62,398 bases of DNA, filler included, from Bradymonadales bacterium (GCA_007693605.1; 5 parts of 5 records of this genome joined end to end with filler, not necessarily neighbours in it); one strand, 5' to 3'; counted from the whole stretch's first letter, positions 1 to 62,398 are shown. Notes: generated by a model from the letters alone, not told the origin. Made by a program: numbers and translations.

Positions 1-294
1 TCCCTCGCTCGCCTATCACAGGGCTCAAAAAATGGCGTTTGAATACCTTATCCTTTTGAAGTATTCCAATTTCAAGTAAAGGCGGAGTCTACTGTCTTCT
101 AACTCGACGACGGGTGTCTTCCCGATTTGCGACTCGAAAGAACGTAATAGATGCCAGAGATTCTGATCAGACTTTAAACGCATTTTTGTCTATGTAACTC
201 CCTTTTCGTTCTGACTGCAGGATTTGTGCCAGAGATGCCGGGATTTTAAAACTTAGTCTAGCCCAGATACATTCCTTTTGAGTAGGTTGCGTGA

Positions 295-906
295 ATGGAT
301 GACCTAAAGGTCGACCTTAACTTTAAGGGGTTTACGTCTACTCGCCTCAAGATACGGCGCTTTCGGCCTGAAGACGCCCCGAGCCTTCAGGCCTATCGGG
401 AAGACCCTGAGGTAGCGATGTACCAGTACTGGTCGACCTGTACCCTCTCCGAGGCGCAAGAGTTTGTTGAGACACAAGCTCGGCAGACCGCCGACATTCA
501 AGGGGAATGGCTACAGATAGCCGTGGAATGCCTACACTCGAAGGAGCACCTGGGGGATATCGCGTTTCGGACATGCCCAAGCAGTCTAGACACCACTTTT
601 TTTGGGGCTAGCTTTTCTAGGAGGGCACAAGGAAAGGGATATGCATCAGAAGCATTGGCACACTTATTTTACTACCTCTTCGAGCAGAGAAATAAGCGTC
701 GTCTTGTCGGAATTACTGACTGCAGAAATGAGGCTAGCGTTCGTCTCCTGGAGAGGCTCGGTTTTCGCCGTGAAGCTCATTTCATCGAGAATCTGGAGTT
801 TAAGGGCGAGTTGGTAAGTGAGTACCTGTATGCACTACTCCGAAAAGACTGGCCTAGCTCGCCAGCCTTCCGGATATACTTGCAATCTCGGCGAGAAAAC
901 TCCTAA
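295..906 (+). CDS. GNAT acetyltransferase, RimJ/RimL type
   Basis: TSTRLKIRRF N-terminus, QGKGYASEA acetyl-CoA motif, NEASVRLLERLGF motif. Confidence 0.9.
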   Translation: MDDLKVDLNFKGFTSTRLKIRRFRPEDAPSLQAYREDPEVAMYQYWSTCTLSEAQEFVETQARQTADIQGEWLQIAVECLHSKEHLGDIAFRTCPSSLDTTFFGASFSRRAQGKGYASEALAHLFYYLFEQRNKRRLVGITDCRNEASVRLLERLGFRREAHFIENLEFKGELVSEYLYALLRKDWPSSPAFRIYLQSRRENS

Positions 907-946
907 GGGGGGTGCATATTCGCCCAAACTGGGTTAAGGCTCCACA

Positions 947-1657
947 GTGTTTTTGAGACTAATATTTGTGTTGGGCCTGCTCTTGCCTTCCTTGACTCAA
1001 GGCAAACCAGAAAATAGACGCTCGATGCATAAGAAAACTTCTCAAGCCTGCGTCGACTTGTTAGGAAAAACCACTTTTGAACAGTCGGAGCGGCTCGAGA
1101 CCCCGAGACTTTTTCTTCGACGCTTTATGGCCGAAGATGCCTTTATATTGAGGGAGTATCGGCAAGATGAGGAGACAGCTCGATATCAGTACTGGGACCA
1201 CCAGGATTATTTTCGAATCCATGAGGCAAAGGCTTTTGTTCTGGCAATGGCACAATCTAAACCCAATCAACCCGGGGAATGGTTTCAGTTTGCTATCGCT
1301 GAAAAGAAAAACAATAAGCTTTTGGGAGACTGCGCGTTTCGACCTAACCCAGAGTTCCCTGAAGAGGTCCTTATAGGAATTACGATCGCCCCTAACAACC
1401 AAGGGGTCGGGTTCGCCGCTGAGGCCACTGCGCGATTCATAGATTATCTGGTTTGGGAGCTCGAGAAGGAACGCATAGTTGCCAAAGTCGATCGACGAAA
1501 TGCCAGTTCACTCAGACTTTTAGCGCGTCTCGGCTTTGAGACAATCTCGACTTCCCCTGCCCCTAGTTATTTTAAGGGGGAACTCGTCTATGAAAGTTTG
1601 TTGGTTCTGGAAGCGAAGATGTGGCGAGCTCGAACAGGGCGGCAACCAAGGCCTTGA
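947..1657 (+). CDS. GNAT acetyltransferase, RimJ/RimL type, with N-terminal signal peptide
   Basis: Hydrophobic N-terminus, then LETPRLFLRRF, QGVGFAAEA, NASSLRLLARLGF; paralog of the upstream gene. Confidence 0.85.
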   Translation: MFLRLIFVLGLLLPSLTQGKPENRRSMHKKTSQACVDLLGKTTFEQSERLETPRLFLRRFMAEDAFILREYRQDEETARYQYWDHQDYFRIHEAKAFVLAMAQSKPNQPGEWFQFAIAEKKNNKLLGDCAFRPNPEFPEEVLIGITIAPNNQGVGFAAEATARFIDYLVWELEKERIVAKVDRRNASSLRLLARLGFETISTSPAPSYFKGELVYESLLVLEAKMWRARTGRQPRP

Positions 1658-1836
1658 TTTCAAGAATCTAGTTCGGGGCCACGAGTTTTAATGAACTCCC
1701 GCATGAAAATTGCTACGAAAACTCGAGGGGATAACGGAACCTGAATCGATTTAAACCGCCGCAAATGTCGTAGAACGAGACGTTTTCCTTTTCATTCAAC
1801 TTTTATTCCAAGCACAATTTGAGTAACTTCTAGCAG

Positions 1837-2121
1837 ATGGCAGAAACCAACTGGCAATTCGTCGGTAAAATTGAAGATTTAAAGTCAAGACCTCTTCAGC
1901 AGATCGAGGTTTCAGGCAAGAAGCTTGCCCTAAGTTATAAGGATAATACCTGGGGGGTCATTTCGGGCTTTTGTAATCATGTTGGAGGACCTTTGGGCAA
2001 AGGTTGCCTCGAAGGCGACTATATTGTTTGTCCTTGGCATTATTGGAAGTTTCATCGCCAAACCGGAATTGGCCAACCCGGTTATGAAGAAAATCGTGTT
2101 CAGCAATATGAGACAAAATAA
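1837..2121 (+). CDS. Rieske [2Fe-2S] ferredoxin domain protein, possibly C-terminally truncated
   Basis: CNH...CPWH Rieske ligands; stops where the last strands of the fold would be expected, about 80 bp before the IS. Confidence 0.75.
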   Translation: MAETNWQFVGKIEDLKSRPLQQIEVSGKKLALSYKDNTWGVISGFCNHVGGPLGKGCLEGDYIVCPWHYWKFHRQTGIGQPGYEENRVQQYETK

Positions 2122-2202
2122 GGCTTTAAAGAGCTACAATTCTTGTCACTCTAGTTTTTGCATATGACCCACGACATTTTTGGGCTCTTCAGCCAAATTA
2201 GC

Positions 2203-3462
2203 TGCGGTAGTTAGGGTAAGCGTTGACAAGACGCGCTTGGTCAGTGGCGTATTTGTCTACGATTTTTACGCAGCGCTTTCCAGTTCTTTTTCTCCTTCAT
2301 TTTCTGAGACATAGTTTTTGGCAAGCTCGATGCCATCAAGGAAGGTCTCCATGGGTGTACGTCCACGGCAGTACTTGCCCTGGTTCGTGCGATCTTCGTT
2401 GTAGCTTTGCATGAAGGCGTCGAGATCTGTCTGGAGCTCTTCCAGGCTCTTGTAGATTTTTTTCCTCAACTCCACTCGGTAAAATTCATCCAAAAGCGTC
2501 TGGTTGAGTCTTTCTGTACAACCATTGGTCTGCGGGTGGCGTGCCTTTGTGCGGCTATGTTCAATGTCGTTTAAGTGCAAGTAAAGCTGATAGGGGTGGG
2601 CTGAGAGGTTTCCGCAGTACTCCGTCCCCCGATCCGTCAGCGTCCGAAGAAGACGAAGTCCTTGGCTGTCAAAAAACGGCAGGACCTTGTCGTTTAGAAA
2701 ATCGGCTGCCGTGATCGCCGTTTTATCGAGATAGAGCTTGGCAAAGCCCACATTCGAAAACGTGTCGATTCCCGTCTGCTGATAAATTCGACCAATCCCT
2801 TTGATGTAGCCGATGTAGCAGGTGTCTTGGCCGAGTAAAAAGCCCGGGTGAAAGCTCTCAATCTCGCCGTGAGCCTGCTTTTCTTCCTTAGCCACCTCCA
2901 GGGCTTGGACCTGAGATTCGGTAAGAATATTCTTCTCCTCAGCCGCCCATTTCTCCAGACGCTTGAGACGAAGAGCTCGAACCTGGAGGCCGTGCCGTAC
3001 CCACACCTGCCGGATCCCACAAGGCGAGATGTGAATGTTCTGAGTGCGCTTGAGCTCGTTCGACACTCGAGTCTGGCCGTGCATCGGCTGGTGGAGGCTG
3101 TACTCCAAAATCGCTTCTTCCCACTCCAAAGGAATCTGGTTACTCCTTCGAGTCCGAGTGCGAGCCTTCGCCATCAGCCCCTCTAAACCCTCTTCTTCCA
3201 AAGTATTCTTGATATCGTAGTAGTGCTGACGCGATATCCCAAGCTTTCGACATGCCTCAGAAATATTTCCAAGCTTTTCTGAAAGCTCCACAATGTTCAA
3301 TTTACGATTGATGATATACTGACTTCTGTTCATTGGTGTTCTCCTTGTGTTCAGTGGTTGTTTGTTTTTTCCAAACTAAATTTTACCACTGACCAAGGAG
3401 TCACCTTGACCATCTGCTTCTCACGCAATGTTCCAATGTCAACGCGTTAGCTAACTAACCCA
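2203..3462 (-). mobile_element. Complete IS481-family insertion sequence (1260 bp)
   Basis: Imperfect 26-bp terminal IRs (2203-2228 and 3437-3462, 20/26 identical); direct repeat AATTAGC at 2196-2202 and 3463-3469. Confidence 0.93.
2266..3333 (-). CDS. IS481-family DDE transposase
   Basis: N-terminal HTH (NISEACRKLGISRQHYY), QDT...TDRGTEY...NGCTERLN DDE core, YNEDRTNQG...GRTP. Confidence 0.95.
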   Translation of the reverse strand: MNRSQYIINRKLNIVELSEKLGNISEACRKLGISRQHYYDIKNTLEEEGLEGLMAKARTRTRRSNQIPLEWEEAILEYSLHQPMHGQTRVSNELKRTQNIHISPCGIRQVWVRHGLQVRALRLKRLEKWAAEEKNILTESQVQALEVAKEEKQAHGEIESFHPGFLLGQDTCYIGYIKGIGRIYQQTGIDTFSNVGFAKLYLDKTAITAADFLNDKVLPFFDSQGLRLLRTLTDRGTEYCGNLSAHPYQLYLHLNDIEHSRTKARHPQTNGCTERLNQTLLDEFYRVELRKKIYKSLEELQTDLDAFMQSYNEDRTNQGKYCRGRTPMETFLDGIELAKNYVSENEGEKELESAA

Positions 3463-3528
3463 AATTAGCTGATGAAGACATACCTGACCGCCCGGTCTCA
3501 ACCCCAGAAATGGCAGGGGGAAGGAGTC

Positions 3529-3930
3529 TCAAACTGAAGCAGTCGAGGAGGCACAAGAGCAGACGGCCGCTTTGATCCTATCGTCTCTCAGATAAATAGC
3601 TAGCCACGCAATGACTGGGAGGAGAACAGGAAGAGCAAAGTTCCCCAGAGGATCGTTTGCCAAAAAATGAACGGAGATCGCTCCCCCAAAGTAGCCAGTC
3701 GTCAGCACGGCACCGATCAACTTCGTCTTTGGGATCGCATAAGTGACTGCACAGACGGCCAATAAAATTCCCAAAACAAGAAGGTGTTGAGACTGCATTC
3801 CCATCTGAGCTGCGTTTTCAGCATAATCGCCGGGCTGAACAAATTTGATCAACGCGAAAAAAGCCAAGGCCACCGTAACAAGCCCAGAGAGCCCTAAGCC
3901 AATCCATTGTCCTTTTGATTTGTTTTTCAT
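3529..3930 (-). CDS. DoxX-family membrane protein
   Basis: 4 TM segments, IPKTKLIGAVLTTGYFGGAISVH motif; start set at 3930, behind a [11 protein letters not shown]. Confidence 0.8.
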   Translation of the reverse strand: MKNKSKGQWIGLGLSGLVTVALAFFALIKFVQPGDYAENAAQMGMQSQHLLVLGILLAVCAVTYAIPKTKLIGAVLTTGYFGGAISVHFLANDPLGNFALPVLLPVIAWLAIYLRDDRIKAAVCSCASSTASV

Positions 3931-4014
3931 ATTCTCTCCCTCAAACCAAGCTGCCCCAAAGTTCTGCGCCAAGCCAGCACAAATTGGCGGCCATGCTAAA
4001 ACTTAGCTCATGGA

Positions 4015-5262
4015 CTAGAAATTGGAGGGGAATACATCCAGAAAGGCTTGCTCTTCTGCATCGATTTTCTTCAGTAGCCTTTTAAGGAGTTCGGCCTTCT
4101 CTGGCACGGCCTCCAGCAAAGCTTTCTCCGCTGACGCTCTCAGTTCATCGGGCGGACTTGTCAAAGTGAGCATTCCAGAAACCCTAACGAAGATAGTCAA
4201 CCAAACTCTGAGCCACAATCGATTTTCAACTAATGCTGCCCCCCTGACTCGTTCAATCAAATCCTGAAGAAGAAGTCCGTGAATCTCCGGATAAACTTCG
4301 TCAAGCCAGACATTGAAGTCTTCCCGAAAGGGATCTGCTACCCCAATTCCCGCCAAGGCTCCACATTCAAGAGAATCATGGCACCTTTGATTGAAAGCAA
4401 AATCTTGCCGAATCACCGTCATATCGATTTTCGCATGGGTGTAGCCCTGCGCCTTCAAGTCTCTTGCCCTCTCAAGCTCTCGCTTAAGAGATTCAAGTCT
4501 TTTAAAAAGGCTAAGAATGGTAGCCGTGGAAAGATCCGCGTTTACGAAATCGACCTTGTAGTAGTCTTCAAGCTCCAGATGGGGAAGGAAAACTGATTCA
4601 CCGTTTTGAACTCTTCTGTCGATTTCACTCACAACAAAACTGCTCCACCATAGGCGTTCAAATCCAAACGAATAGGCATGCTGGTAGAGGGCTTCGAGCA
4701 TAGAAATGGCATCTTGAATGGGGACTGACTCTGCTTTTAACAGGATTCTTTTATAGATCGAACTATACGAAGCCTTTTGCTCTTCACTGACAGATTCATC
4801 CCTCAGGTGACGGTAGACATCCAAAAATACTCCGCCCACAACCCCCTCTTCTTTCTCGAGTTGATCTGCCACTTTCTTCCAAAAGTCTTGTCCAAAGATT
4901 CCTTCGAGTCTTGCAATGGTCTCTTTAAGCTTTGACTTGGCTGCCATGGCCCCTAGAAAACCCTCAAACAAAGGGATCTTGGCGCGGCCATCAGGATGAA
5001 AAAGATGTGAAGGCACCTCCCCCTTCGAAATTGAACGAGATGCAAACCAGTGACTCAGTTTAAGAGGGGTCCAACCCACAATCTGCGTGATGGGCTCTGG
5101 CACCCCTAGAGTTCGGGCTCGACCAATCACCTCAACCGCTTGCACGCAAAAACGGGCTGACCATGATTCAACCCCCCGCGAACCCGCCGCCCCCTCAGCA
5201 GAAGGAGACCAGACCACATAAAAAAAGCCCCAACAGGCCAAAAAGTAAAAGACTCTCAACAC
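4015..5262 (-). CDS. Hypothetical secreted, helical protein
   Basis: 415-aa ORF with a signal-peptide-like N-terminus; no recognisable domain. Confidence 0.7.
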   Translation of the reverse strand: MLRVFYFLACWGFFYVVWSPSAEGAAGSRGVESWSARFCVQAVEVIGRARTLGVPEPITQIVGWTPLKLSHWFASRSISKGEVPSHLFHPDGRAKIPLFEGFLGAMAAKSKLKETIARLEGIFGQDFWKKVADQLEKEEGVVGGVFLDVYRHLRDESVSEEQKASYSSIYKRILLKAESVPIQDAISMLEALYQHAYSFGFERLWWSSFVVSEIDRRVQNGESVFLPHLELEDYYKVDFVNADLSTATILSLFKRLESLKRELERARDLKAQGYTHAKIDMTVIRQDFAFNQRCHDSLECGALAGIGVADPFREDFNVWLDEVYPEIHGLLLQDLIERVRGAALVENRLWLRVWLTIFVRVSGMLTLTSPPDELRASAEKALLEAVPEKAELLKRLLKKIDAEEQAFLDVFPSNF

Positions 5263-5318
5263 TCCAGAGTTCCTTAGCAGATTCTAAAGAGACTTCAAGT
5301 CACTGGCTCCGGCTGACC

Positions 5319-5963
5319 CTAAGAGCCCCCTAGAACAAGAGAATTTGCTGCCTCTAAATGAAAAGCCCGAAGGCCCAAGGCTCTCCCAGCCTCGACATGC
5401 TGTAGGGAATCATCAATAAAGAAACAGTCCTCCGCTCTCAGTTGATGTGACTGAAGGACATGCTCAAAGGCCTCTTGAGTAGGTTTTCGTTTCCCAATTC
5501 GATGCGAAAAATGAATGCCTTCAAATTGAGCATAAAACTCCTTTAAGAGGCCCTCTTCAATTCGAACTTCAAGGACTTCCTCGTGAATCTCATTGATATT
5601 GCTCAGAAGAAAGAGCCTTTTGTGTTCTCTCAGAGACCTAATCAATTCGAGCCTCTGACTCGGTAAATCCAAGAGCATCGCATTCCAGGCATCTTCGACT
5701 CGGGTCAAATCTTGACCCTCATAGTTAAGAAGACCCGCAAGCTCTTCCAAAAATTCTTGCCTGGAGATTCGACCCGTCTCAAACAGGTCAAAGACTTCCG
5801 TCTGCTCCTTCTTAGTATAGAGCGAAAATTGATCTCCCGATGCCGACAGCCCTCCTAAAGCTTCAATCGTCAAATCATAATCCACATTCAGAAGAACGCC
5901 CCCGAAATCAAAGATGACAGCCGGATAGGGCTCCACCAAATTTAAAAAATCAGAAGCCTTCAA
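5319..5963 (-). CDS. HAD-superfamily phosphatase
   Basis: DFGGVL motif I, LSN motif II, KP motif III, FIDD motif IV. Confidence 0.9.
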   Translation of the reverse strand: MKASDFLNLVEPYPAVIFDFGGVLLNVDYDLTIEALGGLSASGDQFSLYTKKEQTEVFDLFETGRISRQEFLEELAGLLNYEGQDLTRVEDAWNAMLLDLPSQRLELIRSLREHKRLFLLSNINEIHEEVLEVRIEEGLLKEFYAQFEGIHFSHRIGKRKPTQEAFEHVLQSHQLRAEDCFFIDDSLQHVEAGRALGLRAFHLEAANSLVLGGS

Positions 5964-6022
5964 AGGGGAAGCTCCTCAGTTGCTTGCTGGCCAAAGCCCA
6001 AGCCAAAAAACTTAAAGCCCCT

Positions 6023-7105
6023 CTATTCCGAGTCAAGGGCGGCCAGTTGATCAATAAGCTCTGCCACTTGAGCTTCAATTGCGGGCTGGTGTAGCAACAT
6101 TCCAATCAACTGCATAAAAGTTTCGTCATCTTCGTCAACCTCGGCAAAGGCCGCTTTCGGATCTCCCGAGTAAAACTTCTCAAATTCCCCCGCACTTTGA
6201 GATAAATGTGTCAGGAGTGCGAGAAATGGAAGCGGGTCGACCTCTGTCTTCTTCTCACCGCCTCGCAGGTTAGGATCAGCAATCACCACCTTGAAGCGTC
6301 TGCTCTCCCGATCCAACTCTATCCCAAGACGCTGCAAATCCTTTCTGGGGTACCTAGCCGCCAAATCCTTAACTTCTTCTTTAAAGCCTTTTGCAATAGC
6401 TGCCGCCTCAGCCCTAGTCACATCAGAGAAAAGAACATTGATATGATCATGCTTTCCGTCAACTCTTACGCGCCTACATTCTCCTGCGGCATAAAAGACC
6501 TCTCTAGTCCGGACCTTCATCGCCTTCAAGCGTCCGGGCAAAAGCTGGTCCACATACAGAGTGACGGTCGCATCGGCCTCGGTCACAGGACATCGCTCGT
6601 GGAGGGCCTGGTTTCTCATATAAGCCCTAGCCTTCCCCTTTCCTACAAAAACTCCGCGCAAGGGATCCCATTTCATATCCCTGACTTTCAAAAATACATC
6701 GTTATGCTTCAACCAATTGAAGCTCTTTGAAAGTGGCAAATCAGGCGCATCGGGGCTGTGAAATACGAGATCGAAGCCTGTATCTGTCGGGTTCGCTACA
6801 CGAAAGTCAAAAGTTCGAGCAACCTCATGTATTGTCTCATGGCTGGCTTTGCTGGTGTGCCAACGAGAACCCATGATCAAGCTGCCCTCGAATTTCGACC
6901 ACTCCCGGTAAGCCTCCAAGCGCTCCTGGCTGCTTTCCACATCGAGGCGCTTACCCATATCTGCGTAAGGCTGAAGATTCTCTTTGATTACCCTATCGAT
7001 GTCTTTCTCAAAATAGCTCGAGTTGTGAAAGGGTGAAACGAGGACATCTCCAAGCCTCTCTTGGCCAACAAGGGCCGCCAAAATAATGGAACTGACAATC
7101 ATCAT
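6023..7105 (-). CDS. Hypothetical exported protein
   Basis: Long ORF; start at 7105 behind a GAAGGAG RBS; short hydrophobic N-terminus. Confidence 0.65.
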   Translation of the reverse strand: MMIVSSIILAALVGQERLGDVLVSPFHNSSYFEKDIDRVIKENLQPYADMGKRLDVESSQERLEAYREWSKFEGSLIMGSRWHTSKASHETIHEVARTFDFRVANPTDTGFDLVFHSPDAPDLPLSKSFNWLKHNDVFLKVRDMKWDPLRGVFVGKGKARAYMRNQALHERCPVTEADATVTLYVDQLLPGRLKAMKVRTREVFYAAGECRRVRVDGKHDHINVLFSDVTRAEAAAIAKGFKEEVKDLAARYPRKDLQRLGIELDRESRRFKVVIADPNLRGGEKKTEVDPLPFLALLTHLSQSAGEFEKFYSGDPKAAFAEVDEDDETFMQLIGMLLHQPAIEAQVAELIDQLAALDSE

Positions 7106-7373
7106 AATAAACTCCTTCGCACTTGGCCCCTCTCTAGCCGAAAGTCGCTCCTGGCGCAATCCCCCTTCAAGAGGCCAAAAAAATCAAATACAACACCTAT
7201 GGTCTAGGCCTGAAAAGGCTCGTGAGCATCTACGAAGGCCCGATAGCTTATGACCACGCTTCGATCACGGTCTTCAAACTCATAGCAGGAAAAAAAGGGA
7301 AACGAAAGACTCTCGAGTCCTTCCGTTCGTAAGTTACCTCTCCCTCAACTAGGGCTAGCCAACAAAACTCCTA

Positions 7374-8345
7374 TCATAGAGGAATCATGAAAACCCGATC
7401 ATAATGTAGAATATAGTTCCCTTTTTGAATCATGAGTTCAGATTCAGTAAGATGCACATAGCCGGCTTCGCCATCTAAGACATGCCGAATGATTTCTCGT
7501 TCCCACAAACGGTTACTGTCCTGGCTGATACCGCTGCAATGAGAATCGTCCTGGAAGATACTGACGGGGTAGAGAAAAAGGCTCTCATATCTGGCCAGAA
7601 TCCCCCAACCGAAACTAGTCCGCCAGAAGCCTGTGACTACTTGGCAGTCACTGAAGCTATGGAACTGATCTTGGCCAAAAAAATACAAAATATTATTGCC
7701 AGCTGCGAAGAAAAAACTGACTGGCCAGTCAAAGCCATCTGAAGAAGGGTGGCTGACTTCAATGCCACGAAGCTTCCAATTAGTATTGTTCAGTTGGACT
7801 AGAGACAAACCTAAATCCGGAGGAGAATCATTGATTTTTTGAAACACAAAGAGAGATGCGTCGCCAACAAGAACCAGTTGATATTCAGTGAGAGTATAGT
7901 ATGTCACTGACTCAAGAGCCTGCAGTAAAAACTCAATATTCACCTCGCGATCTCGATCATGCACACCCTCGGGATCATAGGGATGCGTACATGTCGGCAA
8001 AGAACGGTTGAAAGATTCAAATCGAATTTTTTGAGGTTGATCATAAGAAACGCTTGCTTTGTAGCCACTACAAAAAATGGAACCCTCCCAGATTGGGCCT
8101 TTAATGCTTAAACTTTCAGAGCCCTGAAGGTCTTCAAAACGATAGGTCTTGCCTCTCTGATCTTTTGCGAGAGTAAGTGTATAGAACCCATCTAGCCCTG
8201 AGATGCTTTGGCTGACACTATAGTTCGGATCCTCAGTCTGAGCGTTCTTAGTGGTCTCAAGCTCACTGGTTTCAAGGCATGCGGAGAGGCTTATGACCAT
8301 CGCAAATAGAATGATTTGAATCGGTGTATATAGAGATATCCTCAT
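7374..8345 (-). CDS. Lipoprotein with probable tandem META/HslJ-like domains
   Basis: LSAC lipobox after a hydrophobic stretch; two segments with paired Cys and FLxAL...Y.L....L.L patterns; RBS GAAGGA. Confidence 0.55.
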   Translation of the reverse strand: MRISLYTPIQIILFAMVISLSACLETSELETTKNAQTEDPNYSVSQSISGLDGFYTLTLAKDQRGKTYRFEDLQGSESLSIKGPIWEGSIFCSGYKASVSYDQPQKIRFESFNRSLPTCTHPYDPEGVHDRDREVNIEFLLQALESVTYYTLTEYQLVLVGDASLFVFQKINDSPPDLGLSLVQLNNTNWKLRGIEVSHPSSDGFDWPVSFFFAAGNNILYFFGQDQFHSFSDCQVVTGFWRTSFGWGILARYESLFLYPVSIFQDDSHCSGISQDSNRLWEREIIRHVLDGEAGYVHLTESELMIQKGNYILHYDRVFMIPL

Positions 8346-8431
8346 AAAAATTCCTTCTTCTAAGGTTCTTAGGTCTCGTGGGCGCTCATCGATTCTTGAA
8401 GAGAAGCAAACAGACACCCAGGGAAGAAAGC

Positions 8432-8447
8432 TGCAATTCTTGTGCCT
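8432..8447 (-). promoter_or_regulatory. Sigma54 (-24/-12) promoter
   Basis: AGGCAC-AAGAA-TTGCA on the minus strand, upstream of the lipoprotein gene. Confidence 0.6.
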
Positions 8448-8832
8448 AGAGGTCGGTTCTTCAGCCCCCTAGAAACTCCAAGAGATTTTTCTGAGAGTAA
8501 AGAGTCGATGGCAATCGCATTCATGATCTTATGCAAAGCTTGCAGGGAAGCTGGTTTGAGCCTCGACGACCAAAGAAGCGGCGAAGCGCCCAGGGCTCCG
8601 CCCGTTAACAGCCCAACCGCGCCCCTCACTTTCTTTACGCGCAAGGGCCGCCCCAGACCCCAGCCCGGTGGGCTCCCAGAAAGCATCAATGACGAGAGGC
8701 CGACCATAAAAAATGCTTACACACCCCTCTTGATCAATTACACAGCTGTGCTAGAGACGGCTTCTGGATATTCATGGACCCTGCTTGGCCAGTGGTAGGC
8801 CTAGGCCATTGAACTTTTTTGGGAGAAAGATT

Positions 8833-10161
8833 GTGCATCGTATTCTGTTTTTATTGGGCTTTGTGTTCCTTGCCTTGGTTGGTTGGGAAACTTCGGTTCA
8901 TGCAAGCCAAAGAAACTTGGGCGAAGTTTTTCAAGCCATCGAAGATGATAATCTAGAGCGCTTTAAAAGACTGGTGGACAGGCTGCCCGTTCGAGAGCTC
9001 AATAGAGGCTATTCTGGCTCCTTCGGTGAAACGCCCCTTATCGCAACCGCCAGGTTCGAGCGCCTTGAAATGCTACAGCATCTTCTAACCAAGCCCGGTC
9101 TTTGCATCGATTGCGTTGATGACTATCGAAGAACGGCTCTGATAGAGGCGACTATTCGAAACAATTTGGCGATCTTGAACGAATTGTTGCGGAAAGGGGC
9201 GAATGCCAACTTCAGAGGTCGATATGGTCGAACGGCTTTACATTTTGCGGTCGCCGAAGGCTATACCGAAATTGTCAAACGATTGTTAGAAGTTGACGGA
9301 ATCGCCGTCAATGAGCGCGATGACAACGGCAGAACTCCCCTATTGGTTGCTTTTGATGACTTCGCTAATCCCCGTGAAGAACTGGAAGTCATTGATGAGG
9401 AGCTGGGCGAGATCTTTGTATTGGAGGCGAACCTGCATCTTGAGATCCGCAGAATGCCGTTGCCAGAGGATCCCGAAGAGCGAGAAGAAGTAAAATCTCT
9501 GAAGGCGGCAGTGGCCTTCATGGACCTGGTTCGGGTGATGATGTTGGGCGAGCTATTGAAGGCAGGGGCTGATCCCAATCTTTTAGATCATTCTCGCAGG
9601 GGCCCCTTGATGGCCGCGGCTGAAACAGGACAAGAGCCTGCCTATTTTCTTCTAAGACTTGGGGGCGCACGCACTAAAGAGGCCGTTACTAGAGACGGAA
9701 AGACGGTTCTCATGGCCTCAGCCGCCTCAGAGAGCGCTAGGATCTTTAACGCGCTTCTGGAAGAGGCTGAACTAGATCTCAATGAAGTAGATTTCTTTGG
9801 CCGGACCGCTTTGCACTACACGGTACAAGAAGGCCTTTCTGCTTGGTTGAAGCGAATGATTGATCGTGGGGCCAATGTCAATATTCAAGACGATGACGGC
9901 TTGTCGCCGGTGATGCTGGCAATTGTACATAACTGCATGGAGAGTGTGCGCTGTCTCGTCGAACTAGGTGCGGATTTAAGCCTAGAAGATGTGGACGGAG
10001 ACAATAGCCTCCATTTAGCCGCATACACTGCATTGATGAACGATGATCCGAGTCTCTTTGACTTTATTGCCGAGATAAGGCCTGAGCTGGAGAAAACTAC
10101 CAATAAGGAGGGAAGGACTCCCCGAGAAGTTCTGCTTGGCAGAGGCACAGTGATCCACTAG
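8833..10161 (+). CDS. Secreted ankyrin-repeat protein
   Basis: Many GxTPL/TALH ankyrin repeats; GTG start at 8833 after a GGGAGA RBS; signal peptide ending VHA. Confidence 0.9.
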   Translation: MHRILFLLGFVFLALVGWETSVHASQRNLGEVFQAIEDDNLERFKRLVDRLPVRELNRGYSGSFGETPLIATARFERLEMLQHLLTKPGLCIDCVDDYRRTALIEATIRNNLAILNELLRKGANANFRGRYGRTALHFAVAEGYTEIVKRLLEVDGIAVNERDDNGRTPLLVAFDDFANPREELEVIDEELGEIFVLEANLHLEIRRMPLPEDPEEREEVKSLKAAVAFMDLVRVMMLGELLKAGADPNLLDHSRRGPLMAAAETGQEPAYFLLRLGGARTKEAVTRDGKTVLMASAASESARIFNALLEEAELDLNEVDFFGRTALHYTVQEGLSAWLKRMIDRGANVNIQDDDGLSPVMLAIVHNCMESVRCLVELGADLSLEDVDGDNSLHLAAYTALMNDDPSLFDFIAEIRPELEKTTNKEGRTPREVLLGRGTVIH

Positions 10162-10240
10162 CGGAGCTCAGCCGCTCTCCTCTGGCCGAAAGCAGCATCG
10201 CTTCGAGTCGATTGCAGAAGTTCAAGCTCGTGCTGCAGAA

Positions 10241-10546
10241 AATGCGGTGATTTTCAATGCCACTGGAATTGGGGCTCGCGACTTGCTGAACGATCGGGAA
10301 GTTTATCCCACCCGAGGGGATCTTGTTTATGTTCGAGCTCATGCCGGATTTGAAGTGCCCTTTGAAATCATGCAACATATGGCGTTTTATGGAGAGGCAG
10401 GCACTCACTACGCCTTCCCACGCCACGGAGAACTTGTCTTGGGGGGAAGTTTTGTTGAAGGAGATTCATCTCTAGAGATCAGGAGGGATGCCTGTGAAGA
10501 AATCCTCGCTTCTTTCAATCGGTTTTACGGTCTGAAAGCGAAGTAA
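10241..10546 (+). pseudogene. C-terminal remnant of an FAD-dependent D-amino-acid-oxidase-like enzyme
   Basis: VIFNATGIGARDL..D..VYPTRG and YAFPR..ELVLGGSF motifs; no N-terminal FAD-binding part. Confidence 0.7.
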
Positions 10547-10686
10547 ATTCCTGGTGACAAGTTAGAGAATGGACTGGCTCAAGCACTCTCCGTCTCATCT
10601 AGGCTCCATGTATGGAAGCTTAAAGAAGGACCAGCAACGAAAGGGCTGCTTTCTCCTGTATTCAATTAAGACTAAAAGGTTTCGCT

Positions 10687-11358
10687 TCAAGAAGCCAAAC
10701 GGTCTATCGTCCATCTTGAGCTTGGGTAGACCAAAGCCCTTGACGGATTTAGCTGATCAAACAGAACTGTAACCATTTGACCCGGCTGAAACTGATCCTT
10801 TGGCCCTGAACAGGATAGGCGGTAAAACACATTATCGACCTGATAGATCACACTAAAGTTGTCACAGTACCCCCTCTTGGCGCGAACGGTCTTCACATCT
10901 CCGACAAGCCCCTTAACCGAGCTAGCGCTCTCAAGCATTTCTCTTTCTCTGTTTACTAAAGTCCACAAGTAAAGGGCCAAACCAATCGAAACTAACAGCT
11001 GAACTCCAAGCGCTAGGAGTAAAATCTGCTTATTTTCGATTTCTACAAAAGGCAAAATCGAAAACATGGCAAGAGCACTAAAAACTAGAAGTATTGGAAT
11101 GAAAACGCCTCTCATCCGGCTGTGAATCGTCGGATGGACACTGCGTGGAGTCTGCTCAAGCTCTGAAGGCATATGCCAGGTAGACTTTTGAAAAGAGCTG
11201 AGGTCCACATCTTGAACCTCCTTAGCTTTTCCCAATTCAATCAGCTGATCCATCCCTTTGATTGTAGCCTCCAGCTGCTGACCCCTCAAGACCGAAACGA
11301 ATTCAAATGAACTACGCCTCGTTATGACGCCTGGCAAGATGGAGTTCGACCTCACCAC
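10687..11358 (-). CDS. Hypothetical 2-TM membrane protein with C-terminal beta domain (DUF3592-like)
   Basis: Two TM helices, then PGQMVTVLFDQLNPSRA. Confidence 0.55.
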   Translation of the reverse strand: MVRSNSILPGVITRRSSFEFVSVLRGQQLEATIKGMDQLIELGKAKEVQDVDLSSFQKSTWHMPSELEQTPRSVHPTIHSRMRGVFIPILLVFSALAMFSILPFVEIENKQILLLALGVQLLVSIGLALYLWTLVNREREMLESASSVKGLVGDVKTVRAKRGYCDNFSVIYQVDNVFYRLSCSGPKDQFQPGQMVTVLFDQLNPSRALVYPSSRWTIDRLAS

Positions 11359-11421
11359 ATCATAAAGAGCCTTGTTCCAATTTACTAAAGCCCCTATATC
11401 GAGGAAGTTTTAGACAGGGCC

Positions 11422-11955
11422 ATGAACAAAGAACTCACAGCAACAGAGCTCATCACCCACCTGGAACTTGAGCCCCTTCCTCACGAAGGAGGCTACTTTA
11501 GACAAACATTCAAATCGAGCCTAATGCTCGAGGTCCAGAGTCGTGAAGGCGATCCCCCATCGAGCCGATCGGCCTCAACGCTGATATTTTATCTGGTTAC
11601 CCCAGAGAGCTTCTCGACCCTGCACCGAATTCGTCACGACGAAGTGTTTCACTTCTACCTGGGCGACCCAGTTGAAAGCCTGTCATTTAGTTCCGAACTC
11701 GACTGCGATCGTGTTCGAATGGGCTCCGATCTGATCAAGGGCGATGCACTGCAGAGGCCAATTCAGAGGGGGAGATGGCAGGGACTCAAACTCTGCCCTG
11801 GCGGGCAATGGGCACTCCTTGGCTGCAGCGTCGCCCCCGGCTTTGAGTTTGAGGACTTTGAAGCTGGGCGTCGAAGTCAGCTTCTCAAGGACTACCCTCG
11901 ACTTAAGGATGCCATCTTGGAGTTCACGCTGGGAGATGCTTCCGGCTCTAGTTGA
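11422..11955 (+). CDS. Cupin domain protein (DUF985 type)
   Basis: EGGYFRQT, FSTLHRI..DEVFHFY.GDP, GCSVAPGFEFEDF. Confidence 0.9.
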   Translation: MNKELTATELITHLELEPLPHEGGYFRQTFKSSLMLEVQSREGDPPSSRSASTLIFYLVTPESFSTLHRIRHDEVFHFYLGDPVESLSFSSELDCDRVRMGSDLIKGDALQRPIQRGRWQGLKLCPGGQWALLGCSVAPGFEFEDFEAGRRSQLLKDYPRLKDAILEFTLGDASGSS

Positions 11956-12311
11956 GCCCGATTGAGGGTGGATTCTTGAGAGTTAAGGAACCGAGTTTGA
12001 CAGCTCTTATGAACAGCCTGAACACTTGGCAGAGGACTAAAATCTGTTGACTCGAATTGAGGATTTAGGATCTAAAAAGCCATAATCTCGTGGAATCTCC
12101 GACTCAGATCGTTTTCTTGTGATTGAATTAGGCGGTAAATTCTTCCTTTATGACACCCTGACCCAAAAACTACACAGAAACGACGAGAGATTTATGGTTT
12201 CATCGCTTCGATAGTGCCCCGGGGCAGCCTTTGGGGTGCGAGCGCCCTTGTAAAGCCCGAGCAAGCTTGCATATGCCATTCCCCATCTGCATAAAATAGG
12301 CCAGCGCGAAA

Positions 12312-13433
12312 CTACAATGCTCGAAAAGTTTCAACAACATGCTCTTCAAATAGATTCAGCGCCTCCGAGAAATTCTTCCGACCAAAACCCAGTCTAAAAT
12401 GCCGTTTGTCGAAATCAAAGTATTTACCCGGAAGAAGCATGACACTCTTCTTTGCCACTAAATCTTCAGCAAACTTTTCTGCGTCGGCATCCTTGAATCT
12501 GGGAAAGGCAATCACCCCCGCCTTTGGCTCCACCCACTCAATCTGAGATTGCAGTCGCCCTAAAGTCTCTCGAAGTAAAGCTAGATTATGTATCGCAATA
12601 TCTCTGTTTCTCTGGAGCACCGGCTTCGCGTGTCGAAGAGCCAGCATTGCGAGAAACTCACTAGGCGCAGAACTGCAAATGGATGTGTAGTCCTTGAACG
12701 CGGCGAGCCTTTCCAAAACTTTTTTCATTCTTGTTGCAACCCAGCCAATTCGAAGACCAGCCAGCCCGTAACTCTTTGACATGACTCCCAAACTCACCCC
12801 TAACTCATAAGCGTCGGCCGCAGCGGGCAATTGGTCACCAGGATCATATTCGGATAGCCGATACACCTCATCAGAGAACAGCATCACACCCCGCTTTCTT
12901 AGAATCTGTATCAGTGAGGAAAAGTCATCTTTCGACAGGAGATGCCCGGTAGGATTATTCGGAGAATTAATGACAACCAGTTTTGTTTTTGGTTTCAAAC
13001 TAGACTCTAGAAACTCAAGGTCTGGCCTCCACTGCTCCTCGTGTCTCGTCCCCCAAAACGTAAGCTCGCAGCCAATTGAATTCGCCACCTCAGCGAGCGA
13101 CTGATAACACGGAGACTGTACGATCACATGATCGCCCGCCTCTAGTACGACATTCATAAAATTAAAAATCGCTTCTTGGGCTCCAGCGTGCACCAAAACA
13201 TTCTCTGCAGGCATGGCTTCATAGGTTTTTGAAATTTCGCGACGAAGTGCCGGATGCCCAAAAGATTCTGTGTACCCAAGCCATAAGTCTTTAAGACCTC
13301 TTTCTGCCTCGGGTTCGAAAGCAAGAAGATCCGAAACTGAAAGCGATTCACTATCCGAGCTTGAAAGCAGATAACGCGCCGTAAACTCATACTTCGCGAA
13401 ATATCGCTCTAACTGAAAATCTCTAATCTTCAA
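12312..13433 (-). CDS. Class I/II PLP-dependent aminotransferase
   Basis: NSPNNPTG, SDEVY, MSKSYGLAGLRIGW (PLP lysine). Confidence 0.93.
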   Translation of the reverse strand: MKIRDFQLERYFAKYEFTARYLLSSSDSESLSVSDLLAFEPEAERGLKDLWLGYTESFGHPALRREISKTYEAMPAENVLVHAGAQEAIFNFMNVVLEAGDHVIVQSPCYQSLAEVANSIGCELTFWGTRHEEQWRPDLEFLESSLKPKTKLVVINSPNNPTGHLLSKDDFSSLIQILRKRGVMLFSDEVYRLSEYDPGDQLPAAADAYELGVSLGVMSKSYGLAGLRIGWVATRMKKVLERLAAFKDYTSICSSAPSEFLAMLALRHAKPVLQRNRDIAIHNLALLRETLGRLQSQIEWVEPKAGVIAFPRFKDADAEKFAEDLVAKKSVMLLPGKYFDFDKRHFRLGFGRKNFSEALNLFEEHVVETFRAL

Positions 13434-13462
13434 TGGCTCGCCCCCCGTCGATAGATACTAAG

Positions 13463-13840
13463 CTATTCACTGACAATCACTTTAAATCCGCCATAGGCCA
13501 TGCGCTTCGGATTGAAGGGCATATCTTTGGCGCCACACATCTCTGCAATTCTTGGGTCTTTCATGACCTTTGCATTCACCTTGTCCCGCTGCCCTTTAGA
13601 CCGATAGCCGATCCATGAAAAAACAACAGTTTCGCCGCGCTTCGACTTTACAAGTTTTGGGAAAGGCAGACCAAAATCGAACTTCAGATCATCTCCCACG
13701 CACTCAAAGTATTCAAGAGCGCCGAATTCCTTCCAAATCTTGCCAGCCTTCTGCGCCATTCGCCGATAGCGGGCGAGATTCTTTTTGGGGACGGCAATGA
13801 CAAATCCATCCACATAACCAACTTTGGACTTTCTTTTCAT
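13463..13840 (-). CDS. DUF1428-family protein
   Basis: YVDGFVIAVP, ETVVFSWI, MPF.PKRMAYGGF; ATG at 13840 after GAGGAG. Confidence 0.9.
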   Translation of the reverse strand: MKRKSKVGYVDGFVIAVPKKNLARYRRMAQKAGKIWKEFGALEYFECVGDDLKFDFGLPFPKLVKSKRGETVVFSWIGYRSKGQRDKVNAKVMKDPRIAEMCGAKDMPFNPKRMAYGGFKVIVSE

Positions 13841-14065
13841 CCACTTCTCCTCTATCAGCATATTCGCGACACAGGCTCGCCCACTTCGTAGAAATATTCA
13901 ATCGATCTTTCAGTTTCTCTTCAGTGGCGGGCGTCCGAAAATCCAAGCTTCGCCAAAGCTTTCCAGACCCCAAGACGGGAAGTCGTGCCTCATGGTGAGA
14001 CATTGATGGCCCCACTAAGGCCTAATCTTTCTCGTGGGCAATCCCCCGCAGCCCGGCACATGCCA

Positions 14066-14081
14066 TGGCACACTTCTTGCT
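14066..14081 (+). promoter_or_regulatory. Sigma54 (-24/-12) promoter
   Basis: TGGCAC-ACTTC-TTGCT, a perfect consensus; overlaps the ORF-track start, so the real start is probably 14095. Confidence 0.75.
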
Positions 14082-14094
14082 GCTTAAACAATCT

Positions 14095-15234
14095 ATGTAT
14101 CGGTTTCTAGCAGCTATTCTTAGTCTCCTAACCGGTTCTCCTGCATTGGCAGACGACGCAAAGTGCGACAACTCACAGGGTATGGTGGGATTCATCAATT
14201 CCGCACACAGTCAAGTAAAGGGAGAACTTCCCCCCAATATAGATCGAAATTTCTTCTCATTGACAGACAATGAAAGAGTTAAGCGCATCGAAATTGGTGA
14301 CTGGGCCCACAGGGACTACTGGCCTGAAGCGCTCGGAGGCTTGGGTCGTAGACCAAAGGCCCAAAAGCTCTACGAAAATGAACTCCGCCGGCATTTGTTT
14401 CGAGGTCGGGAGATTAGAGCGGCCCTCATGAACAAGGCCTGTCGGGAGGCCTATCAGGATCCCGAGTTCTGCGATGAAATGAGAATTGATGAGCTCTCGC
14501 CTGTGGAAAAGCTCATCATCATTGCAAAGAGAAAGGGAATCCAACTCCCTGAAGATGTGGCGGAATCAGATGCCGATTCCTTTTGTGGCGGTGAGGACGA
14601 GCACTGGGAAGGCTCCTGCGGATTCAATGATCTCTTGGCGCTCAGCGTTCCCAAACCTCAACCTGGCCGGGAGGTCTCGGGCGTCCCTCTTTCAGAGGAT
14701 GACCAGGTTGCCATATGGCACCTCCTCCTGAGTGAGACCATTCCCTACAATGACAGACAACTCGTCTTCGGCGAGACCGAGCATCCCGATGTCACAGGTG
14801 CTGACTTTCTCATTCTTCTGGGTAACATGTATCAGCAAACAGATTCGAGCTTCCTTCGTGTTAATACTCACACTGGAAGAAATACCGAGATTTGGAACTC
14901 GGCGATAAAAAGTTATCAAATTCTCAATCGATCACGAATATCGAGACGGGATTATATTCACCAAACTCCATCAGGATTTACACCGGACGAGTCTTCTCAA
15001 TTTTGGACAGTAACAGTTCAGCTAGAACTGTCCAAAGGTCCGCCTATTTTGACGAGAGTCATTGTTGCTCTCGACAGTGATGGAAACATCCTAGCAGGGG
15101 ACTTTATTCTTCCTTTGAAGTTCGATCGCAGAATTGTGGCACATGAAGGACGTATCGATTTTGAAAAGGTCTTGGCGTTTTCTGACATGCCAGAACTTCT
15201 TGAATCCCTACTAGAAGAGTTTTCTCTTCGTTAA
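14095..15234 (+). CDS. Secreted transglutaminase-elicitor-like protein (divergent)
   Basis: Signal peptide ending ALA; YWP...LSPVEK...WEGSC...IWN motif order resembles the TGase-elicitor family. Confidence 0.55.
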   Translation: MYRFLAAILSLLTGSPALADDAKCDNSQGMVGFINSAHSQVKGELPPNIDRNFFSLTDNERVKRIEIGDWAHRDYWPEALGGLGRRPKAQKLYENELRRHLFRGREIRAALMNKACREAYQDPEFCDEMRIDELSPVEKLIIIAKRKGIQLPEDVAESDADSFCGGEDEHWEGSCGFNDLLALSVPKPQPGREVSGVPLSEDDQVAIWHLLLSETIPYNDRQLVFGETEHPDVTGADFLILLGNMYQQTDSSFLRVNTHTGRNTEIWNSAIKSYQILNRSRISRRDYIHQTPSGFTPDESSQFWTVTVQLELSKGPPILTRVIVALDSDGNILAGDFILPLKFDRRIVAHEGRIDFEKVLAFSDMPELLESLLEEFSLR

Positions 15235-15380
15235 GTGGGGGGCTGTCTCTGTGGAAGCCCGAAGCATCAACACTCTAGTAGACTGTTGACAGAGAATATT
15301 CGAACCAATTCGACGACGGCAAGGGCGAGTTCGCCTTCAATCTGCACACAACCTAAAGAATTGGCATCAGCTTTTGACGG

Positions 15381-15725
15381 GTGGTCTCACTTCCCATTCA
15401 GAGCCAGGCGGATATTTTAGGCGCTCTCTCGAGGCTAAACAGTGTGCCCGCATGCGTCCAGTGCATAGACCACTTCTTCCACCCTCCGACGCTGAATCGA
15501 AGAATTGGCATTGATATATCGCTCGACTTTGTTTTCCTTCGAGCATACACATTGAGATTGAATATGCATTCCTTCTATCACCTTTATGTAGTAGTTGGTG
15601 ACAAGAAGAATGCGGACTCCCTTGAGACTCGCAGGGGCACCGCAGGCCTCCCCGATGTTTGCGCTCCTGCTAAATTGAAAGTTTTCGACCTGCGAGGATC
15701 GTGTGAGCGAGTCAATTCGGTTTAG
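15381..15725 (+). CDS. Hypothetical protein overlapping the kinase start
   Basis: 114-aa ORF filling the gap and overlapping the kinase by 23 bp; a competing minus-strand ORF exists. Confidence 0.3.
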   Translation: MVSLPIQSQADILGALSRLNSVPACVQCIDHFFHPPTLNRRIGIDISLDFVFLRAYTLRLNMHSFYHLYVVVGDKKNADSLETRRGTAGLPDVCAPAKLKVFDLRGSCERVNSV

Positions 15726-17070
15726 CTCGATTGCTCGCGAAGCCTCTCGCAAGCTCAGCCTTCGGTTTTCAATCCTTGGCTTCCTTTTAGTGACGCTTGT
15801 CGCAGTTACATTCCTCGTAAAGACAAATTCTCAGCAAGCCCATGTTCTGATCACGAGCTTAGAGAAAAACTTTGCTCATGATATTGTGGTGGGAGATCAT
15901 TTTCAGATTACTCGAAGATTGGATTCCTTGTTAGCGAGCAATGTTATCGTCGCCGCTTGGATTCACTCCCAAAAGCCCTCAGTACTTGTAGCGTCGCAAC
16001 CCGCTGATTTTGAATACAGAGCGGATTTGCATGGCTGGCACTTTCCAAGCCTGTTGCAACCCGTCTACTTCGATTCGGCTCCACTTCTCTCGACCTTTGG
16101 TGAGGAGGTGGGCCGAATCACCTTTGGTATAGGATTTCCAGCGAATGTATTAGTCTTCGTGTTTATCGGCCTGATCTTCTTTTTCCTTGTGGTTTCAGCC
16201 TCACTGAGAAGAGGCTTCACTTTGTTGGCCGACAGACTGACTCAGCCCCTCGAGAGCTTCGCACGCCAGGTAGAAGGGGCCGATGCTCAGTCTGGCCTTC
16301 AGAGTTTGAAAGCCACCCATACTCCCATCTTAGAGCTTGAAATGTTTAGACAGAAACTTTTTGATTTTTGGAGTCGAATTGAGGCTTATCAAGAGGGGGA
16401 AAGAAGGCTTCAAGAAGAGCGGGTGATCATTTCGGTTGCGAAACAGGTTTCTCACGATATTCGCTCTCCCGTTTCTGCGTTGCGCTTTTTGGAGGCAAGT
16501 TCTAAGAGTTTAGAATCTGAAGAGCGAGAGATTATTCGATCGGCTATAGGAAGAATAAAGTCGATTGCGGACGATTTTCTGAAAAGATCAAAAGGGCTTG
16601 CTCTAGAAAGAGTAGACTTGCCAGCATTTGCACAAAGAATAGATACCTTGATTGTCGAGAAGAAACTAGAGAATGCAAACCTCAGCTGGAATGTTCAGTT
16701 TGAGAGACAGGCTGAACTTTTGCCTAGAAGTGTTTCGATCCAGACAACAGTTTGGGATAGGATCTTATCCAATCTTCTCAACAACTGTATCGAAGCTCGT
16801 AAAGTAGACGAGGAGCTAAGTGTTCGTATTCTCTTATCAACTAGCGATCACGGGCTTTGTATTGTATTGGAAGACAACGCCAAAGGAATCCCCCCCAATA
16901 GGATGGAGGCTTTCTCGGGCGGCGAATTCAAGAGTTACGGCAAGAAATTTGGCCATGGCCTTGGGCTCACCCATGCTAGGGAACATATCCGGGCCTGGAA
17001 TGGCAGCATGAAGATCTCCTCTGAAGAAGGACATGGAACAAAAATAGAAATCTTTCTTCCATTTATCTAG
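15703..17070 (+). CDS. Membrane sensor histidine kinase
   Basis: 2 TM helices, QVSHDIRSP H-box, SNLLNNC N-box, EDNAKGI, GHGLGL, GTK. Confidence 0.93.
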   Translation: MSESIRFSSIAREASRKLSLRFSILGFLLVTLVAVTFLVKTNSQQAHVLITSLEKNFAHDIVVGDHFQITRRLDSLLASNVIVAAWIHSQKPSVLVASQPADFEYRADLHGWHFPSLLQPVYFDSAPLLSTFGEEVGRITFGIGFPANVLVFVFIGLIFFFLVVSASLRRGFTLLADRLTQPLESFARQVEGADAQSGLQSLKATHTPILELEMFRQKLFDFWSRIEAYQEGERRLQEERVIISVAKQVSHDIRSPVSALRFLEASSKSLESEEREIIRSAIGRIKSIADDFLKRSKGLALERVDLPAFAQRIDTLIVEKKLENANLSWNVQFERQAELLPRSVSIQTTVWDRILSNLLNNCIEARKVDEELSVRILLSTSDHGLCIVLEDNAKGIPPNRMEAFSGGEFKSYGKKFGHGLGLTHAREHIRAWNGSMKISSEEGHGTKIEIFLPFI

Positions 17071-18571
17071 CGGAATTGATTTGGATTCGATGAAAGAGTA
17101 TGGATTGCTCCTGAAGAGGGTCTGAAATCTGGCGAACGACCCTGGTGCATCGAGGATATGCAACCTGTTCTTCGAACAATGGAATCACACGGTGAACTCC
17201 ATTAAAATGCTCCGCCAATCTACGGACCGCCTGCTCGCGCCGCTCAGGGTCTGCTTCACTCCGAGCTCTCTCCAATAGGCGAAGGTATTCTGCGTCTTCC
17301 AACCCTGAATTTGCTACATATGGACCTCCGTCCTTGAATATCTCGAAGATTACCAAGGCATCCGCCACATTTGGCATCCAGCCAATCAGCCAAAAAGGAG
17401 ATCTCTCATCCGCTGGATCAAACAATCTCATGTTGGCCTGTCGAAATCGAAGCTCCACCCCAGATGCTTCAAACTGACCCTGGAGCTCAACCATCCACGG
17501 ATGTGGATCTTTAACATAAATTGGAATATCTAAACTCTTGATACCGAGCTTTTCAAAGATTTGCTTGGCACGAGCCCCATCCATTCTCTCCTCTGGAGCT
17601 AGATCTCGCGCTACTAACCGCTCAGGAATGAGCCATGTGCTCGGCCGAGAATGAGAGGATCTCTCTGCCAAGGCTGCTCGGTTCAAGACCAAAGAGACCG
17701 CCTCTCTAAAGTCCTGGCTCGAACCCAGAGAAGATCGAAAATTAAAGGCAATCGCATAAATTCTGGCCGGAACATTTAAGACTTCTAGGCTAAGATCTTC
17801 ACCATGAGAAAGATCATTTGAACCAAGCACAAGTTCAGCATCGGTCGTGCTCAGGTCAGATGTAAGATGGATCCTTTTCGGCCGATCTGGATGAGCCGAA
17901 GGAAAGGAGCCAGTCGAAGCCAATATCAGGTTCCTTTCGTCAAGCTTAACAACTCGATAGGGGCCTGCGCCGACAGGATAGCTCTTCCAACGGAGTCCGT
18001 CTTCCAACAAATGCTCTCTCGGCACCAAAGACAATCCGCTCATTGACAAACGGCCTACGAAAAAGGGATTCGGATTCTTAAGGACAACTTCCACTTCCAA
18101 TTCATTGAGAATGCGAACCTCTTCAATGTCCTCAATGTTGGCTCGCTCAGGCGTTTCTTCAGAGGAATTCAGGTGTCGCATCAAACTGAACCTCAGATCT
18201 TCCGCCTCAACGGGTCGCCCGTCATGAAACACAAGATTCGATTGAAGCTTCAGACTAAATCTCTTTGATGACTCATTTCGCGACCAAGACTGCAACAATG
18301 CCGGCACAACCTTCCCCTCTGCAGTCATATTGACTAAATGGCCCAACACCGCGTTGTATACCGTGACTCGGGGGTAAGCCCGTGGATTCCACGGACCTTC
18401 CGTCGGAAAAAACTCACCGCCCTGAAGGTCCACGAAAACCTTCAGATTGCCGCCATCGGTAGCTGAAGCCTGTATCATGGAGCTACTCAAGCTACAAAAA
18501 GAAAGCGCGCAAAGCAAAAGAAAGAGGGGGGACCTCATACCAAAACTCTGAAAGCGAAACCAATCTATCAT
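17063..18571 (-). CDS. Family 5 (peptide/nickel) substrate-binding protein
   Basis: LVFHDGRPVEAEDLRFS, PVGAGPY, VIPLF; signal peptide (real start possibly 18538). Confidence 0.9.
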   Translation of the reverse strand: MIDWFRFQSFGMRSPLFLLLCALSFCSLSSSMIQASATDGGNLKVFVDLQGGEFFPTEGPWNPRAYPRVTVYNAVLGHLVNMTAEGKVVPALLQSWSRNESSKRFSLKLQSNLVFHDGRPVEAEDLRFSLMRHLNSSEETPERANIEDIEEVRILNELEVEVVLKNPNPFFVGRLSMSGLSLVPREHLLEDGLRWKSYPVGAGPYRVVKLDERNLILASTGSFPSAHPDRPKRIHLTSDLSTTDAELVLGSNDLSHGEDLSLEVLNVPARIYAIAFNFRSSLGSSQDFREAVSLVLNRAALAERSSHSRPSTWLIPERLVARDLAPEERMDGARAKQIFEKLGIKSLDIPIYVKDPHPWMVELQGQFEASGVELRFRQANMRLFDPADERSPFWLIGWMPNVADALVIFEIFKDGGPYVANSGLEDAEYLRLLERARSEADPERREQAVRRLAEHFNGVHRVIPLFEEQVAYPRCTRVVRQISDPLQEQSILFHRIQINSAR

Positions 18572-18719
18572 TTAGGGGATCCTTATGGCTCGATTTGACC
18601 AAAAACTCAAGTCCTCCCCGAAATTTTTGGAGTCTGAAATGCCCAGAAAGTTTGCATTCGGCGTCAAGGCGTGGTATTTCCAGGCTTCAGTCAATCTAAA
18701 AGTGTTTGGAGAAGAGGCC

Positions 18720-18881
18720 ATGGAAAGAGAAATCATTGCTCAAGTTACTGAAAGTGCTGCTAAGTTTGCCGATAAAGCCGTTCAGAGTCTCAACAGCGAG
18801 ATTTTTACGAAGCTCTTGGAAACCGTTACAAGCGAGATAAGCCAGGAGCTTATCAAGTACGCCAGCAGCTCACAGGTCTGA
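18720..18881 (+). CDS. 53-aa putative RiPP/signal precursor peptide
   Basis: ATG at 18720 with GGAGAAGAGG RBS; MEREIIAQVTESAAKFADKAVQSLNSEIFTKLLETVTSEISQELIKYASSSQV; first gene of the SBP-HExxH operon. Confidence 0.65.
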   Translation: MEREIIAQVTESAAKFADKAVQSLNSEIFTKLLETVTSEISQELIKYASSSQV

Positions 18882-18897
18882 ATTCTACTCCGAAGTC

Positions 18898-20421
18898 ATG
18901 CAGACGAGAATTAGCGTGGTTTTTGCCTTTCTGTCTGCTGCTCTTGTTTTCAATCCCGCGAGTGCTGAGAGCTTGAGAGTCTGGCTGGATGGTAAGGGGA
19001 AGAAGGCTTACGACCCCGAAGCTTCAATCTACGCAGCTGCCCCATTCATGTCGGCCGTGTTTGGGCACCTCTTACATACAGACTCCTCTTACAACCTGAA
19101 ACCCGGCTTACTTAAGTCCTGGCGATGGGACTTTAAAGAAAAAGTTTATATTCTTGAACTGAGAGAAGGGCTTTTCTTTCACTCTGGAAGACCAGTCACA
19201 GCCAAGGATTTGGAATTTTCGATTCTTCGAGGCTTCTTCTCCTCCAGGGCCAGTTTCTACAGGCAAATCCTAAGCAATCTTGAAGGAACAGATAAGATTG
19301 AAGTTGGGCAAAGCTTCAAACCGGGCGCCGTCTCTGGCGTGACAGTCCTGGATGAGCGGCGCCTAAAGATAAAACTGCAGAGACCAAATCCGTCTTTTCT
19401 TCACAGTCTATCGTATAGCTACTTGTCCATCGTGCCTCAAGAAGCTCTTCGAGACGACTATTTCACTTGGAAGGACCTTCCCGTTGGCGCGGGACCCTAC
19501 AAAGTGGTCAATAGCGATTCTCAATCGAGTCGTATTCGTCTCGAGGCAGTCTATGGCAGTGGGCCGAAGGTTGTTGAAGTTTTCACAGAAAACGACCGAA
19601 CGGGTGCCGATTTATTGCTCTGGGTGAACAGCTCACCTGAAATGAACAAAATGAAGCGAGTGATTGGACCGCAAAGCAATTCCGCTACCATGCTTTTTTT
19701 TAACTATGAACACCCGTTGGGAAACGATATTCGGTTTCGAAAGGCCCTGTCGGCAGGCCTTCGTCGCCAGGCCCTTGTAACTGGTCAGAAGGCTTTCAAG
19801 CCAACATACGAATTGCTTCCCTCTCATTTTTGGGGAAGAGCGGGCATTGCTGACCCCTATGATCAAGCAGAGGCTAAGAAGTTACTCGCGGAAGTTCGAA
19901 AAGCACACCCTGAGCTCCTCAACGCACCAATTCGAGTCTCTGTAAGAACTTCTGACTTTTTTGAAGACTCCATCAAACTGCTTAAGGAGCAGTTTGACAG
20001 CCTTGGACTCCAAGTTGATATTTTCTTTGACACCGAAAAGCATGTGGCACGCAGCGAAACTGGGATATGCTTATTTGTCTATTCGCTCGCTTTTTTTGAT
20101 TTAGACCCGCTCTTGAAGTTTTGGAACTTTGTTCGCTATCCAAACAATCCTCTTTACAATGCAGCACCCCCGAAGGACGAAAGGCTTTTGTCTCTTCTGG
20201 AGGAGGCTGGCTCGGCGGAGTCCTTCGATGTTCGAGTCGAAACGATAAAATCGCTTTCTCAATATGTCATTGACCAGTCCTTTGTTGTTCCTCTCTATGA
20301 GCGACTAGCCAGCGTCATTTATAACCCTAGTGTGATCTCGGATCTCGGGCATCAAGACGGGTTCATCTGGTTTTACCTTAACCACTTGAAACTGCAGAAA
20401 AAGCCTAGAAATGAAAATTGA
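18898..20421 (+). CDS. Family 5 (peptide/nickel) substrate-binding protein
   Basis: Signal peptide ending ASA; LFFHSGRPVTAKDLEFS, PVGAGPY, VVPLY; paralog of 17063-18571. Confidence 0.9.
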   Translation: MQTRISVVFAFLSAALVFNPASAESLRVWLDGKGKKAYDPEASIYAAAPFMSAVFGHLLHTDSSYNLKPGLLKSWRWDFKEKVYILELREGLFFHSGRPVTAKDLEFSILRGFFSSRASFYRQILSNLEGTDKIEVGQSFKPGAVSGVTVLDERRLKIKLQRPNPSFLHSLSYSYLSIVPQEALRDDYFTWKDLPVGAGPYKVVNSDSQSSRIRLEAVYGSGPKVVEVFTENDRTGADLLLWVNSSPEMNKMKRVIGPQSNSATMLFFNYEHPLGNDIRFRKALSAGLRRQALVTGQKAFKPTYELLPSHFWGRAGIADPYDQAEAKKLLAEVRKAHPELLNAPIRVSVRTSDFFEDSIKLLKEQFDSLGLQVDIFFDTEKHVARSETGICLFVYSLAFFDLDPLLKFWNFVRYPNNPLYNAAPPKDERLLSLLEEAGSAESFDVRVETIKSLSQYVIDQSFVVPLYERLASVIYNPSVISDLGHQDGFIWFYLNHLKLQKKPRNEN

Positions 20422-21364
20422 AGACCTTGGTGAGTTTTTCATGGGTCAAAGAGGTCTTGAAAAAATTTCCGCCCTTTCGCAAAAGCTCTATACTCAAATC
20501 CGGCAGGAGTGCGAAAATGAGCTTGGCTGCGAATTTTCGTATTACCACCCGGGCATGGCACTCCTTGGCAAACGAGAGGCTCTAAAGAAACTCTATTGGA
20601 TGAGTGAAGCACCCGATGTCGAGTCGCGACCCGAAGCTCTCGAATTGTATCGAAAGGCAATCGAAACAGAATCAGACTTTCTAAGCGCTCTGCACTTTGA
20701 TTCCCCATTCAAAAACCGGCGGATTGCGACAGGCTGCTCAACAGATACGCGGGCCTTCTACGAACGGATGCGAGAAGCAAAACAATTTCTTCTTACTAGC
20801 CACCCCCTCTTGGCAAAGAGATATTCCGCGCTCGTCTACAGTATTGTCCCACTCGAAGCTCTGGAAGACTCTAACGATCGCACGGGGGTCAGCGGCACTC
20901 ACCGATCGGGAGCAAGTTCGAAACTCCTGCGAGGGGCAATCCTCCATGTCTTACCTTGTTTTCCTGAGATTGAGTTTTGGAAGATAGATTTAGCCGTCGA
21001 TTATGCACATGAAGTGGGTCATCAGGCCTTGGATGTATATCTCGCGGCAGATCGCATCTTGAGCTCTCCTTATGAGGAGCCCGTGTATTCTCCGATTCGA
21101 AAAGTCAATCGCCCCGCCATCATGAGTCTTCATGCCAACGCAGCTTTGGCCTACATAGTCGAGGCTATCTTGTATTTTCGAAATCGACAGGATCTATCCG
21201 ATTCCGAGCAAGATTACCTTCTTAGCGAACATAAGAAATTTCTCACCGATATCAATGACGGCATAGCAGCCATGGAGGACTCGTCGGTGCGTTGGACCCC
21301 ACTGGGTCAATTGATTTTCGATGAGCTTCGAACTACCCGAGATCTGACAGAAAGGCTGTGCTAG
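20411..21364 (+). CDS. HExxH-motif peptide modification enzyme (aKG-HExxH beta-hydroxylase type)
   Basis: SGASS..LRGAI, AHEVGHQ (HEVGH at 21008-21022), YSPIR...RP....LHA; overlaps the SBP stop by 11 bp. Confidence 0.85.
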   Translation: MKIEDLGEFFMGQRGLEKISALSQKLYTQIRQECENELGCEFSYYHPGMALLGKREALKKLYWMSEAPDVESRPEALELYRKAIETESDFLSALHFDSPFKNRRIATGCSTDTRAFYERMREAKQFLLTSHPLLAKRYSALVYSIVPLEALEDSNDRTGVSGTHRSGASSKLLRGAILHVLPCFPEIEFWKIDLAVDYAHEVGHQALDVYLAADRILSSPYEEPVYSPIRKVNRPAIMSLHANAALAYIVEAILYFRNRQDLSDSEQDYLLSEHKKFLTDINDGIAAMEDSSVRWTPLGQLIFDELRTTRDLTERLC

Positions 21365-21529
21365 TACTCAGGTTTAACTTGAGATCCTGTTTGTATTCTT
21401 TGGAGATTGGTCATAGTGAGCTTCCCCAGAGACTGAAGCCTCGAAGCCTATTGCGAAGCCATCCGCACCAGTGCTGTTGACTTGAATTCACTCTTGCCAA
21501 TGCTCATCTTTATCCCGAGACTGGGGCAG

Positions 21530-24028
21530 ATGCGCCTGCCACGACTATGTTTTTTTGCTCTAGTCATGGTAGTGGGTGGTTGCGCGCCAAAAGCGCCCCC
21601 CATCTCGAATCAGGCATCGGAGCACCCGAAGTATCCTCTCTTAAACTGGCAGGTACTTGGCCCCTTCAACCTTGCTCCTCGTGAGGGGGCTAGAAATTTC
21701 ACCGGTGAAACTGACGAATCAACTTTATCGCCCTCTGCTTCTACCTTTTATTCCGAGCTTGTCCCGACGGGAAGGCTCAAATGGAAATCTTTCGCGAGCC
21801 GAGGATCAAAAATTGATTATGAGTTTGACAATGTAGATTGGCATGCACTTCAGAGCGAACACGGTCGCCCCGGAGTTTTCGGAATGAGCTATCTCTACAC
21901 CGAACTTGCATTAGACGAGGCAAGAACTCTTCAGATCTCACTCAAAGGAGTTCCTGAGTTTTACATCAATGGACAACTTTGGTTTGGCGAGGCCTACCAG
22001 TTTTCTGATCAGAGAATTCCAATTCCTTTCAAAGCGGGCCTAAATCGAATTCTACTCAAAGTGCCAAACTTCGGGCCTAAGCTTAGCTTTCAGTTTCAGA
22101 TTGATGAGCCCACCAGTGCGGTTAGCGTTTTATCAAGCATCACCGCGCCGGATGTTATTGAATGTCCGGCAGACTACTGGCTCAGTTTACCTCTGACAAA
22201 CAACACTTCGAGCTGGCTCCGAAATATTTCAGCTCGAACAGCATCGAATCTGTGGAGGCTTGAATCTTGGCCTCTTGATATCGCACCCCATTCCGTTGGC
22301 GTGGCAAAACTAAAACTTCATTGCAAAGAATGGCCTGACGGAGATAAATTCTCGATCCCTATTTCGATCGAATCAAGTGGTAAGAAACTGTTGATGTCTT
22401 ACGAGATTTCATTGCAGAGAAAGGACCGAACAAAAGATCATATTGTTACTTTTGTTTCGGAACTGGACAACTCCGTTCAGTACTATGCTATCAAGCCACC
22501 CTCTCTCCCCCAGGATGGAGAAAAGTCGTCTCTTATCATTGGTTTACACGGAGCAAGCGTTGAAGCCCGGAGTGCCATGAGATCCTACTCTCACAAGCCC
22601 AGGGCCTTTACGGTTTTGCCCACCAATCGTCGTCCTCATGGTTTCGCTTGGCAGGGCATTGGAAGATTGGACGCACTAGAAGTTCTTGCCAATGTTCAAG
22701 ACAATTTCAATATAGATAAAGACAGAATTCATCTGACCGGCCACTCCATGGGCGGTCAGGGTGCCTGGCATATTGCAACACACCATCCTGATCGTTTTGC
22801 TTCGATCGTACCCGCAGCAGCATGGACCAGTCTTAGTCGGTACTTGTCCGACCACCTGAATGTTGCTTCCACCTATGCGTCACCTCAAATTGAAAGTTAC
22901 TTTAGAAGAGTCACCGCATCGAAGGATCATATGCGATTTCTTACCAACGCTCGAAGCCTGCCGGTACTGATGCTTCATGCGCTTGGAGACGAAGTCGTCT
23001 CAGCTTTCCACTCAAGACTCTATCAGCGAATGTTCGACCTGGCAGGGGGTCAGTCGAGTATCTTGGAGTTGGAATCGAAAGAGCATTGGTGCCACCAGGT
23101 CTCAGCATTTGAATCAGAGGGCTATGCCTGCGTTAATCCTCCTCAGGCAGATGAGTTTTTCGAAAGGCATACTCGGCCCTCCTCGCCACCGCGTGATTTG
23201 AAGCTTAAGATTTGGGATCTCTCTGCAGAAAGAAATTTCTGGTGGTTGACTTTGTTGAGTCAAGAACGCGTGTTTTCTGAGACTGAGGTGAATGCTACAT
23301 GGAACGACAGCAATCACCTGATTATTGAAACGACAAATTTGAAAGCATTTGAAGTCCGCCTGCATTCCGGTTGGGCACTCAACAAGATTGTCTGGAACGA
23401 CAACGAGATTGAATTTGAAGTTGTAGAGGAAGAGGGCAGACGCCTTGTTCGCGTCGGCAAGATTGACTCCAAACGAATCGGGGATATGGCAGGGGGGCCC
23501 GAACAAGTATTCTATCGACCCGCCATCATAGTCTACGGAGATTCAACCGATCTTCATACTGCTCGCCTGTTGAATCATCTTTACTGGAGAGCGGCAAACG
23601 CAAGTCTCCCCATTTACTCGAGTCGAGAAGTGTCTGCTGAGCTTCTGCAGGAATACAATTTGATTCTGATTGCCGACCACCAGGACCCCCTGATGAAACG
23701 ATTGCTCAACTCCACCCCGTTCAGAGTTGAGCAGGAGGCCATTACATGGGAGGGTGGTTCAGTTTCGGGTTCTCTCGGTTTCGTGACTGGGTACCCAAGT
23801 CCATGGAGCGAGAGGCAGCGTGTTCTCGCTCTCACAACCACCAACTCTCGAATGAAAGATAAACTTCTATTTTTCCGTCCGTTTTCCAATCGATCTGGAT
23901 TGGGCCTTCCAGACTTCATGGCATTTGATTCAAATGTCACCCACAAGCTCATGGGCGGAGTTCGATTGGCAGGTTTCTACTCTAATGATTGGGGCTTGGA
24001 CAACCATGACTACACCGTGGTGGATTAG
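21530..24028 (+). CDS. Lipoprotein alpha/beta-hydrolase (S9 peptidase/esterase-like)
   Basis: VGGC lipobox; LHGA, TGHSMGG nucleophile elbow, GDEVV acid, EHW His. Confidence 0.8.
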   Translation: MRLPRLCFFALVMVVGGCAPKAPPISNQASEHPKYPLLNWQVLGPFNLAPREGARNFTGETDESTLSPSASTFYSELVPTGRLKWKSFASRGSKIDYEFDNVDWHALQSEHGRPGVFGMSYLYTELALDEARTLQISLKGVPEFYINGQLWFGEAYQFSDQRIPIPFKAGLNRILLKVPNFGPKLSFQFQIDEPTSAVSVLSSITAPDVIECPADYWLSLPLTNNTSSWLRNISARTASNLWRLESWPLDIAPHSVGVAKLKLHCKEWPDGDKFSIPISIESSGKKLLMSYEISLQRKDRTKDHIVTFVSELDNSVQYYAIKPPSLPQDGEKSSLIIGLHGASVEARSAMRSYSHKPRAFTVLPTNRRPHGFAWQGIGRLDALEVLANVQDNFNIDKDRIHLTGHSMGGQGAWHIATHHPDRFASIVPAAAWTSLSRYLSDHLNVASTYASPQIESYFRRVTASKDHMRFLTNARSLPVLMLHALGDEVVSAFHSRLYQRMFDLAGGQSSILELESKEHWCHQVSAFESEGYACVNPPQADEFFERHTRPSSPPRDLKLKIWDLSAERNFWWLTLLSQERVFSETEVNATWNDSNHLIIETTNLKAFEVRLHSGWALNKIVWNDNEIEFEVVEEEGRRLVRVGKIDSKRIGDMAGGPEQVFYRPAIIVYGDSTDLHTARLLNHLYWRAANASLPIYSSREVSAELLQEYNLILIADHQDPLMKRLLNSTPFRVEQEAITWEGGSVSGSLGFVTGYPSPWSERQRVLALTTTNSRMKDKLLFFRPFSNRSGLGLPDFMAFDSNVTHKLMGGVRLAGFYSNDWGLDNHDYTVVD

Positions 24029-24202
24029 AGGGCATTCTGAAGCTAGCAGAGCTTTGCCGGCCTTGGCCCCGAATCGACGAGCATCCAACGCAGCGCTGTG
24101 TGTGGATAGGCGACACAGTTTCATTGACTATGTGAGGGCAAAGAGTTGGATCTTTTCCGGATTAGTTGGGATGTAGTGCGTTAGATTTGGGTTTTTGAGG
24201 AG

Positions 24203-24302
24203 NNNNNNNNNNNNNNNNNNNNNNNNNNNNNNNNNNNNNNNNNNNNTTAATTAATTAANNNNNNNNNNNNNNNNNNNNNNNNNNNNNNNNNNNNNNNNNN
24301 NN
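24203..24302. other. Artificial contig linker
   Basis: N-run, TTAATTAATTAA (stops in all six frames), N-run; 100 bp. Confidence 0.98.
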
Positions 24303-24308
24303 CGTCCA

Positions 24309-26618
24309 TTACCGGAGACCGCCGCCCAGCCCGCTGATTGAAAGGCGCCGCAGCCCAGAACCCCCAACCCCCCAGCCCCAAACATTGTACCCCCCCCCCC
24401 GTCGAATTCGCCAGTCGATGGGAACATGGCACTGCTCACAATCGGTGACGACGACATTTCGACCGCCTCCGTGGGGGTCTGGATCTTGAGTGAAGGTGCT
24501 TACAAAAGAATCGACATGACAGAAGTAGCAGTCACTCGGCAGCCCTTGATAGACCTGATTCACATGACAGCTTTCGCAAGAGGCAAAGCGATGAGCGCCC
24601 GTCAGGCGGAATCCTGTCGTATTGTGCCGGAAAGTGCTCGGATGCCAAGCCGTCTGGGTATGGCAGTCTTGGCACTCCAAGCCGAAGGCGCCCAAGTGAA
24701 TGTCATCAGCCTCGTGGCACCAGGCACAAAGACTTCCTAAGCCCTGCAGGTTGGTGTCGGGTCGGTGGCAGGCCTGGCAGTCGAGCTGATCGTGAGCCCC
24801 TTCAAGTTTAAAGAATCCTAGGTCGTGAACTTTTTCTCCGCCGACCACTTCAAATCGGCTGGTGTTGTGACAAGATTCGCACTGTGTTCCGTAAGCTCCC
24901 TGATGAACATCGATATGGCAGTGAACACAGGCTTTGGCACTCCAGGCGCCAGAGCTGCCCGGAATGGAATAATCTTGAAGAAGGTGTTGGGGGTGACAGT
25001 TCTGACAAGAAATCTCTGCATGTCTTCCGTCTAACTGAAATCCGAAGTCACTATGTTGAAAGTTTCTCACCAAATGAAAGCCCTCGGTGCGATGACAGTC
25101 AGCGCATTGATTTGACATGGCCGCACCATGTGGGTCGGCATGACAGGATTGGCAGTTTGGCTCATCATTGCTTGCGGGCATATTCTTAAAGATCTGTTCG
25201 ACATGGCATGAAAGACAGGCCACATCTTGGTGTTTGCCCGTTAGTCGAAAGTTGGTTTGTCGGTCGTGATCAAAATCAATCCAGGCAAAGCTCGTCGTAT
25301 TATGACAGTCGTGACAAGTTCGATCGATTTGTCGCTCTGGGTGCACATTCACATGGCAGTCGGAACACTCCCCAAACGCAAGCTCTTGAAACTGCCCTTG
25401 GTGGTGACACTGGTTGCACTGAATAAACTGATGTTTTCCTACAAGAGGAAAGTCCGTTTTCTGGTGGCGGGCGAGGTCAAACGAAGACTCGGTAAATCGT
25501 CTCTCTTCGACATGGCAATCCTGACAACTTTGGTTTGCAAACTGATTTCCGTGAGGCAGGCCGTGGCAGTGGGAACATTCCTGAAATCCCGTATCCGGAA
25601 ACTTATACTTCTTTTCCTCTGAGTAGTGGCAGCTCTCACAAGAGACTGCCTGGTGGTAGCCCTTAAGTGGAAATCGGGTCTTATTATGATCGAAGTCCTT
25701 CAGCTCAGGGGCCACGGGTTCGACCACCGTCCACTTCTTGAAGACCGAATGGCAAGATTCACAATCGCTTCCAAACTTGCCTTCGTGAACATCATAGTGA
25801 CAGTCGGTACATTGTTGAAAGGGCAGGGGAGCGAATCGGGTGACGGAGCTTTCGCCGGGCTGTACCTGATGACAATCGACGCAGCCGACCGATCGGTGTA
25901 GCCCCACCAGAGGATAACGAGTCGTATTGTGGTTAAAGGGCATTGGACTTGCCATTCGCTTCCAAGACTCAATTCCTGAAGAATGACAGTCGGTACAAAT
26001 CAGCCACTCGCTTCTCGAAAATTCGTGTCGATAGACATCGGCATGGCAGTCGTAACAGGCTGTGGGGGCGCCCAGATAAGAGCGGGTTTCGGTGGCTTCT
26101 CCTGTTTGGTAGTGTCGTCGGTAAGTGTTGTGACAATCGGCACATTCCACTTGTTGATGCTTTCCAATTAGGGGCCATTGAGCATCACGAGAGTGGTCGA
26201 ATGCAGGCATTTCTCTTTGTTGATCGGGAGGTCCATACAAATAGCCTTCTACCCAGTTGGGGTTGGGTGCGAAGATATAGGCATCTCGACCCTGGTGCTC
26301 TGAATGGCAGTCTGAACACTGATCTTTGCCTCGGTGGTAGCCTCGGTTCTCTTCAATTCGTTGGCGAATCTCAAAATGACAGTCGAGGCATTTACTGAAC
26401 TCAAGATCTCCTCCCAACTGATTAACATGGCAACTGACGCAGCCACGAACGCCGTCATATTCTTGGTGGTGCTTGCTGAGGTCGCCAGGCGAGCGAGTCA
26501 CCAAATCTCTCAGAAAGGATTGGGCTTGAAGCTCAGAGACGTCCCAGGCTAAAAACACCACAAGGGCGAGCACTCCCTGAAAAAAAAGCGAAATATATGA
26601 GTGACTTATGCCCTTCAC
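24309..26618 (-). CDS. 27-heme c-type cytochrome (nine triheme repeats)
   Basis: 27 CxxCH motifs counted by hand; recurring FDH..T.F.L.G.H unit; signal peptide; the C-terminal tail after a G11 run is doubtful. Confidence 0.92.
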   Translation of the reverse strand: MKGISHSYISLFFQGVLALVVFLAWDVSELQAQSFLRDLVTRSPGDLSKHHQEYDGVRGCVSCHVNQLGGDLEFSKCLDCHFEIRQRIEENRGYHRGKDQCSDCHSEHQGRDAYIFAPNPNWVEGYLYGPPDQQREMPAFDHSRDAQWPLIGKHQQVECADCHNTYRRHYQTGEATETRSYLGAPTACYDCHADVYRHEFSRSEWLICTDCHSSGIESWKRMASPMPFNHNTTRYPLVGLHRSVGCVDCHQVQPGESSVTRFAPLPFQQCTDCHYDVHEGKFGSDCESCHSVFKKWTVVEPVAPELKDFDHNKTRFPLKGYHQAVSCESCHYSEEKKYKFPDTGFQECSHCHGLPHGNQFANQSCQDCHVEERRFTESSFDLARHQKTDFPLVGKHQFIQCNQCHHQGQFQELAFGECSDCHVNVHPERQIDRTCHDCHNTTSFAWIDFDHDRQTNFRLTGKHQDVACLSCHVEQIFKNMPASNDEPNCQSCHADPHGAAMSNQCADCHRTEGFHLVRNFQHSDFGFQLDGRHAEISCQNCHPQHLLQDYSIPGSSGAWSAKACVHCHIDVHQGAYGTQCESCHNTSRFEVVGGEKVHDLGFFKLEGAHDQLDCQACHRPDTNLQGLGSLCAWCHEADDIHLGAFGLECQDCHTQTAWHPSTFRHNTTGFRLTGAHRFASCESCHVNQVYQGLPSDCYFCHVDSFVSTFTQDPDPHGGGRNVVVTDCEQCHVPIDWRIRRGGGYNVWGWGVGGSGLRRLSISGLGGGLR

Positions 26619-26666
26619 GCAACCTCAGGTCTTATTTTTCCTTTTCTTAGAGAAATGATCTAGTTT

Positions 26667-27317
26667 CTAATTCTTTTGGAGCAGTGCGTTACGAATGGCG
26701 GTGAAGTTGCTTTTCAGTTGCGGAAGAAATTGAAAGACGGCATCGCAAGCTTCTTGTTCAAACTCACGAAAGGCGTAATGAGGCCTTCGATCAAGCAGAG
26801 AGGCGAGACTTGTCCATTCTTGCCTAGAAATTCGAAGCTGAAGGTACGAAATCACTTCTTCTTGCCTTGTCCATTCGACTCTCAACGAACTGTCCGGTCG
26901 GACGGCCTCTGGGGGCAAACTGGGTCGAATGTCCCAATATGGACTGGTGGGCTCATTGGAAAGCAAGCTTGTAAAAAATTCAAACTCAATCGACTCCACT
27001 TGAGAGAATCGATCGAAAGCTCGTTGCGGAAGAAGGGCGGGGGAGGAGGATCGAAGCCGGTGTCTGCCATACAAAAACGAATGCAGAAAGCGGCAGGTCA
27101 GCTCTCGGGTGGCTTCTTGTTTCACCAGAACGCTATGGTCTTCGTATCGAGATCGAACAATCAACGACTTGTTTTCGACTCGTGCGCCCTCTTGAGGATG
27201 TCGAAGAGCTCGACTTAAGGGAGACAAAGACCAAGCCTCGAAGATTGCCTGAGCGGCGAAGCTCTCAGCAGAGCCAATGACACAAAAGAGGAGCACATAG
27301 AGCCAAAAGCTTTTCAC
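26667..27317 (-). CDS. Hypothetical secreted protein
   Basis: Signal peptide ending SFA; co-oriented with the cytochrome gene. Confidence 0.65.
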   Translation of the reverse strand: MKSFWLYVLLFCVIGSAESFAAQAIFEAWSLSPLSRALRHPQEGARVENKSLIVRSRYEDHSVLVKQEATRELTCRFLHSFLYGRHRLRSSSPALLPQRAFDRFSQVESIEFEFFTSLLSNEPTSPYWDIRPSLPPEAVRPDSSLRVEWTRQEEVISYLQLRISRQEWTSLASLLDRRPHYAFREFEQEACDAVFQFLPQLKSNFTAIRNALLQKN

Positions 27318-27321
27318 AGGT

Positions 27322-27480
27322 TCATTTTCGCCGAGAAACTTGTGTCTCGTCGATGAAATTCGAGTTTTCTGGCAGCTTCCGTGCCAGCTCCTCGATCTGA
27401 GCCTCTAGCTGCCAAAGGCTTTGCAGAAAACGAAGCTCGACTTGATCTAGCCTCTCTAGAATCTCTTCGTGACGGTTCAT
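27322..27480 (-). CDS. Small coiled-coil hypothetical protein
   Basis: ATGA overlap with the upstream stop; GGAGGAAAG RBS. Confidence 0.55.
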   Translation of the reverse strand: MNRHEEILERLDQVELRFLQSLWQLEAQIEELARKLPENSNFIDETQVSRRK

Positions 27481-28988
27481 GTCATCTTTCCTCCTTCCCA
27501 AGCTCGCTCCCATTGAGTCTCAAAACTCAAGAACTTTCGAAAATCTGCTTCAGTTCCGATGCTGGGGGAGAACCACCGAAGCCATGTCTTCCATTTCTCA
27601 AGATAGAGTCGAGACTGCCGTGCGTTGGGAAGTTTAGGCCACAAAAGATTTTCGGTCTTGGGCAGCCTTCGATCTCGGGCTTCAAAAATCTTTAAAGCCA
27701 ATTCTTGAGCGGAAAAACCTTGAGGCCTTTCCTGATCTTGAAATTCCCACCAGAGTTTTCGGTGGAATCGATCCGTGAGTGGACCAGAGAGCTTAGCTTG
27801 GTATCGATAAAAATCTCGAGTCGTACACAGGCATTGTCGTTTACTTCGATAAGATCCACAAGGGCAGGGGTTGGTGGCGGCAATGAGCTGAATGTCAGCT
27901 GGCAGTTCCCAACTGCCTCGACTGCGGGCAATTCGCAAACTTTTCTCTTCAAGTGGCTCTCTTAGCGACTCCAAAACATCTCGATGGAACTCGAGAAGCT
28001 CATCTAAGAACAAAACCCCACGGTGGGCGCGAGTGATCGCCCCCTCTTGAATATAACGACTTCCTCCTCCAATGACTGCCGAAGCCGAGGCCTTGTGATG
28101 AGGCGACTCGAAAGGTGTTTCAGAAAGTTCTCGCCAGCTCATTCCGTTCTGAGATCCCCGCAAAAATCGAAGTCTCTCTTTCCAGCTTTGAGGTGGAAGG
28201 GGCGGTAGCAAGATCTTCGAAGCCTTTGACCACAGGCTTTTGCCCTGTCCAGCCGGACCCATCAATAACAGATGCTCTCTTCCCAAAATAGAAAGAGCCC
28301 AAACAAGGAATTGTTCAGGGCTTCCCTTCAGTTGATTCCACAAACAGTTCGAGTTGGCGCTTAGTTTCGATTTTAATTCTTTTAGTGCCATGGCCTTGAT
28401 ACTTGCCTCTGAAGGGCTGGGCTTGGCCTTTGAAGATTCCGAAGGAGTCTGAAAAAGATCTTCAATATGATCAATGGCAAGAAGGGGGGCATCTAAAAAG
28501 GCCTCGGCCTCTTCATCCCAGTCTTCAGGGGGTTGAAGGGTGTAGCCCTTGGCTGACTTTTGGTTCACGGCGAAGAGATGCCTCAGAGCTTGGGGGAACT
28601 CTCTTAAACTTCCGTCGAGTTGAAGCTCCCCCCAATAATAGGATTTTGGCTCTTGGGTCGGTAGCAGTCCCATCGCTTCAAATAGAGCGACTAGAATGGG
28701 CAGATCAAAGTGGCTTCCTTCTTTGGGCTGATCGCCGGGCATGAGGTGTACCAAAATTCTTTGAGGGGGGAGCTCAATCTGAAGGGCGTGAAGGCTTGAA
28801 AAAATTCGATCTTTGCCTTCTCGAATCATATGCTCTGGCAGGCCAATCAGATCAAAACGAGGTAAACCCTTTCGAATCATGGCCTGAACTTCTACGGATT
28901 GGATGTCTAGGCCCGATTCGGAGCTCGTCCAGGCTCTTCCAAATTGCACTCGATTCATGGGCCAAGTAGCTTGCAGTTCTTGTACCAC
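27477..28988 (-). CDS. comM: ComM/YifB-family Mg-chelatase-like AAA+ ATPase
   Basis: GLPRFDLIGLP, KEGSHFDLPI, GPAGQGKS, AHRGVLFLDE, NPCPCG. Confidence 0.85.
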   Translation of the reverse strand: MVQELQATWPMNRVQFGRAWTSSESGLDIQSVEVQAMIRKGLPRFDLIGLPEHMIREGKDRIFSSLHALQIELPPQRILVHLMPGDQPKEGSHFDLPILVALFEAMGLLPTQEPKSYYWGELQLDGSLREFPQALRHLFAVNQKSAKGYTLQPPEDWDEEAEAFLDAPLLAIDHIEDLFQTPSESSKAKPSPSEASIKAMALKELKSKLSANSNCLWNQLKGSPEQFLVWALSILGREHLLLMGPAGQGKSLWSKASKILLPPLPPQSWKERLRFLRGSQNGMSWRELSETPFESPHHKASASAVIGGGSRYIQEGAITRAHRGVLFLDELLEFHRDVLESLREPLEEKSLRIARSRGSWELPADIQLIAATNPCPCGSYRSKRQCLCTTRDFYRYQAKLSGPLTDRFHRKLWWEFQDQERPQGFSAQELALKIFEARDRRLPKTENLLWPKLPNARQSRLYLEKWKTWLRWFSPSIGTEADFRKFLSFETQWERAWEGGKMT

Positions 28989-29294
28989 TCAAAATCAGCC
29001 GCTAAAAATCACCCACGCACGGAAAGCCCTTCGGAAACCGGAAGAATTTTCAGAACACTCTCAGAAGCCTCAGCCGCGGCCCTCAAGAAGACAAAACTTG
29101 AGCCTTCGAAAATTTGATTTCGCTCTCTCTATGGGAAATGGGCTCTACTTATAGGTTTAAGCTCACGAGCCACTTCCGCTGCGGAAGTGGCTTTAGATTC
29201 GCTCGCAACTTGGGTCTTCTAAACAACAAAAGCTTAGGCTCCCAAGACCAACGGCCCGCTCGTTCTTTCAACTGCCAATTTCTTACTCTTCCCC

Positions 29295-29335
29295 AAAAAA
29301 CAAAATGAGTTTTTAAGGGACTCATTTTGTTTTTT
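29295..29335. repeat. 16-bp perfect inverted repeat
   Basis: AAAAAACAAAATGAGT / ACTCATTTTGTTTTTT with a 9-nt loop. Confidence 0.85.
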
Positions 29336-29581
29336 TGGAGCCTGTGAAGACGCCTTAAGAGGAGGCTCATAAATTGTCATTTATGTATTGGGATTCAAAA
29401 ATTTTCTTGTTGACAGGTTTTTCTAAGCACTATTCTTGCTTTCGCAGATCGCATCAGAAAACGGGCTTTAACGCGCTAGCTTTTGCTCTGAAAGTTCGGT
29501 CTTAGTCTGGAATGGAAAAATTTAGTCGCACAGAAATGTGGCTCATAGAGCGAAGGTGCGGCGGTCAAAAAAGTTGATGTT

Positions 29582-30688
29582 ATGCTCAAGCCTATGAAAA
29601 ACATAAACTTTCAAGACAACTCTAATCTCTATCCAACCAATCAAAAGCTGATCGAGCTTGAGATATCCAATCTTCAGAAACTCAGCGCCGACGACCTTCT
29701 TTCTTATACGCAAAAACTTGCGGCTTCAGAGAGAAAAATCTATGCCGCCGTGATCGAGGCCCTAGAAGAAATCGAGAGAAGAAAGCTCTATCTTGCCAAT
29801 GGCTATTCTTCTCTCTTTCTATTTTGTACAGAAGTCTTAAGGTATTCGGCCGGAGCGGCACAAAGAAGAATCGAGAGTATGCGGCTGATTAAGAATTTCC
29901 CAAGGGCTCAGAAGACAGAAGTTAAAGTGAAGCTCCAGAAGGGAAGCTTGAGCCTTTCGCATTTAAGCCGGGTCTCTAAGGCCCTTCGCTCTCTGCCTCC
30001 CCAGAGCTGTCATGAAAAAATGAAACTTCTGAGTCGGGTAGAAAATACGACTCAAAGGGAGTGTGAGCGAAAGTTGATTGAAGCCGGTGTGCCAGAGATC
30101 AAGAAGAGAGAAGACTTTCGAGTGGCTTCAGCGTCCAGCTATCGACTGTCTGTGACAGTAGATGAAGAGACGAAGGAACTTCTTGAGAAATTTATGGGCC
30201 TGACCGCTCATCAGAACCCTTGGGCGAGGCGAGAGAAAGCCTTGAAGATTGCCCTGAAGTTAGCTCTTCAAGAAGTTGAGAAAAGGAAGCTGGGAGTGAG
30301 AGGGAAGAAGGGGGAGAAGTCTAGAAATTTGACGACTTCCAAAGCGGAAGTCAGAAGGCCTGCTAGAAAGAAGAAAGCCTTTGAAGTTGTTTCCGCTAAG
30401 GAAGCTGTTTCTCTCGGGGATAGCAAACAAGTAATCGTTCAGCCCAAACGCAACCGAAGTCGGCATATTCCAACGGCTGTTCGTGCAAAGGTGTGGGAGA
30501 GAGATGCTGGGGCTTGTGTGTTTGTGGAGCCAAAGACGGGGAGGGCTTGTGGGTCGACATTTATGCTGGAGTGGGATCATTTGCGGGAGTTTTCGAGAGG
30601 GGGAGAGTCGAGTGAGACGAATCTTCGGCTGCTTTGTCGGTCGCACAATAATCAGCGGCGAATATGGGAGAGAGAGGTCTCGCGTTGA
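29582..30688 (+). CDS. HNH endonuclease with long helical N-terminus (DUF222-like architecture)
   Basis: LEEIERRKLY...GYSSLF N-terminal motif; RHIP...VWERD...C...C...EWDH...GG...NLRLLCRSHN C-terminal HNH. Confidence 0.88.
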   Translation: MLKPMKNINFQDNSNLYPTNQKLIELEISNLQKLSADDLLSYTQKLAASERKIYAAVIEALEEIERRKLYLANGYSSLFLFCTEVLRYSAGAAQRRIESMRLIKNFPRAQKTEVKVKLQKGSLSLSHLSRVSKALRSLPPQSCHEKMKLLSRVENTTQRECERKLIEAGVPEIKKREDFRVASASSYRLSVTVDEETKELLEKFMGLTAHQNPWARREKALKIALKLALQEVEKRKLGVRGKKGEKSRNLTTSKAEVRRPARKKKAFEVVSAKEAVSLGDSKQVIVQPKRNRSRHIPTAVRAKVWERDAGACVFVEPKTGRACGSTFMLEWDHLREFSRGGESSETNLRLLCRSHNNQRRIWEREVSR

Positions 30689-30707
30689 AGAAAGGCTCGA
30701 TTGGGGC

Positions 30708-30746
30708 AAAAAAAAGCGGGCTGACCCTCTCACTGAGTCAGCCCGC
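30708..30746 (-). terminator. Intrinsic terminator
   Basis: 10-bp stem GCGGGCTGAC/GTCAGCCCGC followed by U8 on the minus strand. Confidence 0.8.
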
Positions 30747-30800
30747 ACTGGTCTCACTTACTCCGATTCTCACTGAACCTGTTTACACAAAAAGCGTCGG

Positions 30801-31814
30801 TTATTTTTTCCCTAAAGAAGTCAAAAAGTTTGCAATGTTCCCTCCTGGCGGAACTCCCTCGATGTCCCGCTCTTCAGGTTCTAACTGAGTCAGTTCAGAA
30901 CCCTCCAAGGCCCGGGGGAGCAAAAAAGGACTGCCTCCTGGTCCGATGCCGGACTGAGTGGAAAAGTTTCCACCCCGACTTGCAGAGCTCGGGTTCCACA
31001 GGCTCGCTACCAGTTGCTTGGTCAAAAGATCGAAGCTCTCGTTTTCGTCAGAGTTCTCGCTGTCGTTGGCCTCAGCGATTTCGCTGCCTTCCTGGGCTTC
31101 GGCTTGAGCCAAAATGGCCTCTAGCTCTGGGTCCAAAGACTGAGGAAGTTCAGGCAAAGTCCAAGCAAAGCTTGTCTCTTCTGAGTTTGTCCTCGACCAA
31201 GCCTGTGCAATTCGTTGTTTTGGAAGCAGCTCGATTTCTTGAGGAGCTTCTGCGGCTTCTGTTTCATCGGAGTCGTCCTCGCTAGGAGCAGAGGCCTGCC
31301 CAGCAGAAGAGGCGTCCGATTCTTCAGAGCCATGGTCCTTTGATTGCGCGGTCGCCCACTCGGGCCAAGAAAAGTCGAAGATATCTGGCATATCCACTCC
31401 GAGGACGGCCCCCATCATTTGGGCTTGCGAATTCATCATCGCTCCCATAATGGCGAGGTTCACAAGATTTTCCTGCTCCGCCGTTCTTCGTTGGCTATCG
31501 ATTCGGTAGCGTTCCATTTCTGAGGCCAGCCGATTTCGCTCGGCTCTTTCCTCTCGGCTGCCCTCTAAAAATCTATCTTCCTTCGATGATTTTGAATTCG
31601 CATCGTCATCGGAGTGGGCCTTTGCGGAGCTTGAGTCTCCACTCTCGCTCGGCTGGCTGTTAGAAATCGGTTGAGGATTTCCGCCCGAGATCGATTTTGC
31701 AGGCTCCGAGATCTTCGGAAACTGATCAAGAGCCGCTTGTTCACTCACCGATGAGCAAGCCGACAACAACAGACCGCTACTAAGAAGTATTAAGTTAAAG
31801 TGTTTCGTTTTCAT
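30801..31814 (-). CDS. Low-complexity acidic lipoprotein
   Basis: LSAC lipobox; S/E/D-rich; GGAGG RBS, coupled to the upstream gene. Confidence 0.75.
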   Translation of the reverse strand: MKTKHFNLILLSSGLLLSACSSVSEQAALDQFPKISEPAKSISGGNPQPISNSQPSESGDSSSAKAHSDDDANSKSSKEDRFLEGSREERAERNRLASEMERYRIDSQRRTAEQENLVNLAIMGAMMNSQAQMMGAVLGVDMPDIFDFSWPEWATAQSKDHGSEESDASSAGQASAPSEDDSDETEAAEAPQEIELLPKQRIAQAWSRTNSEETSFAWTLPELPQSLDPELEAILAQAEAQEGSEIAEANDSENSDENESFDLLTKQLVASLWNPSSASRGGNFSTQSGIGPGGSPFLLPRALEGSELTQLEPEERDIEGVPPGGNIANFLTSLGKK

Positions 31815-31815
31815 T

Positions 31816-32778
31816 TTACTGTCCTCCCTTTGGAGCCTTTTGATAAAGTTGAACTAATTGACTGCCCGTCTCGACAAGGCCTGTCGTTGCAGGAAAGAGG
31901 CCTCGGGTCACCGCCCGAAAGAAAGGGTCGGTGCTGGCGGTCGGATGAGCGGATGCCTGAAGACAGTCGAGATTCATGTCCTCTTCTTTTACTTGAAGTT
32001 CCGCAGCGCTTTCGAAACCAGACGGCTCGTTCAAAACAAGCTCTGTGGCTACGGGAGTTTCTGTTTCGGCGAGATCCGTGACTGAAGACTCTTCGACAAG
32101 CACCTCAGAAGAAGCTTCGTCTTGCTCGTTTTGTTGAGTGAGGATCTTTAGAAGCTTTAGAAAAGCGGCAAATTCTTCGTCACTCATTCCTTCAGGGCGG
32201 TTCTTGTTCTGGGCTGGCGAGCTTCCGGTTGAGATTACAACTCCACCAGAAGTTTGAGAAGCCGGATTGGTTTCTCTGGGCGGTTCAACAATCTCACTAC
32301 CTTGGGGAAGTGCTTCAGCCTGGCCGCTACGCTCAGCATTATTGGATGCTCTGTCTTCTTCCTCTTCTTCTTCCTTCTTTGGCTTTCGACCAAAGAGTCT
32401 GCCGATTCCATCGGCAACTTTCTGAAGACCTTTGCTGGCAAACTTGGGTCCTCCCAAGATCGCAGCTGCAGCCGCCGCGACGCCGACATTCATCCAACTC
32501 ATGCCGTTATCGCTTCCACCCGAGCTAGAGTTGAATCTTGATTGGCTGCCGCTTATCGGTGTGACATCGCCGGGAGCCGACGGAGCGTTCGAGTTCTGAC
32601 TCGATAGTGCGCTTCGCTGCTGCGAGGCATAGTCCGCTGCGAGCTGATTCCTGGAAGTCTGAGTTGGCGGCGCTTCCACAGGATCAGAAAAGCCGTTGTC
32701 TTTGTTTCCGCATCCCACAAGAACGGCGCTTACAAGAAGAACCGCCCCCAATTTGGGACGATAGAGAAGAGATTTCAT
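31816..32778 (-). CDS. Low-complexity lipoprotein
   Basis: LVGC lipobox; S/E-rich with an internal hydrophobic/amphipathic helix. Confidence 0.75.
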   Translation of the reverse strand: MKSLLYRPKLGAVLLVSAVLVGCGNKDNGFSDPVEAPPTQTSRNQLAADYASQQRSALSSQNSNAPSAPGDVTPISGSQSRFNSSSGGSDNGMSWMNVGVAAAAAAILGGPKFASKGLQKVADGIGRLFGRKPKKEEEEEEDRASNNAERSGQAEALPQGSEIVEPPRETNPASQTSGGVVISTGSSPAQNKNRPEGMSDEEFAAFLKLLKILTQQNEQDEASSEVLVEESSVTDLAETETPVATELVLNEPSGFESAAELQVKEEDMNLDCLQASAHPTASTDPFFRAVTRGLFPATTGLVETGSQLVQLYQKAPKGGQ

Positions 32779-32858
32779 ATTACCCCCTTAGTCTTATTTA
32801 CTGTCTCAAGCTCTGCCCGCCCGAAGGTTCTGGGCCGATCTTGAGGCTCCGCAACTAA

Positions 32859-32875
32859 TGCAAGGCGCGTGCCAA
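32859..32875 (-). promoter_or_regulatory. Sigma54 (-24/-12) promoter
   Basis: TTGGCAC-GCGCC-TTGCA, a perfect consensus about 80 bp upstream of the lipoprotein pair; AT-rich IHF-like tract further upstream. Confidence 0.8.
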
Positions 32876-33135
32876 AGTGCGCAAAAAGGTCATAGCGATC
32901 TAAATATCTGAAATTATTAAAATAATTTTGACAAGTCTATGGCGGGCTCCTTCGGCCAGCTCAGTAACTGCGACATCGCAGCCCCAGTTCGAGCGACTTT
33001 GGTCCCGACAGTCGGTTCTGGAGTCCGTGGTCGAGTCAGCTGAATTCGGTGGACCAGCGGGCGGCTGAGATGCGCCTGGGGAATGCTCCCGAAAAGCCCC
33101 ATCCCCACGCCTGGAAATGAAAATTTTCGAGAGTC

Positions 33136-35058
33136 TTAAGAGTCCTTTTTCTCCGTAAACTCGGCGTCGATCACATCATCGCCCCCAGAGCTCGTGCCCG
33201 AAGCTCCTGAAGAGCCTTCAGAGCTGGCTCCGGCTCCTCCACCCGCACCCGCCGCTTGAGCAGAAGCCTTGTAGGCTTGTTCTGCGAGTTTTTGGCTGAC
33301 TTGGGTCAGGCGCTCTGAGGCTGACTTCACTTCTGTAATCACCTCTGACTTAAGGGCCGCCCTCGCTGTCTCCAAAGCACTTTCAAGTTCAGTTTTCAGG
33401 CTGGCTTCAATCTTAGCTTCCTGCTCTTTCATGGTTTTTTCGGTCTGAGAAATCAACTGATCCAGTTGATTGCGAGCAATCACCAGTTCGTGCTTCTTCT
33501 TATCTTCCTCTCGATTTGCCTCAGCATCTTTCACCATTTGGTCGATCTCTTCTTTCGACAGACCGCTAGAGCTTTCAATGCGAATCTTTTGTTCTTTTCC
33601 ACTCGCTTTGTCTTTGGCAGAAACATTCACAATGCCGTTTGCATCAATGTCGAAGGTGACCTCCACTTGGGGAACTCCCCGAGGCGCGGCAGGAATGCCT
33701 TCCAAAAAGAATCGGCCAAGTGTGCGGTTGTCGGCAGCCATTTCTCTTTCGCCCTGGCAGACATGAATCTCTACACTGGTTTGGTTGTCGGCGGCGGTAG
33801 AGAAGGTCTCACTCTTTCGTGTGGGGATTGTCGTATTCCGATCAATGAGCTTTGTCATCACGCCACCCAGAGTTTCAATTCCCAAAGAGAGGGGAGTCAC
33901 ATCCAAAAGAAGAACATCCTTCACATCTCCAGACAGAACGCCGGCTTGAACCGCGGCTCCAATGGCAACGACCTCATCGGGGTTAACCGACTTGTTGGGC
34001 TCCCTTCCAAAAAACTCCTGAACCACTTGTTGAATCTTTGGAATTCTTGTACTTCCACCCACCAAGATCACTTCGTTCACTTGACTCGCTTGCATTCCCG
34101 CATCGGCCAAAGCCTTTTTGCAGGGTTCCAAACTTCTTTGCACCAAGTCTTCGGTTAGAGCTTCAAATTTACTTCGGGTGAGCTTTAAGTTGAGATGTTT
34201 CGGGCCAGCCGCATCGGCCGTGATAAAGGGTAGATTGATGTCTGTTTCAAGCGTGGCTGACAATTCAATCTTGGCTTTTTCGGCTGCTTCTCGCAATCGC
34301 TGAACGGCCATGGGGTCTTTGGACAAGTCAATTCCCTGATCCTTCTTAAACTCCTCACTCAGCCAATCCATGATTCGAATATCAAAATCATCCCCACCCA
34401 AATGGGTGTCGCCGTTGGTGGCCTTCACTTCGACCACATTGTCGCCCACTTCCACTATCGAAATATCGAAAGTACCACCCCCGAGGTCATAAACCGCGAT
34501 GGTCTCATCTTTCTTCTTATCTAATCCGTAGGCCAGAGCGGCTGCGGTGGGCTCGTTGATAATTCGTTTCACTTCCAAACCGGCAATCTTTCCGGCATCT
34601 TTCGTGGCCTGTCTCTGCGAATCATTAAAATAAGCCGGCACGGTGATCACGGCTTCTGTGACGGGCTGGCCCAAATAGTCTTCGGCCGCTTTTTTCAGCT
34701 TCATCAAGACTTGTGCTGAAATCTCTTGGGGGCTGTAAGATTTGCCAGAAACCTCAAAGCGAGAATCTCCCTTGTCTCCTTTGACCACTTTATAAGGTAC
34801 CTTTTGGATTTCTTGACCCGCCTCATCGAAATTGAGGCCGATAAATCTTTTGGCGGAAAAAATGGTGTTTTGGGGGTTGGTGACGGCCTGTCGTCTTGCC
34901 ACTTGGCCAACCAGTTTTGAGCCATCCTTGGTGAAAGCGACCACCGAAGGGGTCGTTCTTGCCCCCTCTTCATTTGTTAAAACTTTGGGCTCTCCACCCT
35001 CCATAATGGCCACAACCGAATTGGTTGTTCCTAAATCGATTCCGACACAGCGTCCCAT
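33136..35058 (-). CDS. dnaK: Chaperone DnaK (Hsp70)
   Basis: [40 protein letters not shown]-terminus. Confidence 0.99.
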
Positions 35059-35213
35059 TGGCTCTTCTCCTTAAAATTCCTTTTTGACTCGCGAATCCCC
35101 TATGAACTCGCTTTATTTTGGTCCCCTAAGACTTTAGCCTTATATAAGGACACAACTGCAACTTAAGGCTTGTCGAGCAGTCGTCAACTTTTTGAAGGAA
35201 GATTTTATATAAG

Positions 35214-38200
35214 ATGCTGAAATCTCTTTATTCTCAGTCACTCCTAGCGAACCTGCTCACTCCCGCCATTTTTGTCATTGGCCTGATCACCCTCGTTAGG
35301 CTGCCTTTAGAGGTCTTTCCTTCCGTTAATTATGATGTGGTCTCGATCACCACGGTCTTTCCGGGGGCCTCACCCGAACAGGTGGAGCGATTAGTCACCA
35401 ACCCGATCGAAGACGAGGTGAAGACCGTTTTTGGAATTCGAGACCTCTTCAGCACCTCCATTGAAGGCCTTTCAACCATTACGGTCGTTTTGGATCAAGA
35501 CTATCGTTACAAGTCAGAGGTCGTCTCGGATATTCAGAGAGCGGTCGATCGAGTCGAAGCTTTGCCTGCCGAGATTACCGACAGGCCGCTGGTTCAGGAG
35601 CTGAAGTCTGATCGGGAGCCCAGTATTTTGGTGGCTCTGGTGCCAACGGGTGAAATGAGCTCGTCTTTTGAGCCCAGCCTGGAGCATCGAGAGCTGGCGC
35701 TGGCTCTGAAACGAGAATTTGAAAACATTCGTGGGGTCGGGGAGGTTCGCCTCGAAGCTGAGCAAGATCTGGAGTTTATCGTTTCTTTTGATGTCGAAAA
35801 GCTTCGGGCCGCAGGAGTTTCAATAGACGAGATTGTATCTGCCTTTCGACTTCAAAATTTAAGCGTGCCGGCCGGTGAAAGAGAGTTTTCGAGTGGCGTT
35901 GTTCGCTACCGAATTGAAAACGAGCTGACCAATACAAAAGTCATTGGCGATGTGATTTTAAGGGCGAGTATTGATGGACAGATTTTTAGGGTTCGAGATC
36001 TGGCAGAGATTTCTATCGGATTGAAAAAAGCGACCTACTATAGCCGCGCTTCAGGCCAACCGGCTCAAGTTCTTCAGATCATCAAGCAACAGTCTGCGGA
36101 TGTTTTGGATGTGGTGGACGAATTGAAGGAGGTGGCCTCAGGGTTTTTAGATCGAGTGAATACGGCATCGGATCAAGCTTGGAATTGGGAGGTCGTCTAC
36201 GGAAGAGACTTGACCATTCCAGTGCGAGTGAGGAATGAGGCCCTGGCGACGAGCATTTTGATCGGTGGAATTCTTGTCTTTTTGGTTCTGCTTCTGGCCC
36301 TACACTGGAGAACCGCCGTGATTGTTGCGATTGGAATTCCCTTTTCATTTTTGGGCGCGATCATCTTGATGCCAGGGCTTGATTACAGCCTGAATCTGTT
36401 GACGATGTTTGGTTTCGTGGTGGTGCTGGGCATGATTGTTGATGATGCCATTGTGGTGGCCGAGGCGATCTTCAGTCGAATGGAAAAGGGCGAGAGCCGA
36501 GATGTGGCCGTGGTGGAGGGAACCGCTTCGGTTCTTCGACCTGTTTTGGGCTCGGTGGCCACGACCATTTTTGCCTTTGCTCCTCTGGTGATGATGTCCG
36601 GAATTTTCGGCCAGTTCGTGAAGTTTATTCCAATGGTTGTGATCCTTTGCCTCTTGGTTTCACTGGTTGAAGCCTTCTTTTTGTTGCCAAATCATATGCG
36701 AGATTTCGCGAAAATCCCTAGTGCAGAAGAAGGAAAGCGCTTTCACTGGTTTGATCGGCTTCGAGATTTTTACCGAAGCTTTTTGAAACACTGTGTGAGA
36801 TTTCGTTACTTTGTTTTGGTGGGCGGGCTTGTTTTCATTGTTCTCGCAGGCGATCTTCATAAGAAAATGGGAAGTTTTGTGCTGTTTCCGCGAGAGGGCA
36901 TCGATACCGTGATGATCACCTTTGAGGGGCGGCCTGAGCTATCCGTGGCTGAAATGGCTGAGCGAATTCGACCGGTGGAAGAGGCCCTCACAAAATTTTC
37001 TCGAGAAGATGTCCTCTCGGTGATGACGAGCTTGGGGCTGATTCAAACGGGCGGACAGGAGACTCGTCGCACTGGCACGAATTACGCCCAAGTCACGGTC
37101 AATCTGAGTCCGAGCGTTCGAAGAGAACTCGAGGTCTCTCATTTGATTCGAGTGATGACGCCAGTGGTGGAAGAAGTTCCCGATATGTTGACCACCAGCA
37201 TTGAGGAGGCGGCGGGAGGGCCACCGGTCGGAAGACCCGTCAGTATCATTCTCACTCACGACTCTTTTGAGGTTTTAGAAGAAGTCGCGGCTGAGATTCT
37301 ACAGGAACTGGCCTCTATTGAGGGTACCAGAAATGTCTCAGACTCTAATCTTCAGGGAAAGTTTGAAGCGATCTACGAAATCGACTTTTTAAGGGCACTT
37401 CAGGCTGGGGTTTCAACGGCGAGTGTGGGTTTGGGTCTTCAGATGCTTGTCGAGGGCGCGGTGATTCAGCAGATCCGTGGAGAGAATGAGAGGATGGGCC
37501 TTCGGTTGAAATTGAAGGGAGATGAGGCTCCAGAAGAACTTCTTTCGCAACTGAGTGTGTTGAGCCGATCAGGAGAGCTGCTACCCTTAGATCGGCTTTT
37601 AAAGAAAGTGGATTCCGGTTCCGGGCGATACTCCATCAAGCACTATCAAGGTCAACGCTCGATTTCCGTCTATGCCGATGTAGAGACTTCGATCGTTACC
37701 GCATCGCGAGCCAACCAATTAATGGAGACAAGATTTTCTGAGTGGAAAACGCGTTTTCCGGGCTTGAAGATCTACTCTTTGGGCGAAAATCGAGATACCC
37801 AAGAGAGTTTTGAGTCTTTGAAGGAGGCTTTGACCTTCGCACTCATTGGTGTGATTTTTGTGGTGATTCTGACCTTGGGGAGTTTGTGGCTTCCTTTGGT
37901 CGTGTTGATGTCGTCGGTGCCTTTGGGAGTCGCGGGAGTTTTGATTGTTTTTGTTCTGGATCAAAGACCTTTGAGCTTTCTGGCGGCCTTTGGAATCGTT
38001 GGTTTTATCGGGGTGGCGGTGAATGTCGGGATTGTTTTAGTCGATCGAATTCAGAAATTGACGAAGGAGCTTCCTTACCGTGAAGCTTTGATTGAGGGTT
38101 CGGTCGAGAGGTTGCGGGCAGTTTTGCTCACTTCGGTGACCACTGTTTTTGGTCTGATGCCGACCGCTTATGGTTGGGGTGGGGGTGATCCCTTTTTACA

Positions 38201-38333
38201 ACCGATGGCTTTGGCATTGGGCTGGGGCGTGGCATTTGCCACTCTTTCCGGAATTGTCTTTACACCGGTCATTTTGGCGGTTGGAGATGACATTCTTGGA
38301 ATCTTTGGCAAAGGCTCTTTGGCCAAGAAGTGA
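35214..38333 (+). CDS. RND efflux transporter permease (AcrB/AcrD/AcrF family)
   Basis: 1039 aa; GMIVDDAIVVAE, RLRAVLLTSVTT. Confidence 0.95.
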   Translation: MLKSLYSQSLLANLLTPAIFVIGLITLVRLPLEVFPSVNYDVVSITTVFPGASPEQVERLVTNPIEDEVKTVFGIRDLFSTSIEGLSTITVVLDQDYRYKSEVVSDIQRAVDRVEALPAEITDRPLVQELKSDREPSILVALVPTGEMSSSFEPSLEHRELALALKREFENIRGVGEVRLEAEQDLEFIVSFDVEKLRAAGVSIDEIVSAFRLQNLSVPAGEREFSSGVVRYRIENELTNTKVIGDVILRASIDGQIFRVRDLAEISIGLKKATYYSRASGQPAQVLQIIKQQSADVLDVVDELKEVASGFLDRVNTASDQAWNWEVVYGRDLTIPVRVRNEALATSILIGGILVFLVLLLALHWRTAVIVAIGIPFSFLGAIILMPGLDYSLNLLTMFGFVVVLGMIVDDAIVVAEAIFSRMEKGESRDVAVVEGTASVLRPVLGSVATTIFAFAPLVMMSGIFGQFVKFIPMVVILCLLVSLVEAFFLLPNHMRDFAKIPSAEEGKRFHWFDRLRDFYRSFLKHCVRFRYFVLVGGLVFIVLAGDLHKKMGSFVLFPREGIDTVMITFEGRPELSVAEMAERIRPVEEALTKFSREDVLSVMTSLGLIQTGGQETRRTGTNYAQVTVNLSPSVRRELEVSHLIRVMTPVVEEVPDMLTTSIEEAAGGPPVGRPVSIILTHDSFEVLEEVAAEILQELASIEGTRNVSDSNLQGKFEAIYEIDFLRALQAGVSTASVGLGLQMLVEGAVIQQIRGENERMGLRLKLKGDEAPEELLSQLSVLSRSGELLPLDRLLKKVDSGSGRYSIKHYQGQRSISVYADVETSIVTASRANQLMETRFSEWKTRFPGLKIYSLGENRDTQESFESLKEALTFALIGVIFVVILTLGSLWLPLVVLMSSVPLGVAGVLIVFVLDQRPLSFLAAFGIVGFIGVAVNVGIVLVDRIQKLTKELPYREALIEGSVERLRAVLLTSVTTVFGLMPTAYGWGGGDPFLQPMALALGWGVAFATLSGIVFTPVILAVGDDILGIFGKGSLAKK

Positions 38334-38390
38334 AGAACAGCTGTTTCAAAATGACTATTCAAATGAGAGATAGCTCGTTAGGCTGAGTTC

Positions 38391-39248
38391 ATGTTTCCTG
38401 CAGTCATTCCAGTGGCGGGCGTCGGAACTCGCTCTCTTCCCGCCTCCAAAGTGGTTCCCAAAGAGTTGATGCCCGTCTTTGATCGCCCGATTGTACAGCA
38501 TATTGTTGAAGAGCTGGTGAGTTCGGGCGCCAAGCGGGTCGTCTTTGTCAGCTCTCGAGGAAAGTCTCTGATTGAAGATCATTTCGATCGACAGCCTGAG
38601 CTAGAGGCCTTTTTGGAGTCGAGAGGCAAATCGGAACTTCTTCAAGAAGTGAGGCGCTTGAGTGATCTGATCGAAGTCTCGAGTGTACGACAAAAGGAGG
38701 CCAAGGGGCTAGGTCACGCAGTCGGAATGGCGAGGGATTTGATTCAGAGTTCTCATTTTTTTGTCTTGCTGGGCGATGAGATGACTGTCGCCAAGCCGAG
38801 TTCGGTAGAGCAGCTTTTGCAGGTTTTAGAGGCCATCCCGAGTTCAGAGAGAGAAGGCTCAGGCGTGGTGATGTTGATGAAGGTGGGAGAGTCTGAAGTT
38901 TCGAAGTACGGAATTTGTGAGTTACAGGATGGCCGCGTAAAAAAGTGTCTTGAGAAACCTCAGGCTTCTCAGACCAATTCTCGCTGGGCCATTACGGGTC
39001 GCTACCTCTTGCCTCGCACATGCTTTGAGCACCTAAAGTCTTTGTCGGCCGGAGCCGGAGGAGAGATTCAGTTAACCGATGCTCTGCAGTGTTTGGCTGA
39101 AGAGGGAAAACTTTACCCCTGTTATTTTGAAGGGGATCGCTTTGACGCCGGTGATCGGCTCGGCTTTTTGAAAGCCAACCTACACTTCTATTTGAAGTCT
39201 GAAATGGCAGGAGAACTCAAAGACTATTTACGAGGGATTTTGAAATGA
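38391..39248 (+). CDS. galU: UTP-glucose-1-phosphate uridylyltransferase
   Basis: PVAGVGTRSLPASK..PKE, GLGHAV, GGEIQLTDAL. Confidence 0.93.
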   Translation: MFPAVIPVAGVGTRSLPASKVVPKELMPVFDRPIVQHIVEELVSSGAKRVVFVSSRGKSLIEDHFDRQPELEAFLESRGKSELLQEVRRLSDLIEVSSVRQKEAKGLGHAVGMARDLIQSSHFFVLLGDEMTVAKPSSVEQLLQVLEAIPSSEREGSGVVMLMKVGESEVSKYGICELQDGRVKKCLEKPQASQTNSRWAITGRYLLPRTCFEHLKSLSAGAGGEIQLTDALQCLAEEGKLYPCYFEGDRFDAGDRLGFLKANLHFYLKSEMAGELKDYLRGILK

Positions 39249-39940
39249 CTTTAACTCTGATTATTTTATCCTTGAGCTTTCAGTTGGGGGCGGAAACCGA
39301 GGAGCAGGTTTGGGAGCCTCAGAGTCTAGAGGAGCTTGACGCCTCACTCTTGCGACAAAGATTGGTGGCCGCCTATGGCGAGAGTCGTGCTTATCGAAAC
39401 TCGCGTTGGGAAGTTTCCAAGGGTGGTCAAACCCAAGTCTGGACATGGGAGGCGGGGCGCTTCCGCTGCCCGCAACCAGAGGAGTGGAACTGTGAAGACT
39501 GGGTTCCGGTGAGTTTCTTGTGGTGGCAATCTAGAAATCAATGGCTTCAGCGCTGGACGAATTTTGTTCGTCGAGGTTTTTCTCTTGATGAGGCGGGGCA
39601 ATCTTTGCCGTCTGGCGGGGCTTCGTTCGTGATGAATCGGGCCTTTGAAGATGACGAGGGCGGCTTTGACGAAAATTTTGAGGCTGAACTGCCGCCAGTT
39701 GAAATTGCCGGAAGGAGAATGGCTCTTGAAACTTGGGAGTGGGTCTCGGATACAGGGGAAAGAGTGAAGGTATCTTCGTCTTTGCGTCCCCCCTATTGGA
39801 TCGAAAGACTCGAAACTGCGAATTCCGTCGAATACATCGAGTGGACTCGTCCGAACACTTGGACACGGCCAAGCATTCAGAGCTTGGTTCTAGACCGCGG
39901 GGGTCATCGTGTCAGCTATCGATTTTTGCCAAACGAGTAA
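39245..39940 (+). CDS. Hypothetical exported protein
   Basis: ATGA overlap with galU; signal-like N-terminus; Trp-rich. Confidence 0.65.
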   Translation: MTLTLIILSLSFQLGAETEEQVWEPQSLEELDASLLRQRLVAAYGESRAYRNSRWEVSKGGQTQVWTWEAGRFRCPQPEEWNCEDWVPVSFLWWQSRNQWLQRWTNFVRRGFSLDEAGQSLPSGGASFVMNRAFEDDEGGFDENFEAELPPVEIAGRRMALETWEWVSDTGERVKVSSSLRPPYWIERLETANSVEYIEWTRPNTWTRPSIQSLVLDRGGHRVSYRFLPNE

Positions 39941-40074
39941 GCTTTCGACGGAAGGCCGGAAGCTTTTACGACTTTCAATCACCAGAGTTCGTGGCGAGCT
40001 TGATTTTGCGGGGCTTCACTTGGGCATGGGTCTTGCTCCCTTTGGCTTGAAAAGAGCAAAGGAGAAAAAGATTC

Positions 40075-40323
40075 ATGAAAACAAAGGTTTTTCGAATTTC
40101 AAGCTTCAGGGCGCAGACCATGACAGAGTATCTTTTGCTGGTCTGCCTGCTTGCGGTGGCTTTGATTCCGGTGACGACGATTCTATCGAAAGTCATTCAA
40201 GAACAGGTGAATGTTTCTGCCCGCCGAATTGCCGGCATGAGTGCCGAATCTGATGCCAAACGAGTCGCCGAACAAGCCAAGGGAAAAACCAAGCGCGATT
40301 TGGCTGACTTTCATCATCAGTAA
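40075..40323 (+). CDS. Flp-type (type IVc) pilin-like protein
   Basis: Basic leader, A|QTMTEY, hydrophobic helix; AAGGAG RBS. Confidence 0.75.
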   Translation: MKTKVFRISSFRAQTMTEYLLLVCLLAVALIPVTTILSKVIQEQVNVSARRIAGMSAESDAKRVAEQAKGKTKRDLADFHHQ

Positions 40324-40384
40324 CGAACCTGAACGAAGGGCCAATGGGCCTTTAGCGACACTCCGATGAAAGGAGAAACGGAAA

Positions 40385-40579
40385 GTGAGCAGAATGGGCC
40401 GAAAGCGTGGGCGAAGGGGGTTTTTTCACATTGAGTGGCTTCTGCTGGGCAGCGTCTTCGTTTTGGCTTCCCTGTCTTTTCTTGAGCTTTGCCATCAGAG
40501 CCAAAGGGACGCAAGAGAGGCTCTCAGGGCCTTTGAGGGCCTTCGAAAGGAACTGATTGAGGAGGCCAAAAAGAGCTGA
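40385..40579 (+). CDS. Small prepilin-like (TadE-like) protein
   Basis: RRG|FFHIE followed by a hydrophobic helix; AAGGAG upstream. Confidence 0.5.
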   Translation: MSRMGRKRGRRGFFHIEWLLLGSVFVLASLSFLELCHQSQRDAREALRAFEGLRKELIEEAKKS

Positions 40580-40610
40580 CGAAATCCAAATTTTTAACTA
40601 GGGCGAGCCC

Positions 40611-41690
40611 ATGTCAGAGGATCGCTGGATTGTCGGAACCGGTGGATGCTGCCTGGTCGAAAGGGTGTTTAAGGCCCCAGGATTGTGGGCGGCTCGTAAA
40701 AGCTTGCTGCCGAAGTTTCGTTGTCGCCACCCCTATGAGCTTTTGATTCAGCGGGAGTACGATATTCTATCTCAGCTGAAGCATCCTCAGATCCCCAAAC
40801 CCCTATCTCTGATAGAAGACTTTGGTTCCCTTGTGTTGGAGTGGGTGTGGATTGAGGCTTGGACTCTGAGTGACTTTCTGGCCGACTGGAAGAGTCTGCC
40901 GAGTCTGCAGTCGGCTTCAGCTCGATCACTCTCAGAGCAGTGGGATTCCATTGCTTCACAGGGTCTAGAAATTCTTTCGTATTTGAAGAGCCAGTCTTTG
41001 ATTCATGGAGATATCTGTCCGGATAATTTTTTGTTTAATTCTTCTGGGCAACTGTATTTGATTGATTTTGGAGTCTCTCGTTGGGAGGGGGAAAGGCTTC
41101 CTAGCGGTCTCTGTGTGCGCGGTCGTGAAGAGTTTCGAGCCGAAGAGCTTCGCCTTGACGGAAGTACTAGCTTCGCCGGAGATTTGTTTGCCTTTGGGGT
41201 GCTTTTGGAATCTTTGCTTCCTCGAGAGTTTTTGTCTGAGAGTCAACGAGAGATTTGTCGCATTCTGAAAGAAGAGAGAAGACTTCCGCCAACGACTCAG
41301 GACAGGGCCCTCGTTCCCGTTGAAGCCCCCTCGAGGGAGCTTAGCCCCAAAGCCTTGTCTTCGACAGAACTTGAGGTCCCTAAGCGGAGGCCTTGGGTCC
41401 AGGCTGCAGCAATTATCTTTGCTCTTTTTCTTTTGAGCCTTCGTTCAACTCAAGAGATTTCAATTTTGAGTCTTCCCTCGGCTGAACTTTGTTTGGAGCA
41501 GCCCAAAGGTCGAGTGGAAGTCTGTTGGGAAAGTCCTCAGGAATCAGTTCGCTGGGCGAGGGGGAACTATCTGGCGAGTTGGCGGACGGAGAATTCCGAA
41601 CCCATTTTGACACAAGCGCTTTCTTTGAACGGAAGCAGTGCTCTTATGATCTTTGAAGACCTTAGAATTCTTGATACATTAAAAGAGTGA
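40611..41690 (+). CDS. Membrane-anchored Ser/Thr protein kinase
   Basis: GTGG loop, AARK, HGDICPDN, IDFG, DLFAFG; TM helix and extracytoplasmic C-terminus. Confidence 0.85.
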   Translation: MSEDRWIVGTGGCCLVERVFKAPGLWAARKSLLPKFRCRHPYELLIQREYDILSQLKHPQIPKPLSLIEDFGSLVLEWVWIEAWTLSDFLADWKSLPSLQSASARSLSEQWDSIASQGLEILSYLKSQSLIHGDICPDNFLFNSSGQLYLIDFGVSRWEGERLPSGLCVRGREEFRAEELRLDGSTSFAGDLFAFGVLLESLLPREFLSESQREICRILKEERRLPPTTQDRALVPVEAPSRELSPKALSSTELEVPKRRPWVQAAAIIFALFLLSLRSTQEISILSLPSAELCLEQPKGRVEVCWESPQESVRWARGNYLASWRTENSEPILTQALSLNGSSALMIFEDLRILDTLKE

Positions 41691-42547
41691 AGCTGGAACT
41701 GAGTTCTGATGTTAAAGATTTAAAAGGCAAAGTGATTGTTTCAGCTGGGGCCGATGTGATGGCCTGGTCAAAAAAGGCCCTGCTTTCAAAAGACTATCTC
41801 AAAGACAAGGTTCGATTTAAAGACATTGCATTTTTGATGGACGATTGTCGCCAGGTGTTTTCGATCAAACCTTACGACAAGGTTCTGAAGGACTGGACTC
41901 CAGACTTTCGGGCGTGGGTGGGGGAGACCTGGGCGCCGCGAGCCGTCTTCGAAGAGTTGCGCTTGCTCAAGACGATCGACTTGTATTCTTATCAGCATGT
42001 TTTAGTGATTACCGTGGTCGGATCGAGGCTTTTGGAGTTTTGGATTCAATCGGCTCCGACCCTTCGTCGGAGCTTTCAAGCTTTGATCTGCCACCGGCTA
42101 GGAAAGACCAGGATGATGGAGGGCTTGCTTTCGAAAGAGGGCCCGCTCGATGAAACAGAGAAGAGGGCAATTTTTGAGCAGCCCATTGTGGGCTTTGTAT
42201 TGAATGCGGCCTATTGGGGAGAGCCGAATCATCTGTGCGCTAAAACGGCTTTGCAGCATCAAGAAGACAGGGCTGGGAAGGGCTATCCTCTGAATATCAA
42301 AACAAATTCTCTCGTGTTAGATGTGCTTCGCTTGCTGGATCGCTTCGATGCCTTGATCTCTCAACGCCCCTTTCGCTTTAAGAAATTCACTCCAAGACAG
42401 GCCCTAGACATCTTGAAGCAAGACGCCGAAGAGGCTAGGATCGAAATGGATGTGGTTCGCGCCTTCCTCTCGTTGGTGAGGGGAGAGCGGCCCACCAATT
42501 TTAAGGCGATTCCGATAGGGGAGATCGGTCGCGAGGAGTTGTCATGA
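41687..42547 (+). CDS. HD-GYP domain protein, degenerate
   Basis: GKGYP, DRFDALISQRPF; HD replaced by HR and HHE by HQE. Confidence 0.8.
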   Translation: MKLELSSDVKDLKGKVIVSAGADVMAWSKKALLSKDYLKDKVRFKDIAFLMDDCRQVFSIKPYDKVLKDWTPDFRAWVGETWAPRAVFEELRLLKTIDLYSYQHVLVITVVGSRLLEFWIQSAPTLRRSFQALICHRLGKTRMMEGLLSKEGPLDETEKRAIFEQPIVGFVLNAAYWGEPNHLCAKTALQHQEDRAGKGYPLNIKTNSLVLDVLRLLDRFDALISQRPFRFKKFTPRQALDILKQDAEEARIEMDVVRAFLSLVRGERPTNFKAIPIGEIGREELS

Positions 42548-42963
42548 CAAAAGCCCGCGCTTTTTCAGAAGAGTTAAAAGTGAAATTCAATCAGGTTTCT
42601 TCCAAGCTGGTCAGCCTAGAAAGGCAGGCTGAGCGACAAATTCGAAGTGTAGTTGAAAAAACCGATCAAGCTCGGCGCCAGCAAATGAAGCGAGTCAATG
42701 AAGTCCTCAAAGAGGCCCAAAAATTTCGAAGCATTTCCATCGTAAACCAAGCGGGTAGGCTTCAGAAAGACTTAGAGAAAATGGCAGGTCAACGGATTCA
42801 AATCTTGTTGAAGCGGCTTCACTTGCCCTCGAAGCACGAGATCGATCGATTGCAGAAGAAAATTGATCATCTTGAGAAGAGATTGCAGGCGACGGAGTCG
42901 AAAAAGTCGGTTGCGCGAAAAACGGGACGGCGTCGAAACGCTTCTCCGGCGAAAAAGTCTTAG
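42544..42963 (+). CDS. Phasin/PhaF-like coiled-coil protein
   Basis: LHLPSKHEIDRLQKKIDHLEKRL motif plus basic tail. Confidence 0.6.
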   Translation: MTKARAFSEELKVKFNQVSSKLVSLERQAERQIRSVVEKTDQARRQQMKRVNEVLKEAQKFRSISIVNQAGRLQKDLEKMAGQRIQILLKRLHLPSKHEIDRLQKKIDHLEKRLQATESKKSVARKTGRRRNASPAKKS

Positions 42964-43026
42964 ACAGTTTTCAATCCATTCGAAGGCTCGCTTCCCATTA
43001 CGCCCTAAAGAGTATAGACAGAAGGA

Positions 43027-45693
43027 ATGTCAAAGTCGGGCTCAATCTTTGTGATTGACGCAAGCGCTTTTGTTTTCCGAGCCTATTATGCTTTGGCTCC
43101 TTTGTCGTCAAAGGGACGACCTTCTCATGCCGTGTCGGGTTTCGCTTCGATGTTGTTGAAAGTTCTCACAGAGAAGAGACCAAAGGCCTGTGTCGTCGTT
43201 TTTGATTCAAAGAAGCCGAGCTTCCGAAAAGATATTTTTCCGGAGTATAAGGCAAACCGAGAAATTCCTCCGCCAGACATTTCTGATCAGATTGTTGCGG
43301 TGATGGATCTGGTCAAGGCGGCCGGCTTGCCTGTGTTGCAAGAGGAGGGCTTTGAGGCCGACGATTGGATTGCGAGCTTCACCAAGAACTACAAGAGCAA
43401 AGACGAAATCATCATTGTCTCTTCTGATAAAGATTTGGCTCAACTGGTGAACTCCAAGGTGAAACTTTGGGACAGTTTTCGAGATCGTTTGATGGGCCCG
43501 AAAGAGGTGCGAGAGAAGTGGGGAGTCGATCCCGAACAAATGAGAGACTATCAGGCCTTGGTGGGAGATTCTTCGGATAATATACCCGGTTTGCCGGGTG
43601 TGGGGCCAAAGACGGCCAGTCAATTGCTGGCGGAGCATCAGAGTCTTTCAGGAATTTTGAAGAAACGGGAGAAGTTGAAGCCCAAGTTGAAAGAGAAAAT
43701 CGATCAGCATGAAGAGACTCTAAAGCTCAGTTATGAGTTGGTTGGATTGAAAGAAGATTTAAAGTTGCCCTTCAGTAAAATGCCAGAGCTGAACTGGCCA
43801 CTCCCCCAGGGCTTTCACGACTTTCTGGTCGACTGGGATCTGAACCGGATCATCCAGCAGTTTTCTGGAGATTTAGAGCCTGAAAACCAGGCTGAGGCGG
43901 GGGCAGGGTCGTTTGAGGCGAAACTGATTCAAACAGAAAAGGAGTGGAAGAGTTTTCTGCAGGCCGTTCAGGCGGCCGGCCACTGTGTCTTTGATGTGGA
44001 GACTAGCTCTTTCAACAAAGATGAAGCGCGGCTCGTTGGCGTGGCCTTTTGCTCCGACTCGAAGAGCAGTTACTATTTACCTTATCGACACGGAGAGTCG
44101 GCGGTTCCACTAAGGGAAAAGAAGAAGTGGTTGCAAGACTTGTTTGACAGCCAGGTTCGGCTCGTCGCCCATCATGCCAAGTACGATTGGCAAATGCTTA
44201 CACGAGAGGGCATTCGGCTGCCCAGAATTCAGGATGACACGATGGTCATCGCGCATCTGCTACACGCCGATCGACGAAGCTTCTCTCTCGACAATTTGGC
44301 ACAAGACTTCTTGGGCGAAAAAAAGGGCGACCTGAAAAAGCTTCTAGGAAAAGACTCTGAAGACTTCTCGAAACTCTCGCTGGACGAAGCTTTGGGCTAC
44401 GCTGCGAGAGATGCTTGGCTGACTCTGCTTCTGTATGAACGGCTAAAGCCAGAGCTTGAAAAGAACTCTGAGCTTTTGTGGATTTATGATCACATCGAAA
44501 TGCCGCTGGTGATCGTCTTGGCAGAGATGGAGGAGCGAGGCGTCTTGATGGATCAGAAAAAGCTCAAGTCTCTGTCAAAGGCCTTTCATCAGCGCATCGA
44601 AAAGAGTCTCGAGCTCATCTATGAGGCTGCAGGCGGAGAGTTCAATGTGGCCTCTCCGAAGCAACTTCAAGAAGTTCTCTTTGAGAAGATTGGCCTCACT
44701 CCAACAAAGAAGACCAAGACGGGTTTCTCGACGGATGAATCTGTGTTGCAAGAGCTTTCTTCTGAGCACGATCTGCCTCGACTTATTCTAGAACACAGAA
44801 AGATCTCGAAGCTCTGTTCCACTTATGTCGACAAATTTCCAGAGTTGATCTCGAAAGAAGACGACCGACTCCACACCCAGTATCATCAGACAGGCACAGC
44901 GACAGGGCGGCTCAGCAGTTCCGACCCCAATCTGCAAAATATTCCGGTGCGCAGTGAAGAAGGTCTGATGATTCGAGAAGCTTTTGTGCCCGCTGAAGGC
45001 TTCATTTTTGTCAGTGCGGACTACTCGCAGGTGGAATTGAGGTTGATGGCTCACTTTTCAGAAGACAAAAAAATGATTGAAGCCTTTCAAGCCGGTCGAG
45101 ACATACATGCAGAAACGGCGAAGCTTATTTTTGGGAGTTCTGAGAAAGAGTTTCGCTCAAGAGCCAAGGCCATCAACTTTGGCATCATCTACGGAATTTC
45201 CGCCTATGGACTGTCGAAGCAGTTGGGACTTGAGATGTCTGAGGCCAAAGCCTTTATTGAAGCTTATTTTGAGCAGTTTCCGAAAGTTCGGGACTATATG
45301 GATCGAATGATCGAGCTCGGGCGAAAGAAGAGGTACTCGGAGACAGCCTTCGGGAGGCGCCGACCTCTGCCCGATATTCACAGCAAGAACCAGAGTTTGC
45401 GCCAAATGGCAGAGAGGATCGCGATCAATGCCCCCTTGCAAGGGACGGCGGCGGATATCATGAAGTGGGCCATGGTTCAGGTGGCTAGGGGACTACAAGA
45501 GGGGGGGCTAAAGGCTAGGCTTCTTTTGCAGGTTCATGATGAGCTGATTCTGGAGGTTCCAGAGGCGGAACGAGAGGCCGTTGAGGGGCTTCTGCCAAGG
45601 GCCATGTCTGATTTGAGCGAGACTCCCATGAAGGCCTTGAGGGTGCCTCTAGAAGTCGACCTTTCCGCGGGCAAAAACTGGGCGAGTCTGTAG
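43027..45693 (+). CDS. polA: DNA polymerase I
   Basis: 5'-3' exonuclease (EADD, SDKD, GDSSDN), 3'-5' exonuclease (DVET), ADYSQVELR, AKAINFG, QVHDE. Confidence 0.99.
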   Translation: MSKSGSIFVIDASAFVFRAYYALAPLSSKGRPSHAVSGFASMLLKVLTEKRPKACVVVFDSKKPSFRKDIFPEYKANREIPPPDISDQIVAVMDLVKAAGLPVLQEEGFEADDWIASFTKNYKSKDEIIIVSSDKDLAQLVNSKVKLWDSFRDRLMGPKEVREKWGVDPEQMRDYQALVGDSSDNIPGLPGVGPKTASQLLAEHQSLSGILKKREKLKPKLKEKIDQHEETLKLSYELVGLKEDLKLPFSKMPELNWPLPQGFHDFLVDWDLNRIIQQFSGDLEPENQAEAGAGSFEAKLIQTEKEWKSFLQAVQAAGHCVFDVETSSFNKDEARLVGVAFCSDSKSSYYLPYRHGESAVPLREKKKWLQDLFDSQVRLVAHHAKYDWQMLTREGIRLPRIQDDTMVIAHLLHADRRSFSLDNLAQDFLGEKKGDLKKLLGKDSEDFSKLSLDEALGYAARDAWLTLLLYERLKPELEKNSELLWIYDHIEMPLVIVLAEMEERGVLMDQKKLKSLSKAFHQRIEKSLELIYEAAGGEFNVASPKQLQEVLFEKIGLTPTKKTKTGFSTDESVLQELSSEHDLPRLILEHRKISKLCSTYVDKFPELISKEDDRLHTQYHQTGTATGRLSSSDPNLQNIPVRSEEGLMIREAFVPAEGFIFVSADYSQVELRLMAHFSEDKKMIEAFQAGRDIHAETAKLIFGSSEKEFRSRAKAINFGIIYGISAYGLSKQLGLEMSEAKAFIEAYFEQFPKVRDYMDRMIELGRKKRYSETAFGRRRPLPDIHSKNQSLRQMAERIAINAPLQGTAADIMKWAMVQVARGLQEGGLKARLLLQVHDELILEVPEAEREAVEGLLPRAMSDLSETPMKALRVPLEVDLSAGKNWASL

Positions 45694-45786
45694 CATCCTT
45701 TGGGCAGAGACTTGGCCGAGCTTTTCGGAGCCCAAAAAAACTTCATTTTTTTTGATTGATTTCATGAAGGCATATGGTGTGTAACT

Positions 45787-45841
45787 GAAGATCTCGGGGC
45801 CGCGGTGCGGCCTCTTGTTCTTTGAAAGTTAGGTAGTTGAT
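45787..45841 (+). promoter_or_regulatory. 16S leader: boxA-like site and 5' arm of the processing stem
   Basis: TGTTCTTTGAAA; extensively complementary to 47582-47621 downstream of the 16S. Confidence 0.8.
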
Positions 45842-45965
45842 GGAACCCGTCTTCGATGAGGAGACGAGAGTTCTTGCTAAGTACTCAATATATATAGAAC
45901 CCGGACAAATCCTTTTTTAGGGTTTTGTCCATTTTTCCTTCGCTAGAAGGAAAACTCTTCAATTA

Positions 45966-47533
<1,568 letters not shown>

Positions 47534-47860
47534 CGCTTTCTCTTCTCGCAAGGAAGAGAACAGCGAGGTTAGCCTTAGCGAATCAACTACCTAACTTTGA
47601 AGGAACAAGACCGAGATCTTCTCATGGCCTTCCTATCTTTGGCGCTCTAACAAGTTCACAGAACAATCCGCATTGACAAGCTTCGAACCCCTTGAAATAA
47701 AGTTGTGAAGTTGGCTATTGGAAATCTGTGTACGAATAGAGATTTCTCTAGGGAAAGGGCCTGTAGCTCAGTTGTTGTTCCGAAGGAACACAGGGTTAAT
47801 CAGAGAGCGGTTACGCTCTAACCAACTGAGCGATAGGTGAGTTGAAATGTGTTGGCGAAT

Positions 47861-47937
<77 letters not shown>

Positions 47938-47998
47938 CTTCCGGAGCGGAAGTGGTTTTCTCCTCGGCAGAGGCTTTTGCTCGTAGGATGGTGGATCA

Positions 47999-48310
47999 AT
48001 GTTGAAAATTCTTTTGCTGTTTCTTTTGACGACCGCGCTAAGTGCCTGTGGAATGCGATATGCCTCTCATCAAGAGTTGATTCAAGCCTACAAAGGCCAA
48101 TCGATTGAAGATGTGATCGTTCTTTGGGGTGCGCCCACTTCAATGTCTCAACTGCCTTCCGGCAACTTCGTTTACGGTTTCGAGACGGAGAAGACAGAAA
48201 TGAGAAAGACGGCTGAGATTCGAGGCAGCAACTCAGAGGGATCTGAGCTTTATCAGCAGGTGAGTATTAAGTGCAGAAAGACCGTCACGGCAGACCCTCA
48301 AGGGATCATT
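47999..48310 (+). pseudogene. Small lipoprotein interrupted by IS481
   Basis: LSAC lipobox, WGAPT motif; the reading frame runs into the IS end at 48311. Confidence 0.75.
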
Positions 48311-48380
48311 TGCGGTAGTTAGGGTAAGCGTTGACAAGACGCGCTTGGTCAGTGGCGTATTTGTCTACGATTTTTACGCA
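48311..48380 (-). mobile_element. End of a second copy of the same IS481, cut by the contig break
   Basis: 70 bp matching 2203-2272. Confidence 0.95.
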
Positions 48381-48480
48381 NNNNNNNNNNNNNNNNNNNN
48401 NNNNNNNNNNNNNNNNNNNNNNNNTTAATTAATTAANNNNNNNNNNNNNNNNNNNNNNNNNNNNNNNNNNNNNNNNNNNN
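48381..48480. other. Artificial contig linker
   Basis: N/TTAATTAATTAA/N. Confidence 0.98.
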
Positions 48481-48497
48481 GCCGATCCCCCAAATCC

Positions 48498-48917
48498 CTA
48501 AGTGTTACCCCCTCCAGTCAAACGCCCGCAGTCCAGATCTCTTCGGCGGACACGACCTGTTGCTAAAGTCCACCCTTGGTCGCGGCTAACTCGCCTCTCT
48601 TCTTGGTGGTTCTGGAAGGGACAGAGCCTGTCAATTCGCCACGCTAGTTCATGATGGCTTAGAACGGGTGAGCCACTGCCATATGTCTTCTCCTCTGTTG
48701 ATACCCCATCAAAATGACTTGTCTCAATAGTGGTGTAAGAAAGTCGTTCAACACATATGTAACTACTCGCGAGTAGAGTGTCTGCGAGATTTTCTAGATC
48801 CCGAACTGTGTAGGTTGCAACGGGTGCAGTCGCGGACGCAGGTTCCGTGTCGGAACCGCATCCGAACGAAAATGACAAAACAAGCAATCCGTAAAATCTT
48901 TTTGATACAATTTTCAC
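48498..48917 (-). CDS. Hypothetical lipoprotein
   Basis: SFGC lipobox-like; ends near the contig edge. Confidence 0.45.
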   Translation of the reverse strand: MKIVSKRFYGLLVLSFSFGCGSDTEPASATAPVATYTVRDLENLADTLLASSYICVERLSYTTIETSHFDGVSTEEKTYGSGSPVLSHHELAWRIDRLCPFQNHQEERRVSRDQGWTLATGRVRRRDLDCGRLTGGGNT

Positions 48918-49436
48918 TTCTATCTCCGCTATCGAATGATTTCGTGCTTGATAGCCTAAATGAGAAAAAGTTTCAATATCGTCGCATTGCAGGAGGCGGC
49001 CTTGGCCCCGAAGTTCGTTACGCCATATTTTTCTGTAATCATTTCAACACTTTACCAATGGGACCCTCTTTTTGGGCTCTTCTCAATCAATGGGCAGCAA
49101 CTGTGAAGCTTTGATTCGTACAGCAGGAGCAGGCCCCTTTTGAAGTTACAAGAGTTGTTCGCTCTGGAAGAAACTTGGCCATTTTGGCGAAACCAGTATT
49201 TTATTTTGGCGCTGTCGGATCAAAGAAGGGCTGAGTTGCGTCAGGACATGATCGAGTTATTGATGTCGAAAGCCGTGCGTTCAGCGACCTGGAGGGTGTG
49301 GCCGAATTGGAGATTGCCCACAGGAAACACTCCATCATGGGCTTAACTTCTGTCCGTAGACGCATAATATTGTGTCTAAACTGCTGGCCCTCTCTGCTGG
49401 GGCCGCTAATTTCTTTAATTGCGAAATTTTGTAGAA

Positions 49437-50342
49437 TCAGGCCCGGCCTTTCCCTCGATCTCGGAAGCCTCCGTTGAATGCGATACCCCACTGCCAACAG
49501 AGAATAAAGAGAGGGCGGATGACTTTGAAGGCCTTTGCTCGAAAGGGAGAGCGGGTTCTAAACATTCTCCAGAGGACGATTCCGAAGCAACAAAGACCCC
49601 AGATCGGAAACAATACTCGGTAAAGTCCCTTGGTTATTCGCAGTCGCTTCGTTAAATCTCGGTCGCAGTAGCCGCGCCAAAATCCCATTCGAGAGACCTT
49701 CTCAGCGATTTCTTGCGGACTCTCAAGATGAAGCTGATGAGTCACCTTCAAGTCTGGTATGAAACGAGAGTCGGTGAAATCTTGATTTCTAAAGAGTCCT
49801 AAGTCTTGAGAGGAGCCCCAGTCTGATGGAAATCCGCCTAGGGAGTTCAGCAAATCTTTTCGAATGAGCATATTGCAACTGACCGGAAATCTCGCAAATC
49901 CCAATTGGGCTCCAATGAATTCATTGAACTCCCACAGATGAAGGGCAAGAGGCCAGCCCGCATAGCCCGCCTCACAGTCTATAAATCCTGTGACTAGATC
50001 AAATCTCCTAGACAGATCGAGAGCTCTCTCAATCCAATCCTGGTCGACCATGCAGTCCGCATCAACAAATCCCAGAGCTTGAGAGCGAGCCTCTTTAGCG
50101 CCCAGATTTCTTGCTGCTCCCGCCAGAAGCCTTTGGTCAGGCCTTAGAATCCGAACACCTGCTCTTTTGAACTCTTCTAGCGAGTCATCTTGAAACTCTG
50201 GTGTGGACTCAACCAAAATCAGCTCTACCCCCGAGCGATCTCCCTTGGCCTCCACCAATGCCCTTAGGCTTTTCTGAAGAACCAGGGCTTCTGTCTTGAA
50301 GGACGGGATGATTACAGAGAGCTCCAGCTGTTGTGACCCCAT
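49437..50342 (-). CDS. Family 2 glycosyltransferase
   Basis: LSVIIP, AARNLG, FVDAD. Confidence 0.9.
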   Translation of the reverse strand: MGSQQLELSVIIPSFKTEALVLQKSLRALVEAKGDRSGVELILVESTPEFQDDSLEEFKRAGVRILRPDQRLLAGAARNLGAKEARSQALGFVDADCMVDQDWIERALDLSRRFDLVTGFIDCEAGYAGWPLALHLWEFNEFIGAQLGFARFPVSCNMLIRKDLLNSLGGFPSDWGSSQDLGLFRNQDFTDSRFIPDLKVTHQLHLESPQEIAEKVSRMGFWRGYCDRDLTKRLRITKGLYRVLFPIWGLCCFGIVLWRMFRTRSPFRAKAFKVIRPLFILCWQWGIAFNGGFRDRGKGRA

Positions 50343-50409
50343 AAGCCTCAGTCTAGCAGGGGATTAAGGGAGTGTCGCTAAAGGCCCATCTACTTTGGCG
50401 ACAGTCCCA

Positions 50410-51684
50410 TTAAGCCTGAAAACTCGAGCGACGACCAGGTTGTCTCGATCTTCCAGCCCATTTGGGTCGAAAGCGAAATTTTGGTCGAAATCGTTTCTTG
50501 GGAGCATTCCGAGAATCTGTGCTTTCTGCCTTGTCAGACTGCAAGTGTCTCCACTGCCGAGCTTCTTCTGGAGTTACATAGCTCAAAGCGAAACCTCGTT
50601 CGCCGGCTCGTCCCGTTCTGCCGATTCGATGAATATAGTCTTCACGAGTATTTGGAAGGTCAAAGTTAATCACCCGTTCAATGTCCTCGACATCCAAGCC
50701 CCGAGACGCCACATCGGTCGCGACCAGAACCATCTTTCGACCCGATCGGAAATCTTGAAGTGCTCGATTTCTTTGAGATTGAGATCGGTCACCATGAAGG
50801 CAGCCATTTTCAATCTGGCTCTTCGAGATATTTCGACTCAAGCTTTCAGCGCGGCGCTTCGTTCTGGTAAAGATAAGGGTCTTCCCAGTGTTCGACTGAA
50901 GGTCAATGATTAGTTGACTGTTCTTGTCGCTGCCGGAAAGCATGAGGTGAGATTGCTCCACATCTGGAGCCGCCTGATTCAACTGGCCCACTTGAACCCG
51001 CACGGGCTCTCGCAAATAGTTGTTCGCGAGTCGTTGAATCTCTGGCGAAAGAGTGGCCGAAAATAGCAAACACTGTTTCTTGCTAGGAAGCTCCTTAAAC
51101 ACGGCCTTCATGGCAGGCTCAAAACCCATGTCGAGCATTCGATCAGATTCGTCTAAAACCACATGATTAAAATCCTTCAACTGAATGCTTCGCCGTTCGC
51201 AGTGATCCAACAGTCGGCCAGGCGTTGCGATTACAATCGCGGGCCTAGATCTTAGCGACCTCAGTTGAGCAGACATTCCAGAGCCGCCGATCAGCACGCA
51301 AGTCTGAATTCCCGAATAAAAACGGGATAAAGTCTTCACGACCTCACGAATCTGCATGGCCAGCTCTCGCGTGGGCGTTAAGATGAGAATGCGATCACTC
51401 GGTGTTTCGATGACTCGATTCATCAAGGGAAGGCAAAAAGCCATGGTCTTCCCGCTGCCGGTCTGAGCCGATGCAATCACATCTTGCCCCCTCATAATGG
51501 CTGGAATTGCCTCCGTTTGAATTGGTGTTGGTGTTTTAAAATTGTTCTGGTCGAGCGCTCTCAAAAGCGGTTCTGCCAGACCCATGTCCTTAAAGGGTTG
51601 CACAGCAAGCCTCCTAATTTTTACAATGTTGTCACCCCAAGGCAGGTAAGCAACATTGCTACAGGACTTGGCCAAGCCGTTCAA
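50410..51684 (-). CDS. DEAD-box RNA helicase (DESD variant)
   Basis: PTPIQ, AQTGSGKT, PTRELA, TPGRL, DESD, SAT, HRIGRTGR; real start probably near 51600. Confidence 0.95.
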   Translation of the reverse strand: MNGLAKSCSNVAYLPWGDNIVKIRRLAVQPFKDMGLAEPLLRALDQNNFKTPTPIQTEAIPAIMRGQDVIASAQTGSGKTMAFCLPLMNRVIETPSDRILILTPTRELAMQIREVVKTLSRFYSGIQTCVLIGGSGMSAQLRSLRSRPAIVIATPGRLLDHCERRSIQLKDFNHVVLDESDRMLDMGFEPAMKAVFKELPSKKQCLLFSATLSPEIQRLANNYLREPVRVQVGQLNQAAPDVEQSHLMLSGSDKNSQLIIDLQSNTGKTLIFTRTKRRAESLSRNISKSQIENGCLHGDRSQSQRNRALQDFRSGRKMVLVATDVASRGLDVEDIERVINFDLPNTREDYIHRIGRTGRAGERGFALSYVTPEEARQWRHLQSDKAESTDSRNAPKKRFRPKFRFRPKWAGRSRQPGRRSSFQA

Positions 51685-51807
51685 AAAGACCCATCACTAA
51701 AGTGAAAATCCCCCGATACGGAAGTGAAAGAACCTCTTAGCAAGCTTTCATTCATTCTCCAAGGCTTGAAGTATTAAAATTGAGTCACCCCTCTAGGAGT
51801 GGCTCAT

Positions 51808-52212
51808 CTAGATCTGCTTCACGGCCTCCACCACGAAACCGAGCTTTAAGGGGTAATTGACGGCTTCTCGCCTGCTGGCCTTTACGCAGCCCATGATGAT
51901 CTGGATCAATACATAAAGCACTAAAACCAGCCCCAAGGGGATGAGCAACAGGCTCAAAATCCAGCCTACAATCGGAATCAGGCCGATGACGATCAACGCC
52001 AGAAAGTAGAGGGTCACCGACACTTGAAAGGCCAGAACCTCTCGGCCAGCTTCAACAACTACAGGGGCCTTATCTCTTTGAATCAACATATACACCAAGG
52101 GGCCAATGATTCCGCCAAACGGCAATACAAAGCCAATGAACTGAAGCAAATGAACAATCAGGCTATGGTTGGTCTCTGTAAGCGGTGGGAGTTCTTGTTC
52201 TTGATTTTCCAT
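51808..52212 (-). CDS. DUF4870-like membrane protein
   Basis: H...GGIIGPL, FQ, NYPL; 3 TM. Confidence 0.8.
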   Translation of the reverse strand: MENQEQELPPLTETNHSLIVHLLQFIGFVLPFGGIIGPLVYMLIQRDKAPVVVEAGREVLAFQVSVTLYFLALIVIGLIPIVGWILSLLLIPLGLVLVLYVLIQIIMGCVKASRREAVNYPLKLGFVVEAVKQI

Positions 52213-52250
52213 GGCTTATCCTTTCGAAGTGCTGTGTTGAGAATAGACTT

Positions 52251-52837
52251 TCACGAACCTTTCTTGACCCGATTGACCCAATCTTTGGCGAGCTCACCCG
52301 CGACTTCTCTGGCTCCTAGGCCAAAGGCAATCGCTGCGGCAACCGCAACTGCACCCAAGCTAATGCCAAAGGCGAGGTTGATGATGTCTTCAGCAAGCCC
52401 CATTTGTCGAAGAGCCATGGCGCCTGCGAGAATCAGAATCGAAGCTCGTGCCACAAAAGCCAAGGTCTGGGTGTGTTTTGTCACAGAACTCAAGACTCGT
52501 TTCGCCACGAAGTCTGACAGAAACAGGCCCACGCCAAAGATAATCAAACCCAACAGAATCTGACCGGCAAAGATCAAGAACTGTTGAAGAAGTTCAGCCA
52601 GCGCGACAAAGTGAACCAGCCGGAGCGCTTCAATCGCTGCAAATATCAGAATACCGGCAAAGACCACATAGTAGACAACCCGAGAGGGTTTCTTCTCTGC
52701 TGAGGCCTGTTTGGTGGAGAGCCCTAGGGTGACGAAAAGGTTGTCAAAGCCAGCCGCCGAGGCCAGGTTCGACAGCAGCCCTGCGAGAATTCGTCCAATC
52801 AGATAGGCGATAGACATGAGGATCAAGGCCGCAAAGA
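52251..52837 (-). CDS. Partial TM-helix-repeat / mechanosensitive-channel-associated protein (5' end lost at contig edge)
   Basis: ALRQMGLAEDIINLAFG...AIAFGLGAREVA. Confidence 0.75.
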
Positions 52838-52937
52838 NNNNNNNNNNNNNNNNNNNNNNNNNNNNNNNNNNNNNNNNNNNNTTAATTAATTAANNNNNNN
52901 NNNNNNNNNNNNNNNNNNNNNNNNNNNNNNNNNNNNN
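52838..52937. other. Artificial contig linker
   Basis: N/TTAATTAATTAA/N. Confidence 0.98.
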
Positions 52938-53152
52938 CCCGATATTGCTCACACTTATTTAAGTGACCAACAGAATCGGGAAATAGGCAAAGCATGTCGC
53001 AATGAGGGGCATCGGGGTCACAGATTTTTCGGGATGACTGAGCCTAAGTATTTGAAATTACATAATATTTTTCCTTAAGGCCTGAGCATAGGACTTGCAG
53101 ATTCTGGAATGAAGGGATTGTCGCCAGACACTCCCATAGAGGAAGCGGTGTT

Positions 53153-53951
53153 GTGTTGAGAAGTTCTTTGTTCAAGATTGTGTTTATGTCGGCCATTGGT
53201 GGATTTCCATTCATGCCCTCCGATCTGGTCCAGGCCAAAGATGTTTGTCATGGCCTCTATAGAGTTTTGAAGGAACGAGCTGAAAAACGATCGGCCGGCG
53301 AACTCCCAAGAGTGGGCAGGGTTGAAAACTTTTCTGGGCTCCCAGTGACGATTCTCGCTCTCAATGATTTTATTGACAAGATTCGAGCCCATCTTTCTGA
53401 GCCAGCTCCTTACGCCTTTAAGACCGACTTGCCCCCCCCCGCTTGAGCCTCAAGAACACGCCCTTGCTTTGTTTGAATGGGAGACGGCGGAACTCGAGAC
53501 AAGGGAACTCGATACAATATTGAAAATGAGGAAGTTTCTGGCCCAGCTTGGATTTCAAGATCCCGTCCCAAACGGCAGCTTCATCAATCTTCCAGGGCTC
53601 AATACGCCCTCAGCAAACAGCAATGGCAACTTACTCCAAACTCTCACTCAGTCGCATAGGCCCTTTAAGATTCCTTATCAACCTCCCCAGGAGCTTGCCT
53701 TTCGTGAGCTTCCGCAGGAGCTTGCCTTAAGGGTGAAAGCCTTGGCAGAACGAAGACTTCACCAAGCAAAAAAAGATGAGGAAAAATTTAAGACATATGC
53801 TCCAAAAGACGACAAGGGACAGCCCGCCTACCCATGGCCCCAAACAAAGGACGAATGGGCCCTCTATGAAGAGAACTTCAAGCAGCATCAAATCAGGTCC
53901 ATCCTCTTTGAGTTCTATGACTTGATCACCGAACACCCGAACATCAGATAA
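53153..53951 (+). pseudogene. Secreted hypothetical protein split by a frameshift in a C9 run
   Basis: ORFs 53153-53446 and 53364-53951 join into one 265-aa protein if C9 at 53432-53440 is C8. Confidence 0.6.
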
Positions 53952-53961
53952 GTTTCGAGCC

Positions 53962-55356
53962 TCAAGCCTTCAGGCGGGTAGGCTTCACCCTTGATGAACC
54001 CGCCCGATCCAAGAGACTTCCCAAACTGTAGGCAAGCATAGCCGACAGAATGGAGGTCAAAAACGGAGCCTCCCATTCCAAAACAAATTCTGCGATTGGA
54101 AGAGAGATCATCCCCACCACCAAAGCAGCAATGGCAGCCCTTGGCCCGCCCCAAGAGCTGTGAAGCCCCACAAAAGTGATCACCAAGACCCCAGCCGCTC
54201 CCAAACTCGATGAGAGCTCTACCAAGTCATAAATACTCTCGGCGGAGTAGGCCAAAATCAGAGCCAGCACCCCAGAGCCCACCACAATCAAGCGACTGAT
54301 CAAGAGCATTTTTGAATCCGAAAGTTCAGACCAAATCACTTTAACAAAATTCTGAGACACCAGGGCAGAAACCACCAGAAGAGTCGTGTCGACCGTCGAC
54401 AAGATGGCTGAAAGCAAGGCCCCACAAAAAATAATATAAACCACCGGAGGAAGAATCTCTGCTGCCAAAAGAGGCAAGAACTGATCGTAGTGGTCATGCT
54501 GAATCGAAAACTGTGGCCCGATCAAGCCCAAGAAAACAGGAATCAATCCCACACTGAGGTATAATCCTGCTGCCATGAATCCCGCATTTCTTGCCACACT
54601 GGCCGAGCGGCAAGCAAAGATCCGAGAAAGAACTTCTTGAGCAACTAAAGACCCAATAATGGGAATCATCCAAGTGTCCATTCGCGCTAAAAGGCTCTCG
54701 TCAGGATCTCGAAAGGAAAACCGCTCAATCTCAATCGAGCTCCAAGCGACTTCAAGTCCCCCCAGTTGCCATAGAGAAAAACCCAAAAGTAGAATGAGCC
54801 CCAAACACAAAATCGACCCCTGAACCACATCGGTAATCACATCGCTCAACAGGCCTCCAAGCACGGTATAAGCCACAATGACCCCTGCTGCCAGCAGAAC
54901 AGCGAGATCGACCGATAGGGGAGTGGAGACCGAAAGAATCTGCCCAAAAGCCCTCACTTGAGCCGCCGCCCAAACCAGCGAAGCTGGAATCAAAATCCAA
55001 ACCGCTAAGGTCTCTACCATCGTCCCAAATCGCATTCGAAAAAAATCTGCCAAGGTCACTAATTTCTTGGCCCAAAGCTGTCTTGCGACAAACAAAGCCA
55101 TCAAGATTAAACACAGGCTATAGCCAAAGGGCTCAGCCCGTCCGCCAGAAAGTCCCACTTCAAAAATAGCGCCGGCGGCCCCCATACAAGTTTCAGCTCC
55201 AAACCAAACCGCAAAAATGGAAAAACTTGCAAAAAACAAACCCAAACCCCGACCAGCCAGAAAATAGTCGGTGGTGTTCTTAATACGACGAGAAACCCAA
55301 ACTCCAATTCCAAGTTGAAATAGAAGATAGAGAATAAGAGCAAAGGCCATCCACAC
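53962..55356 (-). CDS. Sodium:solute symporter family protein
   Basis: DYFLAGR, YTVLGGL..DVITD.VQG, SAILSTVD; about 13 TM. Confidence 0.93.
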   Translation of the reverse strand: MWMAFALILYLLFQLGIGVWVSRRIKNTTDYFLAGRGLGLFFASFSIFAVWFGAETCMGAAGAIFEVGLSGGRAEPFGYSLCLILMALFVARQLWAKKLVTLADFFRMRFGTMVETLAVWILIPASLVWAAAQVRAFGQILSVSTPLSVDLAVLLAAGVIVAYTVLGGLLSDVITDVVQGSILCLGLILLLGFSLWQLGGLEVAWSSIEIERFSFRDPDESLLARMDTWMIPIIGSLVAQEVLSRIFACRSASVARNAGFMAAGLYLSVGLIPVFLGLIGPQFSIQHDHYDQFLPLLAAEILPPVVYIIFCGALLSAILSTVDTTLLVVSALVSQNFVKVIWSELSDSKMLLISRLIVVGSGVLALILAYSAESIYDLVELSSSLGAAGVLVITFVGLHSSWGGPRAAIAALVVGMISLPIAEFVLEWEAPFLTSILSAMLAYSLGSLLDRAGSSRVKPTRLKA

Positions 55357-55467
55357 TGCCTACACACCTCCAGCCAAAAACCGAGCTTCTCCGGGGAGTG
55401 GCGACACTCTCCTTAAGCCAAGACCCTCACAAAAAACCCGTTCTTCGAATCTTTGTCGAGTTTTCGT

Positions 55468-56517
55468 CTAAGAAATCTGCTTTTTTATGGATTCGATCAA
55501 TTGGTGGAAATGATGAAGAGCATTCTCGCGGGTAGGGGAGTATCGTCCCTGCCGATAGAAGCGAGATCGCAGGTTTTTTTGAACCCACTCACAGATTTCT
55601 CGGTCCTCTTCTTGAATTTCTTCTGAAAAGCCAATGAGCTCTTCAAGTCGTTTAGCGCTGACCTCAGGAATGGCCCACCAATCGAATCGAACCCGACATT
55701 CGTCGATCCCAACAGGCTCCACCACATTGGTCTGAAGAATTCCCTGATAGAGATTCAACATGAGGTGGGGAAACAGCCAATAGTAATGGGCCTCTGGAGA
55801 CTGACCTTCCGTGTAAATATTCGACTCCTGACGAGTCGGGGCCCATTGGCGAGAATGCCAGGCTCGAGTTTCTGAGCGGTAAGCCTCGTAATCAAGCTCC
55901 CTTGAAAGTCGAGGATGCACGGATCGAAGATGATAGCCCTCTAAATAGTTGTCGACATAAAGCTTCCAGTTGCAGCGAACAGAGTAATCTCTTCGCTCTC
56001 GATATTCTAAGCGACTCAAAAGCTCAGGCGGCACCTCCGAGGAAATCTCCCCGAGCCAGTCCTTGAACGAAGTCCCTTCTCGAAGACGGCTAAAAAGCAG
56101 GGGCCCCCAGCGCTCCAGCGGAAATCGAGGCAAGCAGTAGTCTGAGAGCTTAAAGTTCTTAGCCTGACCCATTTCTGGAGCTCTTAACAACTCGCCGGAC
56201 TCTTTATAAGACCAGGCATGGTACTGACAAGTCAGAGACTTATATCGGGCCTGCTGTTTCTTAAAGATGGGCCCCGCACGATGGCGGCAAACATTACTCA
56301 AAAGCCGCATTTCGTTCTGAGAATCACGGATCAAAACCAAAGACTCACCAAAGAAATCGTAACAACGATAGCTTCGAGGCTCTTTCAAAACCGAGGAATC
56401 CCCAAGAAGGCTCCAAGCTCGCGGCCAAAGCTCTTCAAATTCCCATTGAGCGAAGGCTTCTGAAAGATAGGCCTCAGACGGAAGCGTCCAACCCTCTAAG
56501 AGTTTCTGATCCAACAC
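55468..56517 (-). CDS. Rieske non-heme oxygenase alpha subunit (choline monooxygenase-like)
   Basis: NVCRHR, CQYHAW, NWKLYVDNYLEGYH..VHP, ED..ICE.VQ. Confidence 0.9.
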   Translation of the reverse strand: MLDQKLLEGWTLPSEAYLSEAFAQWEFEELWPRAWSLLGDSSVLKEPRSYRCYDFFGESLVLIRDSQNEMRLLSNVCRHRAGPIFKKQQARYKSLTCQYHAWSYKESGELLRAPEMGQAKNFKLSDYCLPRFPLERWGPLLFSRLREGTSFKDWLGEISSEVPPELLSRLEYRERRDYSVRCNWKLYVDNYLEGYHLRSVHPRLSRELDYEAYRSETRAWHSRQWAPTRQESNIYTEGQSPEAHYYWLFPHLMLNLYQGILQTNVVEPVGIDECRVRFDWWAIPEVSAKRLEELIGFSEEIQEEDREICEWVQKNLRSRFYRQGRYSPTRENALHHFHQLIESIKKQIS

Positions 56518-56696
56518 GCTCGAAAGTTAACACGGCTGGGCTGTAGAAAAAACTCAAAGCCCTTGATTGCCCTAAGTTGTAAGGATTGCCAAACGACTAG
56601 GTTTACATAATAAAGATTATCGGACATTGGATTGCTGCTTTAGAGGCGCGCCAAACGGCTGCCTTTCCGCCACACTAAGGCCGTTTTTGAGGGAAA

Positions 56697-56725
56697 TTGA
56701 CGATTTCCCATTATGGGTATAAAAT
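56697..56725 (+). promoter_or_regulatory. Sigma70 promoter of the toxin-antitoxin operon
   Basis: TTGACG-N17-TAAAAT. Confidence 0.7.
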
Positions 56726-56731
56726 AGAGGA

Positions 56732-56989
56732 ATGAAACAAGAGACGAAAAGAATCTCAAAGACGGTGGAAGTCGATTCTCGAGGGCGAATTACCCTACCT
56801 AAAAGTTTAAGGCTTGATGTTGATGCATTCGCGATTGAGGCTCTTCAAGATGGCTCCATCAAACTTACCCCGCAAAAGGTGGTTTCTGCACAAGAAGCAA
56901 AGATCTTAGAAGCCCTACGAATAGGTTTTGAAGATGTAAGGGCTGGCCGAGTGAAAAAGCTTCCGTCAAAATGGCTGTCTAAAGGGTGA
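56732..56989 (+). CDS. AbrB/MazE-like antitoxin
   Basis: VDSRGRITLPKSLR...GSIKLTP. Confidence 0.8.
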   Translation: MKQETKRISKTVEVDSRGRITLPKSLRLDVDAFAIEALQDGSIKLTPQKVVSAQEAKILEALRIGFEDVRAGRVKKLPSKWLSKG

Positions 56990-57285
56990 TTTCTTTCCAG
57001 CTTTTCATTACGGCTCAAGCCGAAGCCCAAATCGAACGGATTATGAAGGATCGTTCGAAAAAGGGTCTTCAAACTCAGCTAAGGAAATCTCTTCGACTTC
57101 TCAGCCAAAACCCTAAACATTCAGGCCTTCGCTCTCATCCACTTCAAGGCTCTCAAGGGGTTTACGGAGAAAAGCTTTGGACCTCCTACATCCAAAACAA
57201 CACCCCCCAGGCCTATCGAATGCTCTGGTACTATGGCCCCTCCGATAAGCAAATCACTCTTCTGGCAGTGATTCCGCATTACTAA
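56986..57285 (+). CDS. RelE/ParE-superfamily-like toxin
   Basis: GTGA overlap; NPKHSGLRSH, YRMLWYY, C-terminal PH. Confidence 0.7.
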   Translation: MISFQLFITAQAEAQIERIMKDRSKKGLQTQLRKSLRLLSQNPKHSGLRSHPLQGSQGVYGEKLWTSYIQNNTPQAYRMLWYYGPSDKQITLLAVIPHY

Positions 57286-57411
57286 AGGGAGTCTACTACC
57301 AGGACTTATTGGGGCAACGAGCCAGCCCAGGTTGAAAGCAACTGAAGCTTGTCATTCGACAGGCCGTAGCCGTGAGCGGCTGGCATCTTCTCGTTATCCC
57401 TTCACTGATCT

Positions 57412-57861
57412 CTATTCAGGCAGGTTAGCGATCTTCGTCAGATACATTGAATCTCCATCGCTGTTTCGCCAAACGACGCTATCTTCTGAAATGGAGAATC
57501 TGGCAAGGACGAATCCTGCCTGGACCGCGCCTTCCCCCACTCGAACACTCACACTGCCTTCCCTATCCTTACAAATGATACCGGGATGAGAATACCTACG
57601 GGAGGTTACCACGCGCCCACTGGTTTTAGAGGCGTTGTTATACTCAACCTTTATCGGTACGCGGTATTCCACCACTGTGAGGCCCACTTCTAGACCGTAC
57701 GCCTGACACGGCTCTCTTTGAGCATGAACAAACTCTGTGGGGGTCACTTTGTACAACTCACTGTAGCCCTCACCAGAAAGAGAATAGCCCTGCTCCATAA
57801 AGTAGCCAAAGATACTGCCAGCATCGACTTGACTGAAAACTTGCGGTCGAGATTCTTGCAA
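57412..57861 (-). CDS. Hypothetical protein, start uncertain near the contig edge
   Basis: 149-aa beta-rich ORF only. Confidence 0.4.
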   Translation of the reverse strand: MQESRPQVFSQVDAGSIFGYFMEQGYSLSGEGYSELYKVTPTEFVHAQREPCQAYGLEVGLTVVEYRVPIKVEYNNASKTSGRVVTSRRYSHPGIICKDREGSVSVRVGEGAVQAGFVLARFSISEDSVVWRNSDGDSMYLTKIANLPE

Positions 57862-57936
57862 AGCTTCTAATTCGTCATAAAGGTGATGTCCCAGAATCCG
57901 TTAGGATTCGAAGCGGGCACCCAGTTGATTTAAGCT

Positions 57937-58036
57937 NNNNNNNNNNNNNNNNNNNNNNNNNNNNNNNNNNNNNNNNNNNNTTAATTAATTAANNNNNNNN
58001 NNNNNNNNNNNNNNNNNNNNNNNNNNNNNNNNNNNN
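57937..58036. other. Artificial contig linker
   Basis: N/TTAATTAATTAA/N. Confidence 0.98.
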
Positions 58037-58229
58037 TTCTATCCGGGGGAGCCCGCTTTTTTCAAACCCTAACGATTATTGGGACATCACCAAGAGATGA
58101 ATCAATGGAACTAACATTGCAATAATAGTTTCAAAAACCACATAAGCAGCAGCGCCTGAAATCCACACTAAGAATAGATAGTTTAGAGCCGCGCCCACTT
58201 TCTTCAGTTTAACACGCCAGGGCTCATTG

Positions 58230-58391
58230 GAGTGTTGAATTGCTCGTCACTGTTGGCCCGAGATGACAAGGTAGTTCGTTTTAGTTTTCAAGGGCCCAAC
58301 CAGCCCACAACTTCTCCAACTTTTTCCCTTGTTTCTTAAGGCGCTTGACATCTTTCTTGACGGCGTTCGTCCGAACAATACTTCAGATCAT
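58230..58391 (-). pseudogene. YafQ-like toxin remnant
   Basis: Manual translation MI*SIVRTNAVKKDVKRLKKQGKKLEKL; in-frame stop and probable internal deletion. Confidence 0.65.
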
Positions 58392-58607
58392 TCAAAATTC
58401 GGCCTTCAAATCATCAATGTTTGAAAAATGCTTCACATTCTTTCTAGAACGGCCATCTCGCATGGCTGCTTGGGTTTCTTGATTCGGAATCTTTACATCA
58501 AAGAGGTGCCCCCGATGTAGTTTGACTTGATGATAGAACATCGCAATAGCGTCCGCCCCCGTGAGACCGAGTTTCTCGAGAATCTGCTCAGCCTACCGTT
58601 TTAGTTG
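58392..58607 (-). pseudogene. RelB/DinJ-like antitoxin remnant
   Basis: Manual translation LKR*AEQILEKLGLTGADAIAMFYHQVKLHRGHLFDVKIPNQETQAAM...DDLKAEF. Confidence 0.75.
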
Positions 58608-58885
58608 CCAACATTTTTAAGGAAGAAATGCTTTGTATGCTGCCGGCCTCTTTACTCAATTCCTCGACCTCCTGATGTTTTTTCACAAAATATGGCATCT
58701 TTTCTGAAGAGGATGGGGGGGGCTGCGGTTTGGGCTTTGCTGATGATGTGGAGCCTCGGGACCCACAGAAAAGTTGGGCTGCCCCATTGGTGACCCGGAT
58801 CTCTTAAAAATTGAACCGTGAGTGAGCTGAAAGGATAAAAACCCAAAACATTTCAATGACCTAGTTGCCAATGTGCCGGTGAAAA

Positions 58886-58901
58886 TGGCATGAAACTTGC
58901 T
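58886..58901 (+). promoter_or_regulatory. Sigma54 (-24/-12) promoter
   Basis: TGGCAT-GAAAC-TTGCT; ATG at 58915 at the same distance as in the 14066/14095 case. Confidence 0.7.
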
Positions 58902-58914
58902 TTTAAAAGTTTAT

Positions 58915-60273
58915 ATGTGGGTTGTGGTGGCAACATTGCTGATAGCGCAAAGTGATTCCATTGCGCCTAGTGGAGGACACTCAAGCCATCCACACAGCTA
59001 TTGTGGACGAGTTTTGAACGTGTTGGCTCAAGCTTCTATGGCTTCGCCTGAGCAAAAAGCTGAACATCTTGCTCGCGAGATTCTTACCATAGGCCGCGAA
59101 AGATTTGATCACAACTTTCATTCGAGATCGGCCCTTGGGGTTGAGGGTTGGGATTCTACTGCAGTAGAGCTACCCGGCGGCGTGGCCTTTGAAGGACCTT
59201 TTCTACAATTTGAAAACCTTTTTCGGCCCCATCGCGAAGATCTAGTTTTATCCTTGGGGGAGGTGAGTGATATTCCGCCAGGGAAATATGATGACCATTT
59301 TCTATTGAGGTATGTCCCTTTTTACTTAGAAATTCCAGATCGCACTGAGAATGTGTGGAACAGGCTGGATCTAAATGAGAAGGCTTATTTAATGCGATAT
59401 CTTGCCGCCGCGTTTAGAGGAGGTTTTGGATCAGTTGGATCTTCTCAAAATGTAACATCTGAAAGACACGGGCCTCTTTACACTCATCTTGCGCAACTTT
59501 ACGATCCGTGGTGGCAAACATGGTTCGAAGACTACGAACTTGATTTTCAGACACGGCTCTATGCACTCGATCCAGTCGCATTTCTTGGAGCCTCTCAACG
59601 CGGTGTCAATCTTGCGAGTCAGGAGGGAGAAAGAAGCGGTCATTTTACCGCACTTGCACTTGCTGGAATTTTGCGGGAGTTGGGCGCTCCAAGTAATCAA
59701 CTTATTACTACGGCCGACCCGGAATTGGGTTCGGTGATGTTGTTCCCGCAAATCGAGGACTTGCGGGTAGCCGCTCATGGAGCATTTGTCGACACCCGTC
59801 CTGGGATATCAACAGTTGATGAGCACACTCGGTTTTGGTCGACTCAAGGGTTCTTTGAAGGGGTTAGAGATGAAGATCACTTTCTTCCTCTTGAGGGCCT
59901 GAGAGTTTTAAGAGAGAGAAGGGAAAGGCGATCTCGAGGGCGATACAATTCTCATTACGAATTCCTTTTTGGGGAGCGCCTGGAGGGCCTGCATGATCTT
60001 GATATCAGTAAGCATCCTCACCTCCGCGATCCGTTTGAAGGGGTAAATCCTTTTAATGATTCCGCGACGACCGCCATTCATCCTCCTTCACAAGATCCAT
60101 ACGCAACACTTGGAATTGATTCTAATGCGACAAATGATGAAATTAAGGGCGCGTATCGTCGCCTCGCTCGGAGGTTTCATCCTGACATTAGCCAAGAGCT
60201 CAATGCGGAGGACAAATTCAAAGAGGCTCAGGCCGCGTATGAATACTTAAAGTCTGTCAGGGGGATTGAGTAA
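58915..60273 (+). CDS. Putative exported protein with C-terminal J-domain
   Basis: Hydrophobic N-terminus; DPYATLG...EIKGAYRRLARRFHPD...EDKFKE...AYE.L. Confidence 0.85.
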   Translation: MWVVVATLLIAQSDSIAPSGGHSSHPHSYCGRVLNVLAQASMASPEQKAEHLAREILTIGRERFDHNFHSRSALGVEGWDSTAVELPGGVAFEGPFLQFENLFRPHREDLVLSLGEVSDIPPGKYDDHFLLRYVPFYLEIPDRTENVWNRLDLNEKAYLMRYLAAAFRGGFGSVGSSQNVTSERHGPLYTHLAQLYDPWWQTWFEDYELDFQTRLYALDPVAFLGASQRGVNLASQEGERSGHFTALALAGILRELGAPSNQLITTADPELGSVMLFPQIEDLRVAAHGAFVDTRPGISTVDEHTRFWSTQGFFEGVRDEDHFLPLEGLRVLRERRERRSRGRYNSHYEFLFGERLEGLHDLDISKHPHLRDPFEGVNPFNDSATTAIHPPSQDPYATLGIDSNATNDEIKGAYRRLARRFHPDISQELNAEDKFKEAQAAYEYLKSVRGIE

Positions 60274-60330
60274 ATCATGAGTACAATTTCCCAAGCTGCT
60301 TGTTTTATATCCTCAATTGCATTTGTAACA

Positions 60331-60480
60331 TGCGGTAGTCAGGTAACGCGTTGACATCGTAGAGATGCATTAGGTGGTCGTGCCATTTTGGTCTCTTGTA
60401 AATGACTCTCGATTGTTTTGTATGGAATCCGCCAGCCTAAATGAGAATTGCTTGGTCGGCTCACTCGGTTTTAGTAAGCA
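60331..60480 (-). mobile_element. Remnant end of a related IS481-family element
   Basis: TGCGGTAGTCAGGTAACGCGTTGACA (22/26 to either IR of the complete IS) plus a decayed transposase tail RP...LGWRIP...CQRVT*. Confidence 0.7.
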
Positions 60481-60495
60481 ATAATTCTCAATGAG

Positions 60496-61755
60496 CTAAT
60501 TGCTCTCTTCAACTAACAGCGTACTAATATAAAAGCCGGTTGGTGCCATGAACCCTTGGTAATAGCGCATTTGTTCTAAGAGCCTTGGCAGCACTTCTTC
60601 ATGCCAATATTTTTCTGTCACCCAAGAGCCCGTGGTGCCATCGGGTTGAACGGCGTTTTGATCGTAAATTCGTCCGTCGGCATACGCTACCCAATGACCT
60701 TGGTTCAAGCTTTTCCCATGTCTAGAAAACATGATTAGAACCATGCCCCTTTTTCCAGAAAGCTCGGCAAAAGCGTCCTTAAAGGAAGTAAGATTTCGTT
60801 TTGCTTGCCTAATCCAAACATGGCGCGTCGCCATTCCACCTCTTTCCAGTCCACGAGAAATGTCTTGCCACAACAAATAATTATCCCGTTTCCATTTCGG
60901 AACAAGTTCATTGATGACGGTTTCAGTAGGAAGTCGAAGCAATGCCGCCATTGCGCTTGGACCACAGTTTGATCTTGTAGCATGCACATCGAGAGGGACT
61001 CCACAACCGTGTGGCACTCGAACGTTGGTTGGATTTCGATATTCCTTGGAATAAGCAACGAAGTGAGAACCTCCAAAAACAAGCTGATTTGTTACTGGCA
61101 ACCAAGCACTTGCAATAAAATAACCTAAAGGAGTTTCCCGACGCGTCGGAGAATACTCTATTCTCACTTCATTCCAAGGAAGGGCTACTGCAAACCGACG
61201 AATATATTCTAAACTGACGGTTCCATCATGTGCCCCACCATACATCGCCCCCGTCCTTCCAGGAAAGACAGCTCCAACAGGGAGTTGAAAGATTGATTTG
61301 TCGCGTTTCATTAAATCCTCGAAATCGTCAAGATCTGGCCTTTCGTTAAACAACTTCCTTCGCTCCGCACCACTCACCCCTGCTAAGATAGCCGTATTAA
61401 ATACTTCAGCTCTCTGAAACATCTCTACAATCTGCTTTCCACTCGCCGCATAAGCAGAATCTTTTATGACATCATGATCTCCGAGATTTTGCCGGGCATT
61501 ATTCAAATCTAAGGTTTCATAAAGAACCGGGCCTGGATATGCTCCTCCTGCTTCAATCCGAAGGCGCTCGGGATCGCGCATTCTTTTTTGACGAAAGCTA
61601 GCTCGGTTACCGCCGAAAGCTGTATTGATGACAATAATAGGATTCTCAAGGTGACGGATTGAATTCACGCATGTTTGTTTCCCAGCAAACAGATCATTCG
61701 AAAATATTGCAACAAACAGGCCGTTGAATAGAAATATCGATAGAACGAATTTCAC
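60496..61755 (-). CDS. Secreted protein with C-terminal C39-like cysteine peptidase domain
   Basis: Signal peptide ending LFA; SNCGPSAMA...GHWV....GRIYD. Confidence 0.7.
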   Translation of the reverse strand: MKFVLSIFLFNGLFVAIFSNDLFAGKQTCVNSIRHLENPIIVINTAFGGNRASFRQKRMRDPERLRIEAGGAYPGPVLYETLDLNNARQNLGDHDVIKDSAYAASGKQIVEMFQRAEVFNTAILAGVSGAERRKLFNERPDLDDFEDLMKRDKSIFQLPVGAVFPGRTGAMYGGAHDGTVSLEYIRRFAVALPWNEVRIEYSPTRRETPLGYFIASAWLPVTNQLVFGGSHFVAYSKEYRNPTNVRVPHGCGVPLDVHATRSNCGPSAMAALLRLPTETVINELVPKWKRDNYLLWQDISRGLERGGMATRHVWIRQAKRNLTSFKDAFAELSGKRGMVLIMFSRHGKSLNQGHWVAYADGRIYDQNAVQPDGTTGSWVTEKYWHEEVLPRLLEQMRYYQGFMAPTGFYISTLLVEESN

Positions 61756-61768
61756 ACGCGACGGGTAG

Positions 61769-62173
61769 CATATTCAAATAGTTGACACAATTAAATCTCT
61801 GAAATCGTGCATTGAAGTCACGCACAAGGAGGCTTCGCAGAAAGGTTCCGCCCCCATAGGTGTCGATCTTGTTCTGATTGATGACGATCTGATCTGCCGG
61901 AATACCTGGGAGCTGTTGGCCGGGGCAAACGGCAAGCGCATTCTGACATTCTCCAGCCACAGTGAATTTCTAACAAAACCTCTCAGCCCGTCGACGCCTA
62001 TCTATGTCGATAAAAACCTGTCCGATGGACAGTCTGGTTACACGGTGTTGAAGGATCTGCATCAAAAGGGCTACCGCAATCTATATCTGACCACCGGAGA
62101 GTTTCGGCCAGACAAAGCCCCACCCGAGTACGTCATTGCGGTTGTCTCGAAAGAGTTTCCGTTAGCAGCCTGA
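61769..62173 (+). pseudogene. Isolated receiver-like domain, probably the 3' remnant of a hybrid kinase
   Basis: Frame open from 61769: VLIDDD...W...IYVDKNL.DG.SG...LYLTTG...VVSK; no canonical start before the DDD motif. Confidence 0.6.
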
Positions 62174-62398
62174 ACCGAAAACTGAATTCTCCTCAGCTTG
62201 CGCAAAGGAGGACTCAATGTTTCGATTCGAAGTAAAAATTAAAATCCAGGCTTCACTACATGGCTGTCAGTTATCTTCAGCTTGCTCAAGGCCCCCCTGG
62301 CCATATCAAGATGATTGAAATTAGATATGTATAAATCTAATAATGACCTGGCCTGGTGAAATTGGTCCAGGTTGAGTGTTATAATCTGGGCCTTCAAC

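Follow-up and report, generated by a model that had tools for sequence, protein, structure and literature searches.

Does a stand-alone HExxH enzyme that lies among a small ORF, two solute-binding proteins (SBPs) and a sensor kinase belong to a system that makes, exports and senses a modified peptide? The question is raised by a stretch of DNA of 62,398 nucleotides, filler included, from a Bradymonadales bacterium (GCA_007693605.1; five parts joined end to end), hereafter called the window, in which an earlier note had claimed a signalling module of this kind. All six named ORFs were found at the positions that it gave, and all lie on the single contig that makes up positions 1-24202 of the window:

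15703..17070, plus strand: sensor histidine kinase, 455 aa (Pfam HATPase_c, E 2.7e-17, and HisKA)
17063..18571, minus strand: SBP1, family-5 solute-binding protein (PF00496, E 1.7e-28), probable start 18538, transcribed away from the peptide operon
18539..18719, no strand: divergent spacer that separates SBP1 from the peptide operon, from the gene layout; promoters presumed
18720..18881, plus strand: candidate precursor peptide, 53 aa (position as in relatives, C-terminal pattern, ribosome-binding site)
18898..20421, plus strand: SBP2, family-5 solute-binding protein with a Sec-type signal (PF00496, E 1.9e-35)
20411..21364, plus strand: stand-alone aKG-HExxH-type oxygenase, 317 aa, predicted peptide maturase (TIGR04267, ChlH profile, AlphaFold/Foldseek)
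21482..24028, plus strand: alpha/beta-hydrolase lipoprotein (S9-like), probable start 21530, not a cassette member

The peptide ORF, SBP2 and the HExxH gene share one orientation and nearly abut, with 16 nt between the first two and an overlap of 11 nt between the last two, while SBP1 and the kinase make up the rest of the set. The tight operon described for these three genes is thus borne out. The S9-like gene downstream is not tightly coupled to them, as 165 bp separate its probable start at 21530 from the HExxH stop, and 174 bp of contig remain beyond it. SBP1 is divergent and, as described, converges on the kinase, the two 3' ends overlapping by 8 nt. The statement that the contig is free of radical SAM, ABC permease/ATPase and response regulator genes was likewise borne out: all 9 radical SAM matches of the genome (8 of housekeeping type, and one of 294 aa without an assigned type) and all 23 receiver matches lie elsewhere, and a Pfam scan of contig ORFs of at least 150 aa, bar one nested ORF, gave no ABC permease or ATPase. 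Within 18539..18719 no sigma-70 site was called and no strict sigma-54 match was found, and promoter and terminator scans did not rise above shuffles (6 vs 7.8 and 12 vs 9.8). No RNA data set was listed as holding the locus, and the 0 reads that two RNA runs had across 12 kb say nothing for or against expression. A 114-aa ORF at 15381, where the noted stretch begins, is probably no real gene: it matches no Pfam family, and none of 147 loci has a relative of it. The contig also carries an integrase-type gene and terminates in a repeat.

The core of this arrangement is a real, conserved cassette. Related loci were sampled within one phylum, the Bdellovibrio-like bacteria (Bdellovibrionota), and a family-5 SBP and a kinase were found within 5 kb at 47 of 58 short-HExxH loci and at 0 of 23 long-HExxH controls, counts that overstate independence, as do the correlations given below, because the loci are kin through shared ancestry and the 23 controls are apparently one orthologous locus. 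The four locus sets gave 21/24, 3/5, 14/18 and 9/11, and among metagenome loci the pair was present at 10 of 18, most of the others lying on short contigs. Some intact loci lack parts, three having a kinase without an SBP and two having neither. A receiver-bearing regulator stands within 5 kb at 27 of the 58 loci, often of NtrC type beside related cassettes. No peptide-type radical SAM was found near any related locus; the one radical SAM that did lie near relatives is an HhH-bearing protein and was judged unrelated. The recurrence of small ORF, SBP and kinase without radical SAM, which the note had proposed to look for, was therefore found, and with it the synteny whose lack would have told against the module.

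Assignment of the HExxH protein itself is supported by sequence profiles and a structure model, which place it with the aKG-HExxH oxygenases rather than with ordinary zinc proteases. It carries the motifs H200-E201-x-x-H204, S227-P228-x-R230, R234-P235 and H241, and H200, E201, H204, R234 and H241 are invariant in all 23 rows of the alignment. The HEXXH-domain search suggested earlier gave a match to TIGR04267 at 35.5 bits (E 9.2e-9), which misses the curated cut-off of 40; the genome's second HExxH copy scores 79.2 bits. Searched as a single sequence, the protein had no match in the PDB and none but its own entry in the protein database, whereas a profile search gave 5 proteins. The profile built from relatives matches ChlH (8S5F) at E 1e-18 with the motifs in register, and the AlphaFold model (pLDDT 88) matches 8S5F in Foldseek at E 6e-11 and TM 0.61. 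That the protein is instead an ordinary zinc peptidase, with the small ORF not its substrate, is extremely improbable: its score does fall below the TIGR04267 cut-off, and PflC can hydrolyse a leaderless substrate (PMC12636437), but no Pfam family matches the protein, and the only solved structures with significant profile and fold matches (Foldseek E <=0.001) are 8S5F chains of ChlH and SjiH. The placement proposed for the enzyme in the aKG/Fe family is therefore supported. Its novelty as a stand-alone form is not, since PflC/PosC, BpmH and PesO are already published HExxH enzymes unfused to radical SAM. The product is also not necessarily the plain +16 Da hydroxylation that had been expected, because PflC/PosC also cleave the backbone oxidatively (PMC12636437).

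Its substrate would be the 53-aa ORF, for which sequence comparison gives moderate support as the precursor of the cassette. The ORF consists of a leader-like helix, SEIFTKLLETVTS, followed by a C-terminal core ending ...KYASSSQV, has neither signal peptide nor Cys, is preceded by GGAG 8 nt before the start at 18720, and occupies the same place as the precursors of relatives, whose C-terminal pattern it carries. Those ORFs of relatives show third-position-biased change, a coding pattern seen in 8 of 8 relative pairs. Scored with a held-out PSSM against 28,282 genome ORF tails, the 53-aa ORF ranked 1355, 130 and 8 at widths of 22, 24 and 26, with 484, 34 and 1 of 2000 shuffles in the corresponding counts, so that this support varies with the width chosen for the motif. 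An HMM from 22 precursor tails gave it an E-value of 7.3, which is not significant, and a domain-score rank of 15 in 52,627 segments. A leader regex that matched 2 of the 28,282 tails was rejected as circular because it had been composed after the peptide was seen. The tail is without the S-F or ARMD endings of relatives; IFD-x6-AR[MA]D is carried by sister-clade precursors (3 of 45). Several loci, among them L017, L049, L063 and L104, yielded no precursor. The frame stays open further upstream, and a second plausible start with a ribosome-binding site at 18639 would give 80 aa; the starts at 18585 and 18639 were rejected as signal-peptide versions, their hydrophobicity being 0.97 versus 1.7 to 3.5 in 27 signal-like precursors.

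How such a peptide would leave the cytoplasm is suggested by its relatives. A signal-like N-terminus is present on 27 of 45 precursors, 26 of which have no MFS, and 14 of 16 truly signal-less precursors are accompanied by an MFS, a kinase-fused MFS-like domain (probability 99.4 against an MFS profile) or a 7-TM MFS-like neighbour, so that nearly all relatives with a precursor have an export route at the locus. Such a pattern of either signal or MFS implies delivery of the peptide into the compartment in which the SBP resides. The locus studied here has neither a Sec signal on its precursor nor an MFS exporter, which makes its precursor the only signal-less one without a local exporter among the surveyed SBP/kinase cassettes, and a search of the genome for cassette-type MFS of two relative families found none. 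The family may thus work as described while this copy is rearranged and partly disabled, its precursor having lost the signal peptide, so that the locus only listens or is decaying. The missing exporter fits such a copy, as do the kinase, which is reversed relative to its usual orientation in relatives, the integrase-type gene and terminal repeat of the contig, and the signals on most precursors of this HExxH clade, including that of tree neighbour L052 (in a quick-search version of the HExxH tree). It is nevertheless quite improbable, as every frame is of full length with intact catalytic motifs, and signal-less precursors sharing the leader pattern are found elsewhere, at L065, L067 and L157.

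The receptor side consists of the SBPs and the kinase. SBP1 and SBP2 share 28% identity and belong to family 5, whose ligands also include nickel, heme and sugars. SBP1 falls into a 28-row clade of cassette SBPs (support 100), apart from the genome's two transporter-type SBPs, and SBP2 into a 24-row clade (support 98) and corresponds to the lone SBP of most related cassettes; the best named solved relatives of SBP2 are peptide-binding OppA/DppE-type proteins. Neither adjoins a permease, and the genome's C76 SBP is followed by OppB/C-type permeases. Twin SBPs had been taken as a defining trait and turn out to be optional, occurring at 4 of 58 related short-HExxH loci. The idea of an ancient SBP heterodimer was dropped, since the pairs at L052, L063 and L064 are sisters and the two at this locus are not (FastTree, long branches). 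The kinase has two transmembrane helices, a periplasmic domain of about 105 aa with no Pfam match, HisKA with H251, and HATPase, and has no receiver domain. Its N, G1 and G2 boxes are intact, and it can be aligned along its length with 22 kinases from related cassettes. The layout is thus that of an SBP without a permease next to a kinase that has two TM helices and an intact H-box. SBP distances correlate more with those of the kinase sensor region (rho 0.55) than with those of the core that the same kinase gene encodes (0.09; 39 loci). A complex prediction of SBP2 with the kinase periplasmic domain, run without controls, scored 0.00, which speaks neither for nor against contact.

The SBP-kinase pair could alternatively sense an outside cue (e.g. 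prey or host peptides) and switch on peptide and enzyme, making the peptide an output rather than the ligand. Known SBP-kinase pairs do sense environmental ligands (PMC12704726), and no export route is visible for this copy's peptide. The genome moreover holds a second such cassette, whose SBP and sensor group with one clade and whose HExxH groups elsewhere, so the two kinds of module, sensor and maturase, can be reshuffled. An outside cue nonetheless seems rather unlikely, given that HExxH and SBP distances remain correlated (rho 0.53), that the SBP usually lies within the peptide-enzyme operon, and that the signal-or-MFS pattern implies a peptide that reaches the SBP's compartment.

The modified peptide might also be a working molecule that chelates or scavenges metal, which hydroxylated residues are able to do, and the SBP-kinase pair might read the loaded peptide as a report on the environment, not on cell density. 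Family-5 SBPs include binders of metal complexes (NikA and CntA are weak matches), many precursors of relatives are 95-165 aa and so long for a pheromone, and Sec-exported RiPPs such as bufferins bind metal (PMC12452194). I consider this unlikely, because the tails differ by clade without common Cys/His ligands, which is a better fit to private signals, and because the loci showed no recognisable permease or outer-membrane receptor, in a scan that used no dedicated profile for these and covered a minority of the unlabelled neighbours.

The S9-like hydrolase, to which trimming of the peptide had been ascribed, was judged to be an esterase-like bystander, and that role was abandoned. It has no match at any of the 58 related HExxH loci, and its orthologs in 6 of 13 same-family genomes lie at unrelated places, with no SBP or HExxH within 1.5 kb. 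The PF00326 match spans only residues 397-539. A part as S9 RiPP leader peptidase was rejected on the 0/58 co-occurrence and on the best solved matches, which are esterases rather than prolyl oligopeptidases.

The favoured reading, at a probability of about 0.55, is a circuit that makes, exports and senses a peptide, the SBP relaying to the kinase. Going by fold and family, the cytoplasmic HExxH enzyme would hold Fe(II) through H200, H204 and probably H241, would dock on the amphipathic leader helix at about residues 25-45, and would oxidise the tail Y47-A48-S-S-S-Q52-V53. PflC-like chemistry is favoured, namely beta-hydroxylation (e.g. of Gln52) and/or alpha-hydroxylation at Ala48; the latter would cut the chain to leave a Tyr47 amide, so no dedicated protease would be needed at that end. 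As in relatives, the product would exit the cytoplasm through Sec if the precursor has a signal peptide and through MFS if not, and for this copy export may be supplied from elsewhere, e.g. by the MFS encoded in the second cassette of this genome. In the periplasm the SBPs would capture the processed peptide, and the liganded SBP, by analogy with CBP-ChiS and LuxP-LuxQ, would switch the kinase, which would phosphorylate a response regulator encoded elsewhere. The S9-like hydrolase would take no part. At most, quorum sensing by a modified peptide may be inferred from this circuit, and this copy has no export route or response regulator at the locus. For the phylum as a whole, it is a tentative proposal, a little short of even odds, that Bdellovibrionota use private cassettes in which an aKG-HExxH enzyme hydroxylates or oxidatively amidates a peptide, Sec or MFS (sometimes kinase-fused) exports it, and a dedicated family-5 SBP presents it to the kinase.

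In Gram-positive bacteria, ComQXPA and agrBDCA each unite a precursor with its modifying enzyme and a histidine kinase, and the kinase binds the peptide directly. Here too, precursor, maturase candidate and kinase lie in one conserved cassette, but an SBP would intervene, the host is Gram-negative and the predicted modification is an Fe/aKG oxidation; no homology is known beyond the generic kinase core. Known SBP-dependent kinases have ligands such as sugars, AI-2 and TMAO, and none of CBP-ChiS, LuxP-LuxQ, TorT-TorS and HptA-HptS is known to have a locally encoded, enzyme-modified peptide as its ligand. In these systems, as here, a periplasmic SBP is encoded with a membrane kinase (PMC12704726); the sensor domain here is by comparison small.

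On the enzyme side, the account of the Pseudomonas pfl/pos clusters (PMC12636437) describes, as here, a stand-alone aKG-HExxH enzyme (PflC/PosC) with a neighbouring precursor, no radical SAM and no cluster protease, and the PflA/PosA substrates share the IFD-x6-ARMD spacing with the sister-clade precursors. Unlike in that account, this peptide has no NHLP leader, poly-Gln or ARMD and the locus no MNIO-nitroreductase, and the description of the pfl cluster names a GNAT and transporters but no SBP or sensor kinase. The radical SAM-HExxH fusions of ChlBH/FxsB type (8S5F; Morishita 2024) have the same HExxH fold and metal motif, but here no radical SAM is fused or near and no SPASM protein was matched in the 90%-complete genome, and hence there is no cyclophane scaffold. 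Bufferins and other Sec-exported RiPPs (PMC12452194; see also PMC11626156) pair a cytoplasmic iron enzyme with a Sec-signal precursor, comparable to the 27 of 45 above, though bufferins rely on MNIO enzymes, Cys-based chemistry and metal binding. This locus's own peptide has neither Cys nor signal.

Modified-peptide signalling through histidine kinases is a textbook trait of Gram-positive bacteria. The literature searched, at the level of listings and abstract openings, gave no description of the cassette. One copy (L084) lies in the completely sequenced genome of Peredibacter sp. HCB2-198, a named strain, which makes the cassette testable, and should the chemistry alone prove right, co-expression could draw on about 45 pairs of enzyme and precursor whose tails vary. 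For the pfl/pos final product, function could not be studied (PMC12636437); the circuit, if true, would give aKG-HExxH products a biological role. It would also mean modified-peptide quorum sensing in Gram-negatives through a receptor architecture absent from the literature searched, and would put names to the components of peptide signalling in the Bdellovibrio-like phylum: the signal, the maturase and a periplasmic receptor made of two parts.

The reading favoured here, to which I give a probability of about 0.55, is that the cassette turns an oxidised peptide into a signal. The HExxH enzyme would oxidise the tail of a small peptide, by hydroxylation and/or by scission at Ala48 to leave a Tyr47 amide; the modified product would leave the cytoplasm by export and be bound by a family-5 solute-binding protein (SBP), and the sensor histidine kinase would then signal to a regulator encoded elsewhere, among the 23 receiver matches of the genome, none of which lies on the cassette contig. 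The six ORFs were found where the earlier note had placed them:

15703-17070, + strand: sensor histidine kinase, its 3' end meeting SBP1 tail to tail
17063-18571, - strand: SBP1, divergent from the run of 53-aa ORF, SBP2 and HExxH gene
18720-18881, + strand: 53-aa ORF (candidate precursor), first of the run divergent from SBP1
18898-20421, + strand: SBP2, between the 53-aa ORF and the HExxH gene
20411-21364, + strand: HExxH gene, 3' of SBP2
21482-24028 (probable start 21530), + strand: alpha/beta-hydrolase lipoprotein, downstream of the HExxH gene

Positions 1-24202 are a single contig of a 2.19 Mb genome that is 90% complete, and scans of this contig bore out that it has no radical SAM, receiver domain (response regulator) or recognised ABC permease. 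The same contig carries an integrase/transposase-type gene (2266-3333), an end repeat (24137-24202) common to the ends of three other contigs, and, upstream of the kinase, a 389-aa ORF with a signal-like N-terminus (14065-15234) that matched neither Pfam nor NCBIfam and had no counterpart among 147 fetched loci. Past the N gap, on another contig, lies a 769-aa multiheme c-type cytochrome (24309-26618) unrelated to the cassette.

The HExxH protein scored 35.5 bits on TIGR04267, below the cut-off of 40, and had no Pfam match. A profile built from it and 22 relatives matched ChlH (8S5F), a solved HExxH structure, across profile positions 62-295 (E 1e-18), the only matches of its AlphaFold model (pLDDT 88) at E up to 0.001 were ChlH (TM 0.61) and the solved structure SjiH, and an Atlas comparison agreed. 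Its motif and predicted fold therefore place it among the aKG-HExxH oxygenases as a divergent member; the earlier assignment thus holds on those two counts and not by the curated score. That it is a plain zinc peptidase is very improbable. Members unfused to radical SAM have been published: PflC/PosC and BpmH (PMC12636437), BipH (PMC12707348) and PesO (PMC13060819). PflC/PosC are described as hydroxylating Gln and also as making an oxidative cut in the backbone at the ARMD Ala, which yields an amide (PMC12636437). The reaction type in the cassette cannot be deduced from the family name.

Of 401 genomes of the phylum, 23 yielded relatives when the HExxH protein was the single query, and 106 yielded matches to its profile; the closest named relatives were mostly Bdellovibrionota (17/20). 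The matches fell into a short type of ~260-340 aa and a long type of ~390-520 aa. Sixty short-type loci were scored, two of which, on short contigs, were without a profile-called HExxH ORF, leaving 58; 9 of the 20 loci of one set were omitted as duplicates, and two near-identical pairs are still counted in the 58. A family-5 SBP and a kinase lay within 5 kb of the HExxH gene at 47/58 loci (21/24 in the profile-building set, then 3/5, 14/18 and 9/11 in three other sets). Among the 11 loci missing the pair, six were cut by contig ends, three had a kinase only and two had neither. The 23 long-type control loci had an SBP at none and a kinase at one, a weak control because they seem to be one orthologous locus. 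Metagenome contigs had the pair at 10/18, most of the others being short; some of these metagenome contigs repeat loci already seen.

With small ORFs in most relatives, the predicted recurrence of small ORF, SBP and kinase without a peptide radical SAM was supported. A local profile found no radical SAM at related loci, and a CxxxCxxC scan returned three proteins there: two unassigned ones and a radical SAM with HhH that was considered unrelated. SPASM had no match in the window's 90% complete genome. Of the nine radical SAMs encoded there, eight belong to housekeeping types; the only unassigned one is a 294-aa protein (L136:1477-2361, contig C16 of the genome) that lacks both a SPASM domain and an NCBIfam family at E 1e-25.

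Several variants were seen at the compared loci. The long protein (385-524 aa; L016:7674-9101, L018, L019, L110-L129) apparently occupies one conserved locus, with no SBP nearby, in a Bdellovibrionota family in which 73/100 genomes have an HExxH match. One subgroup has a GNAT-like gene between SBP and kinase (L057:5403-6161, L065:5454-6185, L066:5505-6218, L067:10609-11352, L149), which a SnoaL-like gene replaces in L058 and L061, with a similar gene in L062. A Roseateles HExxH relative (L086:7393-8507) has a 55-aa upstream ORF with a double-glycine-like leader end and neither SBP nor kinase, and shows this enzyme clade in a conventional RiPP context.

Two parts of the module as first proposed fell away. 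The S9-like hydrolase has no counterpart at any of the 58 short-type loci, and its closest solved structures are esterases; orthologs occur in 6/13 same-family genomes and 0/137 others, SBP and HExxH genes being absent from the 1.5 kb around them, and lie on a different contig in the three ortholog genomes that also carry an HExxH cassette. Twin SBPs, named in the proposed module, are present at only 4/58 loci (L052, L063, L064, L081), where they seem to have arisen by independent duplication. SBP1 and SBP2 share 28% identity and both sit inside the cassette-SBP clade. The other two SBPs of the genome fall outside it, and one of these has OppB/C-type permeases next downstream.

Most relatives have a small ORF, usually with a good RBS, adjoining the SBP gene or the HExxH gene; at several intact loci none was found. 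In 8/8 close pairs substitutions were concentrated at third codon positions, so these ORFs are genes. The window's enzyme sits in a 23-row clade (support 95, quick tree) in which many tails run from an amphipathic helix through a linker to an aromatic-x-x-x-S-F end, and the window peptide SEIFTKLLETVTSEISQELIKYASSSQV aligned to them by eye without gaps. A PSSM built from 18 precursors of the clade, the window peptide excluded, placed that peptide 1355th, 130th and 8th among the tails of 28,282 ORFs for widths of 22, 24 and 26, where 484, 34 and 1 of 2000 shuffles reached its score; an HMM of precursor tails did not pick it out. These comparisons give moderate support to the 53-aa ORF as a precursor akin to those of the clade. 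The L157 precursor (39 aa), found later and held out, has the same helix pattern by eye.

Sister-clade tails follow IFD-x6-AR[MA]D (three exact among 45 hand-picked precursors, the window genome's two included), and about a dozen have looser A/S/V/L-R endings. Secreted-type precursors with this ending are:

L096:6762-7046, L097:6521-6808, L099:6475-6759 and L103:6547-6870

The spacing is that of the cleavage motif in PflA/PosA, the substrates of PflC/PosC, and ties the cassettes to characterised HExxH chemistry; PflC-like oxidative amidation of these four is predicted.

Export was assessed on the same 45 precursors, using a crude hydrophobicity rule for signal-like N-termini and three hand-set MFS flags. 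A signal was called in 27, 26 of them without a nearby MFS. Two of the other 18 (L061, L081) were cases that the rule had missed. Among the 16 that were left, eight had an MFS at the locus, five a 10-12-TM kinase whose N-terminal domain matched the cassette MFS profile (probability 99.4) and no Pfam family, and one a 7-TM MFS-like neighbour. The last two were one at a locus without the SBP/kinase pair and that of the window. The kinases with an MFS-like N-terminal domain (870-1003 aa) are exporter-sensor fusions, always accompanied by short signal-less precursors:

L070:1193-4201, L091:1652-4663, L101:3054-5678, L105:201-2936 and L021:5459-8074

Because its precursors have either a signal or an MFS or MFS-like partner, the family looks made to move a peptide out of the cytoplasm, with the window copy as the exception: its peptide has no signal from either start (53 or 80 aa), and MFS genes lie elsewhere in the genome, one of them in a second cassette. 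That the window copy is disabled or only listens is accordingly a reading to weigh, albeit an unlikely one.

The second cassette (L013:157-6435, contig C45) comprises an aldo-keto reductase and an HExxH gene (79 bits on TIGR04267) behind a 40-aa ORF, with an SBP, a kinase and the MFS on a divergent arm. Its SBP and sensor group with GNAT-type cassettes and its HExxH does not, which suggests that modules were swapped.

The window kinase has two TM helices, a ~105-aa periplasmic domain, a cassette-type N-terminal region, H251 and intact ATP-binding boxes. Across 39 loci, where kinship and rate differences inflate or blur the values, SBP distances correlated with those of the sensor region (rho 0.55; partial 0.40 given HExxH) and of HExxH (rho 0.53), and hardly with those of the kinase core (rho 0.09). 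The SBP-kinase pair might instead respond to a cue from outside and the peptide be what it switches on, which I consider improbable. A metal or nutrient read-out is somewhat less improbable. The solved structures closest to the cassette SBPs are peptide-binding proteins, and heme, opine and nickel binders are also among the matches. SBP-to-kinase relays are established (PMC12704726); in the favoured signalling reading, direct SBP-kinase contact and the identity of the ligand are inferred. Of the 58 relatives, 27 have a regulator with a receiver domain within 5 kb, in most cases of the NtrC type.

Every part of the cassette has known kin, and no description of the combination was found in the literature searched, the scope of which left out most subscription papers. 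The cassette belongs to neither the triceptide nor the pfl clusters. Agr and ComQXPA are known systems with comparable working logic; the cassette would work alike, yet does not belong to those families. What the analysis adds is the ChlH fold of the enzyme, the controlled synteny, the removal of the hydrolase from the cassette and the tie to ARMD chemistry, together with the either-signal-or-MFS pattern and its fusions of MFS and kinase.
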